From an uncultured beta proteobacterium (GTDB lineage: Bacteria > Pseudomonadota > Gammaproteobacteria > Burkholderiales > SG8-41): a stretch of DNA of 64,000 nucleotides. Location of the stretch: contig CAISYC010000018.1 of the NCBI GenBank assembly GCA_903889565.1, positions 18,712 through 82,711 of the forward strand, written 5' to 3'. The position numbers and the translations under genes were made by a program. Below the pieces are notes generated by a model. The model ran no database searches, had not been told where the DNA came from, and saw only the letters and a list, made by a program, of their open reading frames with translations. Positions 1-64,000 of this stretch are shown one piece after another (the first letter of the stretch is position 1; every line of letters starts with the position of its first letter).

Positions 1-564
1 ACGCTGGGTTTTCTGTGCCGCTGACATTTCGATTTCGAAGGCGTTGAGCGGCAGCGCGATCATCGCGAAATACCCGAGCGTGACGACGAGTTCGACCACG
101 CCGCGAGCGCCGAAATGTTCGAGCGCAGCCTTGAAGGTTCTGTCGCTGACGCGGTGGTTGCCTGAAATCAGCTGCATGCAGAAGTCGCTGATCAGCGCAT
201 CTTCGGCGGTGAGGTTTTGCGGCGCGCGGTTTTCGCGGATCGCGTCGACGGTGTCCTGCGGCACCCCGGCCTCGAGCGCCCAGTTGACCCAGGCGCTCCA
301 TTCATAGGGCGCGTTGAGCGCGCGCGAGCCGATCAGCGAGGCAAAGCCGCGCACCCGCATCGACAGGATCGATTCGTCGGCCTGACCGCGCGAATGAAAG
401 TAATGGCCGAGATGGGCGAAGCGCGCCGCGAGATCCGGGCTGCTGTTCATCAGCACGATGAAGGGGCCGCTGATCGGGCGGCGCCGGATCGCTTTCACCG
501 CGTCGTGAAAACGTCGCTGGTCGGCGGGCAGCGCATCGCGCTCAACGGTTTCAAGTCTGCTCAC
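1..564 (-). CDS. carboxymuconolactone decarboxylase (AhpD-like) family protein; C-terminus runs off the left edge
   Basis: Not in the ORF track because no stop lies inside the window. My translation of the minus strand from GTG at 562-564 (AAGGAG at 571-576, 6 nt spacer) gives VSRLETVERDALPADQRRFHDAVKAIRRRPISGPFIVLMNSSPDLAARFAHLGHYFHSRG...APYEWSAWVNWALEAGVPQDTVDAIRENR...VELVVTLGYFAMIALPLNAFEIEM. It is open to position 1. The pattern resembles CMD/AhpD-like proteins. Confidence 0.55.
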   Translation of the reverse strand, partial: MSRLETVERDALPADQRRFHDAVKAIRRRPISGPFIVLMNSSPDLAARFAHLGHYFHSRGQADESILSMRVRGFASLIGSRALNAPYEWSAWVNWALEAGVPQDTVDAIRENRAPQNLTAEDALISDFCMQLISGNHRVSDRTFKAALEHFGARGVVELVVTLGYFAMIALPLNAFEIEMSAAQKTQR

Positions 565-737
565 GCAAAACTCCTTAAGTCCATTGCCGCAGATTATAGC
601 GGTTGGGTCATGCGCGGCCGTTGCGCGCCCGCTTGATTGCCGCCGCGATGGAAGGGTTTCCGCAATGCATTCGATACGTGATAATGCGGATGGTGCCGGC
701 AGCGGATTCCGTTGTACGTGCTCGAGGAGAATTCCGT

Positions 738-1688
738 TTGAAAAAAAGCACGGCCCTTTCGATGGCGGCGGGCGTATGGATGCTGGCAGGCGCGCAGATC
801 GCGTCGGCGCAGTCGTATCCGAACACGCATCTTCGCATCATCACGGCGGCGGCCGGCGGCGGCAGCGACTTTGCGACGCGCCTGATCGCGGGGCCGCTCG
901 GTGCCGCGCTGGGCCAGCAGGTCATTGTCGAAAATCGCGGCTTGCTGGCGGCGGATATTGCGGCCAAGGCGCCTGCCGACGGTTACACGCTGTTGCTGAG
1001 CGGCCAGACGCTGTGGCTGCTGCCGTTCATGCGCGAAAATGTTGCGTCAAACGTCGGCGATTTCGCACCGGTGACGACGGCGACGGAGACCTTCAATATT
1101 CTGGTCGTGCATCCGACGGTGCCGGCCGCGTCGGTGAGGGCGCTGATCGATCTGGCGCGCGCGCGGCCGGACGCGCTCAATTTCGCCACCTCGGGCAACG
1201 GCAATTCCGTGCATATCGCCGGCGAACTGTTCAAAGCGATGGCCGGCATCAGAGTGCTGCGCATCAATTACAAGGGCGCTTCGCAGGCGCTGACGGAATT
1301 GATTGCGGGGCAGACGCAATTCATGTTTGGCGTGCCGGGCTCGGTCATGGCGCATATCAAGGGCGGCCGCCTGCGCGCGCTGGCGATCACCTCGGCGCGG
1401 CCGTCGGCGCTGATGCCGGGCCTGCCGACCGTCGCGCAGGCGCTGCCGGGTTACGAGGCCGTTTCGCGGCTTGCCGTGTTCGCGCCGGCGGGCACGCCGG
1501 CGGCGATCATCATGCGACTCAATCGGGAACTCGTGCGCGTATTGAATCTGCCGGAGGTCAAACAGAAATTTCACGAATCGCAGATCGAAGTAGTCGGTGA
1601 TACGCCCGAAGCGCTGGCCGCGCTGATCAACGCCGAGATCGCGACCACCGCGAAGGTGATCAGGGACGCCGGCATCCGCGCCGAGTGA
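738..1688 (+). CDS. Bug/TctC-family periplasmic solute-binding protein (tripartite tricarboxylate transporter receptor family)
   Basis: ORF 603..1688. Preferred start is TTG 738 (GAGGAGA at 724-730), giving signal peptide LKKSTALSMAAGVWMLAGAQIASA. Family motifs: QSYPNTHLRIITAAAGGGSDF, PADGYTLLLSG, INYKGASQAL, LPGYEAV. ATG 684 is an alternative start. Confidence 0.9.
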   Translation: MKKSTALSMAAGVWMLAGAQIASAQSYPNTHLRIITAAAGGGSDFATRLIAGPLGAALGQQVIVENRGLLAADIAAKAPADGYTLLLSGQTLWLLPFMRENVASNVGDFAPVTTATETFNILVVHPTVPAASVRALIDLARARPDALNFATSGNGNSVHIAGELFKAMAGIRVLRINYKGASQALTELIAGQTQFMFGVPGSVMAHIKGGRLRALAITSARPSALMPGLPTVAQALPGYEAVSRLAVFAPAGTPAAIIMRLNRELVRVLNLPEVKQKFHESQIEVVGDTPEALAALINAEIATTAKVIRDAGIRAE

Positions 1689-1772
1689 ACGCAGGCAATG
1701 TGAACACCGGCTGCGAATGTCCGGCTGCTGCCTGTTGTATATTCAGGCTTCATTTCAGAGAGGAGAATGCGC

Positions 1773-2066
1773 ATGGCCAAAGGCTACTGGATCAATTGTT
1801 TCCGTTCTATCAAGGACGCTGCCAAGGTTGACGCTTATCGCAAACTCGCGGGGCCGGTGATGGAAGCGACCGGCGCGAAGTTTCTGGTGCGCGGCGATCC
1901 GGCGAAGGTTTATGAGGCGGGCATCGTCGGACGCGTCGTCGTCATCGAATTTCCGAGCGTGGAGGCGGCGGTGGCCGCCCACGACAGCCCCGGCTATCAG
2001 GCCGCGCTGAAAGCACTGGGCGACGGCGCCGAACGCGATCTGCGCATCGTCGAGGGGCTGGCCTGA
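1773..2066 (+). CDS. DUF1330 domain protein
   Basis: ORF 1767..2066. ATG 1773 has better spacing to GAGGAG. MAKGYWINCFRSIKDAAKVDAYRKLAGPVMEATGAKFLVRGDPAKVYEAGIVGRVVVIEFPSVEAAVAAHDSPGYQAALKAL is typical of ~95-aa DUF1330 proteins. Confidence 0.75.
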   Translation: MAKGYWINCFRSIKDAAKVDAYRKLAGPVMEATGAKFLVRGDPAKVYEAGIVGRVVVIEFPSVEAAVAAHDSPGYQAALKALGDGAERDLRIVEGLA

Positions 2067-2083
2067 GCCGGTAAAACCGTGTT

Positions 2084-2119
2084 TGCGCGGAACGGCGGCA
2101 CCGGCCGTCGGTCCGCGCA
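2084..2119. terminator. GC-rich hairpin between convergent genes (possible bidirectional terminator)
   Basis: TGCGCGGA (2084-2091) pairs with TCCGCGCA (2112-2119), with inner CGGC/GCCG pairing. It sits between the DUF1330 stop (2066) and the GlcG-like stop (2125). There is no clear U-tract on either strand. Confidence 0.3.
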
Positions 2120-2124
2120 GGGTG

Positions 2125-2625
2125 TTACTTCAGTTGGTCGGCGATCTTGTCGAGGCCGGCCTTGACGCAGGCTTCGTCCTTGTCGCCGCCGGGTGCGCCC
2201 GAGGCGCCGATGCCGCCGATGGTGTCGTCGCCGACCTTGATCGGCAGACCGCCCTGATTGGCAATGATGTTGCTCAGATGGATCAGCGGAAAGGTCGGAT
2301 CGTTTTTCAGGCGCGTGACGATTTCACCCGAAGGAACGCGGAAGGTGCGTGCCGTGTAGGCCTTGCGCAGGCTGTTCTCGAAGGCGTGCGGGCTGGTGTT
2401 GTCGCCGCGCACCTGCAGTATGACCTCGCCGCTGCGGCCGACCACCGTGACCGAAACGGCGTAGCCGTTCGCCTTGCAGGATGCGAGCGCCGTTTCCGCC
2501 ATGGTCATGGCCATGCCTGCGGTCAGATCCTTGTGTTGCAGCAATTGGGCGCTTGCCGGCTGGGCCATTGCGACGAGCCCGAGGCCAGCAAGCAAAATCC
2601 CGGTCATTTTCTTGTTTGATGACAT
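2125..2625 (-). CDS. GlcG/HbpS-like (DUF336) heme-binding-family protein, secreted
   Basis: ORF 2125..2673. Start ATG 2625 is preceded by GGAGGA (2631-2636). Signal peptide MSSNKKMTGILLAGLGLVAMAQPASA. C-terminal GGLPIKVGDDTIGGIGASGAPGGDKDEACVKAG is the DUF336/GlcG signature. Confidence 0.8.
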   Translation of the reverse strand: MSSNKKMTGILLAGLGLVAMAQPASAQLLQHKDLTAGMAMTMAETALASCKANGYAVSVTVVGRSGEVILQVRGDNTSPHAFENSLRKAYTARTFRVPSGEIVTRLKNDPTFPLIHLSNIIANQGGLPIKVGDDTIGGIGASGAPGGDKDEACVKAGLDKIADQLK

Positions 2626-2700
2626 TGTCTTCCTCCGTGGTGTGAGTCCGCCGGCCGGCGGACCCTGCGACAAAACTATACAGCATCGCGCGGCGCGCCT

Positions 2701-3669
2701 TCAGTCGGCGCGCATGCCGGTGGCCTTTGCGACCTTGATCCATTTTGCCGACTGTGCGGCGAGAAACGCGCCGAACTGTTCGGGCGTCTGCGTTTCGAGA
2801 TCGGTGCCCTGCGCCAGCGCGCGGTTTTTGACGTCGGGATTTTCGGCGATGCGGTTGAGTTCGCGGTTGAGCAGCGCGACGACTGCGCGCGGCGTGCCGC
2901 GCGGCGCGAGGATACCGTTCCATGCGCTGACATCGAAACCGGGCAGGCCGGATTCCGCGACCGTCGGCAGTTCGGGCAGGGCGGCGGAACGCCTGCGGCT
3001 GCCGATGGCGATGCCGCGCAGACGCCCGCTCTGGATCAGCGGCACGCAGGGCGGTACCGTCAGGAAGGCAAGCTGCGCCTCGCCTGCAATCAATGCGGTC
3101 AATGCGGCGGCCGTGCCTTTATACGGCACATGCGTGATCGGTGCGCCCGTCATCAGCTTGAACAATTCACCGGCGAGGTGGGCGGTGGCGCCGGTGGTGC
3201 CGCCGGCGTAGTTCAGACCGCCCGCGCGCGCTTTGGCCAGCGCGATCAGTTCGGTCACGGTTTTCGCCGGCAGGTTGATGTTGGTCACCAGCACGCTGCC
3301 GGTAAGACCGGTCAGTGCGACCGGCGTGAAATCGCGCACCGGATCGAACGAGAGGTTTGCATGCAGCGTCGACATCAGCGAGTGGCTCAGATTGGCGAGC
3401 AGCAGCGTGTAGCCGTCGGGCGCCGCGCGCGCAACTGTCTCGCCGGCGATGACGCCGCCGCCGCCGGGTTTGTTATCGACCACCACGGGCTGAGCGAAAT
3501 GGTCGGCGAGGCGCTGGCTGAAAGCGCGCGCCAATGCGTCGGTGGTGCCGCCGGGCGCGGAGACGACGACCAGGCGCACCGGCTTTGCCGGATAATTCTG
3601 CGCGGCGGATGCGGCCGGCACGCCGATCGCCAGTACGATCGCGAGCAGATTCGATGCTAAAGGCCGCAT
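2701..3669 (-). CDS. Bug/TctC-family periplasmic solute-binding protein
   Basis: 322 aa. Signal peptide MRPLASNLLAIVLAIGVPAASAAQ, then NYPAKPVRLVVVSAPGGTTD, PDGYTLLL, VPYKGTAAAL, GLPGFD. Confidence 0.92.
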   Translation of the reverse strand: MRPLASNLLAIVLAIGVPAASAAQNYPAKPVRLVVVSAPGGTTDALARAFSQRLADHFAQPVVVDNKPGGGGVIAGETVARAAPDGYTLLLANLSHSLMSTLHANLSFDPVRDFTPVALTGLTGSVLVTNINLPAKTVTELIALAKARAGGLNYAGGTTGATAHLAGELFKLMTGAPITHVPYKGTAAALTALIAGEAQLAFLTVPPCVPLIQSGRLRGIAIGSRRRSAALPELPTVAESGLPGFDVSAWNGILAPRGTPRAVVALLNRELNRIAENPDVKNRALAQGTDLETQTPEQFGAFLAAQSAKWIKVAKATGMRAD

Positions 3670-3690
3670 TATTGCCGCCCTCCGCGCCGA

Positions 3691-4182
3691 TCAAAGCAGT
3701 GATTCATCGATATCGTCGAAGTGCACGAGGTGACGCCGGCCGTCGAACTTGTAGCCGCGTTTGCGGCTGCGCGGGTATTCGGTGATGTCGATCGGCTTGC
3801 GCGTGCCGCCCAGCAGATAGACCAGTTCCTGTTTGTGCGGATTGGTCATGCCGTGCGGCAGGGATTTTTTGGTAAAGCCCATGAAATAGCCGGGGCCGAC
3901 CTTGATTTTGCGGTTGCCGATTTCGGCGATGCCATGGCCGGACAGGATGTAGACGAACTCCTCGTCGCAAAAGTGCGTGTGGATTTCGGTGCTGTCGTCG
4001 CCCTGCTGGAGGCGCACGAGATGCACGCCCATGTCGGACATGCCGACCGCATCGCCGAGCGATTTGTTCAGGCGCAACACGTTTTTGTTGACGAAATGAC
4101 TGCGCCGCTCGACCGGCATGCGTTTGATCGCGGCCGCGGTCAGCAATGGGAATGGTTTTGCTTTCGCTTTGGCCTTGGGCAT
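3691..4182 (-). CDS. cupin domain protein
   Basis: ORF 3691..4284. Likely start is ATG 4182 (GAGGAA upstream). Cupin core: GVHLVRLQQGDDSTEIHTHFCDEEFVYILSGHGIAEIGNRKIKVGPGYFMGF. Confidence 0.75.
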   Translation of the reverse strand: MPKAKAKAKPFPLLTAAAIKRMPVERRSHFVNKNVLRLNKSLGDAVGMSDMGVHLVRLQQGDDSTEIHTHFCDEEFVYILSGHGIAEIGNRKIKVGPGYFMGFTKKSLPHGMTNPHKQELVYLLGGTRKPIDITEYPRSRKRGYKFDGRRHLVHFDDIDESLL

Positions 4183-4301
4183 GAGAGGGTTCCTCGCGGG
4201 CGACGGATTGACAGCCGACATCATACATTTTGTTGCCGCGCCGGATGGCCAGCGGCAGGGGGCGGGACTAAAATAGCCGCGCAATCCAAGAGGGGTGCCG
4301 C

Positions 4302-4613
4302 ATGCAATTCATGGTCCGCATCGTCGTCCGCCTGCCGGGCGACTGGCCGAAAGAGAAAGTCGATGAACTCGCCGCCCGCGAAACCGCGCGCGGCATGCAA
4401 TGCATCAGGGACGGCAAGCTGAAACGCATTTTCCGCATCGTCGGCCAGCGCGCCAATTTCAGCGTCTGGGAGGCCGACAGCCCTGAAGACCTGCATGCGA
4501 CCCTGCTGTCGCTGCCGATGCACCCGTTCTTCGAAATCGAGGTGACGCCGATTATCGAGCACAGCACGACGCAGGCGTGGAACGCCGCCCACGGCGCAAT
4601 GCCGCCGTTCTGA
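4302..4613 (+). CDS. muconolactone delta-isomerase-like family protein
   Basis: 103 aa. MQFMVRIVVRLPGDWPKEKVDELAARETARGMQCIRDGKLKRIFRIVGQRANFSVWEADSPEDLHATLLSLPMHPFFEIEVTPI matches the ferredoxin-like MIase family pattern in length and in the N-terminal M-x-F-x-V-x-h and PDxxxxxxxE segments. Confidence 0.7.
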   Translation: MQFMVRIVVRLPGDWPKEKVDELAARETARGMQCIRDGKLKRIFRIVGQRANFSVWEADSPEDLHATLLSLPMHPFFEIEVTPIIEHSTTQAWNAAHGAMPPF

Positions 4614-4615
4614 GC

Positions 4616-5140
4616 ATGCCCGCGTCCCTGAAAATGCTGTTCTGTGCGCTGCTGCTGCTCGCTGGCAGCGCGCAGGCGCGCGTGCCGGACGGCTGGCCGT
4701 TTGTCGAATACAACGAGGCAGTGCGCATCGCGAAGCAGACCCGCAAGCCGCTGTTCGTCTATTTCGGTTTCGAAACCTGCCCCTATTGCGCATGGCTCAA
4801 TGAACACACGCTGTCTTTCGGTACGCTGCGCAGCCGCTACAGCGAGCATTACGTGCTCGCCTACTTCGACATACGCGGCAATCCGGCGGACGTAATGACG
4901 CTGCCCGACGGCGAGCAGATGACGCGCGGCCAGGCGATCCGCCGTCTCAAGGGCAGCCCGGTGCCGGCGTGGGCATTTGTTGCGCCCGACGGCCGCGAGA
5001 TCCTGATGCGGCGCGGTTCGCGCACCAGGGTTGATGCTTTCATGAAATTCGACCAGTATGTCATGAGCGGCACCTGGCCGCAGACCAGCTTCGAGGATTA
5101 TCTTGCGCAGCGCGGGTTGCGCGAGGATAAAGTCGAATAA
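4616..5140 (+). CDS. secreted thioredoxin-fold protein with a CPYC motif
   Basis: ORF 4577..5140. ATG 4616 lies 3 nt after the previous stop. Signal peptide MPASLKMLFCALLLLAGSAQA. PLFVYFGFETCPYCAWLN is a thioredoxin-like CxxC context. Confidence 0.7.
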   Translation: MPASLKMLFCALLLLAGSAQARVPDGWPFVEYNEAVRIAKQTRKPLFVYFGFETCPYCAWLNEHTLSFGTLRSRYSEHYVLAYFDIRGNPADVMTLPDGEQMTRGQAIRRLKGSPVPAWAFVAPDGREILMRRGSRTRVDAFMKFDQYVMSGTWPQTSFEDYLAQRGLREDKVE

Positions 5141-5197
5141 GCGCGCCGGTGCACAAGGCGCGACCAAAAAACGTTTCAACCAATGGGGGGTAACACC

Positions 5198-6142
5198 ATG
5201 AATGCAACGCTACGCACGGCGGCCGCCGTCATTGCCGCCTCGGTACTGGGCATGGTTTCAATGCCGTCGCAGGCACAGGCGCCGCAGCCGCTGCCGCTGA
5301 TCAAGGAGGGCGCCACGGTGAAAGTGTCCGAACACGTGTGGGTGATTCCCGACGGCGGCGTGCCGGTGGTGCCGGATGTGGGCATCATCGTCGGCAGCCG
5401 CGCGACCATGATCATCGACACCGGTCTCGGCATCCGCAACGGCGAGGCGGTGCTGCGCGAACTGGCCAAGGTCAGCACCAACAAGGACGTCTATGTGGCG
5501 ACCACGCATTTTCACGCCGAGCACACCACCGGCGGCGTGGCCTTTCCGCCGAACTTCAAGTTCGTGCGTCCGATCGCGCAGCAGAAGGACGTCCAGGAAT
5601 TCGGCAGCTCGTTCTTCGCCATGTTTGAAAAACGTTCGCCGGAATTCGCCGAATTGATGAAAGGCTCGACCTATCCGAGCGCGGACATCATGTTCGAACG
5701 CGACTACTCGGTCGATCTCGGCGGCGTGCGCGTGCAACTGACCTGGCTGGGACCGACGCACACGCGCGGGGACACCGCGATATTCGTCGAAGGTGACCGC
5801 GTGCTGTTCTCGGGCGATCTGGCGATGAAGCAGCTGTTCCCGGCATTCGCCAGTCCGTATTCCGACGGCGTCGTATGGCTCGCCAGCCTGGACACGCTGG
5901 CTGCGATGCAACCCAAAGTGGTGGTCGGCAGCCACGGCGGCATCGGCGACGCGTCGCTGATCAGCAGCTATCGCGACATCCTCAAGACCGTACAGGCGCG
6001 CACCCGCGAACTCAAGGCGCAGGGCAAGTCGGAGGAGGAGATCGGCAAGCTGCTGACGGACGAAATGGCGGCGAAATATCCGGACTGGGTGGCGCCCATT
6101 CGAATTCCCGGCGCGGTGACCGCGTTTTACAAGCTGCCCTAG
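5198..6142 (+). CDS. secreted MBL-fold metallo-hydrolase with motif HFHAEH
   Basis: ORF 5183..6142. Signal peptide MNATLRTAAAVIAASVLGMVSMPSQAQA. VGIIVGSRATMIIDTGLG ... ATTHFHAEHTTGG (5507-5524) ... TWLGPTHTRGD ... LFSGDL ... VVGSHGG. Paralog of 9505..10464. Confidence 0.85.
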   Translation: MNATLRTAAAVIAASVLGMVSMPSQAQAPQPLPLIKEGATVKVSEHVWVIPDGGVPVVPDVGIIVGSRATMIIDTGLGIRNGEAVLRELAKVSTNKDVYVATTHFHAEHTTGGVAFPPNFKFVRPIAQQKDVQEFGSSFFAMFEKRSPEFAELMKGSTYPSADIMFERDYSVDLGGVRVQLTWLGPTHTRGDTAIFVEGDRVLFSGDLAMKQLFPAFASPYSDGVVWLASLDTLAAMQPKVVVGSHGGIGDASLISSYRDILKTVQARTRELKAQGKSEEEIGKLLTDEMAAKYPDWVAPIRIPGAVTAFYKLP

Positions 6143-6167
6143 CATCCGCTTGCATCGCGACTTCAAG

Positions 6168-6199
6168 CCGGCGCGTTGATCACGCGCCGGTTTGCTTTT
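6168..6199 (+). terminator. rho-independent terminator
   Basis: CCGGCGCG (6168-6175) and CGCGCCGG (6183-6190) form a perfect 8-bp stem with a 7-nt loop. It is followed by TTTGCTTTT (6191-6199), 26 nt after the MBL stop. Confidence 0.65.
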
Positions 6200-6348
6200 G
6201 CGCCTGCGGATATTACTTTGCCGCGAACTATGCGGCATTGGCTGCTGCGCCGCCGTCGCGGATGTGACTTTCATCCGCATCTTGCCGGCGCCCGTAGCGC
6301 GGCGGCGGTAAGATGCGGGTTCGTTGGAAACGGGAGGATAAGCGAAAC

Positions 6349-7146
6349 ATGGATCTCAATCTCAAAGGACGCAATGCCGTCGTCACCGGTGCGAGCCGCG
6401 GCATCGGCCGCGCAATTGCACTGGCGCTTGCCGCCGAGGGCGTCAATCTGGGTCTGTTCGGCCGCGACACCGGGCTTTGCGAAAAACTTGCCGGCGAACT
6501 GCGCGCAAAATTTCCGGGCATCAAGGCGGTGGTTGTTCCGCTCGATCTGGAAAAAGGCACAGTTGCGGTGAAACCCGCGGTCGAGGCGGCGGCAAAGGCG
6601 CTGGGCGGTATCGACATTCTGGTCAACTGCGCCGGCGGTGCCTACCGCGGGCGCCTCAATGAAATTCCGGACGAATCCTGGGAACGCTACTTCGCGGTCA
6701 AGCCGCTGGGCCTCATCCGCATGACGCGCGAGGCTTTGCCGTACCTCAAGCAATCGCCGCAGGCGCGCATCATCAATATCTCCGGCACGCGCGGACGCGA
6801 GCCGGGCGGCGTGTCGGTGATGTCGGGGCCGATCAACCTCGGCACGCTGTCGATCACCAAGGCGCTGGCCAACGAGTTCGGCCCGCACGGAATCACCGTC
6901 AATGCGATCTGCCCGGGCTCGACCGATACCGGCCGCTGGACCGAACTCGTCGAGATCACCGCGCGTGAAAAGAAGCTGTCGATCGAGGCGGCGACCAAAC
7001 ATCTGGTCGCCGACGTGCCGATGGGGCGCGTGGTCGTTCCTGAAGACATCGCGAATCTGGCGGTCTATCTGGCGTCAAAGCAGGCCGGTATGATCACGGG
7101 CACCGCAATCAACGTCGATGGCGGACGCACGCGCGGCATCCCGTGA
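6349..7146 (+). CDS. short-chain dehydrogenase/reductase (SDR) fold protein, atypical active-site region
   Basis: ORF 6313..7146. ATG 6349 follows GGGAGGA. Motifs: KGRNAVVTGASRGIGRAIALALA, NCAGG, ITVNAICPG. There is no Tyr at the YxxxK position (SGPIN at 6823-6837). Confidence 0.8.
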   Translation: MDLNLKGRNAVVTGASRGIGRAIALALAAEGVNLGLFGRDTGLCEKLAGELRAKFPGIKAVVVPLDLEKGTVAVKPAVEAAAKALGGIDILVNCAGGAYRGRLNEIPDESWERYFAVKPLGLIRMTREALPYLKQSPQARIINISGTRGREPGGVSVMSGPINLGTLSITKALANEFGPHGITVNAICPGSTDTGRWTELVEITAREKKLSIEAATKHLVADVPMGRVVVPEDIANLAVYLASKQAGMITGTAINVDGGRTRGIP

Positions 7147-7173
7147 CAATCGCCTGAGCGTTTGCGCGTAACA

Positions 7174-8154
7174 ATGTTCCGCAATCTGCCGCACTACCCC
7201 TGTTGTCGGCTCGCAGCGGTCCTGTTGCTCGGCGCCGGAAGCGCCGCCGTCGCGCAGGATTATCCGGCGAAGACGATCCGTTTGATCGTGCCGCTGGCCC
7301 CCGGCGGCGGCAACGACACCGCCGCGCGCGTGGTCGGCCGCAAACTCGGCGAAGCCTTGGGCCAATCGGTGGTGGTTGACAACCGGCCCGGCGGCGGCAG
7401 CGTGATCGCTTCTGAAATTGTCGCCCACGCGCCGGCCGACGGTCACACGCTGTATCTGTTCAGCACCAACGTGACGGTGGCGCCGGCGCTGCAGAAAAAT
7501 CTGACTTTTGACACGGTCCGCGATTTTGCGCCGATCACGCGCCTGACCATCGCGCCCGGCGCATTGATCGTGCATCCGTCGTTGCCTGTGAATTCGGTGA
7601 AGGATCTGATCGCGCTCGCGCGCGCGAAGCCCGGCCGGGTCAGCTTTGGCTCGGCCGGCCTGGGCAGCGGCTCGCATCTCGGCGGCGAGCTCTTCAACAT
7701 GCTGGCCGGCGTCAAGCTTCTGCATGTGCCGTACAAAGGCAGCGCGCTGGCGACTGCATCGGTACTCGGCGGCGAAACCTCGGTCGCCTTCACCAATCCG
7801 ATTGGTTCGCTGCCGCATATCAAGGCCGGCCGCCTGCGCATGATTGCAGTGACCACTGCGCAGCGCTGGCCGCTGCTGCCCGATCTGCCGACGATTGCCG
7901 AATCCGGCGTGCCCGGCTACGAGATCATGATCTGGAACGGGCTGGCGGCGCCGGCGGCAACGCCGCAGCCCGTGCTCGAGCGGCTGCATCGCGAATTGAT
8001 GCGCATACTCGCGATGCCCGATGTGAACGAACTGCTCGCCGCCGACGGGGCGCGTACTTATCCCGAAACGCCGCAGGCCTTCGCGGCCTTTATCAAACAT
8101 GAAGTCGAAAAATGGATCAAGGTGATTGCGCAGGCGCGCATTACCGCAAACTGA
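7174..8154 (+). CDS. Bug/TctC-family periplasmic solute-binding protein
   Basis: ORF 7162..8154. MFRNLPHYPCCRLAAVLLLGAGSAAVAQDYPAKTIRLIVPLAPGGGNDT, PADGHTLYL, VPYKGSALA, GVPGYE. Confidence 0.92.
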   Translation: MFRNLPHYPCCRLAAVLLLGAGSAAVAQDYPAKTIRLIVPLAPGGGNDTAARVVGRKLGEALGQSVVVDNRPGGGSVIASEIVAHAPADGHTLYLFSTNVTVAPALQKNLTFDTVRDFAPITRLTIAPGALIVHPSLPVNSVKDLIALARAKPGRVSFGSAGLGSGSHLGGELFNMLAGVKLLHVPYKGSALATASVLGGETSVAFTNPIGSLPHIKAGRLRMIAVTTAQRWPLLPDLPTIAESGVPGYEIMIWNGLAAPAATPQPVLERLHRELMRILAMPDVNELLAADGARTYPETPQAFAAFIKHEVEKWIKVIAQARITAN

Positions 8155-8176
8155 AACCGGAAACGGGAGATCAACG

Positions 8177-8791
8177 ATGAAATTATTCGGCACACCGGGC
8201 AGTCCGTTCGTGCGCAAGGCGCGTCTGGCGCTGGAAGAAAAGGGCGTCGACTACGAATACGTGCTGGCGCCGCGCGAGACGCGGGCGGCGCTGGTGTTTC
8301 CGCTCAATCCGCTCGGCAAGATTCCGGTCCTGCAGCGCGATGACGGGCAGGCGGTGTTCGACTCGCCGGTGATCGTCGAGTACGTCGATGGCCTCAAACC
8401 GGAGCCGCGCCTGATTCCGGCGGCATTCGAGGACCGCATCGCGGTCAAGCGCTGGGAGGCGCTGGGCGACGGCATCGCCGAAGCGACGGTGCTGATCACG
8501 CACGATCTGCGCGAGCCTGCGGACCGGCGCCAGCCGGAAAAATGGTACGAAGCGCAACGCGGAAAGATTCGCCGCGGGCTCGCCATGATGGAGCGCGAAC
8601 TCGGCGACGGCGCGTTCTGTTACGGTAACGCGTTCACGCTCGCCGATATCGCCGCAGGTTATGCGCTCGGCTATCTCGACGCGGGCATACCCGGTTGCAA
8701 TTGGCGCGCGGCGAGTCCGCGGCTCGCGCGGCATTACGACAAACTGGTCAAGCGCGTATCGTTCATAAAGACCGACCCGGCGACAACGTAG
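8177..8791 (+). CDS. glutathione S-transferase family protein
   Basis: ORF 8126..8791. ATG 8177 follows GGGAGA. MKLFGTPGSPFVRKARLALEEKGVDYEYV...GKIPVLQRDDGQAVFDSPVIVEYV is a GST N-terminal thioredoxin-like domain. C-terminal helical domain includes TLADIAAGYALGYL. Confidence 0.85.
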   Translation: MKLFGTPGSPFVRKARLALEEKGVDYEYVLAPRETRAALVFPLNPLGKIPVLQRDDGQAVFDSPVIVEYVDGLKPEPRLIPAAFEDRIAVKRWEALGDGIAEATVLITHDLREPADRRQPEKWYEAQRGKIRRGLAMMERELGDGAFCYGNAFTLADIAAGYALGYLDAGIPGCNWRAASPRLARHYDKLVKRVSFIKTDPATT

Positions 8792-8842
8792 CGGCGCGGG
8801 ACTGATTGCGAGGGCGCCCGGCGGCGGTCGCTCTCCCGGCGT

Positions 8843-9484
8843 TTATTTTTCGCCGCGTTTCATGCGCAGCCATTGCGGGTAGCTGATGCGCGGCATTTCG
8901 AAGCGGTCGGTGATCCGCGCATAGCCGCCGTTGCCGGCGAGCCGGCCGATCGGGTTGACGCGGCCGACATCGACGTGGCCGCGTTCGTTGGCCAGTCCGT
9001 CCGCGAAGTGGTAGTAGAGCACTTCGCCGATCACAAGGTGATACGGCCGGCGCCCGAGCTTCAACATCTGCACGAGTCTGCATTCGAAGGCGGCCGGCGC
9101 CTCCTTGATGCGCGGCGCCCGCACTTTCGCAGCGGATACTGCGGTAAAGCCCGCCTGCCTGATTTCGTCGACGCCGCGCGGGAATTCCACCGCACACACG
9201 TTCATGCGGTCGCTCATGTCTGCGCTGACGATGTGAATCACGAATTCAGGGCACCAGGCGATGTTGGTTACGGTGTCCTTGGCGCCGTCGTCGCGGTCGC
9301 TCACGGAAAACATCAGCATGCCGGGATCGGTGCAGGCGACGTTGAAGAAGCTGAACGGCGCCGCGTTCGGTCCGTCGGGGCCCAGGGTCGTCACCAGCGC
9401 GATCGGGCGCGGCGTCACCGCGCCGTGCAGCAGCCTTGATTGCGTCGCCTGGTCGAGCGTTGCGGCGTCGAATTCCACGCGCAA
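8843..9484 (-). CDS. flavin reductase-like FMN-binding domain protein
   Basis: 213 aa. LLHGAVTPRPIALVTTLGPDGPNAAPFSFFNVACTDPGMLMFSV is the flavin reductase domain signature. Confidence 0.8.
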   Translation of the reverse strand: MRVEFDAATLDQATQSRLLHGAVTPRPIALVTTLGPDGPNAAPFSFFNVACTDPGMLMFSVSDRDDGAKDTVTNIAWCPEFVIHIVSADMSDRMNVCAVEFPRGVDEIRQAGFTAVSAAKVRAPRIKEAPAAFECRLVQMLKLGRRPYHLVIGEVLYYHFADGLANERGHVDVGRVNPIGRLAGNGGYARITDRFEMPRISYPQWLRMKRGEK

Positions 9485-9504
9485 TCAACCAGCGTTGCCG
9501 TACA

Positions 9505-10464
9505 TCAGGGCGTCTCTTTGTAAACGGCATCGACGGCCGAAAGGACGCGGACCGGCTGGTCCCACGCCGGATACTGCGCCTTGAATTCTTCAACCAGCAG
9601 CCTGCCGGCGGCGTTCGCCGATTGGCCTTCGCGCTTGAGCGCGATGGCGCGGCGCTGCAGCGCGGCAAGCAAGGCGCGATTGGCGCCGATGATCGCGGCA
9701 TCCGCGAGGTCGCCGTGCGAACCCACGACTTGCGTGGCGCCGAGGCGGTCGAGCAGGTCGAGGCTGGCGAGCCATGTGCGCATGCTCGACTGCGGCATCG
9801 CGAACGCAGGGAAGATGTTCTTCATCGCAAGGTCACCGGAGAACAGCACCTTGTCTTCCTCGACGAAAAGCGCGGTGTCGCCGAGCGTGTGTGCCGGCCC
9901 GACATAGATCAGGCGCACGCGCACGCCGCCCAGGTCGATGGTCTTTTCCCTGTCGAAAATCTCGTCCGCCTTGCGGATCGATGCGCCCTTCAGGATCTCC
10001 GCGAGTTCAGGCGAACGTTTGGCAAAAATGCCGATCCACTCCATGCCGGCTTCGTCGATGTCTTTTTGCGCGGCTGCGGCACGTACGATCTTCGCGTCGG
10101 GAAACGCCATGCCCCCGGTGGTGTGTTCGGGATGCAGATGGGTGGTGAAAAGGTAGATCCGGGTGTTCCTGCTGACCTTCGCCGTTTCGCGCGCGACCGC
10201 CTGTCCGCTCAAGAGTCCCATGCCGGGATCGACGATCATGGTGGCCGTCTCGCCGACGATGATGCCGACGTTCGGCACCCGCGGCACCGATTCGCTGGGG
10301 ATGACGTAGACGTGCGGCGAAATCCGGACCGTCGTGCCTTCCTTCACCACCGGCCATTCCTTGTCGCCTTTGGGCGGCCGCGTCGTGTTGAAGACCTGCG
10401 CCGCGGCCGTTGCGCTGACGGCCGCGAGCAATACGATCACCGCGTATCGAAGTCTGCTCCGCAT
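9505..10464 (-). CDS. secreted MBL-fold metallo-hydrolase with motif HLHPEH
   Basis: 319 aa. Signal peptide MRSRLRYAVIVLLAAVSATAAAQ. VGIIVGETATMIVDPGMG ... TTHLHPEHTTGG (10123-10140) ... GPAHTLGD ... LFSGDL ... VVGSHGD. Collinear paralog of 5198..6142. Confidence 0.85.
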   Translation of the reverse strand: MRSRLRYAVIVLLAAVSATAAAQVFNTTRPPKGDKEWPVVKEGTTVRISPHVYVIPSESVPRVPNVGIIVGETATMIVDPGMGLLSGQAVARETAKVSRNTRIYLFTTHLHPEHTTGGMAFPDAKIVRAAAAQKDIDEAGMEWIGIFAKRSPELAEILKGASIRKADEIFDREKTIDLGGVRVRLIYVGPAHTLGDTALFVEEDKVLFSGDLAMKNIFPAFAMPQSSMRTWLASLDLLDRLGATQVVGSHGDLADAAIIGANRALLAALQRRAIALKREGQSANAAGRLLVEEFKAQYPAWDQPVRVLSAVDAVYKETP

Positions 10465-10490
10465 GCCGGTCTCCCCCTTTGAGCGGACGA

Positions 10491-11684
10491 TTATCGGTTC
10501 GCCTGCAGCACTTCGGCGACCCAGTCGGCCATGTAGGCCATGCCGATGCTGACGTTATCAACCTGGCAGTGGTGGTAGCCGCCTTCAGCGCGCCTGAAGA
10601 TTTTCATGTGCTTGTTGGCAGAGCCGCAGGCGTTGATCATGTTCTGCGCGTGATCGAACGGCGCCTGCTGGTCGCCCTCGCCGTGCACCAGCAGGTAAGG
10701 GCAGCGCATTTTCTGGATCACGCCGTCGAGCTTGAAGCCTTCGAGTTTTTTGAACGCTTCTTCTTTTGTTTTGACGCCGAATACCCACAGCAGGTGCTGC
10801 CACGGCACCGACAGCGAAAGAATCTCGCCGCGCTCGATGCGCGCGAGGCGCTGCTGCCACTTGGTGTGGTAGTCCCACTCCGGGCCCCATGAAATGCAGC
10901 AGGCAAAGCGCGGGTCCATCGACGCCGCGCGCGGCGCGTAGTAACCGCCGAGCGAGAGCGCCATGATGCCGATTCTTTTCGGGTCGAATTCGGCGCGCGC
11001 GGCGAGAAAATCATAAGCGGCGCCGGCATGGCGTTCGGTTTCGTGATGCAGCAGCAGATTGCGAAAGCGGATCGCTTCGCCATTGCCGGGGCCGTCGAGC
11101 AGCAGAACCGAGATGCCGCGCTTGACCATTTCCGGAATGCCGCGGAAATACTGAATCTCTTTGGTCACATCGAAGCCGTCGAGGAACAGCATGACCGGGC
11201 CTTTTTTGCCCGCCTTTTGCTCCGCGTGGACGATGATGCCGGGCAGGCTGGTGCCTTCGTACGGCACTTCGACGTGTTCGAGATGCAGCGCCTTGTTGAG
11301 TTCCGCGGCCTTGCGGAAGGCATCGACGCCGCGTTTGTAGGCGGCCTGCGTCTCCCCGGTCTTCGGTTGCGAGAAGCGCTCGCCGACATGATAGTAGTGC
11401 GCGGCGCGCAGCAGATAAGACGATGCCGTAATGTCGTGTCCCTTGGCCGCCTCGGCGTGGCCGATGTTTTCGATGCGCTCGGCTTCGCCCGCCCATTCGT
11501 TGAACCAGGCGATGTCGTCGCCGACATGGTTTTGCAGGCGCAGACCGATGCGGTTGATCTCGTCGATCTCGGCGCCGCCCCATGGCGCGCCGCCCAATGC
11601 GATCAGCACGCCGTGCGACCAGCGGTAGTTGTCGGGGAAATAGCTGTAGGCAAGCTCGCCGTCAGGCAGCTTCGAGCTGGGCAT
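10491..11684 (-). CDS. alpha/beta hydrolase (FrsA / 2,6-dihydropseudooxynicotine-hydrolase-like)
   Basis: 397 aa. Nucleophile elbow IGIMALSLGGYYAPRAAS. LLVHGEGDQQ and GGYHHCQ are plausible acid and His positions. The N-terminal helical region is typical of this subfamily. The subfamily assignment is from memory. Confidence 0.7.
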   Translation of the reverse strand: MPSSKLPDGELAYSYFPDNYRWSHGVLIALGGAPWGGAEIDEINRIGLRLQNHVGDDIAWFNEWAGEAERIENIGHAEAAKGHDITASSYLLRAAHYYHVGERFSQPKTGETQAAYKRGVDAFRKAAELNKALHLEHVEVPYEGTSLPGIIVHAEQKAGKKGPVMLFLDGFDVTKEIQYFRGIPEMVKRGISVLLLDGPGNGEAIRFRNLLLHHETERHAGAAYDFLAARAEFDPKRIGIMALSLGGYYAPRAASMDPRFACCISWGPEWDYHTKWQQRLARIERGEILSLSVPWQHLLWVFGVKTKEEAFKKLEGFKLDGVIQKMRCPYLLVHGEGDQQAPFDHAQNMINACGSANKHMKIFRRAEGGYHHCQVDNVSIGMAYMADWVAEVLQANR

Positions 11685-11717
11685 TGCATTCTCCTGTTGT
11701 TTGAATGGACGCGACGG

Positions 11718-12695
11718 CTACAGTCGCGGGATGCCGGATTCGATGATGATCCTGCGGAATTTTTCGACGTCGCGGTTGACGATGACACGGAATTCTTCAG
11801 GCGTGTTGCCGACCGGCACGAGGCCGAGCTGGCGGAAACGTTCCGCCACCTCGGGCGATTGCAGGGCGATGACAATGGCCTTGTAGGCGGCGCGCACCGC
11901 GGCGTCCGGCGTTTTTGCCGGCGCGAACAGGCCGTTCCAGAATTGGAAGTCGTAACCGGTCACGCCCTGCTCGGCGAGTGTCGGCACGTCGGGCATCACC
12001 GGCGAGCGCGTCGCGCTGGTGATGCCGTAAACCTTGATGCGCCCCGATTGCATGTTTTTCAGCGTCGCCAGCGGCGTCAGCAGCGAAATGTCGGCCTCAC
12101 CCGAGACCACCGCGAGTTCCGACGGCGCGCTGCCCTTGTATTGCACGTTGGTCATTTTGATTTTGAGCGCCGACCACAACGCGTCGCCGGCGAGTTCGCC
12201 AGTGGCGCCGGGAATGGCAATATTGAGTCCGCCGTTGCGCGTTTTCGCATGGGCGGCGAGTTCCTGAATCGAATTGCCGGGCAGGCGCGCGTTCGCCGCC
12301 ACCACCATGCCGGTGGTGGCGAACTGGCTCACCGGTGTGAAGTCGCGCACCGGATCGTAGGGCAGGTTTTTGTACAGATAGGCATTCACGGCGTGGGTGC
12401 CGCTGTTGCCGACGGCGAAGGTGTTGCCGTCGGGCAGGGACTTCGACGCGATCTCCATGCCGACGATGCCGTTGTTGCTGGCACGGTTGTCGACGATGAT
12501 GGTGACGCCCATCGCCTCGGTCATCTTCGGCACCAGCAGACGGATCTGCACGTCCGAAGGACCGCCGGGCGCCGAGCCGACGATCATGCGCACGGGGCGG
12601 TTCGACAAATTCTGCGCGAGCGCGGCGGTCGCGAAGCCGCTTGCGCAAAGCAGCACCGCAGCTGCGTGCACGAATGTTGTGGTGAGTGTGTTCAT
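11718..12695 (-). CDS. Bug/TctC-family periplasmic solute-binding protein
   Basis: ORF 11718..12857. Start ATG 12695. MNTLTTTFVHAAAVLLCASGFATAALAQNLSNRPVRMIVGSAPGGPSD, PDGNTF, VQYKGSAPS, GVTGYD. Confidence 0.9.
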   Translation of the reverse strand: MNTLTTTFVHAAAVLLCASGFATAALAQNLSNRPVRMIVGSAPGGPSDVQIRLLVPKMTEAMGVTIIVDNRASNNGIVGMEIASKSLPDGNTFAVGNSGTHAVNAYLYKNLPYDPVRDFTPVSQFATTGMVVAANARLPGNSIQELAAHAKTRNGGLNIAIPGATGELAGDALWSALKIKMTNVQYKGSAPSELAVVSGEADISLLTPLATLKNMQSGRIKVYGITSATRSPVMPDVPTLAEQGVTGYDFQFWNGLFAPAKTPDAAVRAAYKAIVIALQSPEVAERFRQLGLVPVGNTPEEFRVIVNRDVEKFRRIIIESGIPRL

Positions 12696-12718
12696 GACCC
12701 GAAAGTATATTCCATCGG

Positions 12719-13540
12719 CTATGCTTTTTCCGTTGCGCGCGAGTGCTGAATGAAGTCGCGCACCGCCTGCGCGCAGCGGTCGGAGTCCGTCGCGGCGACG
12801 TGAAAGGAGTCGCCCGCCAGCGCGAGCAGGGTGGAATGCGGAATCTTCCGTTGCCATGCGGCAGTCTCGTCAACCGTGCCGAGCGCGCTGCCCTCGGTGG
12901 TGATGACCAGCGTCGGGCATTGGATATTCGGCAGATCGGCGGCGACATCCCAACCGGGGATGGTGCCGACAAAACCCAGGGCCGTCGATTGCGGCGTCGC
13001 TCCCATCAGCTTCGCCCACCATTCGAATCCCGCCGCCGGAAACCGGCTGCCGAGCCGGCCCGCCATCGTGCCGCGCGCCCACGCCTCGACGCCTTCGCGT
13101 TCGATCTGTGCGAGCCATTTGTCGAGCGTGCCCGGTTTATGATCGCGCCGCGGCGGCGGCGTGCCGATCAGCGTCAGCGTCTGCACGCGCTCGGCGTAGC
13201 GCGCGGCAAAGCGCCGCGCGATGGTGCCGGCGATTTTTGCGCCAACGACGTGATAGTGCGCGATGCCGAGCTGCTGCATCAGGCCGGCGAAATCATCGAC
13301 GACATCGTCGAGCTTCCATGGGTAGTCGCGCGGCATCGGCGTCGATTGACCCATGCCGCGCATGTCCGGGCGCACTACGCGGAACTGCCGCGCGAGATGC
13401 GGCACCCAGCCGAACCACATCGCGCCGCTCTCGCTGCTTCCGTGCAGCAGCAGGATGGTTTCCGGCGTGCTCCACGGGTCGGTGTAATCGTCGATCAGAT
13501 AATGCATATCAAGGTCGGCGGCAACGGGTGCGGTTGGCAT
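12719..13540 (-). CDS. alpha/beta-hydrolase-fold protein (enol-lactonase-like) with Lys at the nucleophile position
   Basis: 273 aa. ILLLHGSSESGAMWFGWVPHLARQFRVVRPDMRGMGQS is the classic alpha/beta N-terminal pattern. The elbow reads HVVGAKIAGTIA (GAKIAG, 13226-13243) instead of G-x-S-x-G. C-terminal segment is GDSFHVAA. Confidence 0.75.
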   Translation of the reverse strand: MPTAPVAADLDMHYLIDDYTDPWSTPETILLLHGSSESGAMWFGWVPHLARQFRVVRPDMRGMGQSTPMPRDYPWKLDDVVDDFAGLMQQLGIAHYHVVGAKIAGTIARRFAARYAERVQTLTLIGTPPPRRDHKPGTLDKWLAQIEREGVEAWARGTMAGRLGSRFPAAGFEWWAKLMGATPQSTALGFVGTIPGWDVAADLPNIQCPTLVITTEGSALGTVDETAAWQRKIPHSTLLALAGDSFHVAATDSDRCAQAVRDFIQHSRATEKA

Positions 13541-13573
13541 GCTGATGTTCCCCTCAGATTAATCATGCAATTG

Positions 13574-13602
13574 CCTCTCCCCGCTAGCGCGGGGCGAGGG
13601 AG
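13574..13602. repeat. REP-like GC-rich palindromic element, copy A (inverted relative to copy B)
   Basis: CCTCTCCCCGCTAGCGCGGGGCGAGGGAG. Its reverse complement, CTCCCTCGCCCCGCGCTAGCGGGGAGAGG, differs from 15609-15638 at 2 positions. Intergenic. Confidence 0.7.
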
Positions 13603-13619
13603 CATTTTTTGATCTGCCG

Positions 13620-14609
13620 CTACTTTACACCCGCCGACTTGACGACTTTCGACCAGATTGCGACTTCGCGCGCGATCAGTTTGCCGAATTCTGCCGGCGT
13701 GGTGGTCACCGGCTCGGCGCCCTCGGCGGCGAGGCGCTCGCGCATGTCCGGGCTGCGCATGGCCGTCGTCAGCGCTGTACCGAGCCGGGCGATGATTTCA
13801 GGCGGCGTGTGCGCCGGCGCGGCGACGCCGAACCAGTTCGGCACCACGTAGCCGGGCACACCCGCTTCGACCACCGTCGGCAGGTCCGGCAGCGCCGTCG
13901 AGCGTGCTTCGCCCGTCACCGCCAGCGCGCGCAAACGGCCGGTTTTGATATGCGGCACGGCCGCCGTGATGTTGGCGAACATGAGGTGTATTTCGCCGGC
14001 CACCAGTGCGCTCACCGCGGGGCCGGAGCCTTTGTAGGGCACGTGCACGATGTTGATGCCGGTCATGCCGCGGAAATATTCGGCTGCCATATCGCTCGAA
14101 TTGCCGTTGCCGCCGGAGCCGAAATTGAGCCGGCCGGGGCGCGCCTTCGCCAGCGCGATGAGTTCTTTCAGCGTATGCACGGGCAGCGACGGATGCACGA
14201 CGACGATGTAGTGGCCGGTGGTGGCCTGACCGACCGGCGCGAAATCGCGGATCACGTCGTACGGCAGGTCGCGCTCGTAACTCGCCGAGATCGTGAACGA
14301 CGGCGCCACCATCAACAGCGTATAGCCGTCGGGCGCCGCGCGCGAAACGAATTGCACGCCAAGCGTGCCGCCGGCGCCGGCGCGATTCTCGACGACGATG
14401 ATCGCGCCCAGGGATTCGCTCATGCGCTGCGCGACGATGCGGCCGACGATATCGACGCCGCTGCCCGGGGACGACGACACCATGAGACGAACCGGTTTGG
14501 CCGGATAGTCCTGCGCGGTTGCGGTTGCCGCCACCGCCATGGCGAGAGCGATCGCGAGCGTGCCGTGCAGGGTGGGGAAGCAAAGCGCGTGGCCGTTGAT
14601 GCGGATCAT
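13620..14609 (-). CDS. Bug/TctC-family periplasmic solute-binding protein
   Basis: ORF 13620..14666. Start ATG 14609. MIRINGHALCFPTLHGTLAIALAMAVAATATAQDYPAKPVRLMVSSSPGSGVD, PDGYTLLM, VPYKGSGPA, GVPGY. Confidence 0.9.
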   Translation of the reverse strand: MIRINGHALCFPTLHGTLAIALAMAVAATATAQDYPAKPVRLMVSSSPGSGVDIVGRIVAQRMSESLGAIIVVENRAGAGGTLGVQFVSRAAPDGYTLLMVAPSFTISASYERDLPYDVIRDFAPVGQATTGHYIVVVHPSLPVHTLKELIALAKARPGRLNFGSGGNGNSSDMAAEYFRGMTGINIVHVPYKGSGPAVSALVAGEIHLMFANITAAVPHIKTGRLRALAVTGEARSTALPDLPTVVEAGVPGYVVPNWFGVAAPAHTPPEIIARLGTALTTAMRSPDMRERLAAEGAEPVTTTPAEFGKLIAREVAIWSKVVKSAGVK

Positions 14610-14759
14610 GTTTTGAGTGTAGCGCGGATGAAATGTAAAGTAATCCGGGGGTCGGATATCGCGCATGCACTGCGTGCAGCCGCCGGATTAGCGGTTCCGC
14701 GGTGCGCTGCCCGGGAGTATCCTGCGGTATTCATATCGCCTGATTCGCGGAGCGCCGCC

Positions 14760-15587
14760 ATGACCTACGAACTCTATTACTGGCCCCACATCCAGGGCCG
14801 CGGCGAATTTGTGCGCCTCGCACTCGAACAGGCCGGCGCCGCTTACATTGATGTCGCGCGCGAACCCGAATCCGCCGGCATGGGTGTCGCCGCGATCCGG
14901 CGGCTGCTGGCCGATGAAACGCCGGCGATGCCGCCTTATGCGCCGCCGATACTGAAGGTCGGCGATACACTGATCGCGCAGACCGCCAATATCCTGCAGT
15001 TTCTCGGCGCGCGTCATGAGGTGGCGCCCGCCGATGAAGCCGGCCGCCTGTGGGCGCACCAATTGCAGCTGACGGTGACCGATTTCGTGGTGCACATTCA
15101 TGACACGCACCATCCGATTGCCGGCAGCCTGTATTACGAAGAGCAGATTCCGGAAGCGAAACGGCGCGCCGAAAAATTTCACGCCGAGCGGCTGCCGCGT
15201 TTTTTGCATTATTTCGAGCGCGTGCTGCGCGTCAACCCGGCCGGCGGCGGTTTCATGGTCGGCAACCGGTTGACCTATGTGGATCTGTCAATGTTCCAGT
15301 TGGTCGCCGGCTTGCGTTATGCATTTCCGCGCGCGATGAAAAAAATCCAACCGGCGTTGCCGCTGCTGACCGCTCTTGCGTCGCGCGTCGAAGCGCTGCC
15401 GCGCATCGCCGCTTATCTGCAATCGAAGCGCCGCCTGCCGTTCAATCAGCAGGGCATTTTCAGGCATTATCCGGAGCTCGATCTGCGGCCGCCGCGCGCC
15501 GCGGCGAAACGCAAAACCGTCGTGAAGAAAAAGAGTGCCAGAAAACCGGCGCGCAAAGCGGCGAGTACAAAAGCAAAAAAGAAATGA
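14760..15587 (+). CDS. glutathione S-transferase family protein with a Lys/Ala-rich C-terminal tail
   Basis: This is the 3-prime part of ORF 13809..15587; the real start is ATG 14760. MTYELYYWPHIQGRGEFVRLALEQAGAAYIDVAR is a GST N-terminal domain. The protein ends RPPRAAAKRKTVVKKKSARKPARKAASTKAKKK. Confidence 0.8.
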   Translation: MTYELYYWPHIQGRGEFVRLALEQAGAAYIDVAREPESAGMGVAAIRRLLADETPAMPPYAPPILKVGDTLIAQTANILQFLGARHEVAPADEAGRLWAHQLQLTVTDFVVHIHDTHHPIAGSLYYEEQIPEAKRRAEKFHAERLPRFLHYFERVLRVNPAGGGFMVGNRLTYVDLSMFQLVAGLRYAFPRAMKKIQPALPLLTALASRVEALPRIAAYLQSKRRLPFNQQGIFRHYPELDLRPPRAAAKRKTVVKKKSARKPARKAASTKAKKK

Positions 15588-15608
15588 ATAGCCCATTCAA
15601 AGTAGAGA

Positions 15609-15651
15609 CCCCCTCGCCCCGCGCGAGCGGGGAGAGGGCAGGGGTGAGGGG
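15609..15651. repeat. REP-like GC-rich palindromic element, copy B (hairpin plus GGGGTGAGGGG tail)
   Basis: CCCCCTCGCCCCGCGCGAGCGGGGAGAGGGCAGGGGTGAGGGG, 22 nt after the GST stop. The hairpin arms are CTCGCCCCGC and GCGGGGAGAG. Confidence 0.7.
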
Positions 15652-15703
15652 TAAATGGTTGCGCGGAAATACGCGCCCTCTCTTCCCCTTGTCAGGCCTG
15701 CCC

Positions 15704-16669
15704 ATGATTTCAATTATCAGCGTTGCACGCGCTGCCGCATTCATTTTCGCCGCTTGCGGCATCGCGCACGCCGATAACTGGCCGTCGAAACCGATTCGCC
15801 TCATCTCGCCCTTCGTGCCCGGCGGCGGCGCCTCGCTGGTGGCGCGGCTGGTCGGCCCCGATCTCACCGAAGTGCTCGGCCAGTCGATCGTCGTTGACAA
15901 CCGCGGCGGTGGCGGCGGCGTGATCGGCAGCGAGATCGCCGCGCATTCGCGGCCCGACGGCTACACGCTGGTGATGGGCACGGCAAGCAACATCTCGGTG
16001 CGGCCGCTGGTGGACCGGGTGCCGTACGATCCCTTGCGTGATTTCGCGCCCGTCATTCAAACGACAACAGTGCCGCTGGTGCTGTGCGTGCATCCGTCGA
16101 TGCCCGCAAAAACCGTGAAGGAGTTCATTGCGCTGGGCCGCGCGCCGGATTCGAAGCTGAATTTCGCGTCCTCGGGCGAGGGCACCATCAGCCATCTTGC
16201 CGGCGAACTGTTCAAGATGTCGTCGGGCGTGCGGATGTCGCATGTGCCGTACAAGGGCGGCGGTCAGGCCATCATCGACGTCATCGCCGGCCATGTGCAG
16301 GTCGGCTTCATCAATATTCTCGAGGCCTCATCGCAGATCAAATCCGAGCGCCTGCGCGCGCTGGCGGTGACCACAGCCGAGCGTTCGCCTATCCTGCCCA
16401 ATGTGCCGACCGTCGGCGAATCGGGGCTCGCCGGTTATGAGGTTACGCAGTGGAGCGGCATGTTCGCGCCGGCCGGCACGCCGGCGGTCATCATTGCGCG
16501 GCTCAACGCCGAACTCGACAAGATTCTGCGCAAACCGCTGACGCGTGAACGTCTCGCCGCTGATGGCGCGCAGCCGGGCGGCGGTTCAGCCGAAACATTC
16601 GCCGCTTTCGTCAAGGCTGATATCGAGAAGTGGAGCAGGGTGGTGAAGAACGCGGGACTCGCGAAATAG
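15704..16669 (+). CDS. Bug/TctC-family periplasmic solute-binding protein
   Basis: ORF 15584..16669. Start ATG 15704. MISIISVARAAAFIFAACGIAHADNWPSKPIRLISPFVPGGGAS, PDGYTLVM, VPYKGGGQA, GLAGYE. Confidence 0.9.
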   Translation: MISIISVARAAAFIFAACGIAHADNWPSKPIRLISPFVPGGGASLVARLVGPDLTEVLGQSIVVDNRGGGGGVIGSEIAAHSRPDGYTLVMGTASNISVRPLVDRVPYDPLRDFAPVIQTTTVPLVLCVHPSMPAKTVKEFIALGRAPDSKLNFASSGEGTISHLAGELFKMSSGVRMSHVPYKGGGQAIIDVIAGHVQVGFINILEASSQIKSERLRALAVTTAERSPILPNVPTVGESGLAGYEVTQWSGMFAPAGTPAVIIARLNAELDKILRKPLTRERLAADGAQPGGGSAETFAAFVKADIEKWSRVVKNAGLAK

Positions 16670-16690
16670 CAAATACACCCACCACCTCAA

Positions 16691-16727
16691 TCCTCCCCCT
16701 CAAGGGGGGAAGGCGGGGATGGGCGGT
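16691..16727. repeat. REP-like element, copy C (related architecture)
   Basis: TCCTCCCCCTCAAGGGGGGAAGGCGGGGATGGGCGG is a hairpin (CCCCCT/AGGGGG) followed by a G-rich tail and TAAA. Copy B has the same layout (hairpin + GGGGTGAGGGG + TAAA). Confidence 0.5.
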
Positions 16728-16762
16728 AAAGGTTGTTTGTCGCAAACAATAAAAGGAAAACA

Positions 16763-17947
16763 ATGGATTTCCGTTTAACCGAGGAACAACGAGCGTGGCA
16801 ACTGATCGCGCGCAAATTCGCTGACGAAGAAATCAGCAGGATCTCGATCGCGCGCGACACGATCGCCGAGCCGCGCGAGACCTTCGACTGGGAGATCATC
16901 TGCAAGGGCTCGCGCCTCGGTCTGCGCACGCTCGGCGTGCCGAAGCAGTGGGGCGGGCCCGGGGTCGATTTCACCACCCAGGCGATCGTCATGGCCGAAC
17001 TCGCGCGCGGCGACAGCGCGATTGCGAAAACCTTCAGCCAGTGCTGGAAGTGGTGCCACCTGATCATGGACCGTTGCACGCCCGAGCAGCAGGAGCGTTT
17101 TCTCAAGCCCTTCATGGCTGACGACGGTTTCGTGCTGGGCGGCGGCATCACCGAACCCAACGCCGGCTCCGACAACCGCCTGCCGCCGGCGATTGCGCCG
17201 AAGAGCGGCCTGCGCCTGTCTGCCAAGTGCGAAGGCGACGAGTGGGTGCTCAACGGCGAAAAATGTTTCATCGCCAATGCCAACATCGGCAAGCTGATCT
17301 TCGTATTCACGCGCACCAACCCGGATGTCGCGGTGCGCGACGGCACCACCATCTTCGCGCTGCCAATGCCGGCCCAGGGTGTCCGTGTCGGCAAGGTCTT
17401 CAATAAAAGCGGCTGGCGCTTTTATCAGAACGCCGAACTCATTTTCGAAAACGCGCGCGTGCCGCACTGCAATCTGATGGGCGTGCTCAACGGCGCGATG
17501 AAACACCAGGGGGGCAAGAACGCCAAGTTCGCCGAGCTCGAATATTCGGCGAACGCGGTCGGCGTCTGCGACGCCGCCGTCGACATGGCGATGAAACATG
17601 CGAAGACCGAAAAACGCGGCGGCCGTCCGCTCGCCGACCAGCAGGTCGTGCAGTTGCAGTTGGCCGAGATGCACATGCGCACCGAAGCGCTGCGCTCCTT
17701 CATGCTGCGGGTGGCGACCGAAAGCGACGATGAAGGGAACGAACATTTCGCGCACAGCCACTTTTTGATGAACTTCGCCACCGAAGCGATCCAGCGCGTG
17801 TGCAATCTTAACCAGACGATTCACGGCTACGCCGACGGCCGCCATCGTGCCGGCGCCGACAAGCTGGTGCGCGACGCCATCATCTGGACGCATATCGCCG
17901 GCGACGCGGTGCAGCGGATGAAGGCGGTGAGTTTTCTGCTGAAGTAG
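16763..17947 (+). CDS. acyl-CoA dehydrogenase family protein
   Basis: ORF 16733..17947. ATG 16763. MDFRLTEEQRAWQLIARKFADEEI is a typical ACAD N-terminus. Also ITEPNAGSD, CFIANA, and the C-terminal helical domain with IWTHIAGDAVQR. Confidence 0.88.
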   Translation: MDFRLTEEQRAWQLIARKFADEEISRISIARDTIAEPRETFDWEIICKGSRLGLRTLGVPKQWGGPGVDFTTQAIVMAELARGDSAIAKTFSQCWKWCHLIMDRCTPEQQERFLKPFMADDGFVLGGGITEPNAGSDNRLPPAIAPKSGLRLSAKCEGDEWVLNGEKCFIANANIGKLIFVFTRTNPDVAVRDGTTIFALPMPAQGVRVGKVFNKSGWRFYQNAELIFENARVPHCNLMGVLNGAMKHQGGKNAKFAELEYSANAVGVCDAAVDMAMKHAKTEKRGGRPLADQQVVQLQLAEMHMRTEALRSFMLRVATESDDEGNEHFAHSHFLMNFATEAIQRVCNLNQTIHGYADGRHRAGADKLVRDAIIWTHIAGDAVQRMKAVSFLLK

Positions 17948-18028
17948 GGTTGTATTGCCCGCCTGAACGATTGCCGACTCTCGGTTAGAATCAAGTCTAC
18001 AAAAACAGAAATCCACGGGGAGCGGCAA

Positions 18029-18817
18029 GTGAATATCATAGTCACGGTCAAGCAGGTGGCGGATCCGAATATTCCGCCGGCGCACATCCAGCTCGATCCC
18101 GACGGCAAGCGCATTATTTCGCCATTCGGCGTGCCGCCGGTGATCAACGGCTACGACGCCAACGCGCTCGAAGAGGCGATCCGTCTGAAGGAGAAGCACG
18201 GCGGCAAGATCACCGCGGTCTGCCTCGGCGACGACAGCAGCCGTGAATCGCTGAAGTACGCGGTGGCGATGGGTGCGGATACCGCGATCCTGATCAACGA
18301 TCCGGATCTGGTCAACGGCGACAGCGCCACGGTGGGCCGCGCGCTGGCCGCCGCAATCAAGAAGATCGGCGGCTGCGATCTGGTGCTGTGCGGACGCCAG
18401 GCGTCCGATACCGACGGCGGGCAGGTGCTGCACTGGATCGCCGAGGCGCTCGATTTGCCGACGGTGGTGCCGGTGACCAAAATCGAAGCGGTCGAAGGCC
18501 AACAGCTCACGGTGCACCGCCTGATCGAAGACGGCTATCAACGGATCAAGGTCGAACTGCCGGCGCTGCTCGGCGTGTCGAGCGAAATCAACGAGGCGCG
18601 TCACCCGAGCGTGCGCGGCACCATGGCGGCGGGGCGCGCGATGATCGCCGGCTGGAAGGCCGCCGACATCGGGCTCGCAGCGCAGACGCCGAAGGTCGAA
18701 TTGCGCGAACTGCAGATCCAGGTGCGTACCACCAAGGCGGAACTGATACCGGGTAGCACGGGCGCGGCGCAGGGCGCGGCACTCGCCGACAAATTGCATG
18801 AACTGGGGTTGATCTGA
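18029..18817 (+). CDS. etfB: electron transfer flavoprotein beta subunit
   Basis: GTG start. MNIIVTVKQVADPNIP...VINGYDANALEEAIRLKEKHGGKITAVCLG...DLVLCGRQASDTDGGQV. The stop overlaps the etfA ATG (TGATG). Confidence 0.88.
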   Translation: MNIIVTVKQVADPNIPPAHIQLDPDGKRIISPFGVPPVINGYDANALEEAIRLKEKHGGKITAVCLGDDSSRESLKYAVAMGADTAILINDPDLVNGDSATVGRALAAAIKKIGGCDLVLCGRQASDTDGGQVLHWIAEALDLPTVVPVTKIEAVEGQQLTVHRLIEDGYQRIKVELPALLGVSSEINEARHPSVRGTMAAGRAMIAGWKAADIGLAAQTPKVELRELQIQVRTTKAELIPGSTGAAQGAALADKLHELGLI

Positions 18818-19788
18818 TGGCCGGCGTACTGGTGTTTGGCGATACGGTCGGCGGCGCGCTCGCGCCGGCGTCTCTTGAAATGGCGGTAGCCGGCGCGGCG
18901 TTGGCGCAGGCATTGAACGAACCTCTGACCGGCGCATTGATCGGCGACGATCTCGCCGCGGTGGCTGCAGAATTCAACGGCGGATTCGCGACGCTGCATC
19001 TGATTGAAGGCAAGCATCTGCGGCCATACACGGCACGCAGCGCGATCGCCGCGGCGAAAGCGGCGATCGACGCCGCCGCGCCGTCGGTGGTGCTGTTTCC
19101 GCACACGCTGGAAACCCGCGAGTGGGTGCCGCGGCTGGCGGCGATGCTCGACACCGGACTGGTGATGGATTGCACCGCGCTTAACGCCGAAGGCAGCGAT
19201 CTGGTCGTCAGCAAACCTGTTTACGGCGGCGGTGTGACGGCGCAGTACGTGGTGCGCGGAAACATCCGTCTCGTGACGGTGCGCACCGGCGTGTTCGAGG
19301 CGCGCGCGGGCGCGGCGACGGGGGCGGTCAACAAGATCGCGGCGGTCGAGCCGGCGGCGGGTCGCGTCACGCTGATCGACGAGGCCAAAGCAGCTGCAGC
19401 GAGCGGCGTGCGTCTGAAGGATGCGAAGGTGATCGTCTCCGGCGGGCGCGGACTCGGCGGACCGGCCAACTGGCATTACATCGAGGAAACCGCGGCGGCG
19501 ATCGGCGGTGCGGTCGGCTGTTCGCGGCCGGTGGCCGACTCTGGCTGGGTGTCGTCGGCGCATCAGGTCGGCTTGAGCGGCACCAGCGTCAAGCCCGACT
19601 TGTATATCGCGGTCGGCATTTCGGGCGCGGTGCAGCATCTCGCCGGCATCAGCAATTCGAGCACAGTGGTGGCGATCAATCTCGACGGCGACGCCGACAT
19701 GTTCACGCGCGCCAACTACGGCGTGGTCGGCGACTACAAGGACGTGCTGCCGGGCTTCATTGAACGCGCCAAACAGTTGCGCGGCTAG
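18817..19788 (+). CDS. etfA: electron transfer flavoprotein alpha subunit
   Basis: 323 aa. C-terminal FAD domain: VIVSGGRGLGGPANWHYIEETAAAIGGAVGCSRPVADSGWVSSAHQVGLSGTSVKPDLYIAVGISGAVQHLAGI. Confidence 0.9.
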   Translation: MAGVLVFGDTVGGALAPASLEMAVAGAALAQALNEPLTGALIGDDLAAVAAEFNGGFATLHLIEGKHLRPYTARSAIAAAKAAIDAAAPSVVLFPHTLETREWVPRLAAMLDTGLVMDCTALNAEGSDLVVSKPVYGGGVTAQYVVRGNIRLVTVRTGVFEARAGAATGAVNKIAAVEPAAGRVTLIDEAKAAAASGVRLKDAKVIVSGGRGLGGPANWHYIEETAAAIGGAVGCSRPVADSGWVSSAHQVGLSGTSVKPDLYIAVGISGAVQHLAGISNSSTVVAINLDGDADMFTRANYGVVGDYKDVLPGFIERAKQLRG

Positions 19789-19815
19789 CGACGCAGAACA
19801 GACAGGAGTGCGGTG

Positions 19816-21213
19816 ATGCCGGGAGCAGCGGACGGCGCGGCGCCGTTAGTGGCAGCGAGTGCGGGGACGGCGGGTGTCACCGCCGTCATCGCGCAACTGG
19901 TCAGCGGCTTCGATGGCAGTCGCATCCATGCGGAGGCGCTGACGCGTGCCAAACACGGCATGCTCGACGCCCTCGGTGTGGCGCTGGCCGGCGTCAACGA
20001 ACCGGTGTCTAAAATCATGCTCGATTACGCGGCCGAATTGCCGGCGGGCGCGGGCGCGACGATCTGGGGCGGAAGGCGCAGGGTTTTATTGACGGAAGCG
20101 GCGCTGGTCAACGGCACGCTGGCGCATGCGCTCGATTACGACGACATGAACCGCTCCATGCTCGGGCACCCGAGTGCGGTGCTGACCGCGGCGCTGCTGC
20201 CGCTGGCGGAAACGCTCCGATTGCCCGGCCGCAAGGTTGTCGAAGCCTACATCGTCGGTCTCGAGGCGATGGCGCGCATCGGCCGCATTTTCGGACTCAA
20301 GGCTTACGATTACAGCTGGCATCCGACCGCGGTGCTGGGCACACTCGGCGCCGCCGCGGGCGCGAGCTATCTCCTGCGGCTCGATTACTCGCAGACCATC
20401 AACGCGCTCGGCATTGCTGCTTCCGAAGCGTCGGGGCTGAAGAAAAATTTCGGTGCCATGATGAAGTCGGTGCATGCGGGGAGTGCTGCGCGCAAAGGCA
20501 TCTGGGCGGCACAGTTCGCGCGGCGCGGACTCGCAGCCGATGCCGCAGTGTTTGAAGGCAAATTCGGTTTTCTCGACATGTTCAACGGCATGCCGGATGC
20601 GCACGAAGCGCCGGATGCGGCATCGCGGCCGCTCGACATCATCGCCGCCGGACTGGTGTTCAAGCAGTATCCCTGTTGCGGCGGATTGCATTCATTGCTC
20701 GACGTCATGCTCGATCTCGGCGCAGGCAAGGGGCTGCATGCCGACGACGTGGCGGAAATCGAATGCCGTGTGCATCCGCAGAAGGTGGCTTATCTCGACC
20801 GCCCGCAGCCGGCGGATCCGCTGGCGGCTAAATTCAGCATCCAGTATTGCGTTGCCGTCGCCTTGCTGCGCGGCAAGGTCGGTCTTGCAGACTTTACCGT
20901 TGACGCAATTGTCGATGCTTCAGTGCGCGCGCTGATGAAAAAAATCCGCATCAGCGGGCGCGAGGACTTTGCCGGTTTCGAATGCGAACTCGTCGTGCGC
21001 ACAACCGGCGGCAGCGAAATCACGGGGCGCGCACGCGAAGCGCGCGGTTCGATGAGCAACCCTTTGTCGGAGGCGGAGCTGCTGCGCAAGTTCACCGACT
21101 GCGCGGAAGCGATTTTGACGCCGGCGCAGGCGGCCGAGGCCGGTGCTGCATTGCTCGCGTTCGATTGCGAAAGCGATCTGGATCGTGTGCTTGGGTTGTT
21201 GTGTCCGCGTTGA
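19816..21213 (+). CDS. MmgE/PrpD family protein (2-methylcitrate dehydratase superfamily)
   Basis: ORF 19813..21213. ATG 19816 is 7 nt after AGGAG. Motifs: KHGMLDALGVALAG, NGTLAHALDYDD, SWHPTAVLG, KSVHAGSAARKG. Confidence 0.85.
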   Translation: MPGAADGAAPLVAASAGTAGVTAVIAQLVSGFDGSRIHAEALTRAKHGMLDALGVALAGVNEPVSKIMLDYAAELPAGAGATIWGGRRRVLLTEAALVNGTLAHALDYDDMNRSMLGHPSAVLTAALLPLAETLRLPGRKVVEAYIVGLEAMARIGRIFGLKAYDYSWHPTAVLGTLGAAAGASYLLRLDYSQTINALGIAASEASGLKKNFGAMMKSVHAGSAARKGIWAAQFARRGLAADAAVFEGKFGFLDMFNGMPDAHEAPDAASRPLDIIAAGLVFKQYPCCGGLHSLLDVMLDLGAGKGLHADDVAEIECRVHPQKVAYLDRPQPADPLAAKFSIQYCVAVALLRGKVGLADFTVDAIVDASVRALMKKIRISGREDFAGFECELVVRTTGGSEITGRAREARGSMSNPLSEAELLRKFTDCAEAILTPAQAAEAGAALLAFDCESDLDRVLGLLCPR

Positions 21214-21234
21214 AGGGGGATGTTTTGGGGTTCG

Positions 21235-21301
21235 GTAGCCCGGATGGAATGAAATGAAATCCGGGGCCGGAATCCCGGAATGCGCTGCGCTCATGCCGGG
21301 C
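21235..21301. repeat. REP-like intergenic element (CCGGAT...ATCCGG type)
   Basis: GTAGCCCGGATGGAATGAAATGAAATCCGGGGCCGGAATCCCGGAATGCGCTGCGCTCATGCCGGGC. The hairpin CCCGGAT/ATCCGGG is at 21239-21265. The minus frame reads ...PDFISFHPGY..., a pseudo-peptide I recall from REP-like elements of high-GC proteobacteria. There is only one copy in this window. Confidence 0.35.
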
Positions 21302-21336
21302 CAGGGGTTGTTAACAATGCGGACGGGAAAATATCA

Positions 21337-22314
21337 ATGCTGATAATACGCATGATGATCGCGGGTTTGTGCGGTGCCGTTGCCGCCTCGGCGGGCGCGC
21401 AGGGCTGGAAACCCGAACACAACGTCGAAATTTCCGTCGGCACCGCACCCGGCGGCGGCGCCGACCGCACTGCGCGTTTCATCCAGAAGCTGATTGCCGA
21501 ACGCAAAACCATGCCGTATGCAGTGATCGTGACCAACAAACCGGGCGGCGGCGGCACCATTGCGATGCGCTATCTGAATTCGCATCCGGGCGACGCGCAT
21601 TTTCTGCAGATGTATTCACCCAATGTGCTGGCCGGCTATATCACCGGTCAGGTCTCGATCAATTACAGCGAAGTGACGCCGATTGCGACGCTCTATTCGG
21701 AGCACATGCTGGTCGCGGTGCGCAGCGATTCACCGGTGAAGGACGGCCGCGATCTGATTGCGCGCCTCAAGGCGGATCCGAAATCGCTGTCGATGACGGT
21801 CGGCATCGGACTCGGCAACATGAACCACATCGGCGCGGCGCTGCCGCTGCGCGCCGGCGGCGTCGATGTGAAGCAGGTCAAGGCGGTGGTGTTCAATACC
21901 GTGGCCGAATCGGTGACCGCGGTGATCGGCGGCCACATCGACATCGTCGCTGCCACACCCTCGACCGTATTGGCGCAGGTGCAGTCAGGCCGCCTGCGCG
22001 TGCTTGGCATCACCGCGCCTGCTCGCGTGCCCGGCCTGTTCGCGCAATATCCGACCTGGCGCGAGCAGGGCATCGACAGCATCGCCTCGTTCTGGCACGC
22101 GGTGGTCGGCCCTGCCGGCATGACGCCGGCCCAGATCCAGTACTGGGAGGAGCAACTCGCCGCGCTGGCAGCGACCGACGAGTGGAAAAAGCAGCTCGAA
22201 GAAAATTACCTGACCGGGCAGTTTCTGAAATCGGCCGACAGCACCAAGTTTCTGCGCGGGCAGTACAACGAGATCAAATCGATCCTCACCGAACTCGGCA
22301 TGGCCAGACAGTAA
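21337..22314 (+). CDS. TctC-type tripartite tricarboxylate transporter substrate-binding protein (divergent from the other 16 paralogs)
   Basis: ORF 21280..22314. ATG 21337. Signal peptide MLIIRMMIAGLCGAVAASAGAQG. SVGTAPGGGADRTARF, TNKPGGGGTIA, GRLRVLGIT. It lacks the YPxKPxR N-terminal motif of the other copies. Confidence 0.8.
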   Translation: MLIIRMMIAGLCGAVAASAGAQGWKPEHNVEISVGTAPGGGADRTARFIQKLIAERKTMPYAVIVTNKPGGGGTIAMRYLNSHPGDAHFLQMYSPNVLAGYITGQVSINYSEVTPIATLYSEHMLVAVRSDSPVKDGRDLIARLKADPKSLSMTVGIGLGNMNHIGAALPLRAGGVDVKQVKAVVFNTVAESVTAVIGGHIDIVAATPSTVLAQVQSGRLRVLGITAPARVPGLFAQYPTWREQGIDSIASFWHAVVGPAGMTPAQIQYWEEQLAALAATDEWKKQLEENYLTGQFLKSADSTKFLRGQYNEIKSILTELGMARQ

Positions 22315-22343
22315 ATTCATATCGAATCACACAGGGAGTCTGC

Positions 22344-23411
22344 ATGAACCTTCAACGCATGGCGGCGCTTGCCGCAATCTGTTTCGCTGCGCCGGTGTTC
22401 GCGCAGGACGTGGTCAATCTGTCGTCGGTGCCGGTCAACGTGGTGCGCGGCCACATTCCGGCCGACCGCGCGCCGGTGCTCAGGATCAAATCGGGGCAGA
22501 CCGTCGCCATCGACACGATTTCGCATCAGGGGGTGAGCACGCCGGAGGGCGCGGTCGCCTTTTTCGGCAAGGGCGGCGTCAAGCCGGCCGACGTGCTGCC
22601 CGATGCGATCGCGGTGCAGAAGGAAGTGCAGATTCCGCAGGGCGGCGGCACGCATGTGCTGACCGGGCCGATCTTTGTCGAGGGCGCCGAGCCGGGCGAC
22701 ATGCTCGAAGTGCGCGTGATCAACGTCGAGCTGCGCGTGCCGTACGGCGTCAATGCGTCGAACAAGGGCACCGGCGTGCTGCCGGACCAGCTCGACTCGG
22801 CGATGTTCCGTGTGATTCATCTCGATCCGAAACGCAATGTCGCGCTGTTTGCGCCGGGAATCGAAGTGCCGCTCGCCCCCTTCATGGGCATCATGGTGGT
22901 GGCGCCGCCGCCCGGCGACGCGATGGTGAGTTCGCGTCCGCCCGGCAGCTATGGCGGCAATCTCGATCTGAAACAACTCACGCGCGGGGCTTCGCTTTAT
23001 CTGCCCGTCTATAACGCCGGCGCGCTGTTCTATACCGGCGATGCGCACACCGCGCAGGGCGACGGCGAAGTGGACGGCACCGCGATCGAGACCTCGCTGA
23101 AGCCGACGCTGCAGTTCATTGTGCATAAGGGCCAGGGCGCGGCAATGAAGTCGCCGCGCGCCGAAACCGCCACGCATTACATCGCCATCGGTCTGGACAA
23201 GGATCTTAATGTCGCGCTGAAAAACGCGGTGCAGGAGGCGGCGAATTTTCTGATGCGGGAAAAGGGGCTGGATGCCGGCGCCGCCTACGCGCTGTGCAGC
23301 ATCGCGGTTGATTTTCGCGTCGCCGAGGCGGTCAATCTGGTGCAGGGTGTCTACGGCATGATTCCGAAGGCGCTGTTCAAAGACAAACAGGACTACTGGT
23401 TCAAACCCTAG
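22344..23411 (+). CDS. acetamidase/formamidase family protein with a signal peptide
   Basis: This is the 3-prime part of ORF 21369..23411; ATG 22344 follows AGGGAG. Signal peptide MNLQRMAALAAICFAAPVFAQ. TGPIFVEGAEPGDMLEVRV, GGNLDLKQLTRGASLYLPV, FYTGDAHTAQGDGEVDGTAIETS are FmdA/AmdA family motifs. Confidence 0.85.
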   Translation: MNLQRMAALAAICFAAPVFAQDVVNLSSVPVNVVRGHIPADRAPVLRIKSGQTVAIDTISHQGVSTPEGAVAFFGKGGVKPADVLPDAIAVQKEVQIPQGGGTHVLTGPIFVEGAEPGDMLEVRVINVELRVPYGVNASNKGTGVLPDQLDSAMFRVIHLDPKRNVALFAPGIEVPLAPFMGIMVVAPPPGDAMVSSRPPGSYGGNLDLKQLTRGASLYLPVYNAGALFYTGDAHTAQGDGEVDGTAIETSLKPTLQFIVHKGQGAAMKSPRAETATHYIAIGLDKDLNVALKNAVQEAANFLMREKGLDAGAAYALCSIAVDFRVAEAVNLVQGVYGMIPKALFKDKQDYWFKP

Positions 23412-23475
23412 GCGCTGCGCACAGCAGTTTGCGCAGATCAAAGCGCCAGGCGGTGTAAACGCGGCGGAGGAAAAC

Positions 23476-24450
23476 ATGGCAACAATGCGATGCTGTGCGG
23501 CGCTGCTGCTGGTCGCGGGCGCGGCGTTCGCCGCCGGTGCAGCGGCGCAGGCTTATCCGTCGCAGCCGGTTCGCATGCTGGTCGGTTACGGCGCCGGCGG
23601 CGGCGCCGACACGCTGATACGCGCGCTGGCGCCGGAACTGGGCGAACTGCTGGGGCAACAACTGATCATCGACAACCGGCCGGGCGGCGGCACCGTAATC
23701 GCGACGCAACTGGTGGCGGCGAGCAAGCCCGACGGTTACACCCTCTACGTCGCGGACAACGCCTATATCGTCAATCCCTTCCTGATGTCGAAGTTGCCGT
23801 ACGACAGCCTGAAAAGTTTCACACCCGTCATCGCGCTGTCGTCGGACAGCCAGGTGCTGGCTTTTGTTCACCCTTCGTTGCCGGTAAGGACGCTGAAGGA
23901 GTTGATCGCGCTGGCGAAGGCGCGCCCCGGGCAGCTCAATTTTGCCTCGGGCGGCAACGGCACGCTGCCGCACATCATGGGCGAAATGCTGCAATCGGCG
24001 GCGCATATCCGGCTCGCGCACATTCCCTACAAGAGCACGGCGGCGGCGATCTTTGCCGTGACCAGCGGCGAAGTCTCGATCGGCTTCGGCGGGATTTTTG
24101 CGGTCAAGGGTCTGGTGCAGTCGGGCAAGCTGCGCGTACTGGCAATTGCCAGCGGCGTGCGCAATCCGCTGATGCCGCAGGTGCCGACCTTCATCGAGGC
24201 CGGCGGTCCCCCGCTCGACGGCACCGGTTATCGCGGATTGCTGGCGCCTGCAGGCACGCCGCGCGAAGTCATCATGCGGCTCAACGCCGAGGCCAACAAG
24301 GCGCTGAAGATGCCGGCGGTGCGGGCGCGCTTCGCCGATCTGGCGTTGACTCCGCTGGGCGGCACGCCCGAAGACTTTGCGCGCATCATCGCCGCCGAAA
24401 TGGACAAGTGGGGCGGTATCATTCGCGACGCCGGCATTCGCGTTGAATGA
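23476..24450 (+). CDS. Bug/TctC-family periplasmic solute-binding protein
   Basis: 324 aa. MATMRCCAALLLVAGAAFAAGAAAQAYPSQPVRMLVGYGAGGGADT, PDGYTLYV, IPYKSTAAA. Confidence 0.92.
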   Translation: MATMRCCAALLLVAGAAFAAGAAAQAYPSQPVRMLVGYGAGGGADTLIRALAPELGELLGQQLIIDNRPGGGTVIATQLVAASKPDGYTLYVADNAYIVNPFLMSKLPYDSLKSFTPVIALSSDSQVLAFVHPSLPVRTLKELIALAKARPGQLNFASGGNGTLPHIMGEMLQSAAHIRLAHIPYKSTAAAIFAVTSGEVSIGFGGIFAVKGLVQSGKLRVLAIASGVRNPLMPQVPTFIEAGGPPLDGTGYRGLLAPAGTPREVIMRLNAEANKALKMPAVRARFADLALTPLGGTPEDFARIIAAEMDKWGGIIRDAGIRVE

Positions 24451-25547
24451 GTGCGGCTGCCGTCCGTTTTCACGATTGGAACAGTGCATTGCGCGCATTA
24501 ACTGCCCGTAATTTTCGCCGGGTTCCTGCAGCAGCGCGCGCCGCAACCGGCGCGTCGATGATCTGCTGCGTGATCGCCGGCGTGATCGCCGGCGTGACCG
24601 CCGCATTGGATGCGCGGGCAGCGGATTCCCGCGCTGCCGGCGATAACTATCCGGTCAAACCGATTCGCATTGTTTTGCCGCTGGTGTCCGGCGGCAGCGG
24701 CGATACGATTGCGCGCGCGGTCGGTGAAATGCTGTCTGAATCGCTGGCGCAGCAGGTGGTCATCGACAATCGTCCCGGCGCCAACGGCATCATCGGCATG
24801 GAACTGGTGGCGCGCAGTGCCGCCGACGGTTACACGCTGCTGCTGGCTTCAGGGGCCAATGCGGCGATCAACCCGGCGGTCTATCGGGACAAACTGCCCT
24901 TCGATATCGAGCGCGATTTCGTGCCGGTGACGGAAGTCGCCGCGCAGAGTTTCGTCGCGCACGTGGCCCCCGCATTTCAGGCCAAAAACATCGCCGAGCT
25001 GATCGCGCTGGCGAAGAGCAAACCCGGCGTCATCAACTATGCTTCGGCCGGCACCGGTTCGACTGCACACATGCTGGCGGCACTGTTTGCGAGCATGACC
25101 GGAACGCGTTTCACCCACATTCCCTATAAGGGCGCGCCGCAGGGGCGCGTGGCGGTGATGGCGCGCGAGTGCGATTTCATGTTCGATGGTTTGCTGGCGA
25201 CGCTGCCGTTGATCAGGAGCGGCAAATTGCGCGCCCTCGGCGTGACGGGGAGCAAACGCTCGCCGGTGGCGCCGGAGATTCCGACCGTCGCCGAAGCGGG
25301 CGTGCCCGGTTACAGCGGTGACGCCTGGTATGGTCTGTTTGCGCCGCGCGCGACAGCGAAGGCGATTGTCGTCAAACTGAATGCGGTGGTCGTGCAGGCG
25401 CTGCAACAGCCGGAACGGCGCGAACGGCTGCTCGCACAGGGCGTCGAAGGCGTTGGCAGCACGCCGGAGGTGTTTGCAGCCTTCCTCGGCAGCGAATTGA
25501 AAAAATGGGCCCGCGTGGTCGGCGATGCCGGCATCAAGCCGGAATAG
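24447..25547 (+). CDS. Bug/TctC-family periplasmic solute-binding protein (start ambiguous)
   Basis: ATG 24447 overlaps the previous stop (ATGA) and would give a long RR-containing leader (NFRRVPAAARAATGASMICCVIAGVIAGVTAALDARA). ATG 24558 is the alternative. Mature part: NYPVKPIRIVLPLVSGGSGDT, ADGYTLLL, IPYKGAPQG, GVPGY. Confidence 0.88.
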   Translation: MSAAAVRFHDWNSALRALTARNFRRVPAAARAATGASMICCVIAGVIAGVTAALDARAADSRAAGDNYPVKPIRIVLPLVSGGSGDTIARAVGEMLSESLAQQVVIDNRPGANGIIGMELVARSAADGYTLLLASGANAAINPAVYRDKLPFDIERDFVPVTEVAAQSFVAHVAPAFQAKNIAELIALAKSKPGVINYASAGTGSTAHMLAALFASMTGTRFTHIPYKGAPQGRVAVMARECDFMFDGLLATLPLIRSGKLRALGVTGSKRSPVAPEIPTVAEAGVPGYSGDAWYGLFAPRATAKAIVVKLNAVVVQALQQPERRERLLAQGVEGVGSTPEVFAAFLGSELKKWARVVGDAGIKPE

Positions 25548-25591
25548 AATCGGCGCACATTGCTTTACAACTATAACGGATTGAGCAAAGA

Positions 25592-26463
25592 ATGAAGCCG
25601 GGGCAATTCACTTATCACGCGCCGCGCAGCGCCGACGAGGCGGTGGCGATGCTGGCGGCGCTGTCGCCGCAGGAAGGGCGCGTGATCGCCGGCGGCCAAA
25701 GTCTGGTGCCGGCGATGGCGCTGCGGCTGGCGATGCCGGCCCATCTCGTCGATATATCCGGCGTGGCCGAATTGGCGCGGCTTGCGGTCGAGGGCGATGA
25801 ACTGGTGATCGGCGCCGCGGTGACGCACAGCCGGTTCGAGACGAGCGCAGTAGCGGGGCCACTCGGCCGGTTGCTGGCCGGCGTAGCACGCCACATCGGC
25901 CATTATCCGATCCGCACACGCGGCACCTTCTGCGGCAGCATCGCCAATGCCGACCCGGCTTCGGAATGGTGTGTGGTCGCGGCCTGCCTCGGCGCAACCA
26001 TGGTCGCGCGCAGCGCGCGCGGCACGCGACGCGTCGCCGCGGCGGATTTTTTTCAGGGCATGCTCGCCACCGCACTTGCATCGGACGAACTGCTGATCGA
26101 AGTCCGCCTGCCTCGGCTTGCAGCGGCGGCGCGCTGGGGTTTTTATGAATTCAGCCGGCGCCCCGGCGACTTCGCGGTGGCGATGGCACTGGCGACGTAT
26201 CAACTCGCCGATGGTGTCATCGCCGCGCCGCGCATCGCCGTCGGCGGCGTCGAAGACCGTCCGCGCCGCATCGCCGCGGCCGAAGCGGCGATCGTTGGCG
26301 CGTCGCCGTCGGCCGCGCTGTTGCAGGCGGCGGCTGATGCCGCGGCGCGTGCCGTTGCGCCAATCGACGAAAAAGCGGAGACCGTGAATTACAAACGCGA
26401 TGTCACGCGCGCGGCGGTGCGGCGCGCGCTCGCTGCGGCGGCAATCGCGGAGGATCAGCGCGC

Positions 26464-26467
<4 letters not shown>
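25592..26467 (+). CDS. xanthine dehydrogenase/CO dehydrogenase family FAD-binding (medium) subunit
   Basis: 291 aa. MKPGQFTYHAPRSADEAVAMLA...VIAGGQSLVPAMALRLAMPAHLVDI is the FAD_binding_5 pattern. There is a 4-nt overlap with the next gene. Confidence 0.88.
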
Positions 26468-26945
<478 letters not shown>

Positions 26946-26949
<4 letters not shown>

Positions 26950-29276
26950 ACGCGCCCGCAACCAGACAGAAGTTCATCGGCCGCTCGGTCACCCGCCTGG
27001 AGGATCTGCCGCTGGTGCAGGGCCGCGGCCGTTACGCCGCGAGCATTTCGTTTCCGCACCAGTTGCACATGCGGGTGGTGCGCTCGGCGCATGCGCACGG
27101 CAAAATCGTTTCGATCGACACGGCGGCCGCGCTGGCAATGCCGGGCTGCTTCGCAGTATGGACAGCGGCGGATGTCGCGGCCATTCCGCCGATTGAATTC
27201 CGGCCGACTCACATCAAGGGCCTGGAGCCGTACCGGCAATACGTGCTGGCGCGCGAGCGCGTGCGTTACGTCGGCGAGCCGGTCGCGGTGGTGTTCGCGG
27301 AAGATGCCTATCAGGCCGAGGACGCCGCCGATCAGGTGGTGGTCGAGATTGCGGAATTGCCGGTGATTCTTGACGCCGAACAACTGCCCGGCGAATTCGA
27401 ACCGGGGCGCGACACCGAGCCGACGGTGATCCGCAAGAAATTCGGCGATGTCGAGGGCGCATTTCGCGAGGCTCAATCGGTCGTCGAACTCGATCTGATT
27501 ATCGGCCGGCATTCCGGCGTGCCGATGGAGACGCGCGGCGCGATCGCGCGCCACGACGCGACGCGCGACGTGCTCGAACTGCACGGCGCGACCAAGCGCC
27601 CGCATCCCAACCGCGATCTGCTGGCCAAAATGCTCGGCCGCAGCCCCTCGTCGGTCCATCTCTACGAATGTCATATCGGCGGCGGCTTCGGCGTGCGCGG
27701 TGAAATTTATCCCGAAGACGTGCTGGTCTGCGCGGCCGCATTGCGTTTCGGCCGGCCGGTCAAATTCATCGAGGACCGGCGCGAGAACCTGATGGCCTGC
27801 AATCATTCGCGCCAGCAGCGCCATCACATCCGCGCCGCCATCGATGCAGATGGCCGCATTCTCGCGCTCGATGACGAGTTTTTTCACGATCAGGGCGCCT
27901 ATATCCGCACGCACGGCGCGTCGGTGGCCGATGGCACCGCCACCATGCTGGCCGGGCCTTACAACGTGCCGGCGTATCGCGTGGTCGCGCATTACCGGCT
28001 GACCAATAAAACGCCGGCGGCGACTTATCGCTCGCCCGGCCGCTTCGAATCGACCTTCGTCATCGAACGCGTGCTCGATGCCATCGCCGCGAAAGCCGGC
28101 ATCGACCGTGTCGAGGCGCGGCGCCGCAATCTGCTGACGACCAGACAAATGCCGTATACGCGGCCGCTCGATCTGCACGGCAGCGCGATGATGATCGATT
28201 CCGGTGATTACGCGCTCCTGTTCGACAAGACGCTGGAACGATTCGGCTGGGCGCAGTTGCAGCGCGATCTCGCGCAGCGCCGCGCCGCCGGCGAACTGGT
28301 CGGTGCCGGGGTGGCATTTTTTCTGGAGAAAAGCGGGCTCGGGCCGGTCGAAGGCGTGCGCATCATTGTCGATACCGGCGGCACGGTCGAAGTGGTGACC
28401 GGTGCGGCCTCGGTCGGGCAGGGCGTTGAAACGGTAATCGCGCAAATCTGCGCCGATACGCTGGGTGTTGATTACCGTCGCGTGCGCGTGACGCATGGCC
28501 GCACCGACCGCATCGATTACGGCACCGGCGCGCATGCGGCGCGCGTGACCGTGATGACCGGCTCGGCCACGCATATCGCGGCGCTGAAAGTGCGCGCAAA
28601 AGCGCTGGAGATCGCGGCTTCAGACATGATGGAAGCGGAGATCGACGCGCTCGATATCGTCGACGGTCGCGTCGTGCGCAAGGACAGTCCGGACAGTCCG
28701 TCGGTGTCGCTGGCGCAGATCGCCGCGGCGTTGACGGCCGCTTCGGCGGTGGCCAAGGGGCGCGAGCCGGGCCTGTCGGCGGACGGCGTGTTTCATTGCG
28801 AGCACGAGGCTTATCCGTACGGCGCGCACGTCGCAGTGGTGAAGGTGGATGCTGAAACCGGCGGCGTGAAGATCGAGCGCTATCTTGCCTCGTACGACAT
28901 CGGCGTAGCGGTCAACCCGATGCTGGTCGAGGGGCAGATCGTCGGCAGCATGGTGCAGGGATTGGGCGGCGCGCTGTTTGAGGAATTCGTCTACGACGAG
29001 AGCGGCACGCCGCTGGCGGTCACCTTCGCCGATTATTTGCTGCCGACGGCGCTCGATGTGCCGCCGGTCGATGTTTTGCTCACGCAGGACGCGCCGAGTC
29101 CGCTCAATCCGCTCGGCATCAAGGGCGGCGGCGAGAGCGGCATCACGGCGGTCGGCGCCGTGATCGCCTCGGCGATTGACGACGCCATTGGCCGCGCGGG
29201 GGCGGTGACGCAACTGCCGGTGACGCCGCAGCGGCTGCATGCAATATTGAAACGCAGGCAACAGAGTCCGCAGTAA
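26946..29276 (+). CDS. molybdopterin-binding large subunit of a xanthine dehydrogenase-family hydroxylase
   Basis: ORF 26766..29276. ATG 26946 overlaps the previous stop (ATGA). MNAPATRQKFIGRSVTRLEDLPLVQGRGRY, HIGGGFGVRGE, ATYRSPGRFE, GIKGGGESGI (conserved Glu). 776 aa. Confidence 0.9.
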
Positions 29277-29312
29277 GCGGGCCGTTCTTGGTTCAACGAC
29301 GGAGGCTGCTAT

Positions 29313-30299
29313 ATGAAACTGCGCGCAGGAGCAGGCTGTTTTTGCGTTGGTCTGATTGGCTGGCTGTGTTCGCTTGCGGCGAGTGCACAGACGCCGGCAA
29401 ACTATCCGGCCAGAACGGTGCGCGTGGTGGTCGGCTTTGCGCCCGGCGGCGGCACCGATGTGATCGCGCGGTTTTTCGCGCAAAAGCTCGGTGAATCGTT
29501 CGGCCAGTCGTTCATCGTCGAGAACCGCGCCGGTGCCGGCGGCAACATCGGCGCCGAGTACGTGGCGAAGGCCGCCCCCGACGGTTACACGCTGATGATG
29601 GCGATCGCCTCGCTCGCCATTAACGTCACGCTGTACCGGAATCTTGCCTACGATCCGGTGAAAGACTTCACGCCGGTCGGCACCGTCGCGATCACGCCGA
29701 ATTGTTTCGTGGTGCACCCGTCGCTGCCGGTGAAATCGTTGCGCGAATTGATTGCGCTTGCCAAGGCGAAGCCGGGCGAAATTTCCTATGCGTCCGCAGG
29801 CAGCGGCACGCCGGTGCACCTGTCGGTGGAGCTGTTTCAATTGATGGCGCATATCAAACTGCTGCACGTGCCCTATAACGGCAGCGGACCTTCCACCGTC
29901 GCGGTGCTCGGCGGCCAGGTGCCGATGCTGGCAACCACGCTGCCCGCCGGCCTGCCGCATGTGCGCGCCGGCAAACTGCGCATGCTCGGCATCACCAGCG
30001 CGGAGCGCACGGCGCTCGCGCCCGAATTCCCCACCGTGGCCGAGGCGGCCGGATTGCCGGGTTATGAAGCCGGTGTCTGGTACGGTTTTCTGGCGCCGGC
30101 CGGCACGCCGGCGGCGGTCGTCAACAGGCTGAATGCCGAGAGCGAGCGGCTGCTGCAACAGCGCGAGGTGCGCGAGCGGCTGGCGGCGCTGGGTTTCGAC
30201 CCCTACCGTCACACGCAGGTGGAGTTCGCCGACATTATCAAGTCCGACATCGTGAAGTGGGGCAAGGTGGTGCGCGAGTCGGGCGCAAAAGCCGATTGA
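29313..30299 (+). CDS. Bug/TctC-family periplasmic solute-binding protein
   Basis: 328 aa. MKLRAGAGCFCVGLIGWLCSLAASAQTPANYPARTVRVVVGFAPGGGTD, PDGYTLMM, VPYNGSGPS, GLPGYE. Confidence 0.92.
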   Translation: MKLRAGAGCFCVGLIGWLCSLAASAQTPANYPARTVRVVVGFAPGGGTDVIARFFAQKLGESFGQSFIVENRAGAGGNIGAEYVAKAAPDGYTLMMAIASLAINVTLYRNLAYDPVKDFTPVGTVAITPNCFVVHPSLPVKSLRELIALAKAKPGEISYASAGSGTPVHLSVELFQLMAHIKLLHVPYNGSGPSTVAVLGGQVPMLATTLPAGLPHVRAGKLRMLGITSAERTALAPEFPTVAEAAGLPGYEAGVWYGFLAPAGTPAAVVNRLNAESERLLQQREVRERLAALGFDPYRHTQVEFADIIKSDIVKWGKVVRESGAKAD

Positions 30300-30352
30300 G
30301 ATCATTGTATGATCAATCGAAAATAATGATCGTTCGTAGAGGGGGAATTGCC

Positions 30353-31354
30353 ATGACAGAAATGACGCGTCGTCAAATGCTGGTCGGCACGGCCGCCGCG
30401 GCAGTCGCCGCCGCCGTGCCGCTTGTTCAATCGTCATCCGCGCGCGCAGCGGCGCCGCAATTCGGCAAACAGGCGCCGGGTTTTTATCGCTACAAGCTCG
30501 GCAGCTTCGAGATCACGGTCGTCACCGATGGCAAGAGCCGCGTGCCGATCACCGACGCCTTCGTGACGAATGCGAGTCAGGCCGAAGTGAAAGCGGCGCT
30601 GGCGGCGGTTTTCATGGATACGGAGACCTTTTTCGGGCCGTATAACCCGATCGTGGTCAACACCGGTGCGAATCTTGCCGTCATCGACACCGGCAACGGC
30701 GAGGCGGCTTATCTTTCCACCAAGGGCCTCAACGGCCAGTTCCTGACCAATCTCGCCGCGGCCGGCATCGATGCGAATGCGGTCGATACGGTGATCATTT
30801 CGCATTACCACGGCGACCATATCAACGGCCTGCTCAAGGCCGACAACACGCTTGCCTTTCCCAATGCGAAGGTGCTGGTGCCGGCACCCGAACATCGTTA
30901 CTGGATGAGCGATGCTGAAATGAGCCGCGCGCCCTCGCCGCGCATCGACATGCTGTTCAAGAATGTGCGGCGCGTAATCAGCGGCGAGGTGTTGAAGCGT
31001 CTGCACACTTACGAGTGGGGCGAGGAGGTGATACCGGGCATCTCCGCCGTTGGCACGCCGGGGCAATCGCCCGGGCACACGTCCCATGTTGTCGCCTCGG
31101 GCAACAGCAAGGTGTTCGTGCACGGCGACGTCACGCACGCGCCCTATCTGTTCGTGCGCAATCCGGGCTGGCATCCGTTCTACGATCACGATCCCGTGCA
31201 ATCCGAGGTCACGCGCCGCAAGGTGCTGGAAATGCTGGCCAACGAAAAAATGCTGGTGCAGGGCTATCACTTCCCGTTTCCGGGCGTAGCGCACATCGAG
31301 AAGACCGCGACCGGTTATCGTGAAGTGCCCATTCAGTGGGATCCGCAGATTTGA
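30353..31354 (+). CDS. MBL-fold metallo-hydrolase with twin-arginine signal peptide
   Basis: ORF 30257..31354. ATG 30353 follows GAGGGGGA. MTEMTRRQMLVGTAAAAVAAAVPLVQSSSARA is Tat-like. Canonical ISHYHGDHINGL motif; GQSPGHTS; HGDVTH. Confidence 0.85.
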   Translation: MTEMTRRQMLVGTAAAAVAAAVPLVQSSSARAAAPQFGKQAPGFYRYKLGSFEITVVTDGKSRVPITDAFVTNASQAEVKAALAAVFMDTETFFGPYNPIVVNTGANLAVIDTGNGEAAYLSTKGLNGQFLTNLAAAGIDANAVDTVIISHYHGDHINGLLKADNTLAFPNAKVLVPAPEHRYWMSDAEMSRAPSPRIDMLFKNVRRVISGEVLKRLHTYEWGEEVIPGISAVGTPGQSPGHTSHVVASGNSKVFVHGDVTHAPYLFVRNPGWHPFYDHDPVQSEVTRRKVLEMLANEKMLVQGYHFPFPGVAHIEKTATGYREVPIQWDPQI

Positions 31355-32337
31355 GCGTGGCGTTGTTTTCAGCGTCTGCCGCCGTTGCGCTCTTGATCGC
31401 GAGCGCAGCGGCGCCCGCCGCCGAGCCTGCGGGCAATGCCTATCCGAATCACCCGATCCGGCTGATCGTGCCTGCCGCGCCCGGCGGCGGAACGGACAAT
31501 GTGGCGCGCACCTATGCGCCGACGCTGTCGCGCATCCTCGGCCAGCAGATTGTCGTCGATAACCGCGCCGGCGCCGGCGGCAGTATCGGTGCCAGCATCG
31601 GCGCGCATGCGCCGGCCGACGGCTACACCCTGGTGGCGACGTTTGCTTCGCACGCCACCAATTCCGCGGTGATAAAAGATACCGGCTACGATCTGGTGCG
31701 CGATTTTGCGCCGGTCTCGCTGACGGTGCTGCTGCCGAACATGCTGGTGACGAACCCGGCGTTTCCGGCGCGCGACGTCAAGACGCTGCTGGCGATGGCG
31801 CGCGCCCAGCCCGGCAAGATCCAGTTTGCCTCGGGCAGTTTCGGCGCCAGTTCGCATCTGTCGATGGAGTTGCTGCTCGGCATGACGCACACGCAGATGC
31901 AGAACGTGCCGTACAAGGGCGTCGGGCCGGCGCTGATCGCCGTCGTTACCGGCGAAGTGCAGTTGATGATCGGCAGCCTCCTGAGCGCACTGCCGCATGT
32001 GCACAGCGGCAAGCTCGTCGCGCTTGGCGTGACCAGCAGCAAACGCGTCAGCGCCGCGCCCGATGTGCCGACCATCGCCGAAGCCGGCGTGCCCGGCTAT
32101 CAGGCCGACAACTGGTCCGGCGTGCTCGCGCCCGCGGGCACGCCGCGGCCGATCGTGATGAAACTGCACGCGGCCATCAGCGAAGCCCTGCAGGATCCGT
32201 TTGTGAAAAAACGCTTTCTCGACGAGGGCGGCGAGGCCGCGCCGAGCCGCACGCCGGAGGAATTCGGCGGCATGATCAGGAATGAATTGCAGAAGTGGAG
32301 CAGAGTCGTGAAGGACGCCGGCATTCAGGCGCAGTAG
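31336..32337 (+). CDS. Bug/TctC-family periplasmic solute-binding protein
   Basis: GTG 31336 overlaps the MBL gene end; TTG 31351 and GTG 31357 are alternative starts. LSVALFSASAAVALLIASAAAPAAEPAGNAYPNHPIRLIVPAAPGGGTDN, ADGYTLVA, VPYKGVGPA, GVPGYQ. Confidence 0.9.
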   Translation: MGSADLSVALFSASAAVALLIASAAAPAAEPAGNAYPNHPIRLIVPAAPGGGTDNVARTYAPTLSRILGQQIVVDNRAGAGGSIGASIGAHAPADGYTLVATFASHATNSAVIKDTGYDLVRDFAPVSLTVLLPNMLVTNPAFPARDVKTLLAMARAQPGKIQFASGSFGASSHLSMELLLGMTHTQMQNVPYKGVGPALIAVVTGEVQLMIGSLLSALPHVHSGKLVALGVTSSKRVSAAPDVPTIAEAGVPGYQADNWSGVLAPAGTPRPIVMKLHAAISEALQDPFVKKRFLDEGGEAAPSRTPEEFGGMIRNELQKWSRVVKDAGIQAQ

Positions 32338-32377
32338 TCGAACCCCAACCCGCATCCATGACGAAAGTGAAAACAGC

Positions 32378-33124
32378 ATGAGCAATGCCGCCGCAGTCAA
32401 GCCGCGTTATATCGCCGGATCGATTTCACCGATCGGTCCCGACCGCCATCCGATGTCGCAGCCGCAGCCGCTGCTGCCGCCGGACATCAAGCGCATTTCC
32501 ATATCGATCGAGATTTCCGATTACACCCGCGCCGGTGTCGACGAGGCGATCGGCGAGCGCTACTGGCAATGCGTAGACGAACTCATCAAGCAGGGCGCGC
32601 AGAGCATCACGCTGGCGGGCTTTCCGATCGCCTCGCAAATGGGCCGGCCGCGCGTGCTCGAATTGTTGAAGGAAACCGCCGCCAGAACCGGCGTGATTGC
32701 CGACGCGCATTCGGAAGCAACGATCGCGGCGATGCGCCACATGGGCATGCAACGCATCGCGATTGCCAGCCGCTGGTCGCCGGAGCTCAACGAAAAGCTG
32801 GTCGAATATCTGAAGGCCGCCGGTTTCGAGGTGTTGACCGTTACCGGCGTCGGTCAATGGGCAAAGCAGGCGTTCTCGATGAGTATCGAGGAGGGCGTCA
32901 AGCTGGCTTTCCAGCTCGCGCGCGAAGCCATGAAAAAAGCGCCAGACGCCGACGGTCTGCTGCTGCCCGGCGGCGCGTGGCGCAGCCTCGCCGCGGTGCC
33001 CATACTTGAAGACGATTTCGGGATTCCCGTGATCACCAATCCTGTCGCGCAGGCCTGGCGCCTGATCGCCGCCGGCATCGCGCCGCCGGTGCAGGGCTGG
33101 GGGCGGCTGCTCGCAACGCCGTGA
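32378..33124 (+). CDS. Asp/Glu racemase-superfamily protein (maleate isomerase / arylmalonate decarboxylase-like) lacking both catalytic Cys
   Basis: 248 aa. MQRIAIASRWSPELNEKLVEYLKAAGFEVL, DGLLLPGGAWRSLAAVPILEDDFGIPVITNPVAQAWRLI and the C-terminal GWGRLL align (from memory) with maleate isomerase ...VALVTPY...LEAEGF..., ALVISCCVQMPSL...FGIPVLSA and GAGRLL. The only Cys in the protein is in YWQCVDEL. Confidence 0.6.
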   Translation: MSNAAAVKPRYIAGSISPIGPDRHPMSQPQPLLPPDIKRISISIEISDYTRAGVDEAIGERYWQCVDELIKQGAQSITLAGFPIASQMGRPRVLELLKETAARTGVIADAHSEATIAAMRHMGMQRIAIASRWSPELNEKLVEYLKAAGFEVLTVTGVGQWAKQAFSMSIEEGVKLAFQLAREAMKKAPDADGLLLPGGAWRSLAAVPILEDDFGIPVITNPVAQAWRLIAAGIAPPVQGWGRLLATP

Positions 33125-33209
33125 ACGATTGTTCCGCTAGGCGGTTCAGCGTTGCTTGCGCGGCATGCCGGCGATCATGCGGCATCAAACGCGCCGGCAG
33201 AACCCGCGA

Positions 33210-34262
33210 TCAAACATCGAGCCGGTAGACGCGAGCCGCGTTGTCGCGATACAGCGCCGCCTTCTCGGCTGCCGAATAATTTTGCGTGATCCGCTTGAGC
33301 GCGTTCCACAGCACGCCGTAGCCGCAGGATTGCTTGTCCACCGGGAAATTGCTTTCCATCATGCAGCGGCCGACGCCGAAGGCCTCAATGGTGGCCTCTA
33401 CATAGGGCCGCCACGCCGCCGCCAGCTCCTCCGACGACGGCGGCACGTCGCGCAGGTGAAAGTCCCAGCCGCAATAGAGCATGCCGAGACCGCCGACTTT
33501 CGCGCTCAAATTGGGAAACTGCGCGAGTTCGCGGATGTGGCGGTGCCAGATCGCAAATACCTCGTCGCGGTTGCCGTCGTGCGGCGGAATGCCGAGGGGG
33601 CCGCCGACATGATTGAGAATGACGCTGGTATCGGGAAACGCGCGCAGCAGATCGGCGAGGTCGGGCAGCTGCGGATGAAATTGCCACGATTCGAATGACA
33701 GGCCGTGCCGCTGCAGGTGGGCGAAGCCCTTGCGGAACGCGGGGTCGAGCACCTGGCGGGGCGGCGACTGGTGGCGGCCGAATTTCGCCGCATTGCCGGT
33801 GTCCCAGGTCACGCCGTGGCGGATGCCGCGCAGGCGCTGGTTGCCGGCAGTGGTGAGCGCTTCCAGCACCGGCTGCACCGCATCGCCGAGCGTGAGATCA
33901 ACGTGGCCGATGATGCCGGCGCACAGCCGGGTCTTGCCGTAGCGGCCGCTCGCGCTCATGGCGGCGACGCCGCTGACGAACTCGACTTCGCCGACCGGCT
34001 GCATGGCGACGGGGCCGCCGGCGCGGTACATCGCGCCCGCTTCGATGAATATCGTGGCGATGATGTTGTGGCCGCTGCCGTTGACGTCCTCCGCGAGTTC
34101 GTGGATCAGATAGCGGCCGCGTTCGTCGTCCCAGACATGATGGTGCGGATCGAGTATCGGCAGCTCCGGTTCGAGCGGCGCCTCCTGCCGCTGCCTGGCC
34201 CAGTTGTTCAGATCCTCACCCTTGCGATAACTGTTGCCGCGGAATTCGTATGGTTTTGCCAT
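33210..34262 (-). CDS. amidohydrolase-2 (PF04909-type, ACMSD-like) family protein
   Basis: 350 aa. PILDPHHHVWDD (HxH metal site), VILNHVGGPLG, CMMESNFPVDK. Confidence 0.8.
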   Translation of the reverse strand: MAKPYEFRGNSYRKGEDLNNWARQRQEAPLEPELPILDPHHHVWDDERGRYLIHELAEDVNGSGHNIIATIFIEAGAMYRAGGPVAMQPVGEVEFVSGVAAMSASGRYGKTRLCAGIIGHVDLTLGDAVQPVLEALTTAGNQRLRGIRHGVTWDTGNAAKFGRHQSPPRQVLDPAFRKGFAHLQRHGLSFESWQFHPQLPDLADLLRAFPDTSVILNHVGGPLGIPPHDGNRDEVFAIWHRHIRELAQFPNLSAKVGGLGMLYCGWDFHLRDVPPSSEELAAAWRPYVEATIEAFGVGRCMMESNFPVDKQSCGYGVLWNALKRITQNYSAAEKAALYRDNAARVYRLDV

Positions 34263-34379
34263 TGCCTGCCTCCGACGATTTTATTTTTTGAAAGTGCGAA
34301 AGTTTCGCATTTTTTTGCGGCGAAGTCTTAGAGCCCATAACATCATGAAACGCGTGTTGGCGGTGTGCGGTGGCGTCTG

Positions 34380-36374
34380 CTAACGATTGCGATTGCCCGG
34401 CACTGGATGCGCATCGAGCAGTTCCGGCATGTGGGTGCCGGCCCACACGGCAAATAGCTCGCCCAATAAAAGGCTGCCATGTTCCGACAGATGCCCGTGA
34501 TCCCGGAAAAGCGGTCTGCCGTCGTCAGTCAGCCGGCAATGCCGTTCTGTGCAAAACAATTCGTTCTGCTCAAAGAAAGCGACCTGCGGATGGGTGGTTT
34601 GAATGCGCTGCTCAACAGCGAGAAAACGTGCGGCGTAGCGTTGCCTGATGCCGGTATCGAAATCGCAATTGACCGCGCTTTGAAACGGCCTGCCGGCGAA
34701 ACAGGTTTTGATGTCGAATCCCGGCGTCGCGGTGATGTCTTCGACTTGAAGATGGGGCGTGAACACGATCACCTTGATGCCATGTTGTTCAAGGCGATCG
34801 ATGCGTTCGATCAGCCGCTCGACCTCCGGCGATGCGATATCGATGCCGAGCCCGGCGATGATGGCGAATTTGACCGAGCGCTCCCGTTCGATCAGCTCGT
34901 CGATGAAGCGCCGCTGACGCAGGCCATAGTCGGCGCCGCAACTGCCGCGGGAGGTCGCGCCGCAATCGCCGATATTCAGAATGCTCTGTGCCGTGAAGTG
35001 CGCGTTTTGCGCGAGCCCCGGATACAATTGATTGGCGAACGAATTGCCAAGCAACAGCAGCGTCGGTTTTGCGTCGCTGCTGGCCATGCAATAGGGCGGT
35101 TCCGATGCTTTGGCGTCGGTGAGCGGATAGCGCTTGCGGCAGAGATCGTTGCTGGCGTATTGCCAGGCAAATTCCGCGTCGATGCGCTCGCGGGTGGCAA
35201 GGTAATTCTGCAGGTCGGTTCGGGCAATCATGCGGTTCTGCCCGAAACCGGTGGTGCCGATGAGTCCGATCGCTGTCATCATTGCGAGCAGCACGATTGC
35301 CTTCGCTTTGGCATGCGCGCCATAGCGCAGCGGCCGCTCGACCCATGCGTTCGTCATCGCGGCCAGCCCGATCGCAGCGGCAATGATGGAAAGACGTACG
35401 GACCACCCCGGCGTCGCGCCATTGACGATATGCGCAAACGACAATAAAGGCCAGTGCCACAGGTAGAGCGGGTAGCTGAGCAGCCCCGCCCCTGCCAGCA
35501 GGCGGTGCGAAAGCACGACGCGATTGATCCACGCCGCTTTGCCGGATGCGATGATGAGGGCCGCGCCTGCAGTCGGGATGACGGCCCGCCAACCCGGGAA
35601 ATCGGGCGGCGTGACATTGATCGCCATGCCGACGAATATCAGCGCGGCGCCAAGCGCGGATTGAAGGTTGCCGCGCGCATTGATTGGTTCGTTGAATGCG
35701 CCATTAGCGGCAGTCCCGGGCGGCCGCAGGCAGGCCAGCATGGAGCCGATCATCAATTCCCAAAAGCGGGTTTGCGGCGCGTAAAAAGCGCCTGCCAGAT
35801 CATCCGGCAATTTGAGGATATTCAGAGCGAACGACGCAATGCCGACGACGACAATCATTGCCGGCAGATTGAGCCGCCATCTCCATCCCAACCACAGCAG
35901 CAACGGCCAGACGATGTAATACTGCTCCTCAATACCGAGAGACCAGAGATGGAGCAGCGGTTTGGTCACCGCCTCGTTGTCGAAATAGCCGCTTTCGCGC
36001 TGCAGAAGAATATTCGACGCGAAACCGGCGCCGTAGGCGATGTGTTCGGTGAGTTGCCTGAATTCATGCGGGAACAAAACGATCAGGCCCGTTGCATAGA
36101 CGGCGACAAGCATCAATGACAGGGCGGGAAATATGCGGCGGATGCGGCGCATGTAAAACCCGGTGAAGCTGAACGCGTCGCGCTTCAGGCTTTCAACAAT
36201 CATGCCGGAGATCAGAAAGCCGGAAATGACGAAGAAAATATCCACGCCGGTGAAGCCGCCCCTGAAAAAAGCCGGGAAGCTGTGATAACCGACGACGCCA
36301 ACGATCGCCACGCCGCGCAATCCATCAATATCCGCGCGATGCGCGGAGTCGCGCAAATTTGAAAAAGAATTCAT
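34380..36374 (-). CDS. acyltransferase-3 family O-acyltransferase with C-terminal SGNH-like domain (OafA/OatA-like)
   Basis: ORF 34380..36575. Start ATG 36374. MNSFSNLRDSAHRADIDGLRGVAIVGVVGYHSFPAFFRGGFTGVDIFFVISGFLISG, about 10 predicted TM segments, and a C-terminal soluble domain with LLLGNSFANQLYPGL. It is visibly more AT-rich than its neighbours. Confidence 0.85.
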   Translation of the reverse strand: MNSFSNLRDSAHRADIDGLRGVAIVGVVGYHSFPAFFRGGFTGVDIFFVISGFLISGMIVESLKRDAFSFTGFYMRRIRRIFPALSLMLVAVYATGLIVLFPHEFRQLTEHIAYGAGFASNILLQRESGYFDNEAVTKPLLHLWSLGIEEQYYIVWPLLLWLGWRWRLNLPAMIVVVGIASFALNILKLPDDLAGAFYAPQTRFWELMIGSMLACLRPPGTAANGAFNEPINARGNLQSALGAALIFVGMAINVTPPDFPGWRAVIPTAGAALIIASGKAAWINRVVLSHRLLAGAGLLSYPLYLWHWPLLSFAHIVNGATPGWSVRLSIIAAAIGLAAMTNAWVERPLRYGAHAKAKAIVLLAMMTAIGLIGTTGFGQNRMIARTDLQNYLATRERIDAEFAWQYASNDLCRKRYPLTDAKASEPPYCMASSDAKPTLLLLGNSFANQLYPGLAQNAHFTAQSILNIGDCGATSRGSCGADYGLRQRRFIDELIERERSVKFAIIAGLGIDIASPEVERLIERIDRLEQHGIKVIVFTPHLQVEDITATPGFDIKTCFAGRPFQSAVNCDFDTGIRQRYAARFLAVEQRIQTTHPQVAFFEQNELFCTERHCRLTDDGRPLFRDHGHLSEHGSLLLGELFAVWAGTHMPELLDAHPVPGNRNR

Positions 36375-36962
36375 GGACGGGCGGGCGCCGGCATGGCGGG
36401 TTCGAGGGGCTGGTGCGTGTTGAGGCCGATCATTGTGCCGGCTGGCCTGGCAAAAGAAAACATCGGCCGTTTTGCGACGGGTCAACTGTTTGCGGCAGTA
36501 GCCCGGGATGAATGCCGGGGCGGGTTTGGCGATTACGCGCTTGGCCAAATTACAGGAAGTTCGCGGGATGGCCAACGGCTGCCGGTCATTGTTACTCCTG
36601 TATTTGAAGGTTTATCGGCATTAAACAGTGACCGGGCCAGGCCACTTTGAGTAATGAAAATGCGCTTGGTAATGTTGCGTTGCGGGAAGACTACCGCTTC
36701 GGGTCAAATTTCGCTCGATGGACTTAAGTCACTCAACCATCAATTACATGGCTTCGCCGGACTTCGAGGCATCAACAATCGCCTGATCGGACTGTCCACC
36801 GTTCGTGGGTAAGATCATTTATTGCCCTTCGACCGGCGGTCAAAGCTCATGGTGGCCTGCTGTGCCGAAATTGCAAAGCGTCAGCCAACACGCTCCCGCT
36901 GCTAAATGCGCACCGGCTTGCCAGCGGCATTTACAGGCATAATCGCCCGCTGGGAGGGGTCA

Positions 36963-37991
36963 ATGCACAATCGCCGCAAACTCATTGTCGCGCTGGGCGC
37001 GGGTACGCTCGCCGGCGCGTTGCCATCCGTGAACATGGCCCAGGAGGTAAGGCCTGCGTCGAAAACGGCGAAGCCGCCGTATCGAATCATCATGGGCGGT
37101 TACAGTCCGGCCACCACCGGCTTCAGCCTGGCGATGAAGCGGATCGGCGATCGGCTGGAGGCGAAGTTCGGCAACGATGTGGATGTCAAATACGTCTACA
37201 ACATCCTCAGCCTTGGTTACAAGGGCGAGGACATTCTCTGGCTGGTCGAAAACGGCTTGTTGACTCTGGGTTACCAGTCGAGCAGCTACCTCACGGACCG
37301 CGTGCCCGATCTCGGCATCGCCGATCTTCCTTTTCTTTTCTCCGACGGGGCACAGGCACGCGCCGCCATGGACGGGTCATTCGGCGCCGCGCTGGCGCAG
37401 CGTATCGAAGCGAAGATGGATTACCGGATTCTCGGCTGGTTCGAAAACGGTTTTCGCCACATCTCGAACCGGCTGAGAACGATCCGCGTTCCCGCAGACA
37501 TGAAGGGGATGAAGATCCGCGTGCTGCCCAGCAAGGTGCAGGAACGCACCTTCGAGCTGATCGGCGCGGAGCCGAAGATCATGGACCTTTCGGAGGTGCT
37601 GCCGGCGATCAAGGCCAGCACCATCGATGCCCAGGAGAATCCGTTCTTCAACACGGTCACCTACGGCATCCACAAATACCACCGCTTTCATTCGGCGACC
37701 AACCACTTTTATCTTTCGCGGCCGATCTTTCTGCACCGTCCGACCTTCGACGCGTGGCCGCAGGCGCTGCAGGACGAAATGCGCGCCGCCGTGCGCGATG
37801 CCGTGACGTTCCAGCGCGGACTGCACGTCAGGGAGGAAGAGGAATCGATGGTCGCCATCCGTAACGAGGGCGGCGAGGTCGTCGAAATCACGCCGCAGCA
37901 GCGCCAGGCCTTCGTCACTGCGGTGACGCCGATCTATGCCGAGGCGCGGGCCCAGTACGGACGCGATCTGCTGTCGCTGGTGAATCTTTAG
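36963..37991 (+). CDS. TRAP transporter substrate-binding protein (DctP family), orphan
   Basis: ORF 36906..37991. ATG 36963 follows GGGAGGGG. Signal peptide MHNRRKLIVALGAGTLAGALPSVNMAQ. GLLTLGYQSSSYL, LPFLFSD, GWFENGFRHISN, GMKIRV, AQENP. No DctQ/DctM gene is nearby. Confidence 0.8.
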   Translation: MHNRRKLIVALGAGTLAGALPSVNMAQEVRPASKTAKPPYRIIMGGYSPATTGFSLAMKRIGDRLEAKFGNDVDVKYVYNILSLGYKGEDILWLVENGLLTLGYQSSSYLTDRVPDLGIADLPFLFSDGAQARAAMDGSFGAALAQRIEAKMDYRILGWFENGFRHISNRLRTIRVPADMKGMKIRVLPSKVQERTFELIGAEPKIMDLSEVLPAIKASTIDAQENPFFNTVTYGIHKYHRFHSATNHFYLSRPIFLHRPTFDAWPQALQDEMRAAVRDAVTFQRGLHVREEEESMVAIRNEGGEVVEITPQQRQAFVTAVTPIYAEARAQYGRDLLSLVNL

Positions 37992-38043
37992 AGGCGGCGA
38001 ATTCTCCAATCGGGCGTCGGCAACCGGGGTTCAGGGGGGGTAT

Positions 38044-39579
38044 ATGAATATCGTCAAACGGATTTGCAGCATCGTCATCGCGTTCACGATGGTTGCCGCG
38101 CTGTCGCCGGCACAGGCGCAGGACAACGCGGCCGCACGCGCCGCGCGCGAATGGCGGACAGCGCACGAACGGCAGATACTCGACGATTATTTTGCGTTTC
38201 TGAGAATTCCAAACCTGTCGCGCGACCTGCCCAATGTGCGGCGCAATGCGGAATATCTGATGCAGGCGATGGACAAGCGCGGACTCAAGGCGCGGCTGCT
38301 CGAAGTGCCGGGCGCGCCGCCGGCGGTCTACGGCGAGATTCTGGTGCCGGGCGCGAAACACACCTATGTGTTCTATTCCCATTACGACGGCCAGCCGCTG
38401 GATCCGAACGAATGGGCGACGCCGCCGTTCGAACCCGTGCTGCGCACCGCAAGGCTCGATCTCGGCGGGCAGCTGCTGCCGTTCCCCGCGCCCGGGCAGC
38501 GCATCGACGCCGACTGGCGCATTTACGCGCGCTCGGCGTCCGATGCCAAGGCGGCGGTGTTTTCAATGCTGACCGCGGTGGATGCGCTCAACGCCGCGGG
38601 TTTGAAGCCGCGCGCAAACATCAAATTCATATTTGAAGGCGAAGAGGAACTCGAATCGCCGCACTTTGCGCAAATTCTCGCCGCCAACAAGGAACTGCTC
38701 AAGGGCGATCTGTGGTTCATCTGTGACGGCCCGGAAGACCCGAGCGGCCGGCTGACTATCAAGTTCGGCGCGCGCGGCATCCAGAAACTCGAGCTTACGG
38801 TGTTCGGCCCGAAGCGCCCGCTGCACAGCGGCCACTACGGTAACTGGGCGCCCAACCCCGCGCTGATGCTGGCGCAATTGCTTGGCTCGATGAAAGACGC
38901 CGAAGGCCGGGTGCTGGTCGAAAATTTCTATGACGGCGTGGTGCCGCTCAATGCGGTCGAGCTCGCCAGCATCGCGGAGGCCGGCAATGACGACGCGCAG
39001 CGCAAAGAGCTTGGTCTTGCGCGCGTCGATGGCGGCGGCAAATCGCTGGGCGAACTCATCAATCAGCCGTCGCTCAATATCCGCGGCATGTCGAGCGGGC
39101 GCATCGGCGAACAGGCCGCCAACATCATTCCATCGACCGCGACTGCGGCAATCGACCTGCGTCTGGTCAAGGGCGTGACCAAAGAAGGGCAGGTCGCGCG
39201 CGTCATCGCGCATATCCGCAAGCAGGGCTATTACGTCGTCGATCGCGATCCCGACGACGCCACGCGCCTCGCGCATCCGCGTATCGCCAGGGTGGTGGTG
39301 AGTGCGGACGGCTACAACGCGGTGCGCACGCCGATGGATCTGCCACTTGCCGCCAACGTGCTCGCCACCGCGCGCAGCGTGCGCAGTCCGATTGCCGTAC
39401 AGCCGACCTCCGGCGGCAGCGTTCCGCTCGACATGATCGTCGATGTGCTCGGCACGGAAACGATTTCGGTCTCGACCGCCAATTACGACAACAATCAGCA
39501 CAGCAACAACGAAGACATCAAGCTGCTGAATCTGTGGAACGGCTTCGAAACGCACGCCGCGCTGATCATGATGGAATAG
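38044..39579 (+). CDS. secreted M20/M25/M40 family metallopeptidase (dipeptidase-like)
   Basis: 511 aa. Signal peptide MNIVKRICSIVIAFTMVAALSPAQA. YVFYSHYDGQPLD, ARSASDAKAAVF, FIFEGEEELESP and NNQHSNNEDI are M20 motifs. Confidence 0.82.
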   Translation: MNIVKRICSIVIAFTMVAALSPAQAQDNAAARAAREWRTAHERQILDDYFAFLRIPNLSRDLPNVRRNAEYLMQAMDKRGLKARLLEVPGAPPAVYGEILVPGAKHTYVFYSHYDGQPLDPNEWATPPFEPVLRTARLDLGGQLLPFPAPGQRIDADWRIYARSASDAKAAVFSMLTAVDALNAAGLKPRANIKFIFEGEEELESPHFAQILAANKELLKGDLWFICDGPEDPSGRLTIKFGARGIQKLELTVFGPKRPLHSGHYGNWAPNPALMLAQLLGSMKDAEGRVLVENFYDGVVPLNAVELASIAEAGNDDAQRKELGLARVDGGGKSLGELINQPSLNIRGMSSGRIGEQAANIIPSTATAAIDLRLVKGVTKEGQVARVIAHIRKQGYYVVDRDPDDATRLAHPRIARVVVSADGYNAVRTPMDLPLAANVLATARSVRSPIAVQPTSGGSVPLDMIVDVLGTETISVSTANYDNNQHSNNEDIKLLNLWNGFETHAALIMME

Positions 39580-39751
39580 TTGGCGCGGCAGTCCACAGGG
39601 GCGCGCAGCGGCAATATCCGGCAGCGCAAAAGGATATGTGCAGGGCATTTATTTTTTCGGCCTGATCGTCGCCGGCACATTTGCGCTGATGCCGGGCCGT
39701 TTGCTGCAACAATGCCTGTTTCAATAAGCCGCCGGGCGGTGAAACTTCCAA

Positions 39752-40720
39752 TCACTCGTCGCCTTTGATCCCCGCGCGTTTGATCACGTCCGCCCATTTC
39801 GCGGTTTCGGTTTTGACGTGCGCGGTGAAACGTTCGGGCGTGCCGCCGACCGGTTCTATCCCCAGCGCCAACCAGCGTTCGCGGATCGCGGGTGATGCGA
39901 TTACCCGGTTGAGTTCTGCGTTGAGTTTGGTGACGACGGCGCCCGGCGTGCCCGCCGGTGCCATGTAGCCGCCCCAGGCGGTAATTTCGTAGCCCGCAAC
40001 GCCCGCTTCGGCCACCGTCGGGATGTCGGGCGCGAGCGGAATGCGCCGCGGCCCGGTCAGGCCCAGCGCGCGCAGGCGGCCTGACTTGACCTGGGGCAGC
40101 ACGGAGGTCACGTTGTCGGACATCAGTTGCAGGCGGCCGCCGACGATCTCGGTAATGACCTGCTGCATGCCCTTGTAGGGCACGTGCACCATGCGCGTGC
40201 CGGTCATGAGCTTGAACAATTCGATGCTCAGGTGCATCGTGCCGCCGCTGCCGGAGGAACCGAACAGCAACTGGTCCGGATTGCGCTTCGCGTAGGCAAT
40301 CAGTTCCGCAATCGAATTGACCGGCAGCGATGGCGTGATGGCGATGATGTTGGGCGAGATGTTGGTCAGGATCACCATGCGGAAATCCTTGTTGACGTCG
40401 TACGGAATTTTCGCGAGCAGGGTCGGATTGGTGGCGAGCGGGAACCCGCCATAGCCGATCGTATAGCCGTCGGGCTGCGCTCTGGCCACCGCCTCGAACC
40501 CGATTGAACTGCTGGCCCCCGGCCGGTTGTCGACCACCACTTGCTGACCGAGCTGGCGGCCGAGTTCGGCCGCAACCAGGCGCGAATTCGTATCCGGCTG
40601 GCCGCCGGCGGCCGAAGGCACGATCATGCGAATGGGCCGTTCCGGATAGGCCGCCAGAGCGGGGTGAGTCGCCATGTATAACATCAGGCCCACGGTCAGC
40701 TTCAGTGCTGCGTTGCTCAT
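39752..40720 (-). CDS. Bug/TctC-family periplasmic solute-binding protein
   Basis: ORF 39752..40762. Start ATG 40720. MSNAALKLTVGLMLYMATHPALAAYPERPIRMIVPSAAGGQPD, PDGYTIGY, VPYKGMQQV, GVAGYE. Confidence 0.9.
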   Translation of the reverse strand: MSNAALKLTVGLMLYMATHPALAAYPERPIRMIVPSAAGGQPDTNSRLVAAELGRQLGQQVVVDNRPGASSSIGFEAVARAQPDGYTIGYGGFPLATNPTLLAKIPYDVNKDFRMVILTNISPNIIAITPSLPVNSIAELIAYAKRNPDQLLFGSSGSGGTMHLSIELFKLMTGTRMVHVPYKGMQQVITEIVGGRLQLMSDNVTSVLPQVKSGRLRALGLTGPRRIPLAPDIPTVAEAGVAGYEITAWGGYMAPAGTPGAVVTKLNAELNRVIASPAIRERWLALGIEPVGGTPERFTAHVKTETAKWADVIKRAGIKGDE

Positions 40721-40801
40721 CACGGATCCCTGTGCTGGATTGCGCTCGCCGAATCTGCGCATAATAGCCCGCTTCAGGGAATCGAACGCAGGGGAGCATG
40801 C

Positions 40802-41575
40802 ATGTCAAATCATGGACCGTCCGCCGCAGGTTGCGAACTCGCCGGCCGGGTCGCGCTGGTCACCGGCGGCGCGAAGAATATCGGACGCGCGATTTCGCTC
40901 GCGCTCGCCGCGGCGGGCGCGGCCGTCGCGATCAACACGCTGAGTTCGCGTGAAGATGCCGAAGCAGCGGTGCAGGAGATCCGCGCGGCGGGCGGCGATG
41001 CCGATGTGTTCCTCGCCGACATTGCCGACGCCGCGGCGGTGCACGCGATGGCGGCGGGCGTGATCAAGCGCTTCGGCAAGATCGACATTCTCGTGCTCAA
41101 CGCCTCGCAGCGCCGCGAGATCCCGTTCAAGGACATGACCTTCGACGACTGGCGGAACACCATGTCGATCACGCTCGACGGCTCGTTTCACTGCATCAAG
41201 GCCTGCCTGCCGTCAATGCTCGCGAACGGCGGCGGCAATATCATCACCCTCGGTGGCGACGCCGTCCTGCTCGGCGGCAATCGCAAGGCGCACAACACGA
41301 CGGCCAAGAACGGCCTCGTCGGTCTTACGCGCGCGCTCGCGCAGGAGCTCGCCGAAGACGGCATTCGCGTGAATTGCGTGTCGCCCGGCAGCTTCAACAC
41401 GACGCGGCCCGCCCACCGCAGCGCGCGCGGCGATCCGAAGGGCAAGATTCCGCTCGGGCGCAGGGGCGAGCCCGAAGAAATCGCGTCGGCGGTGCGCTTT
41501 CTGTGCGGTCCCGGCGGCGGCTTTATCACCGGCCAGACCCTGCATGTGAATGGCGGCGCTTTTATTTTTGCCTAG
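40802..41575 (+). CDS. SDR-fold protein, atypical triad
   Basis: 257 aa. GRVALVTGGAKNIGRAISLALA, LNAS, IRVNCVSPG. The region aligned to S...YxxxK reads IITLGGDAV...AHNTTAKNG (41294-41308). Confidence 0.8.
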   Translation: MSNHGPSAAGCELAGRVALVTGGAKNIGRAISLALAAAGAAVAINTLSSREDAEAAVQEIRAAGGDADVFLADIADAAAVHAMAAGVIKRFGKIDILVLNASQRREIPFKDMTFDDWRNTMSITLDGSFHCIKACLPSMLANGGGNIITLGGDAVLLGGNRKAHNTTAKNGLVGLTRALAQELAEDGIRVNCVSPGSFNTTRPAHRSARGDPKGKIPLGRRGEPEEIASAVRFLCGPGGGFITGQTLHVNGGAFIFA

Positions 41576-41682
41576 CGCGTGCTCGCCGTTACCGTGGGCC
41601 TTCGGGTGTGCGCTGCTCCTTTGCCGTCATCGACGTCGCAATGTCTGCTGACGACAATGCAATACGCGGACTGCCGTAATAC

Positions 41683-42663
41683 TTACTCGGCTCTGGCGCC
41701 CGAAGCGCGGACCACCTTGCTCCATTTCGCCAGTTCCGATTTGATGTAAGCCGCAAATTGCGCGCGCGTGTCGCCGATCGGCGTGAAGGCGAGCGTGTTG
41801 AAACGCTCGCGGACGTCGGGCTGGCTGAGAATTTTCACCATTTCCGCATTCAGTTTGTCGAGGAGCGCCGTGGGTGTTTTGGCCGGCGCCGCGATGCCGA
41901 CCCAGCCCACCGCTTCGTATCCGGGAAAGCCCGACTCGGCAATGGTCGGCAGCCCCGGCAGCAGCGGCGAGCGGTTCAGCGCGGCAAGTGCCAGACCGCG
42001 CAGTTTGCCCGCCTTTACCTGCGGCAGGACGGCGGGCAGCGCATCGGACATGACCGGAACCTGGCCGCCCAGCAGCTGGGCATACATGTCGGAACTGGTT
42101 TTGAACGGCACGTGATTCAGCTCGATGCCTGCCGCGCTGCGGAACATTTCCATCGACAGATGATTCGTCGAGCCGATGCCGAGCGACGCATAATTGATGA
42201 GTCCCGGTTTCGCTTTCGCGGCGGTGATGAATTCCTTGAGGGTTTTGAATTCGGCGCCGAGGCCGGCCACCAGCATTTGCGGCGTGGACACCAGATTTGC
42301 GATCGGCTCGAAATCCCTGAGCGGGTCGTACGGCGGTTTTTCATACAGGCTGGGCGCAGTGGCGAAAGCACTCGATGGTGCCATCGTCAGCGTGTAGCCG
42401 TCGGCAGATGCCCTGGCAGCGAGTTCGGTGCCGACGACACCGCCGGCGCCGGGCCGGTTATCGACGATCACCTGCTGTCCCCAGTCTTCGGTCATTTTCT
42501 GCGCGATCAAGCGCGCCGTGGTGTCGGTCGAGGACCCCGCCGCAAACTGCGCGATGACGCGGATCGATTTGACCGGATACTCCTGTGCCGCGGCGAATCC
42601 CGCAACGGCCAGCCCTGCAACGACCGCAATCATTCCGCGTGCCGGCGTTGATGCGACAGCCAT
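41683..42663 (-). CDS. Bug/TctC-family periplasmic solute-binding protein
   Basis: 326 aa. MAVASTPARGMIAVVAGLAVAGFAAAQEYPVKSIRVIAQFAAGSSTD, ADGYTLTM, VPFKTSSDM, GFPGYE. Confidence 0.9.
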   Translation of the reverse strand: MAVASTPARGMIAVVAGLAVAGFAAAQEYPVKSIRVIAQFAAGSSTDTTARLIAQKMTEDWGQQVIVDNRPGAGGVVGTELAARASADGYTLTMAPSSAFATAPSLYEKPPYDPLRDFEPIANLVSTPQMLVAGLGAEFKTLKEFITAAKAKPGLINYASLGIGSTNHLSMEMFRSAAGIELNHVPFKTSSDMYAQLLGGQVPVMSDALPAVLPQVKAGKLRGLALAALNRSPLLPGLPTIAESGFPGYEAVGWVGIAAPAKTPTALLDKLNAEMVKILSQPDVRERFNTLAFTPIGDTRAQFAAYIKSELAKWSKVVRASGARAE

Positions 42664-42684
42664 GTTGATGCACCCTCCTGTTTA

Positions 42685-43245
42685 TTACTGGTTAAAATCT
42701 GCGCCCATCATGATGAACGCCATCTGGCTTGTTTCCCGCGGGCTGCTCCACGCATGCCAGCTGCCGACCTGCACCACGATGTCGCCGGGATCGAGCCGGT
42801 ATTCGCCGTCGTCGAGGACGAGCACGCGTTCGCCTGAAATCAATATGCCGTAGTTCAATGATTCGGTTTTGTGCATGCGCGTGGTAAAAAAATTCTGTCC
42901 GCCGCGTTCCCAGGTGCCGCCTTCGGTTCTGCGCGGCGGGTGCGGCGGCACGATGCAGCTGTCCTGCGCCGGATCGTAGTCCGCAGGTTTGGGGTCCGAC
43001 TGCACGATGCGCAGGTGCCCGCCGGTGTGCGGCGGTTCCGCGTGATACGGCAGCATTCCGTCGTCGCGTTCCCCGGCGATGGGGGCCGGGCAGGCGTGGA
43101 AGACCCAGATCTCCGTCATGCCCGTGCCTTTTTTGTTCGCGTTTTCCCTGATGTTGGGCGCTGCGCTGTCGAACAGCACGCGCGAGCGGCCCTGTGCATC
43201 GTTGCCGGTGACGACGCGGCGAATCGGCGTGAGTTTACTGGTCAT
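42685..43245 (-). CDS. cupin domain protein
   Basis: 186 aa. C-terminal barrel: ESLNYGILISGERVLVLDDGEYRLDPGDIVVQVGSWHAWSS. Confidence 0.7.
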   Translation of the reverse strand: MTSKLTPIRRVVTGNDAQGRSRVLFDSAAPNIRENANKKGTGMTEIWVFHACPAPIAGERDDGMLPYHAEPPHTGGHLRIVQSDPKPADYDPAQDSCIVPPHPPRRTEGGTWERGGQNFFTTRMHKTESLNYGILISGERVLVLDDGEYRLDPGDIVVQVGSWHAWSSPRETSQMAFIMMGADFNQ

Positions 43246-43355
43246 GGTTTCACAAATTGCTATTGAATCGACTTATCCGGATCGGGGCGGCGATACCAAT
43301 TCGATCATGGCGGTGCGCCCCTGTTCGCAACCAATGGTCAGTGCTTGTGCCGTTG

Positions 43356-44744
43356 TCAGGGCGCCGCCCTGGCGACCGGGGTCCGCTTGCTTGCGGCGTG
43401 TCCGCTGCCGGTGTCGCGCAGAACGAACAAGCCCCATTGCTTGTCCGTGATGTAAATATTGCCGCGCGTATCGACCAGCACATCTTCTGTTTGCGTGACG
43501 AGTTTGTCGTAGGGCAGGGGGCCGTAACGTTTGGTCGGCGTTGGCGGAATGAACCAGCCCGCTTCTTTCGGCCGCCGCGCATCCTTGATGTCGTAGACCC
43601 GCAAGCCGGCATTGAAATAAGTGATGTAAACGAGGTCGCCCTGTTTCTGCACGTCCGGCAGGTGATATTCGAGATTGGTGTTGTGCGGGCCGTAGCGGCC
43701 GCCTTTGTCGCAGAAATTGTCGTAAGGCAGCCCCTTGGGCGGCGACGGTTCCGGAAACACCGACACCAGTCGCGGCTTTTTCGGATCCTTGATATCGATC
43801 ATCGCTGAAATCGTCAGCGGGCTCGAACAGGCAAGTGCGCCGTTCGGTTCGTCGCCGCCGCCGGTCGCCTCGCCATGCACGTAGAGCATGTTGCGGCCCG
43901 GGATCGGCAATACGTCATGTGCGACCAGTCCGCCGAACGGCGGGCTGAGATTGAGTTGGCCGACCGGTTTTGGACTCGCAATGTCGCTGATATCGAGGAT
44001 CACCACGGCTGGGCCGTAGCCAAGATAGGCGGTCTTGCCGTCTTCGCTGATGATCGCCGGGCCGTGAAACGAAATATCGCTGCGCGCAGGTTCTTCGCCT
44101 TCTTTTTGTCCGGGCATCCACCAGCGGCCGGCTTCCTTCGGATTCGCCGGATCGCTGATGTCGAGGAAAACCAGAATCTGTCCGCGGTAGCCCGCTACCC
44201 TTGCCGCGAGATTGGCATATTTGCCGCCGGGGTAGCCGACGCGATGCACACCGGTCGAGCCGGTTTTCCAGTGCGACAGTTGCTTCCAATTGACCGGATC
44301 GCTGATGTCCCAGATGAGCAGGCCTTCTTCGAACGGTTTGCCGGCATCGCCGCCCCACACCGGGGCTTTGCGCGCCAGCGCGGTGACCATGATGTTGTCG
44401 TGAAATTCCATCTGGATGGTCCAGGTGTTCTCCGGCCCGGCAATGAATTTGACGAACTTCGGGTCATTCGGATTGGTGACATCCAGAATCGTCCAGCCGG
44501 AGTGCCACAGATGCCCCATGTAAAGGTACCAGCGCTCGCCGACCCGCCGTATGGCCAGCTTGAATGCGCCGCCGCGCCCCTGCAAGTCGCTGTAGCCGAT
44601 TGCTTTCAACCGCGACATCGCCGAACCGGCGGGAATCGGATTGGCGCTCGCGGCGGTTTGCCAGGCGAACAGCGCAACGGCAATCGCTATCCATAACCCC
44701 GTTTGCAACGGGCGGACAAATGCGGAAAACAATCTGTTGAACAC
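43356..44744 (-). CDS. LVIVD-repeat beta-propeller protein, secreted or membrane-anchored
   Basis: 462 aa. N-terminal hydrophobic segment LWIAIAVALFAWQTAASA. Repeated LVIVD-type blades: WTILDVTNPNDP, LLIWDISDPVNW, ILVFLDISDPANP, VVILDISDIASP, LRVYDIKDARRP. Confidence 0.8.
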   Translation of the reverse strand: MFNRLFSAFVRPLQTGLWIAIAVALFAWQTAASANPIPAGSAMSRLKAIGYSDLQGRGGAFKLAIRRVGERWYLYMGHLWHSGWTILDVTNPNDPKFVKFIAGPENTWTIQMEFHDNIMVTALARKAPVWGGDAGKPFEEGLLIWDISDPVNWKQLSHWKTGSTGVHRVGYPGGKYANLAARVAGYRGQILVFLDISDPANPKEAGRWWMPGQKEGEEPARSDISFHGPAIISEDGKTAYLGYGPAVVILDISDIASPKPVGQLNLSPPFGGLVAHDVLPIPGRNMLYVHGEATGGGDEPNGALACSSPLTISAMIDIKDPKKPRLVSVFPEPSPPKGLPYDNFCDKGGRYGPHNTNLEYHLPDVQKQGDLVYITYFNAGLRVYDIKDARRPKEAGWFIPPTPTKRYGPLPYDKLVTQTEDVLVDTRGNIYITDKQWGLFVLRDTGSGHAASKRTPVARAAP

Positions 44745-44991
44745 GATGGCCTCTCCCTGGAATGTTGTTGCCGTGTCCGATGAGACATGGTCACCGGACT
44801 ACGATCTTGTCATGCTACAGCGCATTGTAGGCCGTATGGCGCGCGCCTTGAAAGCTTCGATGGTGCGCAGAAATTTTCGCATACGGATTGCGTAATCCTG
44901 CGCGATTGGTTTTTACAACGGTGCCGTTCGCCGCCGGTGCGGGATTCAATTTTTCACGCGCTCCGGATTTGCATTGCGCGCTGCGCTTTAA

Positions 44992-46212
44992 TTATTTCGG
45001 CGTGAGATGGAACAGCCCGCCGGGATTGGCGTCTTCCAGCATCCAAAGCGAGCCGTCCGGCGCCTCTTCGATATCACGCACGCGTTTGCCGATGTGCCAG
45101 CGCTGCGCTGCGGTGGCACCGCCCTTGCCGTCGAAGGTGACGCGGATGAGCGATTGGCTGACCAGTCCGCTGATCAGGGCGTCGCCATTCCATTGCGGGA
45201 AAACGCTGCCCTTGTAGAACATGATGTTGCCCGGCGCGATTACCGGCACCCAGTAGATCACGGGCTTGGCGAGATCGGGGCGCGTATCCGGGCTGGCGAT
45301 CGGCACGCCGTTGTAGTTCATGCCATACGAGACCAGCGGCCAGCCGTAATTCCTGCCGCGCTCGATCAGGTTCAGCTCGTCGCCGCCGCGCGGGCCGTGT
45401 TCGACTTCCCACAGCCGGCCGTCGGGACCGAAGGCGAGGCCGTAGGGCGTACGGTGGCCGCTGGTCCAGGTTTCGGCCGGCGTCAGGTTGGGGCCGGGAA
45501 ACGTATAGGTGCTGACCACCGGCGCGGTCTTCGCCGCTTCGGTATCGGTCGGCGGATCGATCAATGGAATGGTGGCGTTACCCGTTTTGCCTTCCAGCGG
45601 ATTGCCGGGCGCGGGTTTGCCATCGAGCGTCAAGCGCAGGATCTTGCCTTCCGGCTGGCTGGGATCCTGCGCGGGCGTGAAGCGCTGGCGATCGCCCACC
45701 GTGAGAAACAGATAGTTGCCATCCGGCGAGAACGCGATCTGCGCGCCTTCCTGACCGCCTTTGCCTTTGGGCATCTGGCGCCACAATACCTGGAATCCGT
45801 CGAGCGTGGCGCGGTCACCGTCGAGCACAAGCTGGCCGCGGCCCAGCGCGAGGCCGCCACCGTAATCGCCCGGCTCGGCATAGGTCAGATAGACATTGTG
45901 ATCGGTGGCGTAATGCGGCGAGACGAAAACGCCCAGCATGCCGTTCTGGCGTTGATAATAACTGGGCGGCACGCCGCCGACTTCGGTCTTGACACCCTGC
46001 GGTGTGACCAGAATGACGCGGCCGACCTTTTCGGTTACCAGCATGCGGCCGTCGGGCAGGAACGCGATGCGCCACGGCAGATCGAAACTCGCCACCTGCG
46101 TCATCGTGAACGGCAGGTCGGGATCGGATTTCTGCTGGCCGGCATTGATCTGCGCGGAGGCCGCGCCTGACAGCAGGACTGCAAGCAGCGCTGCGCTCGC
46201 CAACTTCAACAT
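44992..46212 (-). CDS. PQQ-dependent soluble sugar dehydrogenase (GSDH / sorbosone dehydrogenase family)
   Basis: 406 aa. Signal peptide MLKLASAALLAVLLSGAASAQ. LPWRIAFLPDGRMLVTEKVGRV, HRTPYGLAFGPDGRLWEVEHGPRGGDELNLIERGRNYGWP. Confidence 0.85.
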   Translation of the reverse strand: MLKLASAALLAVLLSGAASAQINAGQQKSDPDLPFTMTQVASFDLPWRIAFLPDGRMLVTEKVGRVILVTPQGVKTEVGGVPPSYYQRQNGMLGVFVSPHYATDHNVYLTYAEPGDYGGGLALGRGQLVLDGDRATLDGFQVLWRQMPKGKGGQEGAQIAFSPDGNYLFLTVGDRQRFTPAQDPSQPEGKILRLTLDGKPAPGNPLEGKTGNATIPLIDPPTDTEAAKTAPVVSTYTFPGPNLTPAETWTSGHRTPYGLAFGPDGRLWEVEHGPRGGDELNLIERGRNYGWPLVSYGMNYNGVPIASPDTRPDLAKPVIYWVPVIAPGNIMFYKGSVFPQWNGDALISGLVSQSLIRVTFDGKGGATAAQRWHIGKRVRDIEEAPDGSLWMLEDANPGGLFHLTPK

Positions 46213-46670
46213 TTGTGCGTCTCCCTCGTGCCCGCATCTGCCAGCCGGGATTTTTAATCCGGATTTTAATTTTCCCTATCCTAACATCGACCCGCGTAAA
46301 AGAACCGGGCAGGGGAAAGCGACAGGCAATCGTGCGAGAGCGTGCCCGCAACCATGCATAATTATCCCAAAAGTCGCATTGCAATTTATCCCAGATCAAT
46401 AATCATCGATTGCAATCAAAAATTTTGCGGGAACCGGACTCGCAGGCGTAGAGTGCTGATCATGGGGATCGCGCTTTGAAATCACCCCGATTCGACCTAT
46501 AACCCAGGCAGGCCCATTGCCTGTTCATATAAAAACGCCCGGTCCGGGAGCGTCACGCAGGCGAAACGAGCGATTGATCGATTTCCGGATTCGAGTTAAA
46601 AATTTCCTGTCGCTGACCGAATTGGCCTGAATATTCCACGATTGGCATCGGCATTGGAGAGGAGCAATGA

Positions 46671-49208
46671 ATGGCCGCTGACATTGGAAGTGCGCATACC
46701 CGGGACGATGACCTGCCGCATCTCTCCCATATCAATGTCGATGCGACGTCCGAGGCGGTTTTTTGGATCGCGCCGGACGCCCATTTCGTGGACGTCAATT
46801 TGGCGGCTTGCCGTTCCCTTGGCTATACGCGGGAGGAATTGCTCAAGCTGGGTGTGCCCGATATCGATGCCGAGTTCAGCGCCGGGAAATGGCGGGAACA
46901 CATGACTGAGCTCAGGCGGCAGGGTTCTTTCCGGTTTGAATCAACGCAACGGGCCAAGGACGGGCGCCTGTTTCCGGTCGAAGTGGTCTGCAATTACGTT
47001 CAGATCGGCGGCGACGAACGAGCGAGCGCGTTTGTCCGCGATATCACCGAGCGCAAGCGCGCAGAGGCGCTGACCAGACTGGAGCACTCGGTAACGCGCA
47101 GCCTCGCCGAAGCCGGCAGCAGCCGGGAAGTCGTGAAGGCGGTTTTGCGCATCATCTGCGAATCGGAGCAATGGGAGTCGTCAGGGTATTTCCGGGTCGA
47201 GGACGATGCGGGCGCGACACGATTGATGATCGGGTGGAGCGGGCCCGGCGCACGGCAAAAAACCATCGACTATTACAAGGGCGCCATTGGCACGGTCATA
47301 CCGCCCGGCGGGTTGATCAGCAGGGTAATCGCCGAAGGCAAACCAATCTGGATTGCCGATTTGAACGAGTCCGAGACGACCTGGCACCTGCGCATAGCGC
47401 GGACCGGTCAGCGCGCCACATTCGCTTTCCCTGTCGTTGCGGACAAAAAGATTCTGGGCGTGCTCGCCTTCTCGAGCCCGACAATCCGCAAACCGGATGA
47501 GGGATTGCTGCAGGCAACGCGGGCGATCGGCGAGCAGGTGGGGCAGTTCATCAAACGCAAGCAGGCCGAGGAATCGCTGCGCGAGAGCGAAATTCAGCTG
47601 CAATCCATACTCGGCTCGACTGCGGACGGAATTCTTGCGGTTGACAACGACGGCAAGGTAATCCGGACAAACCGTCGGTTTACAGATTTGTGGCGCATTC
47701 CACAGGCGCTGCTCGATGGCAAGGACGACCGGCAACTGCTTGATTACGTCGTGAGCCAGTTGGCGGAGCCGGAAGCTTTTCTGGGAAAAGTGAAAATGCT
47801 TTATCAGTCGGATCTCGAGCTGCTGGATGTTGTCAATTTCAAGGATGGCCGGATTTTCGAACGTTTTTCCTCGCCGCTGATGCTGGAACACTCAATCATC
47901 GGGAGGGTATGGTCTTTCCGGGACATCACCGAACGCAAACGCAAGGAATCGTTGATGCGTCTGCTTGAAACACTTGCATGCGCGGCGAATGAAGCCGAAA
48001 CGGCGGAGGCGGGCTTGCGGGATTGCCTTGAACAAATCTGCGCCTATGGCAACTGGGCCATTGGCCACGTTGGTTTGTATGGTTTCAATCAGCCCGCGGA
48101 TACGTTTCCAATATCGCAATGGTGCGGTAATGATCTGTCCCGTGATCAGGAATTCATACGGCAGTCCGAAACGTTTATTTTCGGCACCAGCAAAGGCGGA
48201 TTTGTCGGGCGCGCCAAGCGCGAGCGAAAACCGGTGTGGATTGAAGACATCCGGCAGGCCGGCGACATACGCCGGCAGAAAATCGCGCTGGAAGCCGGCT
48301 TGCGCTCGGCATTTGTATTCCCGGTTTTCGTGGGCAGCGACATCGCCGGATTTCTCGAGTTTTTTGCCGCCGATGTGCGCACGCCGGACACGCTGTTTCT
48401 TGACTCAATCAACGTCGTCTCCGGCCAACTGGCGCGATTGATAGAACGCGCGCGCGCGGCCGAAAATCTTTCCCGACTGAACGCCGAACTCGAAATCCGC
48501 GTCGCTCACAGAACAGCCGAACTCGAGATGGCCAACAAGGAGCTGAATTCATTCAGTTACACCATCGCCCACGATATGCGGGCGCCGGTCCGCGCAATGA
48601 ACGGGTTTGGCGAAATGGTGCTGCAAAAGAATCGTGGAAAGCTGGATCCGGAATCCGAGGGGCATTTAACCCGGATCGTCGCCAACAGCAGGCATATGAG
48701 CAACCTGATCGATGATCTGCTTAATTGGGCGAGACTGGGCCATCAGGACGTAAGGCGGCGTGAATACGGGTTCAGTCAACAGGCGGAGAATGTTGTTTCG
48801 ACCCTGCGGAGTCTGGTCCCGAGTCGAGTGGTCGAGACCTGGATTCAACCGTCAATGCGAATCATTGCCGATGAAGACCTGATGCAAGTCGTGCTGAACA
48901 ATCTGATCGGCAACGCGTGGAAATTCACGTCGAAATCCGGATCGGCGCGCATCGAGTTCGGCATTGAGCGGCGTGATGGTTTCGACGTTTTTTATGTCCG
49001 CGACAACGGCGCCGGATTTGACCGGCAATATGCACACAAACTTTTTCTGCCCTTCCAGCGGCTGCATCACGCCAGCGAATTCGAGGGCACGGGAATCGGG
49101 TTGGCGACGGTGAAAAAGATCATTGACCGTCATGGCGGAAAGATCTGGATCGACAGTGCCGTCGGCGAGGGCACCACCGTATATTTTACGGTTGGCCAGC
49201 CGTTGTAG
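46671..49208 (+). CDS. cytoplasmic PAS-GAF-PAS-GAF sensor histidine kinase (no receiver domain, no adjacent response regulator)
   Basis: 845 aa. Two PAS ends are marked by FVRDITERKRAE and FRDITERKRKE. GAF-like segments follow each. H-box FSYTIAHDMRAPVRAMNGF (His codon 48570-48572). N/G boxes NLIGNAWKF, VRDNGAGFD, GTGIGLATVKKI. No TM segments are evident. Confidence 0.88.
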   Translation: MAADIGSAHTRDDDLPHLSHINVDATSEAVFWIAPDAHFVDVNLAACRSLGYTREELLKLGVPDIDAEFSAGKWREHMTELRRQGSFRFESTQRAKDGRLFPVEVVCNYVQIGGDERASAFVRDITERKRAEALTRLEHSVTRSLAEAGSSREVVKAVLRIICESEQWESSGYFRVEDDAGATRLMIGWSGPGARQKTIDYYKGAIGTVIPPGGLISRVIAEGKPIWIADLNESETTWHLRIARTGQRATFAFPVVADKKILGVLAFSSPTIRKPDEGLLQATRAIGEQVGQFIKRKQAEESLRESEIQLQSILGSTADGILAVDNDGKVIRTNRRFTDLWRIPQALLDGKDDRQLLDYVVSQLAEPEAFLGKVKMLYQSDLELLDVVNFKDGRIFERFSSPLMLEHSIIGRVWSFRDITERKRKESLMRLLETLACAANEAETAEAGLRDCLEQICAYGNWAIGHVGLYGFNQPADTFPISQWCGNDLSRDQEFIRQSETFIFGTSKGGFVGRAKRERKPVWIEDIRQAGDIRRQKIALEAGLRSAFVFPVFVGSDIAGFLEFFAADVRTPDTLFLDSINVVSGQLARLIERARAAENLSRLNAELEIRVAHRTAELEMANKELNSFSYTIAHDMRAPVRAMNGFGEMVLQKNRGKLDPESEGHLTRIVANSRHMSNLIDDLLNWARLGHQDVRRREYGFSQQAENVVSTLRSLVPSRVVETWIQPSMRIIADEDLMQVVLNNLIGNAWKFTSKSGSARIEFGIERRDGFDVFYVRDNGAGFDRQYAHKLFLPFQRLHHASEFEGTGIGLATVKKIIDRHGGKIWIDSAVGEGTTVYFTVGQPL

Positions 49209-49274
49209 ACCGGCTTGCCCGGAACCCTCGGGATAAGAGCAGAACATAAGTGTTGCAGATCGCCGGGAGGGGGA

Positions 49275-50246
49275 ATGAACAACCGATGCAAACTGGCCAT
49301 GGCGCTTGTTGTGGCCGCAGCCTGCTGCGCGCATCAAGCCGTAGCGCAATCCTATCCAAACAAGCCGGTGAGGTTGATCGTCGGCTTTACGCCGGGTAGC
49401 GCGACCGACGTTACTGCGCGGATCTTCGCGCAGAAATTGTCCGAAGCGTGGGGCGTTGCGGTCGCGGTCGATAACGTGCCCGGCGCCGGCGGCACGGTCG
49501 GGGTTGCGCGAGGCGCGAAGTCGCCGCCCGACGGCTACACCCTGACCTACGCGGCCAATGGCGCGATGACCATCGCCCCCGGCCTGCAAAACAAACCGCC
49601 CTACGACGCAGGGCGTGATTTTGCGCCGATCGTACTGATGGTCACGATGCCCAACATCGTCGCTGTCAACAATGCGGTGCCGGCAAAAAGTTTTCAGGAA
49701 TTGATCGCGTTGGCGAGGGCGCGGCCGGGCGAGCTTTCCTATGCGACCCCCGGTGCCGGTACGCCCCAGCATATTGCCGGCGAGTTGCTGAAGAGTCTGG
49801 CCGGAGTCAACATCATCCACGTGCCCTATCGCGGGGCGACGTTCACCGATGTGATCGGCGGCCGCGTCACCATCGCGATACAGAATACCGGTGCGATACT
49901 GCCGTTCGTCAGAGACGGCAAGCTGCGCGGACTCGCCGTCACCTCGCTTCGTCGATCGTCGAACATACCCGGACTGCCGACGGTGGCGGAATCCGGTTTC
50001 CCCGGTTTCGAAGCCATCTCGTGGTTTGCACTCGTTGCCCCGGCCGGAACGCCGGCTTCCATCGTCGCCAAGGTGCACGATGATGCCGTCAAGATTCTCG
50101 CGCAGCCGGACATACAGGCCAAGCTCGCACAGCTCGGCGTCGAAACCGCAGGCAGTTCGCCCGGCGAACTCGCGGCCGTGATCAATTCGGATATCGAGAA
50201 ATGGGCGAAGGTGATCAAGGAGGCGGGGATCACCGAAGGCGATTGA
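49275..50246 (+). CDS. Bug/TctC-family periplasmic solute-binding protein
   Basis: ORF 49215..50246. ATG 49275 follows GGGAGGGGGA. MNNRCKLAMALVVAAACCAHQAVAQSYPNKPVRLIVGFTPGSATD, PDGYTLTY, VPYRGATFT, GFPGFE. Confidence 0.9.
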   Translation: MNNRCKLAMALVVAAACCAHQAVAQSYPNKPVRLIVGFTPGSATDVTARIFAQKLSEAWGVAVAVDNVPGAGGTVGVARGAKSPPDGYTLTYAANGAMTIAPGLQNKPPYDAGRDFAPIVLMVTMPNIVAVNNAVPAKSFQELIALARARPGELSYATPGAGTPQHIAGELLKSLAGVNIIHVPYRGATFTDVIGGRVTIAIQNTGAILPFVRDGKLRGLAVTSLRRSSNIPGLPTVAESGFPGFEAISWFALVAPAGTPASIVAKVHDDAVKILAQPDIQAKLAQLGVETAGSSPGELAAVINSDIEKWAKVIKEAGITEGD

Positions 50247-50307
50247 GAGTGGCGCCGCTGCCGCAACGGCGCATTGCAAAACCGTTGGCGTGTAACGACT
50301 GCAACAG

Positions 50308-51312
50308 CTACTGCGCAATATCGAGATGCGCGTCTTTGATCAGCCTGCCCCATTTGGCATACTCGGCGCGCACGAACGAGCCGAACTGTTCAGGCGGGCT
50401 GCCGACGATTTCCATCGCCTGATCGGTCAGCTTGCCCCGGATGTCGGCGTCCTTGAGCATGGTGGCAGTCGCCGCCGAGAGCCGGGCGACGATTGGTTTC
50501 GGCGTTCCTGCGGGCGCGAGGAAGCCGACCCAGGAACCGGTGTCCAGTTGGGGATATCCGGATTCGGCTGTGGTCGGCACGCCGGGGAGCGCGGCCGAGC
50601 GCTGACTGCCGCTGACCGCAAGCGCCTTCAGCCTGTTCGCGCGCACGTAAGGCACGGTAACGCTGGTCGCGATGAACGACAGCTGAACCTGTCCGCCCAG
50701 CAGGTCGGCAATCGCCGGTGCGCCGCCCTTGTACGGCACGTGCACAATGTCGATGCCGGCGAGCAATTTGAATTGCTCGGCGGCGAGATGGCCCGCCGTG
50801 CCGGCGCCGCCCGCGGAGGCGTAGGTCAATGTGCCGGGTTTGCTTTTGGCAAGGGCCACCAGCTCCTTGAGCGAATCCGCCGCTACCGACGGATGCGCGA
50901 CGGTCACCAGCGGAATCTTGACGACCAGCGCAATCGGCGCGAAGTCCTTAAAAATATCGTAGCGGAGATTTTTGTAGATATGCGGATTGACCGCGTGCGT
51001 ATCGACCACCATCAGCAGCGTGTAACCATCCGGCGCGGATTTTGCGACGATCTCGGACCCCAGCGATCCGCCGGCCCCGCTGCGATTGTCGATGACAACA
51101 GCGAGTCCGCGTTGACCGAGCGTTTCCGCGAGTCTCGATGCGATCTGCCTCGCGACGGTGTCGACGAGTCCCCCCGCCGGGAACGGCACGACGATACGAA
51201 TGGGCCGGTTCGGATACGGCTGGGCGGCGGTTGCGGCGGCGAAGGCGAGGGCCGCAAGCGCGAAACAGCAGCGGACGGTTGCTTGCAGAGCCGGTGCCGG
51301 CGGTTTCATCAT
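50308..51312 (-). CDS. Bug/TctC-family periplasmic solute-binding protein
   Basis: 334 aa. ...CCFALAALAFAAATAAQPYPNRPIRIVVPFPAGGLVDT, PDGYTLLM, VPYKGGAPA, GYPQLD. Confidence 0.9.
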   Translation of the reverse strand: MMKPPAPALQATVRCCFALAALAFAAATAAQPYPNRPIRIVVPFPAGGLVDTVARQIASRLAETLGQRGLAVVIDNRSGAGGSLGSEIVAKSAPDGYTLLMVVDTHAVNPHIYKNLRYDIFKDFAPIALVVKIPLVTVAHPSVAADSLKELVALAKSKPGTLTYASAGGAGTAGHLAAEQFKLLAGIDIVHVPYKGGAPAIADLLGGQVQLSFIATSVTVPYVRANRLKALAVSGSQRSAALPGVPTTAESGYPQLDTGSWVGFLAPAGTPKPIVARLSAATATMLKDADIRGKLTDQAMEIVGSPPEQFGSFVRAEYAKWGRLIKDAHLDIAQ

Positions 51313-51337
51313 TTCAAATATCCGTAACGATCAACGA

Positions 51338-52291
51338 TCAATCCGCACGCGCGCCCGATTCCCGCACGACCTTCGTCCACTTCACGACCTCGGCCTTGAG
51401 ATAATCGGCAAACACGCGCGGCGAATTTTCCATTGACTCGAACCCGATGCTGGAGAGCCGCTCGCGTCCGTCGGGTGTTTTGAGCACGCGTGCGATGTCA
51501 GCGTTCACTTTGGCGACGATCGCCGGCGGCGTGGCCGCCGGTGCAAAAAATGCAATCCAGGTGTAATCCGAATAACCGGGGAAACCCTGCTCGGCAACCG
51601 TCTGTACGTCGGGCAGCGCCGGCGCGCGTTGCTGGCTCGTGACGGCGATGGCATGCACGCGCCCGCTTTTGATCATCTGAAACACGGTCGGTATCGCAGT
51701 GATGCCGACCGGCGTTTGTCCGCCGACCACCGCAATCACCGCGGGACCGCCGCCGCTATACGGAATATGCGCGATATCCGCGCGCGCCAGCGTTTTGAAC
51801 AGCAGTTCGCCGGTCAGGTGCGGCGTCGTGCCGATGCCGGCTGAAGCGTAAGACAGCGGTTTTTGCTTCGCCAGCGTGAGCAGCGCCTGCAGTGAATTGA
51901 CCGCGACGGAGGGATGAACGAATACGATGTTGGGCGCGATGCCGGCAACGATGACGGGCGCGAAATCCCGCAGCGGATCGTAGCCTGCATTTTTGTACAG
52001 GCCCGGATTGACCGCGAACACGCTCGAGTTGGCCAGCATCGTATAACCGTCCGGGGTGGCTTTGGCGACGAGTGCGGTGCCGATATTGCCGCTGGCGCCG
52101 GCGCGGTTATCGACGATCACCGGCTGTCCCCACAGTTCGGTCAGCTTCTGCGCGACCATGCGCGCCATGACGTCGGTTGATCCGCCCGGCGGTTGCGGCA
52201 CGAGCAGACGAACCGGGCGATCCGGAAAGACGGATTCGGCAGCCTGCGCTGCGCACGCGATCGCCGCACACAACAGCCACAGCAGTTTCAT
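51338..52291 (-). CDS. Bug/TctC-family periplasmic solute-binding protein
   Basis: ORF 51338..52399. Start ATG 52291. MKLLWLLCAAIACAAQAAESVFPDRPVRLLVPQPPGGSTD, PDGYTMLA, IPYSGGGPA, GFPGYS. Confidence 0.9.
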   Translation of the reverse strand: MKLLWLLCAAIACAAQAAESVFPDRPVRLLVPQPPGGSTDVMARMVAQKLTELWGQPVIVDNRAGASGNIGTALVAKATPDGYTMLANSSVFAVNPGLYKNAGYDPLRDFAPVIVAGIAPNIVFVHPSVAVNSLQALLTLAKQKPLSYASAGIGTTPHLTGELLFKTLARADIAHIPYSGGGPAVIAVVGGQTPVGITAIPTVFQMIKSGRVHAIAVTSQQRAPALPDVQTVAEQGFPGYSDYTWIAFFAPAATPPAIVAKVNADIARVLKTPDGRERLSSIGFESMENSPRVFADYLKAEVVKWTKVVRESGARAD

Positions 52292-52316
52292 GGCAACGCC
52301 GCTGCGGTTATCGCGT

Positions 52317-53282
52317 TCATGACAGGCGCACCACGATCCGCCCGATCTGCGCGTTGGATTCCATATGATCCTTTGCCGCCGGCAACTCAGCGTAGCCAAA
52401 CACGCGGTCGATCACGGGCGCAATGCGGCCGTCGGCGAATGCCGGCAGCAGGTCACGGATGAATCCGTTGACCGTCTGCGCGCGCTGCACGGAGGTGGTG
52501 AATTTGTTCGACACTCCGAACAGTTCCAGCCGGTTGGAATGCAGTGCTTCGAGATCGAGTTCGCATTTCATCACGCCGTCGATCGTTCCGACGGTCGCGA
52601 GCCGGCCCTGAAATGCCAGCGCGCGCAGGCACTCCGGAAACACGCTGCCGCCGACATTGTTGACGACGAGATCGACGCCTTTGCCGCCGGTTATGGCGCG
52701 CGCCTGTGCGGCAAAATCGGGGCCGCGGGTGCAGATGCCTGCATCGAGGCCGATCATTTTCAGCTTCGCCAATTTGTCCGCCGAGCCCGAAGTGCCGATT
52801 ACTTTTGCGCCGAGCAGCCTGGCCGTCTGCAGGCAGGCCACGCCGACGCCCGACGACGCGCCGGTGATGAGCAGCCACTCGCCGGATTTCAGCCTGCCGT
52901 AGGAGCAGAGCATGTCGTGGGCGACCAGAAAGGCCAGCGGCACTGCGGCGGCCTGCTCCCAGCTCAGACACGCCGGCACCGGGATCGCATCGTGCGCATC
53001 CAGCAACGCATACTCGGCAAAGCCGCCGCGCGCCCGCCCCATGATGCGATCACCCGGTTTGATGCCTGCGACGCTGTCGCCAACGGCCTGGACGATGCCG
53101 GCCGCCTCGATGCCGCCGGGCTTGATGCCGTCCGCATGATAACGGGGATTGAACTCGCCGCGATTGAGCGCGGTGGCATGCACGCGCAACAGGATTTCAC
53201 CGCTTCCAGCCTGCGGCACCGGAACGTCCCGCGCCTCGAGGCCGATGATTCCGTTGCGTGCCCGAATCCACCACGATTTCAT
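52317..53282 (-). CDS. zeta-crystallin-like quinone oxidoreductase (medium-chain dehydrogenase/reductase family)
   Basis: ORF 52317..53474. Start ATG 53282. MKSWWIRARNGIIGLEARDVPVPQAGSGEILLRVHATALNRGE, GEWLLITGASSGVGVACLQTARLLGAKVIGTSGS. Confidence 0.82.
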   Translation of the reverse strand: MKSWWIRARNGIIGLEARDVPVPQAGSGEILLRVHATALNRGEFNPRYHADGIKPGGIEAAGIVQAVGDSVAGIKPGDRIMGRARGGFAEYALLDAHDAIPVPACLSWEQAAAVPLAFLVAHDMLCSYGRLKSGEWLLITGASSGVGVACLQTARLLGAKVIGTSGSADKLAKLKMIGLDAGICTRGPDFAAQARAITGGKGVDLVVNNVGGSVFPECLRALAFQGRLATVGTIDGVMKCELDLEALHSNRLELFGVSNKFTTSVQRAQTVNGFIRDLLPAFADGRIAPVIDRVFGYAELPAAKDHMESNAQIGRIVVRLS

Positions 53283-53388
53283 TTGGGTTCGACCCGTCGG
53301 TTTGGCGGCACGCAACGAAACCGGCAGCGCGCTTTCGGAAAAACAGGGGTGCTCCGGCGCGCCCGCTGCGCGCCGTCCGTGGTTTGCA

Positions 53389-55065
53389 TTACCTGGGCAG
53401 AAGGGCAAATGTCCAGACCATGCCGCCGAGCGGTACTTTTTCCCGCAATTCGGGCGGCGTATTGACTGCACCACCGCCGCGACCCGACAGCACGCTGACG
53501 TACTGGCGACCCTTGTAGGTGAAGGTTACGGCGGGGGCATTGATGGCGGATCCGGTTTGATATTGCCAGACGATTTTTCCGTTGTCTGCGTCGATGGCGA
53601 CGACCTCCCCGGTCTGCTTGCCGGAAAACAGCAGGCCTCCGCCCGTTGAAAGCATGCCGCCCCATTGCATGTAGTCCATGAGCGGTATTTTCCATTTCGT
53701 TCTGCCGGTCAGCGGGTCGATCGCCATGTAATAGCCGTCGGGCGTGCCCGGTTTGCGCGGTGGAACCGAGGTCTGCACGCCGGTATAACGCTGGCCGGGT
53801 TTGTATTCTTCGATCGGTGTGAATTTGAAAATGCGCGGATGGTTTGCCGCATTCAGATAAAGCAGTCCCGTATTCGGATTGAACGCCATCGGCACCCAGT
53901 TTTTCCCGCCGCGCGGCCCCGGCCAGAATTCCACCTCTTCGCCCGCCAGCATGCGTTTCAGGAGGTCGGTAAACACCGGGCGACCGGTGGTGAGGTCGAT
54001 GCGCTCGGCCCAGTTCTGTCTGGCGAATTCATTGGCGGCGATCAGCTGGCCGGTTGCGCGATCGATCACATAAAGAAATGCGTTCTTGTCGGCGTGCATC
54101 AGAACCTTGCGCATCGTGCCGTTGATTTTGATGTCGGCGAGAACGTTTTCATTCACCGCATCGAAATCGAAAGGATCGCCCGGCGTGAACTGGTAATGCC
54201 AGACGATTTCACCGGTTTTGGGGCGCACCGCGATGACCGAGGCAATGTGCTGGCTGTCGCCCGGACGGTCGACCGGATTCCACGCGCCGCCGTTGCCGGT
54301 GCCCCAGTACGTCAAATCGAGTTCCGGATCATAGGAACCGGTAACCCAGGTCGTGCCGCCGCCGTGTTTGTAAGCCTCGCTATCCTTCGGCCATGTTTCG
54401 GATCCGGGTTCGCCGGGGCCGGGTATGGTGTAGCGGCGCCATAAATGTTTGCCGGATTCCGGATCCCAGCCGTCGAGGAATCCGCGCACACCCAGTTCCG
54501 CGCCGGACATGCCCGAGATCAGAACACCGTTCGCAATCAGCGGCGCCGCTATACCGGAAATGCCTTCCTTCCATTCGGCGAATTTCTGCCTCCAGACTTC
54601 CTTGCCGGTTTTCAGGTCAAGCGCGCGAACCTGCGCATCAAGCGTGACGCGGAACAGCCGGCCGTTATAAATCGCCGCGCCCTTGTTCGATACGCCGCAG
54701 CAGACGACGCGAATCGTCGACTGATCCCATTCCTCGGCCGTGCGCCAGACCTGGCGGCCGGTTTCGACATCGATTGCGGCAGTCCACTTCGCGTTGGTGA
54801 CATACATGACGCCGTTGTAGACCAGCGGCTGCGCCTGTTCGCCGAAAATGTTTTCGGTGCTGTAGCTCCAGACGGGGACAAGGCGACGAACGTTGCTTCG
54901 ATTGATCTGTTTGAGCGGGCTGTAGCGTTGCTGCCCGTAGCCCATGCCATAGGTGGTGATGTTGTCGGTGTTTTTGCCGTCATGCAAAAGCTCGTCGGCG
55001 GTCTGCGCATGCACTGCGGCGCAAAATGCCAATGCGGCGGCGGCAACAATCAATTTTGACTTCAT
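53389..55065 (-). CDS. PQQ-dependent alcohol dehydrogenase (methanol/ethanol family) with D-x-D lanthanide-type signature
   Basis: 558 aa. Signal peptide MKSKLIVAAAALAFCAAVHAQ. Vicinal Cys pair in IRVVCCGVSNKG. Propeller W motifs. GTGNGGAWNP. GDPFDFDAVNEN, with DFD at 54160-54168. Confidence 0.88.
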   Translation of the reverse strand: MKSKLIVAAAALAFCAAVHAQTADELLHDGKNTDNITTYGMGYGQQRYSPLKQINRSNVRRLVPVWSYSTENIFGEQAQPLVYNGVMYVTNAKWTAAIDVETGRQVWRTAEEWDQSTIRVVCCGVSNKGAAIYNGRLFRVTLDAQVRALDLKTGKEVWRQKFAEWKEGISGIAAPLIANGVLISGMSGAELGVRGFLDGWDPESGKHLWRRYTIPGPGEPGSETWPKDSEAYKHGGGTTWVTGSYDPELDLTYWGTGNGGAWNPVDRPGDSQHIASVIAVRPKTGEIVWHYQFTPGDPFDFDAVNENVLADIKINGTMRKVLMHADKNAFLYVIDRATGQLIAANEFARQNWAERIDLTTGRPVFTDLLKRMLAGEEVEFWPGPRGGKNWVPMAFNPNTGLLYLNAANHPRIFKFTPIEEYKPGQRYTGVQTSVPPRKPGTPDGYYMAIDPLTGRTKWKIPLMDYMQWGGMLSTGGGLLFSGKQTGEVVAIDADNGKIVWQYQTGSAINAPAVTFTYKGRQYVSVLSGRGGGAVNTPPELREKVPLGGMVWTFALLPR

Positions 55066-55169
55066 GGGCTTCTCCTCGCAGCATGGTTCGTTATGGTTAT
55101 GGTTATTGCGGTGCCGGGTATTAGCGGTAATTCTGCGCAGCGGCGGCCTGAAACGCGCGCGGCATCAAA

Positions 55170-55197
55170 CCGAAAATTATTCTACCTCTATTTTCGG
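55170..55197 (-). terminator. weak AT-rich hairpin after the amidohydrolase stop
   Basis: CCGAAAAT (55170-55177) pairs with ATTTTCGG (55190-55197), with a 12-nt loop. On the minus strand it is followed only by TTTG. It may or may not insulate the PQQ-ADH gene from the upstream operon. Confidence 0.3.
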
Positions 55198-55200
55198 CGC

Positions 55201-56928
55201 CTAATCTTGATGCGGTGCGGATTCGAGCGCCGCAAACGGCGCGGCGGCGTAAACGGTGCGCCCGCCCACCATGGTCAACAGCGAAACGATGCTGCCGATC
55301 TGTGCGACCGGCACGCCGAGATAGTCGCGGTCGAGCACGGCGAGATCGGCGAGCCGGCCGACTTTGAGCGCGCCGCGGGTATTTTCTTCAAAACTGAACC
55401 ACGCGCTGCCTTGCGTATAGAGGCGCAGCGCGTCGATCCGCGCCGGCAGTTCCTCCGGCGCGCGCATCGCGACGCCGGAGACGGTTTTGCCGTCGAGCAT
55501 CCATTGCAGCGAAACGAAAGGGTTCGGCGCCATCACGCGGTGTGCGTCGGTGCCGCCGCCCACCGGCAGTTTCATCCGCAGCGCGCTGACCAGCGGCGGC
55601 ACCCGGCGCGCGGCTTCGGCGCCGCGCTGGCCGAGGAAGGCTTCGCCGCGGAAATAGAACGCGTTCTGCACGAGCCAGCCCATGCCCATCGCCTGCAAAC
55701 GCCGCAGCGTGTCGGGCGACGCGTCGTTGAGATGCGCTACCGACCAGCGCAGATTTGCGACCGGCGTGCCGGTGTTGACGCGTTCGATCACATCAAGCAG
55801 ATGATGTGCCGCGCCGTCGTTGTGCCAGTGAAATGTTGCGGTCATGCCGCGCGATACGGCCCAGCGCAGCACGGCGGCGAGCTGCTCTTTCTGGTTATCG
55901 TTCGGCGTATCGTTGTTGTAGAAGCCCCAGGTGACGTTCTCGCCGATGCCGTTGAAGCGCAGCCAGTCGTCGCCGAAGCCCATCGGCAGCAGCTGCGTCA
56001 GCGCTTTGAAGTCTTCGAGTTCGCGATCGCGGCGCGGCGCACTCAAGCTGTAGCGCACGCGCACGGTCAGCCCGTGCTCGCGCCAGACCTGAAACAGCGG
56101 CAGATAGTCCTCGACTTCGATGTTATAGCCGCCCGGATCACTGACACCGGTGATGCCCATGGCATTGAGAGCTCGGAAAAAGGCACGCGTGCCGGCGAGC
56201 TTCTGTGCGTAGTCCGGGCGCGGCAGCAGGTTGAATAGATCGCTGATCGCGCGGTTGTCGCCGGTGAGCCAGCCGGTCGGCTTGCCGTTGCTGTCGTTTC
56301 CATCGCGCTCGACGGCAAGGCGCGCGGCCAGTTCCGGCCGGCCGGCAAGACCAAGTGCCGCGGCACCGCCCGCGTCGAGCAGCACGGCGCTGTAGAGCAA
56401 CTGGATGTAGACATGATGATCCGGCGCGGCAGCGGCGATCTCGGCTTGCGTCGGCCGGCGGTCTTCGGCGAACTGCCGGTCGGTCCAGCCGCCGGCCACC
56501 ACCAGCCATGATCCTTTCGGCGCGTTCTTCGCCGCGTTGCGCAAACGCATGAGCGCTTCTTTAAGTGTGCGCGCGCCGAACCAGTGCACTTCGGTGGTGT
56601 AGCTCAGGCCGGCGCGAATGGCGTGGATATGCGAATCGATCAGACCCGGAATCACGGTGCGGCCGCCGAGATCGATGATTTGCGTCGCCGGACCCGCCAG
56701 CGCGCGCAGGCGTGATGTTTCGCCGATCGCCGCGATTTTTCCGTCGCGCACCGCCAGGGCCTGCGCCGGCGGACCGTCGAAGACGACGAATTTGCCGTTG
56801 ATGAGGAGCGTGTCGGGCGCCGCGATCTGCGCGCGCACGGCACTGCCGCAGAACAGCGCACAGGCGAAAACCGCGGCGACGCCGGCGCGCGTGTACGGGC
56901 TGCGCCTTACTGGCGCTGCATCGTGCAT
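55201..56928 (-). CDS. secreted amidohydrolase (YtcJ-like, Amidohydro_3 type)
   Basis: 575 aa. N-terminal hydrophobic leader AGVAAVFACALFCGSAVRAQ. VIPGLIDSHIHAIRAG (HxH). The start overlaps the upstream gene by 22 nt. Confidence 0.82.
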   Translation of the reverse strand: MHDAAPVRRSPYTRAGVAAVFACALFCGSAVRAQIAAPDTLLINGKFVVFDGPPAQALAVRDGKIAAIGETSRLRALAGPATQIIDLGGRTVIPGLIDSHIHAIRAGLSYTTEVHWFGARTLKEALMRLRNAAKNAPKGSWLVVAGGWTDRQFAEDRRPTQAEIAAAAPDHHVYIQLLYSAVLLDAGGAAALGLAGRPELAARLAVERDGNDSNGKPTGWLTGDNRAISDLFNLLPRPDYAQKLAGTRAFFRALNAMGITGVSDPGGYNIEVEDYLPLFQVWREHGLTVRVRYSLSAPRRDRELEDFKALTQLLPMGFGDDWLRFNGIGENVTWGFYNNDTPNDNQKEQLAAVLRWAVSRGMTATFHWHNDGAAHHLLDVIERVNTGTPVANLRWSVAHLNDASPDTLRRLQAMGMGWLVQNAFYFRGEAFLGQRGAEAARRVPPLVSALRMKLPVGGGTDAHRVMAPNPFVSLQWMLDGKTVSGVAMRAPEELPARIDALRLYTQGSAWFSFEENTRGALKVGRLADLAVLDRDYLGVPVAQIGSIVSLLTMVGGRTVYAAAPFAALESAPHQD

Positions 56929-57281
56929 TCGGTTTCGATGAACATCGCAACGGCGCCGGGCGGCGCGCGGCGGGTGGTTTTGGTCTGCTTGTAGCCGGCT
57001 TTCGCGCAGGAGATCTGCACGTCCTTGGGCAGCACGTCCTTGTTGATGTGGCCGCGATAGAGCCCGAGTGCATTCGATTTCAGCAATACGGCATTGCCCT
57101 TCGCCGGCTGCAGCGTCACCTGCGCGTCCACGAGCGGCGAGCCGCGGGTATCGCGTACGAATCCGAAATAAGCGGGGCCCGCGCCCATGGTGTCGTTGGC
57201 GCCTTCATAATCGTCGCCGCCGGCAAACAGCGGCGTGCTGGCGAGCAGGCCTGCGGCCAGCATCAGTATTCGAGTCAGCAT
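56907..57281 (-). CDS. small secreted carboxypeptidase-regulatory-like domain protein
   Basis: 124 aa. Signal peptide MLTRILMLAAGLLASTPLFAG. FGFVRDTRGSPLVDAQVTLQPAKGNAVLLKSNALGLYRGHINKDVLPKDVQISCAKAGYK fits the CarboxypepD_reg beta-sandwich pattern. Confidence 0.6.
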   Translation of the reverse strand: MLTRILMLAAGLLASTPLFAGGDDYEGANDTMGAGPAYFGFVRDTRGSPLVDAQVTLQPAKGNAVLLKSNALGLYRGHINKDVLPKDVQISCAKAGYKQTKTTRRAPPGAVAMFIETECTMQRQ

Positions 57282-57323
57282 GTCGACCTCGTGATCAGTG
57301 AAATCCTCGACGGCACGGCGGCG

Positions 57324-57686
57324 CTATTCCCAGCGCCAATAGAACTTCAGCGAATAGAGCAGCACCGGCAGCAGCACAACCGGAACCACCCACGCCAGCG
57401 CCAACGGAATTTTGTCGCGCAGCGTTTGCGGCAGCGCGGCGGCAAGCGCGCCGAGCAGCCCGGCGCCGAGGGCCGAACTGGCGATCCAGCCGTACCAATA
57501 CATCGCCGGTCCCTCGTCCGGGCGCGGCCGCACAAAGCCCGCATCGATGCGGTCGGTGCCCGGGTGATAGGTGAACAAGGGCAGGGCAGCCATGTCGCAG
57601 ATCACATAAAGGATCGCAAAGCAGACGCCGAAGACCAGCGCGAAGCAGCCGAAACGCGACGTCGCGGTGGCGTTGTCCTCGTTCAT
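57324..57686 (-). CDS. small integral membrane protein (3 predicted TM), unknown family
   Basis: This is the internal part of ORF 57324..57986. ATG 57686 overlaps the upstream stop (ATGA). MNEDNATATSRFGCFALVFGVCFAILYVICDMAALP...MYWYGWIASSALGAGLLGALAAAL...IPLALAWVVPVVLLPVLLYSLKFYW. Confidence 0.6.
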   Translation of the reverse strand: MNEDNATATSRFGCFALVFGVCFAILYVICDMAALPLFTYHPGTDRIDAGFVRPRPDEGPAMYWYGWIASSALGAGLLGALAAALPQTLRDKIPLALAWVVPVVLLPVLLYSLKFYWRWE

Positions 57687-58186
57687 AACCCGAAACCGCG
57701 CACGTTGTTGACGACATGGCCGGTCAGAAACGCATACCAGCAGATTGCGGCGAGCACCACGGTCAGCCATTTGCGCGCCCGCTCGCCGGCCGCAGTGCGC
57801 GCGCTTTTCCACAGATGCCGGTAGAACGGCAGCAGGCCGAGTCCGATCGTGGTCAGGTGTTCCTTCAATTCGAACGCGCCGAGGGTTTTGAAAAATCCCT
57901 CCTGTTCGATCGGAATGCGCACGTAGATGCGGTACTTGGCGTAGATCCAGCCGCCGAGAATGAAGGCAAGAACCCACAACACGCAAACGGCGCCGGCATA
58001 ACGCGGTCCCGACACCGAGCGGAAATGCGTGACGAAACCTCCGTCGCTGCGCGCGCGTGCCGGCATCAGAACGGCAGCCGCCTGATGCGTCAGCGCGCCG
58101 AGCAGCGCAACTGCCAGCAAGGCATGTGCGATGGACAGAATGGTCCAGAAGGTGTTGACGGAAATGTAATCGAACAAGAAGTCCAT
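57683..58186 (-). CDS. integral membrane protein (4 predicted TM, His-rich), unknown family
   Basis: ORF 57683..58189 (GTG 58189 or ATG 58186). TM segments: FWTILSIAHALLAVALLGALTH, AVCVLWVLAFILGGWIY, LTTIGLGLLPFY, WLTVVLAAICWYAFLTGHVV. His residues lie at or near the membrane boundaries. Confidence 0.65.
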   Translation of the reverse strand: MDFLFDYISVNTFWTILSIAHALLAVALLGALTHQAAAVLMPARARSDGGFVTHFRSVSGPRYAGAVCVLWVLAFILGGWIYAKYRIYVRIPIEQEGFFKTLGAFELKEHLTTIGLGLLPFYRHLWKSARTAAGERARKWLTVVLAAICWYAFLTGHVVNNVRGFGL

Positions 58187-58242
58187 CACGCTTCCACGAT
58201 CGAAAACGACGGCGCGGGACTGTTACCCGCGCCGCCGCTGTT

Positions 58243-60390
58243 TCAGTGCGCCAGCGGATCGGGTCTCAACTGGAAGTGCGCGGCGAGCGGCTTGGTGCCC
58301 TTGCCGCCTTCGATCATCCACGGCACGCGATCGCCGTTGGCGGCCCACAGGCCGCGGCCTTTCCAGCCGGCGTTCGGATCGTCGATGCGGCCGTCAAAAC
58401 CCTTGGCGTAGAAGCCGAGCGGATAGGGCACGCGGATCGATACCATCTTGCCGTCCTTGTTGAGCGCGACCAGGCCGTCCATCAGGTTGGCGGTGGACAT
58501 CGGAACGTCGTCGCCGAGGCCGAAGGTGTTGTGCTGATCGACCCACGAGTAGTAGCTCGACTCGGCGCTGTTCTCGCCGATGCCCTTGAAGCCCGGGCCC
58601 GGATACTGGAAGAATGCCCAGCCCTCGGGGCACTGGTCGCCGGTGGCTTTCGGGCCGTTGAGCGGCCCTTTGCACAACCGGCGGTCGAACATGCCCATGT
58701 GACCGCTGGCGAGCGAAACCCACACGCGGCCCTGCATGTCGATGTCGCCGCCGCGCGGGCCGAAGCCGGGCAGCGGCACGTTGTACATTTCAGCGAGCGA
58801 CTTGTGCGGATTCTTGGTCGGATCGATGCGCACGATCGCGCCCGGATTGCCGCGCAACGTTCCCCACACCGAGCCGTCGACCGGGCTCGGCATGATCGCG
58901 TAGAAGCCGCCGCCGATGCGCATGTCCTTGGTCGGATCCAGCGGCTTGCCCGGCTCGGTGTAGGCGTCACGCACGCCGTTACCGTTGGTGTCGAGCACGA
59001 TCGCGGTCCAGCCCTGAGATTTCTGGATATCGCCGGTTTCGTCGAGCATCTTGGTGTTGAGCCAGCCGACGTAGCCGCCGCCGCCGCCAGTGCTCGCCCA
59101 CAGCGTCTCGGTGCCGTCGTAGCCGAACTGCAAATGGTGCGAGCCGAAACAGGTCTGATACGGCGTGTACTTGCCGGTCTTCGGATCGTACATCGTCACG
59201 CGGCGATTGGTGCTGTCGATCGGAAATTCGACCGCCGACGGATGCGTCGAGCCTTTTTTGCAGAAGTCGGGGTTGTCCGGTTTGTGGCCGGTTGCCGCCA
59301 GCCACAGACGACCCTGGCGGTCGAACATCGAGTTGTGGTTGTTGGCCTTGCTGTTCCAGATGTCCTCCGCGCCCCAATAGGCCGAGGTCTGCAGGATGTG
59401 CACCGAGCCGGCGTTGCCGGGCCCGAGCGCGAGCGGCATGTCGGCGGTGGTCGGCAGCACATAATTGGTCGCAACGTTTTTCACCGGGTCGAGAATCGGC
59501 ATGTCGTTGCCGGCGTGTTCGCTCTGCCCGTAAAGCGGACCGTAGCCGTTGACCGTCGGATAGCGTTTGTCGGTCGAGATCAGGTCGTGCAGATACTGTT
59601 TCGGGTTGTGCCAGTCGCGCAGCGTGACGACGATATTGCGCTCGACGCCCTGCGGCCGCGTCGGTTTCGCCCACGGCAGTTCGCCCTTGGCGACGCGTTC
59701 GGTCCAGTCGGCCAGATATTCGAACGGCATGCCGGCGAGCTGGCCGGCGGCGATCAGCACCATGTTCTCACCGGCCTGACCGGACTGGATGCGGCGCACC
59801 CATGCTTCCTGAAAGGTCCTGCCTTCCATGTGGTACTTGGGAATCGTGCGAGTCGCCAGCTGGCCCAGCTGGTGGCAGCCGACACAGCCATTGTTCTTCA
59901 TGCCGTTGAGGTAATCGGTGAGCTTGATGTTGCTCGGCGCATCCTTGCTGCCGAAGATGCTGGCTTCGGGGATTTTCATCATCGAGTACCAGTAGATCGC
60001 CGGGTAATATTGCGCGGCGGCCGCTTCATTCGGCGCCGGCACCGCTTTGAGATCGAGCAGTTTGCCGGGCGCGCTCTTCACCTTCGGCGAATCGACCAGA
60101 CCGTAGCCGCGCACCCAGATGTCGTAGGTGGCCTTCGGCAGATCGGGGATGACATAGCGGCCCTGATCGTCTGTCACGACAATGCGGATAAAACGCACTG
60201 GCAGATCATGCGTTTCCGCAATCACCCAGACGCCGGCTTCCGGTCCCTTCGGGCCACTGACCACGCCGCCGATATCGTCGTTATCGATCGTTACCGCAGC
60301 CTTCGACTGGGCCTGCAGCGTGGCGGGTGCAATCAGACCCAGGGCGGCAATGGCGATCGCGGCCGCGCCGTTCAAAAGAAATTTGCGCAT
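58243..60390 (-). CDS. secreted CarboxypepD_reg-like domain + mono-heme cytochrome c (CxxCH) + Vgb-like beta-propeller protein
   Basis: ORF 58243..60477. ATG 60390 is 9 nt after GGAGGAG; ATG 60396 is the alternative. Signal peptide MRKFLLNGAAAIAIAALGLIAPATLQAQS. GVVSGPKGPEAGVWVIAETHDLPVRFIRIVVTDDQGRYVIPDLPKATYDIWVRGYG. NNGCVGCHQLG (59872-59886). Blade-like repeats: GRLWLAATG, ETLWASTGG, GSVWGTLRGNPGAIVRIDP, GRVWVSLASG, GLWAANGD. Confidence 0.75.
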   Translation of the reverse strand: MRKFLLNGAAAIAIAALGLIAPATLQAQSKAAVTIDNDDIGGVVSGPKGPEAGVWVIAETHDLPVRFIRIVVTDDQGRYVIPDLPKATYDIWVRGYGLVDSPKVKSAPGKLLDLKAVPAPNEAAAAQYYPAIYWYSMMKIPEASIFGSKDAPSNIKLTDYLNGMKNNGCVGCHQLGQLATRTIPKYHMEGRTFQEAWVRRIQSGQAGENMVLIAAGQLAGMPFEYLADWTERVAKGELPWAKPTRPQGVERNIVVTLRDWHNPKQYLHDLISTDKRYPTVNGYGPLYGQSEHAGNDMPILDPVKNVATNYVLPTTADMPLALGPGNAGSVHILQTSAYWGAEDIWNSKANNHNSMFDRQGRLWLAATGHKPDNPDFCKKGSTHPSAVEFPIDSTNRRVTMYDPKTGKYTPYQTCFGSHHLQFGYDGTETLWASTGGGGGYVGWLNTKMLDETGDIQKSQGWTAIVLDTNGNGVRDAYTEPGKPLDPTKDMRIGGGFYAIMPSPVDGSVWGTLRGNPGAIVRIDPTKNPHKSLAEMYNVPLPGFGPRGGDIDMQGRVWVSLASGHMGMFDRRLCKGPLNGPKATGDQCPEGWAFFQYPGPGFKGIGENSAESSYYSWVDQHNTFGLGDDVPMSTANLMDGLVALNKDGKMVSIRVPYPLGFYAKGFDGRIDDPNAGWKGRGLWAANGDRVPWMIEGGKGTKPLAAHFQLRPDPLAH

Positions 60391-60764
60391 GATCATGTCT
60401 CCTCCAACAGTAGACGATCCCGGTCGGGAATCACCCGTCAGTCGCGATTGTCGCGGCGTCGATGGTGCCGGGCCCATTACCCACCCTGCGTCCGCTCACA
60501 GATTTCCCTCATTGCGCGCCGTGGTCGATTGAACCAATGCCGCGCCGATTGATGCAGGAAGGACTGTTGCAGGTGGGTTGAATTATTGGCAACTTATTTT
60601 TCCCAGCCGCACCATATCACCGCCTTCATGTGTGGTCAAACCGGTGCGTATGCCATCGTAAAACCGCCGCTTGACCGGCGCGAAGAGCGCTTGCCTCAGC
60701 GAGGCAGACCTGCTTCGCTGCGCCGTTGATCAGGTCGGCAACCGGCGATATCGAAGGTGCGGTT

Positions 60765-61733
60765 TTATTCCGGCTTGATGCCGATATCCTTGACGAGCTT
60801 GGTCCACTTCGTGACTTCGGCGCGGATGTGCGCGGCGAATTCGGCCGGCGTGCTGCCGAGCACATCAAAGCCCTGTGCTTCGGCGCGGGCGGTGACTTCA
60901 GGGTTCTTAATGGCAGCGACCACTTCCTTGTGCAGTTTCGTGACGAGGGCTGCCGCGGCGCGCGGCGGCGCGAGCACGCCGTACCATTGATCGGTGTTGA
61001 AGCCCTTCAAGCCGGATTCGGAAACGGTCGGGATTTCCGGCAACTGCGGCGCGCGCTTGAGGCCGGTCACCGCCAGCATGCGCAGCCGCCCGCTTTTGCC
61101 GTGCGGCATTGCCGAAGGCATCGAGGCGAAGGTGAGTTCGATGTGGCCGCCCAGCAGGTCGGTGAGCGCGGGGCCGTTGCCCTTGTAGGGCACGTGGATC
61201 ATCGTCGTGCCGGCCATGTAGTTGAAGAGTTCGCCCGACATGTGCGGCGCGCTGCCGCTGCCGGCCGACGCATAACGCAACTGGCCGGGGCGGGCCTTTG
61301 CATAGGCGATCAGTTCCTGCACCGATTTCACCGGCACTGCCGGATGCACCACCAGCAGATTCGGCGCGGTCGCAATCAGCGAAATGGGCGAAAAATCCGT
61401 CACCGGATCATAGGGCAGTTTCGACAGCGCCGGATTGATGCCGTGCGAGGCGGTGTAGCCGAGGATCAGCGTGTAACCGTCGGCATCCGCCTTTGCCACC
61501 GCCAGCGCGCCGATGCTGCCGCCGGCGCCGCTGCGGTTATCGACCACGAAGGGCTGGCCGAGATTGTCGGTGAGTTTCTGCGCCAGCAGGCGGCCGAGGA
61601 AGTCGGTGCCGCCGCCGGGCGCAACCGGAATGATCAACCGCACCGGTTTCAATGGATAACGCTCGCTTTGCGCGACTGCATTGATGGCCCATAGCGCCGT
61701 CAGCACCGCAACGATTGCGCGAGCGCGCTTCAT
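60765..61733 (-). CDS. Bug/TctC-family periplasmic solute-binding protein
   Basis: 322 aa. MKRARAIVAVLTALWAINAVAQSERYPLKPVRLIIPVAPGGGTD, ADGYTLIL, VPYKGNGPA, GLKGFN. The start overlaps the SDR stop by 1 nt. Confidence 0.92.
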   Translation of the reverse strand: MKRARAIVAVLTALWAINAVAQSERYPLKPVRLIIPVAPGGGTDFLGRLLAQKLTDNLGQPFVVDNRSGAGGSIGALAVAKADADGYTLILGYTASHGINPALSKLPYDPVTDFSPISLIATAPNLLVVHPAVPVKSVQELIAYAKARPGQLRYASAGSGSAPHMSGELFNYMAGTTMIHVPYKGNGPALTDLLGGHIELTFASMPSAMPHGKSGRLRMLAVTGLKRAPQLPEIPTVSESGLKGFNTDQWYGVLAPPRAAAALVTKLHKEVVAAIKNPEVTARAEAQGFDVLGSTPAEFAAHIRAEVTKWTKLVKDIGIKPE

Positions 61734-62488
61734 CAGAAGGCGAAGCGGTACATGCCGCCGTCAACCGGGATCACCGTGCCCGTGATGTAGGCGGCAAGCG
61801 GCGAGGCGAGGAAGATCGCGAGATTGGCCAGTTCCTCCGGTTCGCCGAAGCGGCCGATCGGAATTTCTTCGCGCGAAAACTTGAGTTCGTCTTCGATTGT
61901 CGGGTAGCGTTTCTTGATCTGCTCGCTGCGGATGCGGCCCGGCTGTATGCAGTTGAGTGTCACCCCTTCGGCTGCCACTTCGCGCGACAGGCCTTTCGAC
62001 CACACATGCACGCCGGCCTTGGCCGAAAACGCCGCATTCAGCGCGCGCGGTTCCGAGGTGCCGGTGATGCTGATGATGCGACCCCAGCGCTGTTTGCGCA
62101 TCTGCGGCAGCAGCGCATGCGACAGTTCGCGCAGGCGGAAAAAATTCAATGTCATTGCCTCCATCCAGTGCGCCTTGCCGGATTCGACCGGGATCGGCCG
62201 GCTGCCGCCGGCGGCGTTGACGAGAATATCGACATGGCCGAGCTTTTCGATAGCGGTAGCGGCGAGTTGTTCGGCGGAATCCTCGGGATACAGATCGGCT
62301 GCAATCACAATCGGCGCGCGGCCGCCTTCGGCGACAATCTCCAGGGCCAGGGCGTCGAGCAATTCGCGCCGCCGCGCCGCCATTGCCACCAGCACGCCCT
62401 GTTTGGCGAGGCCGCGCGCGGTGGCGCGGCCGATGCCCTGACTGGCGCCGGTGACGAGCGCGGTCTGCCCGCTGAATTCGAAATTCAT
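61733..62488 (-). CDS. SDR-fold protein, atypical active-site region
   Basis: ORF 61733..62530. ATG 62488 follows GGGAGGAA. MNFEFSGQTALVTGASQGIGRATARGLA, NAAGG, VTLNCIQPG. The YxxxK position reads AFSAK (62018-62032). Confidence 0.8.
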   Translation of the reverse strand: MNFEFSGQTALVTGASQGIGRATARGLAKQGVLVAMAARRRELLDALALEIVAEGGRAPIVIAADLYPEDSAEQLAATAIEKLGHVDILVNAAGGSRPIPVESGKAHWMEAMTLNFFRLRELSHALLPQMRKQRWGRIISITGTSEPRALNAAFSAKAGVHVWSKGLSREVAAEGVTLNCIQPGRIRSEQIKKRYPTIEDELKFSREEIPIGRFGEPEELANLAIFLASPLAAYITGTVIPVDGGMYRFAF

Positions 62489-62629
62489 GCTGTTCCTCCC
62501 GATGACTGGTGCATCTGCACGCGATAGCACATTTTACGAAACCTTAACACGTTGGCGCTGCCGTGCATTGCATGACGCCGTGGCGCGCCTGTATGATCGC
62601 CCGCTCGACGCCCATGCAAAGGAAATACC

Positions 62630-63514
62630 GTGTACGAAGGATTCAGGAAATTCGATATTCAGACCTCCGACCCCGAGGTCAAGATCACTGGTGTCGTCGG
62701 CGGTTCAGGTCCGGCGGTGCTGCTGCTGCACGGCAATCCGCTGACGCATGTGCACTGGCATCTGGTGGCGCCGCAACTGGCGAAGAACTACACGGTGGTG
62801 GCGACCGATCTGCGCGGTTACGGCGACAGCGGCAAGCCGCGCGGGAAAGACGACCACAGCAACTATTCGTTTCGCCGCATGGGGCAGGACCAGATCGATG
62901 TGATGGAACATCTGGGCTTCAAGGAATTCATGGTTGCCGGCCACGACCGCGGCGCGCGCACCGCGTTTCGCATGGCGCTCGATCATCCGGCGCGCGTCAA
63001 AAAATTCGCCAGCTTCGACATCCTGCCCACGCACCACATGCTGACGCACGCGACCTATCAGTGGGCGCTCAATTCCTCGCACTGGTTTTTCATGGCGCAG
63101 GCCTACGATATTCCGGAAAAGCTGATCGAGGGCAAGGAGGATTTCTATATCCTCAATAAACTGACCAAGCTCGGCATCGGCAAGGGCGGCTTTTCCAAGG
63201 AAACGCTGGCTGAATATGCGCGCTGCTGCACGCCGGCCAATATCCACGCGGTGTGCGAGGACTATCGCGCCGCAGTGACGGTGGACATGGCGATGGACAC
63301 GGCGGACTTCGAAGCGGGCCGCAAGATTGCCTGCCCGGTGGCGGTGTACTGGGGTGAACTCAGCCACACCGAAAAGCATTTCAAGCCGCGCGAAGCGTGG
63401 CCGCAGTATGCCTCGAACATTGCGCGGATCCGTTCGCTGCCCTGCGGCCACTATCCGGCCGAGCAGGTGCCCGAGCTGGTGATCAGCGAACTCGAGAGTT
63501 TTCTCAAGGGCTGA
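62630..63514 (+). CDS. haloacetate (fluoroacetate) dehalogenase-like alpha/beta hydrolase
   Basis: GTG start. LLLHGNPLTHVHWHLVAPQLAKNYTVVATDLRGYGDSGKP, nucleophile elbow VAGHDRGARTAFRMALDHP (Asp codon 62945-62947), SSHWFF, CEDYRAA, LPCGHYPAEQ. From memory it is collinear with DehH1/FAcD-type enzymes. Confidence 0.78.
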   Translation: MYEGFRKFDIQTSDPEVKITGVVGGSGPAVLLLHGNPLTHVHWHLVAPQLAKNYTVVATDLRGYGDSGKPRGKDDHSNYSFRRMGQDQIDVMEHLGFKEFMVAGHDRGARTAFRMALDHPARVKKFASFDILPTHHMLTHATYQWALNSSHWFFMAQAYDIPEKLIEGKEDFYILNKLTKLGIGKGGFSKETLAEYARCCTPANIHAVCEDYRAAVTVDMAMDTADFEAGRKIACPVAVYWGELSHTEKHFKPREAWPQYASNIARIRSLPCGHYPAEQVPELVISELESFLKG

Positions 63515-63518
63515 ACGC

Positions 63519-64000
63519 TCAGGCGATTTTCCAACCCAGCCATGCGCAAACGCCGCGCCCCATCGTCCATTCGAGATCGGTCGCGGAGAGCCACGGCAGC
63601 TCTTCGGTGAACAGCGTCTGCGCCTGCCTGTATGTGCAGGGCAGGCGCGTGAGATCGGTGCCCCAGAACACACGCTGCGCGCCAAAGGCCGCGAACACCT
63701 CGCGCAAATACGGATGCAGCGCGCGATACGGATACGCATCGGTGGCGATCGCCGGAATGCCGCTCGCCTTGACCGCAATATTCGGCCGCGCGGCCAATGC
63801 CAGCAACTGTTTGATGTCGGTGAAGGCGTCCACGCCCTTCGGGCCCGGCGGCACTGCCAGATGATCGATGATGATTTTCAATGCGGGATGCTGTTCGGCA
63901 ATGCGATCGACCAGCGGCGCATGCTTTTGATGAATCAGGATCATCAGCGGCACGCCCGCCGCTTCGGCTGCCGTCCACAGCCATTCGAGTTCGCCGTTGA
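63519..64000 (-). CDS. amidohydrolase-2 (PF04909-type) family protein; N-terminus runs off the right edge
   Basis: ORF 63519..63953 stays open to the window end. ...PLMILIHQKHAPLVDRIAEQHPALKIIIDHLAVPPG...VKASGIP...RVFWGTDL is a typical C-terminal half of this family. Confidence 0.7.
   Translation of the reverse strand, partial: NGELEWLWTAAEAAGVPLMILIHQKHAPLVDRIAEQHPALKIIIDHLAVPPGPKGVDAFTDIKQLLALAARPNIAVKASGIPAIATDAYPYRALHPYLREVFAAFGAQRVFWGTDLTRLPCTYRQAQTLFTEELPWLSATDLEWTMGRGVCAWLGWKIA

Follow-up and report, generated by a model that had tools for sequence, protein, structure and literature searches.

The systems closest to the locus described here are virginiamycin B lyase (Vgb), cytochrome cd1 nitrite reductase (NirS) and the quinohaemoprotein (type II) alcohol dehydrogenases. 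Vgb is a cytoplasmic, haem-free protein of about 300 aa that acts as a Mg-dependent C-O lyase, a non-redox reaction. NirS is a periplasmic enzyme in which an N-terminal class-I cytochrome c domain is joined to a beta-propeller; the propeller is eight-bladed and holds haem d1, the d1-biosynthesis genes are required, and the electron donor NirM is cytochrome c551. In the quinohaemoprotein alcohol dehydrogenases (1kv9), a periplasmic propeller enzyme carries a covalent cytochrome c domain, which takes electrons from the active site. We know of no studied redox member of the propeller type found at the present locus.

The window, that is, the whole stretch of 64,000 nucleotides that was analysed, contains a minus-strand block of five closely spaced open reading frames at 55201-60396, here called g1 to g5 (Table 1). 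According to the coordinates and the sequence, g1 and g2 are separated by 56 nt and g3 and g4 by 42 nt, the start of g3 overlaps the stop of g2 via ATGA, and the start of g5 overlaps the end of g4 by 22 nt. This tight packing, the spacings and the CVGCH motif of g1 had been described in an earlier note on this DNA, and all were confirmed from the sequence. If g1 is read from the first of two ATGs it has 717 aa, while a start at 60390 gives 715 aa, as in public assemblies. The five genes have the properties of a single gene cluster, as they lie on one strand with short gaps or overlaps and keep their co-occurrence while the flanks vary.

Table 1. Features of the five-gene block (window coordinates; residue numbers refer to g1).
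Feature	Coordinates	Strand	Description	Basis
g1	58243..60396	-	secreted three-domain protein, 717 aa	ORF, public gene calls, AlphaFold2
g1 beta-sandwich, CarboxypepD_reg-like	60073..60273	-	residues ~42-108	AlphaFold2 strands 42-108
g1 helical haem-c domain	59635..60039	-	residues ~120-254	AlphaFold2 helices 124-254
CVGCH haem-c attachment motif	59872..59886	-	residues 171-175	sequence
g1 beta-propeller, Vgb-like with large insertions	58246..59634	-	residues ~255-717	Foldseek
GC-rich stem-loop	58206..58238	-	g1-g2 spacer	minimum free energy -31.4 kcal/mol, z-score -4.0
g2	57683..58186	-	integral membrane protein, 167 aa, four helices	ORF, AlphaFold2, conservation
g3	57324..57686	-	membrane protein, 120 aa, three hydrophobic segments	ORF
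g4	56907..57281	-	secreted beta-sandwich protein, 124 aa	ORF, Pfam, alignment A7
g5	55201..56928	-	secreted YtcJ-type amidohydrolase, 575 aa	PF07969, invariant metal ligands

In the AlphaFold2 model of g1 (pLDDT 92.2, pTM 0.90), a signal peptide is followed by a beta-sandwich, a helical, mono-haem cytochrome c-like domain and, as the C-terminal ~460 aa, a propeller. The N-terminus is a hydrophobic, signal-like segment ending in AQS, in line with the Sec signal peptide noticed earlier, and export to the periplasm is predicted. The carboxypeptidase-regulatory domain proposed for g1 was retained as a beta-sandwich, but its Pfam assignment was not, since the match to PF13620 (E 0.0037, 18 bits) lies below the gathering cut-off of 32.3; precomputed PF13620 matches are present on many g1 homologues. 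The same applies to g4, which has the signal peptide expected of it and a sub-threshold PF13620 match (E 4e-4, 21 bits against 32.3). Because these scores are sub-threshold, though the fold of the g1 model is compatible, both domains are termed CarboxypepD_reg-like beta-sandwiches.

The CxxCH motif is kept in 66/66 locus copies of g1 and in 185 of the 192 family members covering the site, a conservation in keeping with the earlier view of g1 as a putative haem-c protein. Together with Met212 it is conserved across g1 relatives at 33-100% identity, and the residues C171, C174, H175 and M212, which are invariant in alignment A3, reach at least 90% conservation in alignment A2. Met212, the putative distal ligand, lies C-terminal to CVGCH within the all-helical domain of the AlphaFold2 model. 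When a profile of the haem domain was compared with the PDB, the best matches were the class-I cytochromes c-552/c-551, which were weak (E 0.3) but aligned in the correct register, CxxCH...M...W. In Pfam, the domain gave no match even at E 10, and residues ~120-254 thus have no significant cytochrome c sequence-model match. The motif has been lost in a few family members (P0246, P0254, P0258 and P0271), so that the propeller of this family may function without haem.

With Foldseek, the g1 model matched 2z2n, 2z2p and 2qc5 in the PDB (E 2e-11 to 2e-10, 11-12% identity, TM normalised to the Vgb targets 0.79-0.82). The best match was virginiamycin B lyase (E 2e-11, TM 0.81), which bears out the Vgb-type propeller suggested earlier, and the fold is that of a Vgb-like seven-bladed propeller. 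The g1 family comprises more than 6000 representatives of 50%-identity clusters from Proteobacteria, Acidobacteriota, Verrucomicrobiota, Binatia and Rokubacteria and is very strongly conserved, with 55-87% identity across phyla. No function is assigned to it in Pfam, NCBIfam, the PDB or the searchable literature, in agreement with the earlier note, in which the gene set was regarded as uncharacterised; g2 and g3 likewise fall into no family of Pfam, NCBIfam or the PDB, and no publication on them was found.

The linkage of the five genes was assessed in 80 metagenome loci found via g2 relatives at 60-88% identity, counting for g3, g4 and g5 the loci with room on the contig and for g1 the 55 informative loci. 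The g3 gene followed g2 in 69/69 loci, g4 was present in 43 of 44 and g5 in 29 of 33, and a g1 relative was adjacent to the g2 block in 47 of the 55 (85%), in 35 cases directly upstream, in 5 behind a tandem g1 paralogue or a spacer and in 7 in divergent orientation. The remaining 8/55 loci had no g1 in the available contig sequence. The linked g1 copies span at least five clades of the 117-copy tree, and the identities of g1 and g2 to the window copies co-vary (Spearman 0.68, n=48). The complete block is found again in many uncultured soil and freshwater bacteria, in copies whose g2 retains as little as 60% and whose g1 as little as 48% identity. Its boundaries are sharp, the flanking genes varying from locus to locus on many contigs. 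The co-occurrence for which a neighbourhood check had been proposed was found, and well beyond one clade. A PQQ dehydrogenase gene beside the block (53389-55065) was considered as a further member and rejected, as it is not linked to the block in other loci.

Among species-representative genomes the picture is different, as 76 of the 80 loci holding g1 relatives (55-83% identity) have none of g2-g5 within 10 kb, and the same was found for g1 on a Microvirga isolate plasmid. These lone g1 loci have no other conserved neighbour either. Since 76/80 genome loci hold g1 alone, g1 does not need g2-g5 in cis, and the membrane proteins, which had been called "private" partners, are not obligatory in cis. 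Another neighbour was found in three divergent loci, in which a gene for a soluble class-I cytochrome c (PF00034, 29 bits) adjoins g1; in L117 it separates g1 from g2, and in L148 and L154 it immediately follows g1.

On the strength of sequence and synteny, we regard the five genes as a genuine periplasmic module that is conserved and has so far not been characterised. It is probably a new redox module; a redox function is likely. Of the earlier reading as a redox or lyase module, the redox part gained from the cytochrome c gene beside g1 in these three loci, whereas partners that are obligatory in cis had to be given up. In the mechanism we propose, exported g1 would carry a covalent c-type haem, with predicted His/Met ligation, beside its propeller, which would be responsible for catalysis or substrate binding. 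Electron exchange via the haem would link the propeller site with the respiratory chain, which would make g1 an oxidoreductase following the architectural logic of cytochrome cd1 nitrite reductase and the quinohaemoprotein dehydrogenases. The translationally coupled g2 and g3 may form a module-specific seven-helix membrane complex and would most likely be the membrane-side partner of g1, either as an electron relay via a His-ligated cofactor, to which the c-haem would pass electrons, or as a docking site. The products of the overlapping genes g4 and g5 would be a periplasmic accessory pair for metal-dependent hydrolysis of the same substrate or its product, a coupling suggested by gene linkage; no clue to the substrate of the module was found.

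Conservation of the stem-loop behind g1 extends over 23 loci, and compensatory changes are seen in 6 of its 12 pairs. A conserved hairpin at this position suggests partial termination. There is no strong U-tract, and the stem-loop would probably act either as a partial terminator or by stabilising the mRNA, which would keep g1 more abundant than g2-g5.

This reading as a whole, with g1 as haem-propeller oxidoreductase, g2/g3 as membrane partner and g4/g5 as hydrolytic pair, is put forward tentatively, as a good possibility. Vgb is not a redox enzyme, 8/55 g2 loci have no g1 and a few g1 relatives have no CxxCH, observations that speak against it, as do the lone g1 genes of 76/80 genome loci, the lack of significant similarity of g2 to haem-binding membrane proteins and the predicted positions of the invariant His of g2. 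If it is true, g1 would be the first of a class of periplasmic oxidoreductases, widespread and so far overlooked, that combine a haem-c domain with a Vgb-type propeller, g2/g3 would make up a two-subunit membrane module, likewise new, wiring g1 to the respiratory chain, and the module would be a new electron entry or exit point for an environmentally common substrate that g4/g5 also process. That all of this holds, the new class, the new respiratory wiring and the substrate shared with the hydrolase, appears doubtful.

In the AlphaFold2 model (pLDDT 79), g2 has four long helices, as had been described. It was also called His-rich, which is an overstatement because it has only six His, four of which are invariant (His21, His34, His110 and His157, on the transmembrane helices). 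Three hydrophobic segments were likewise found in g3, as expected, together with a conserved loop, FTYHP...EGPAMYWYGW. Neither protein appears from these searches to belong to a described family. For g2, Pfam, the PDB and a fold search gave no significant match, and its ~1800 homologues include none with a name; its best Foldseek matches, oxidase subunit III chains, are non-significant (E 0.07, TM about 0.5), and hhalign against CyoC found nothing. Per-member matches of g3 to DUF2231 are weak (6/33, best E 0.019). With the topology inferred from the positive-inside rule, the invariant His of g2 are unevenly distributed, three towards the periplasmic side of the membrane and the fourth towards the cytoplasmic side. 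A classical di-haem membrane cytochrome b was rejected for g2, as this predicted arrangement is 3+1 and not two-plus-two and no significant cytochrome b match was obtained.

It is conceivable, albeit rather unlikely, that g1 is a self-sufficient periplasmic enzyme served by general soluble cytochromes and that g2-g5 are a separate addition for the same compound, in which g5 with g4 hydrolyses the compound and g2/g3, instead of being the redox partner of g1, is a small seven-helix permease importing the product or a metal ion. Most g1 relatives being lone genes would agree with this, as would the loci in which g1, with or without the cytochrome c gene, is divergent from g2-g5, the g2-g3 loci without g1, and the fact that a soluble cytochrome c gene, not g2, directly follows g1 in the three loci named above. 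Apart from being dissimilar to cytochromes b, g2 resembles small transporters in the kind of polar and charged residues that are invariant in it (E94, N160, N161 and R163 in addition to the His residues). However, g2 and g3 match no transporter family in the family searches, no ABC transporter, metal-handling gene or other uptake component is conserved near the block, and g1 stands beside g2-g3 in most informative loci over deep divergence, which is tighter than usual pathway linkage.

Less probable is a role of g2-g4 as maturation factors, in which the membrane pair and an acidic-tailed periplasmic chaperone, g4, would supply the g1 propeller or g5 with a metal or cofactor, comparable with the accessory genes of nitrous-oxide reductase. 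The small beta-sandwich protein g4 has a conserved acidic N-terminal tail, GGDDY.AAND, which contains His in some loci, and two invariant Cys (alignment A7), while the three His of g2 clustered near the predicted periplasmic face resemble a metal site. A metalloenzyme is also at hand in g5, as far as its residues can predict this: the secreted YtcJ-like amidohydrolase recognised earlier matches Amidohydro_3 (PF07969) over its full length (258 bits, profile positions 1-472 of 472) and has an invariant metal motif HxH...H...H...D (D98-S-H100-x-H102, H367, H399 and D461). It has no equivalog-level family match, and alignment with the nearest solved structures is confined to the N-terminal ~140 residues (E 7e-11). 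Individual g2 members also give weak matches to the haem-handling families DUF420 (4/25), which we take to include the oxidase-assembly protein CtaM, and COX15-CtaA (1/25). Every one of these family matches is, however, below significance, and the gene neighbourhoods, with no conserved ABC transporter or metal-handling gene, speak against this role. As lone g1 is the majority, g1 maturation cannot generally need g2-g4 in cis.

Improbable, too, is that g1 is not an oxidoreductase at all, being instead a haem protein that serves in binding or sensing in the periplasm, or else a lyase whose haem is purely structural. The periplasmic sensor propellers BT4663 and BT4673 are among the lower-ranking Foldseek matches, Vgb itself is a lyase, and the few homologues without CxxCH would fit. 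Against it, g1 has neither a signalling domain nor a regulator linked to it, its identity across phyla is typical of enzymes, and electron transfer is favoured by the cytochrome c gene that directly follows g1. That the five genes owe their adjacency to chance or recent shared ancestry and have no joint function, as the first full-block loci, all from close Burkholderiales relatives, might have suggested, is hardly credible and already contradicted by the synteny data, given the recurrence of the block at low identity with varied flanks, rearrangements that retain the neighbours and conserved gene overlaps.

Vgb (2z2n/2z2p/2qc5) and g1 share the propeller fold type and the recurring G-x-[LV]-W blade motif, and some g1 homologues carry the JGI label "streptogramin lyase". 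The two propellers nevertheless differ in sequence (11-12% identity); the Pfam family Vgb_lyase (PF24684) did not match the g1 of the window at E 0.1, and a precomputed, "faint" PF24684 match exists on a 35%-identical relative. Unlike Vgb, g1 is exported, its propeller of about 460 aa has large insertions, and a beta-sandwich and a haem-c domain precede the propeller in the same chain. For g5, the likeness to the YtcJ-like amidohydrolases extends over the full-length match and the HxH, His, His and Asp metal ligands; it differs in being secreted and in the overlap of its gene with that of the small beta-sandwich protein g4. The membrane protein g2 resembles the membrane quinol dehydrogenases and cytochromes b (NapC/NrfH, FdnI/NarI) in being a four-helix membrane protein, in its invariant His and in its place beside the gene of a periplasmic haem protein, but no significant sequence, profile or fold match to these types, to oxidase subunit III or to any haem-binding membrane protein was obtained. 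The quinohaemoprotein alcohol dehydrogenases resemble g1, as predicted here, in joining a periplasmic propeller to a covalently attached cytochrome c domain, and are unlike it in that they are eight-bladed and PQQ-dependent, with the haem domain at the C-terminus; g1 matched no PQQ family in Pfam or NCBIfam. No sequence or Foldseek similarity to NirS was seen among the top matches, and no nir genes are nearby. The likeness to NirS is one of arrangement: g1 is predicted to be periplasmic, an N-terminal cytochrome c-like domain is fused to its propeller, and, recalling NirM, in L117, L148 and L154 the gene directly downstream encodes a small cytochrome of the c551/c552 type. By analogy, then, what g1 and NirS appear to have in common is a shared design rather than membership of one family.

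The five consecutive minus-strand genes of the block, referred to here as g1 to g5 in the order of transcription, form a real, conserved and uncharacterised cluster in which known folds occur in an unstudied combination. The ORF table bears out the arrangement that the earlier note had read from the sequence: g1 and g2 are separated by a gap of 56 nt, g2 and g3 share an ATGA overlap, 42 nt lie between g3 and g4, and g4 and g5 overlap by 22 nt, which recurs in several related loci. Hydrophobic signal-like segments are found at the N-termini of g1, g4 and g5. The Pfam family CarboxypepD_reg was matched below its cut-off of 32.3 bits by g1 (18 bits) and g4 (21 bits), and NCBIfam provided no name for any of g1 to g4. 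A search of the block region for known RNAs or riboswitches found none, and the promoter and terminator scan of the region gave chance-level results only. Our preferred reading, which we hold tentatively and at slightly less than even confidence, is that of a periplasmic redox module, in which g1 would be the catalytic haem-propeller protein, g2 and g3 its dedicated membrane-side partner, and g4 and g5 an auxiliary pair that hydrolyses the substrate of g1 or a product of it.

Features of the five-gene block and its immediate neighbours in the window
Feature	Position	Strand	Description	Source
TctC/Bug-type solute receptor	60765-61733	minus		
g1	58243-60396	minus	717 aa; public gene calls start at the second ATG (60390), which gives 715 aa	
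CVGCH motif of g1	59886-59872	minus	residues 171-175	
GC-rich hairpin, g1-g2 spacer	~58206-58238	minus	-31 kcal/mol, z-score -4	
g2	57683-58186	minus	167 aa	ORF table
g3	57324-57686	minus	120 aa	ORF table
g4	56907-57281	minus	124 aa	ORF table
g5	55201-56928	minus	575 aa	ORF table
PQQ-dependent alcohol dehydrogenase	53389-55065	minus	directly downstream of g5; TIGR03075, 579 bits	

In the confident AlphaFold2 model of g1, built with 69 homologues (pLDDT 92.2, pTM 0.90), a signal helix is followed by a beta-sandwich (residues 42-108), a wholly helical domain bearing the haem-c attachment motif CxxCH (124-254) and a large propeller (255-717). The best Foldseek match in the PDB was virginiamycin B lyase (Vgb; E 2e-11, TM 0.81 normalised to Vgb, 11-12% identity) and was confined to the propeller, while no solved structure resembled the whole of g1 and no related PDB sequences were found. 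C171, C174, H175 and Met212, the last a candidate distal haem ligand, show conservation of 90% or more in an alignment that includes sequences down to 36% identity, and are invariant in a 31-sequence alignment of the haem domain. The conservation of CxxCH that the earlier note's proposal called for was found in all 66 g1 copies from the fetched loci and in 185 of the 192 family members covering the site; four apparently intact members have lost the motif. The best PDB matches of the haem-domain profile were cytochromes c-552 and c-551, with an E of only 0.3, and this alignment runs from CxxCH through the Met to a C-terminal Trp. On these sequence grounds the motif is no chance occurrence, and g1 is treated here as a secreted mono-haem cytochrome c, whose haem binding we infer, fused to a Vgb-like propeller.

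The g1 family, with at least 8000 matches in a 90%-clustered database and 6090 representatives of 50%-identity clusters (E up to 0.001), is among the bigger protein families without an assigned function. Its conservation is strong among bacteria of soil, freshwater and marine sediment belonging to different phyla: relatives with 55-87% identity occur in Burkholderiales, Xanthobacteraceae, Beijerinckiaceae, Vicinamibacterales, Verrucomicrobiia, Binatia, Rokuibacteriota and Woeseiaceae as well as in Pseudohongiella and Bradyrhizobium isolates. For the homologues, the source databases go no further than the labels “hypothetical protein”, “streptogramin lyase” and “carboxypeptidase regulatory-like domain-containing protein”. 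Searching the literature for this combination of domains turned up nothing relevant, and no biochemically defined family containing g1 was found. A paper on hydrazine synthase surfaced in these searches, and kinship of g1 with its propeller and haem subunits was rejected, as there is no connection.

The association of the genes was assessed from both ends. Among 80 species-representative genome loci retrieved with g1, g2 to g5 are present in only four, the closest ones, which are Burkholderiales/Comamonadaceae MAGs with 86-87% identical g1, and g1 stands alone in the other 76. Three more contigs, a relative with 35% identity and a plasmid of Microvirga ossetica also carry lone copies; the plasmid collection contained this type of locus once and g2 not at all. 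The plasmid homologue (WP_099514940.1, 65.5% identity, at 65925-68078 of NZ_CP016619.1, 977 kb; L172) belongs to the cultured strain V5/3m, a possible experimental entry point, and adjoins a 62-aa fragment annotated as PQQ-dependent sugar dehydrogenase. When the neighbours of lone g1 were clustered, nothing recurred except TctC receptors and, in some cases, a tandem paralogue of g1. These lone copies are what would be expected if g1 were self-sufficient and g2 to g5 a linked uptake-and-hydrolysis add-on, a reading that we consider rather unlikely and that has to be set beside the counts obtained from g2.

A metagenome scan yielded 80 loci with g2 at 60-88% identity, whose neighbours were scored by tblastn. 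Where the sequence left room downstream, g3 was present in 69 of 69 loci, g4 in 43 of 44 and g5 in 29 of 33. In 55 loci, the sequence extends 400 nt or more upstream of g2. Of these, 35 have a g1 relative immediately upstream in the same orientation; in five it lies further upstream, with a second, tandem g1 paralogue or a longer spacer in between, and in seven it is immediately upstream but divergently transcribed. In the other eight, the available sequence contains no g1. The synteny proposed in the earlier note is therefore strong from g2 to g1 (47/55) but weak from g1 to g2 (4/80): the module is real and old, with a strong tie of g2 to g5 to g1 that does not hold in the reverse direction. 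Linked g1 copies share 48-96% identity with that of the window, fall into at least five separate clades interleaved with lone copies in a neighbour-joining tree of 117 copies, and co-vary with g2 in their identity to the window proteins (Spearman 0.68, n=48). The genes flanking the block vary from locus to locus. Three loci are discordant (L109, L124, L158), with g1 82-92% identical to the window copy next to a g2 of only 66-68%, suggesting an exchange of g1 among modules.

Pairs of g1 paralogues, tandem or nearby (L122, 269-4528; L125, 2555-6790; L150, 3493-7917; L156, 3604-7969; also L016, L020, L031, L041 and L054) are about 50-60% identical to each other's clade and occur both ahead of g2 to g5 and in loci without them, suggesting a family diversified in substrate or partner. 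In some variants (L163, 3627-4677; L167, ~8627-9305; L168/L169, 8830-9436), g4 is set 0.4-0.8 kb further from g3 and there is no g5; here the module has been reduced or remodelled.

The membrane pair lies outside every described family. The g2 model from AlphaFold2 shows four long helices (pLDDT 79), g3 has three hydrophobic segments, and their ATGA overlap suggests that both are synthesised together. Down to 60% identity, g2 retains invariant H21 and H34 (both in helix 1), H110 and H157 together with E94, N160, N161 and R163, and g3 has a conserved loop, FTYHP...EGPAMYWYGW. Pfam gave nothing above threshold for either protein; with E up to 10 and per-member scans, scattered weak matches to DUF2231, DUF420, COX15-CtaA and MSMEG_3727_PQQ-assoc were obtained, which are leads and not evidence. 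Both profiles gave chance-level matches only against PDB sequences. A relationship of g2 to oxidase subunit III was rejected, since the top Foldseek chains (CtaE, CyoC) were not significant at E of at least 0.07 and hhalign against E. coli CyoC was negative; the g3 profile gave nothing against E. coli CyoD. The proteins g2 and g3 define two membrane protein families missing from current domain databases.

The positive-inside rule places three of the four invariant g2 histidines close to the periplasmic side of the membrane and the fourth close to the cytoplasmic side, which would suit one haem or metal site facing the periplasm better than a classical di-haem cytochrome b. A role of the pair as an electron relay is therefore putative, and the two proteins may also act as a permease or as maturation factors. 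The broader proposal that g2 to g4 mature a cofactor or metal, with which a metal site in g2 would be compatible, we regard as unlikely next to the redox module. The small disulfide-containing sandwich of g4, with its conserved acidic N-terminal tail, showed no similarity to the N-terminal sandwich of g1. The last gene, g5, is a bona fide member of Amidohydro_3 (Pfam, 258 bits) and is probably active, since it keeps the metal ligands H100, H102, H367, H399 and D461.

For the proposed redox module, evidence on the g1 haem comes from the most divergent versions of the cluster, in which a c551/c552-like cytochrome c insertion was found. In L117, a secreted class-I cytochrome c of 108 aa (PF00034, 29 bits) is encoded between g1 and g2 (3830-4156), and a 57%-identical copy directly follows g1 in L148 (~2971-3210, minus) and L154 (~1900-2139, minus), where g1 and the cytochrome are transcribed divergently from g2 to g5. 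A dedicated soluble cytochrome beside a haem-c fusion protein is also known from cd1 nitrite reductase with its c551 donor, and by this analogy the neighbouring gene argues that the g1 haem would take part in electron transfer. That g1 is instead a non-redox lyase or binding protein, as its Vgb-like propeller and the four members without CxxCH might be read, appears very unlikely. Adjacency of the five genes by chance is contradicted by the synteny data and is extremely improbable.

Besides the window, the hairpin in the g1-g2 spacer occurs in L003-L009 and L086-L114; it is conserved in 23 loci, with compensatory changes in six of 12 pairs. It has no strong U-tract and is probably a partial terminator or 3' stabiliser that would raise the abundance of g1 over that of g2 to g5. 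Another clade (L123, L127, L130, L133, L135, L145) has a different spacer, in which a hairpin GTTGGGGC...GCCCCAAC is followed by a conserved CATATCCCGACTGAGTTTGGCGACGGCAGGAGGGT.

Outside the block, we considered whether the PQQ-dependent alcohol dehydrogenase might belong to the unit and g1 serve as its cytochrome. It stands beside the block in the genome of the window but was found there in none of the other module loci, and is therefore placed outside the unit. Its D-F-D motif GDPFDFDAVNE aligns with WDFDGVNE of PDB 6zcv/6zcw, which we take to be the lanthanide-dependent PedH, so that it is probably lanthanide-dependent itself; the type II dehydrogenase 1kv9, which is calcium-dependent, has WDFTATQQ at the same place. 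TctC/Bug-type receptors flank the block in 14 module loci and are the only recurring neighbours of lone g1 or of the block. Since they are very abundant in Burkholderiales genomes, this is probably a by-product of abundance, with a link to organic-acid uptake as the less likely reading.

If g1 is a haem-linked oxidoreductase, it would represent a common but overlooked reaction in the periplasm that either feeds the respiratory chain or drains it. That g1 to g5 amount to a genuinely novel class of enzyme, with a membrane coupling module that is also novel, is possible and, in our estimation, doubtful. The five-gene version offers a handle on the substrate through its defined partners, its hydrolase, the Microvirga isolate homologue and clear deletion targets.

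The comparison with known systems agrees with the earlier note, which knew of no characterised system with this gene set. The propeller of g1 is Vgb-like in fold; as g1 does not match the sequence model of Vgb, it is not classed as a Vgb lyase. Although it has neither propeller type nor cofactor genes in common with cd1 nitrite reductase and the quinohaemoprotein dehydrogenases, g1 follows the same design as these enzymes, a haem-c domain joined to a propeller.
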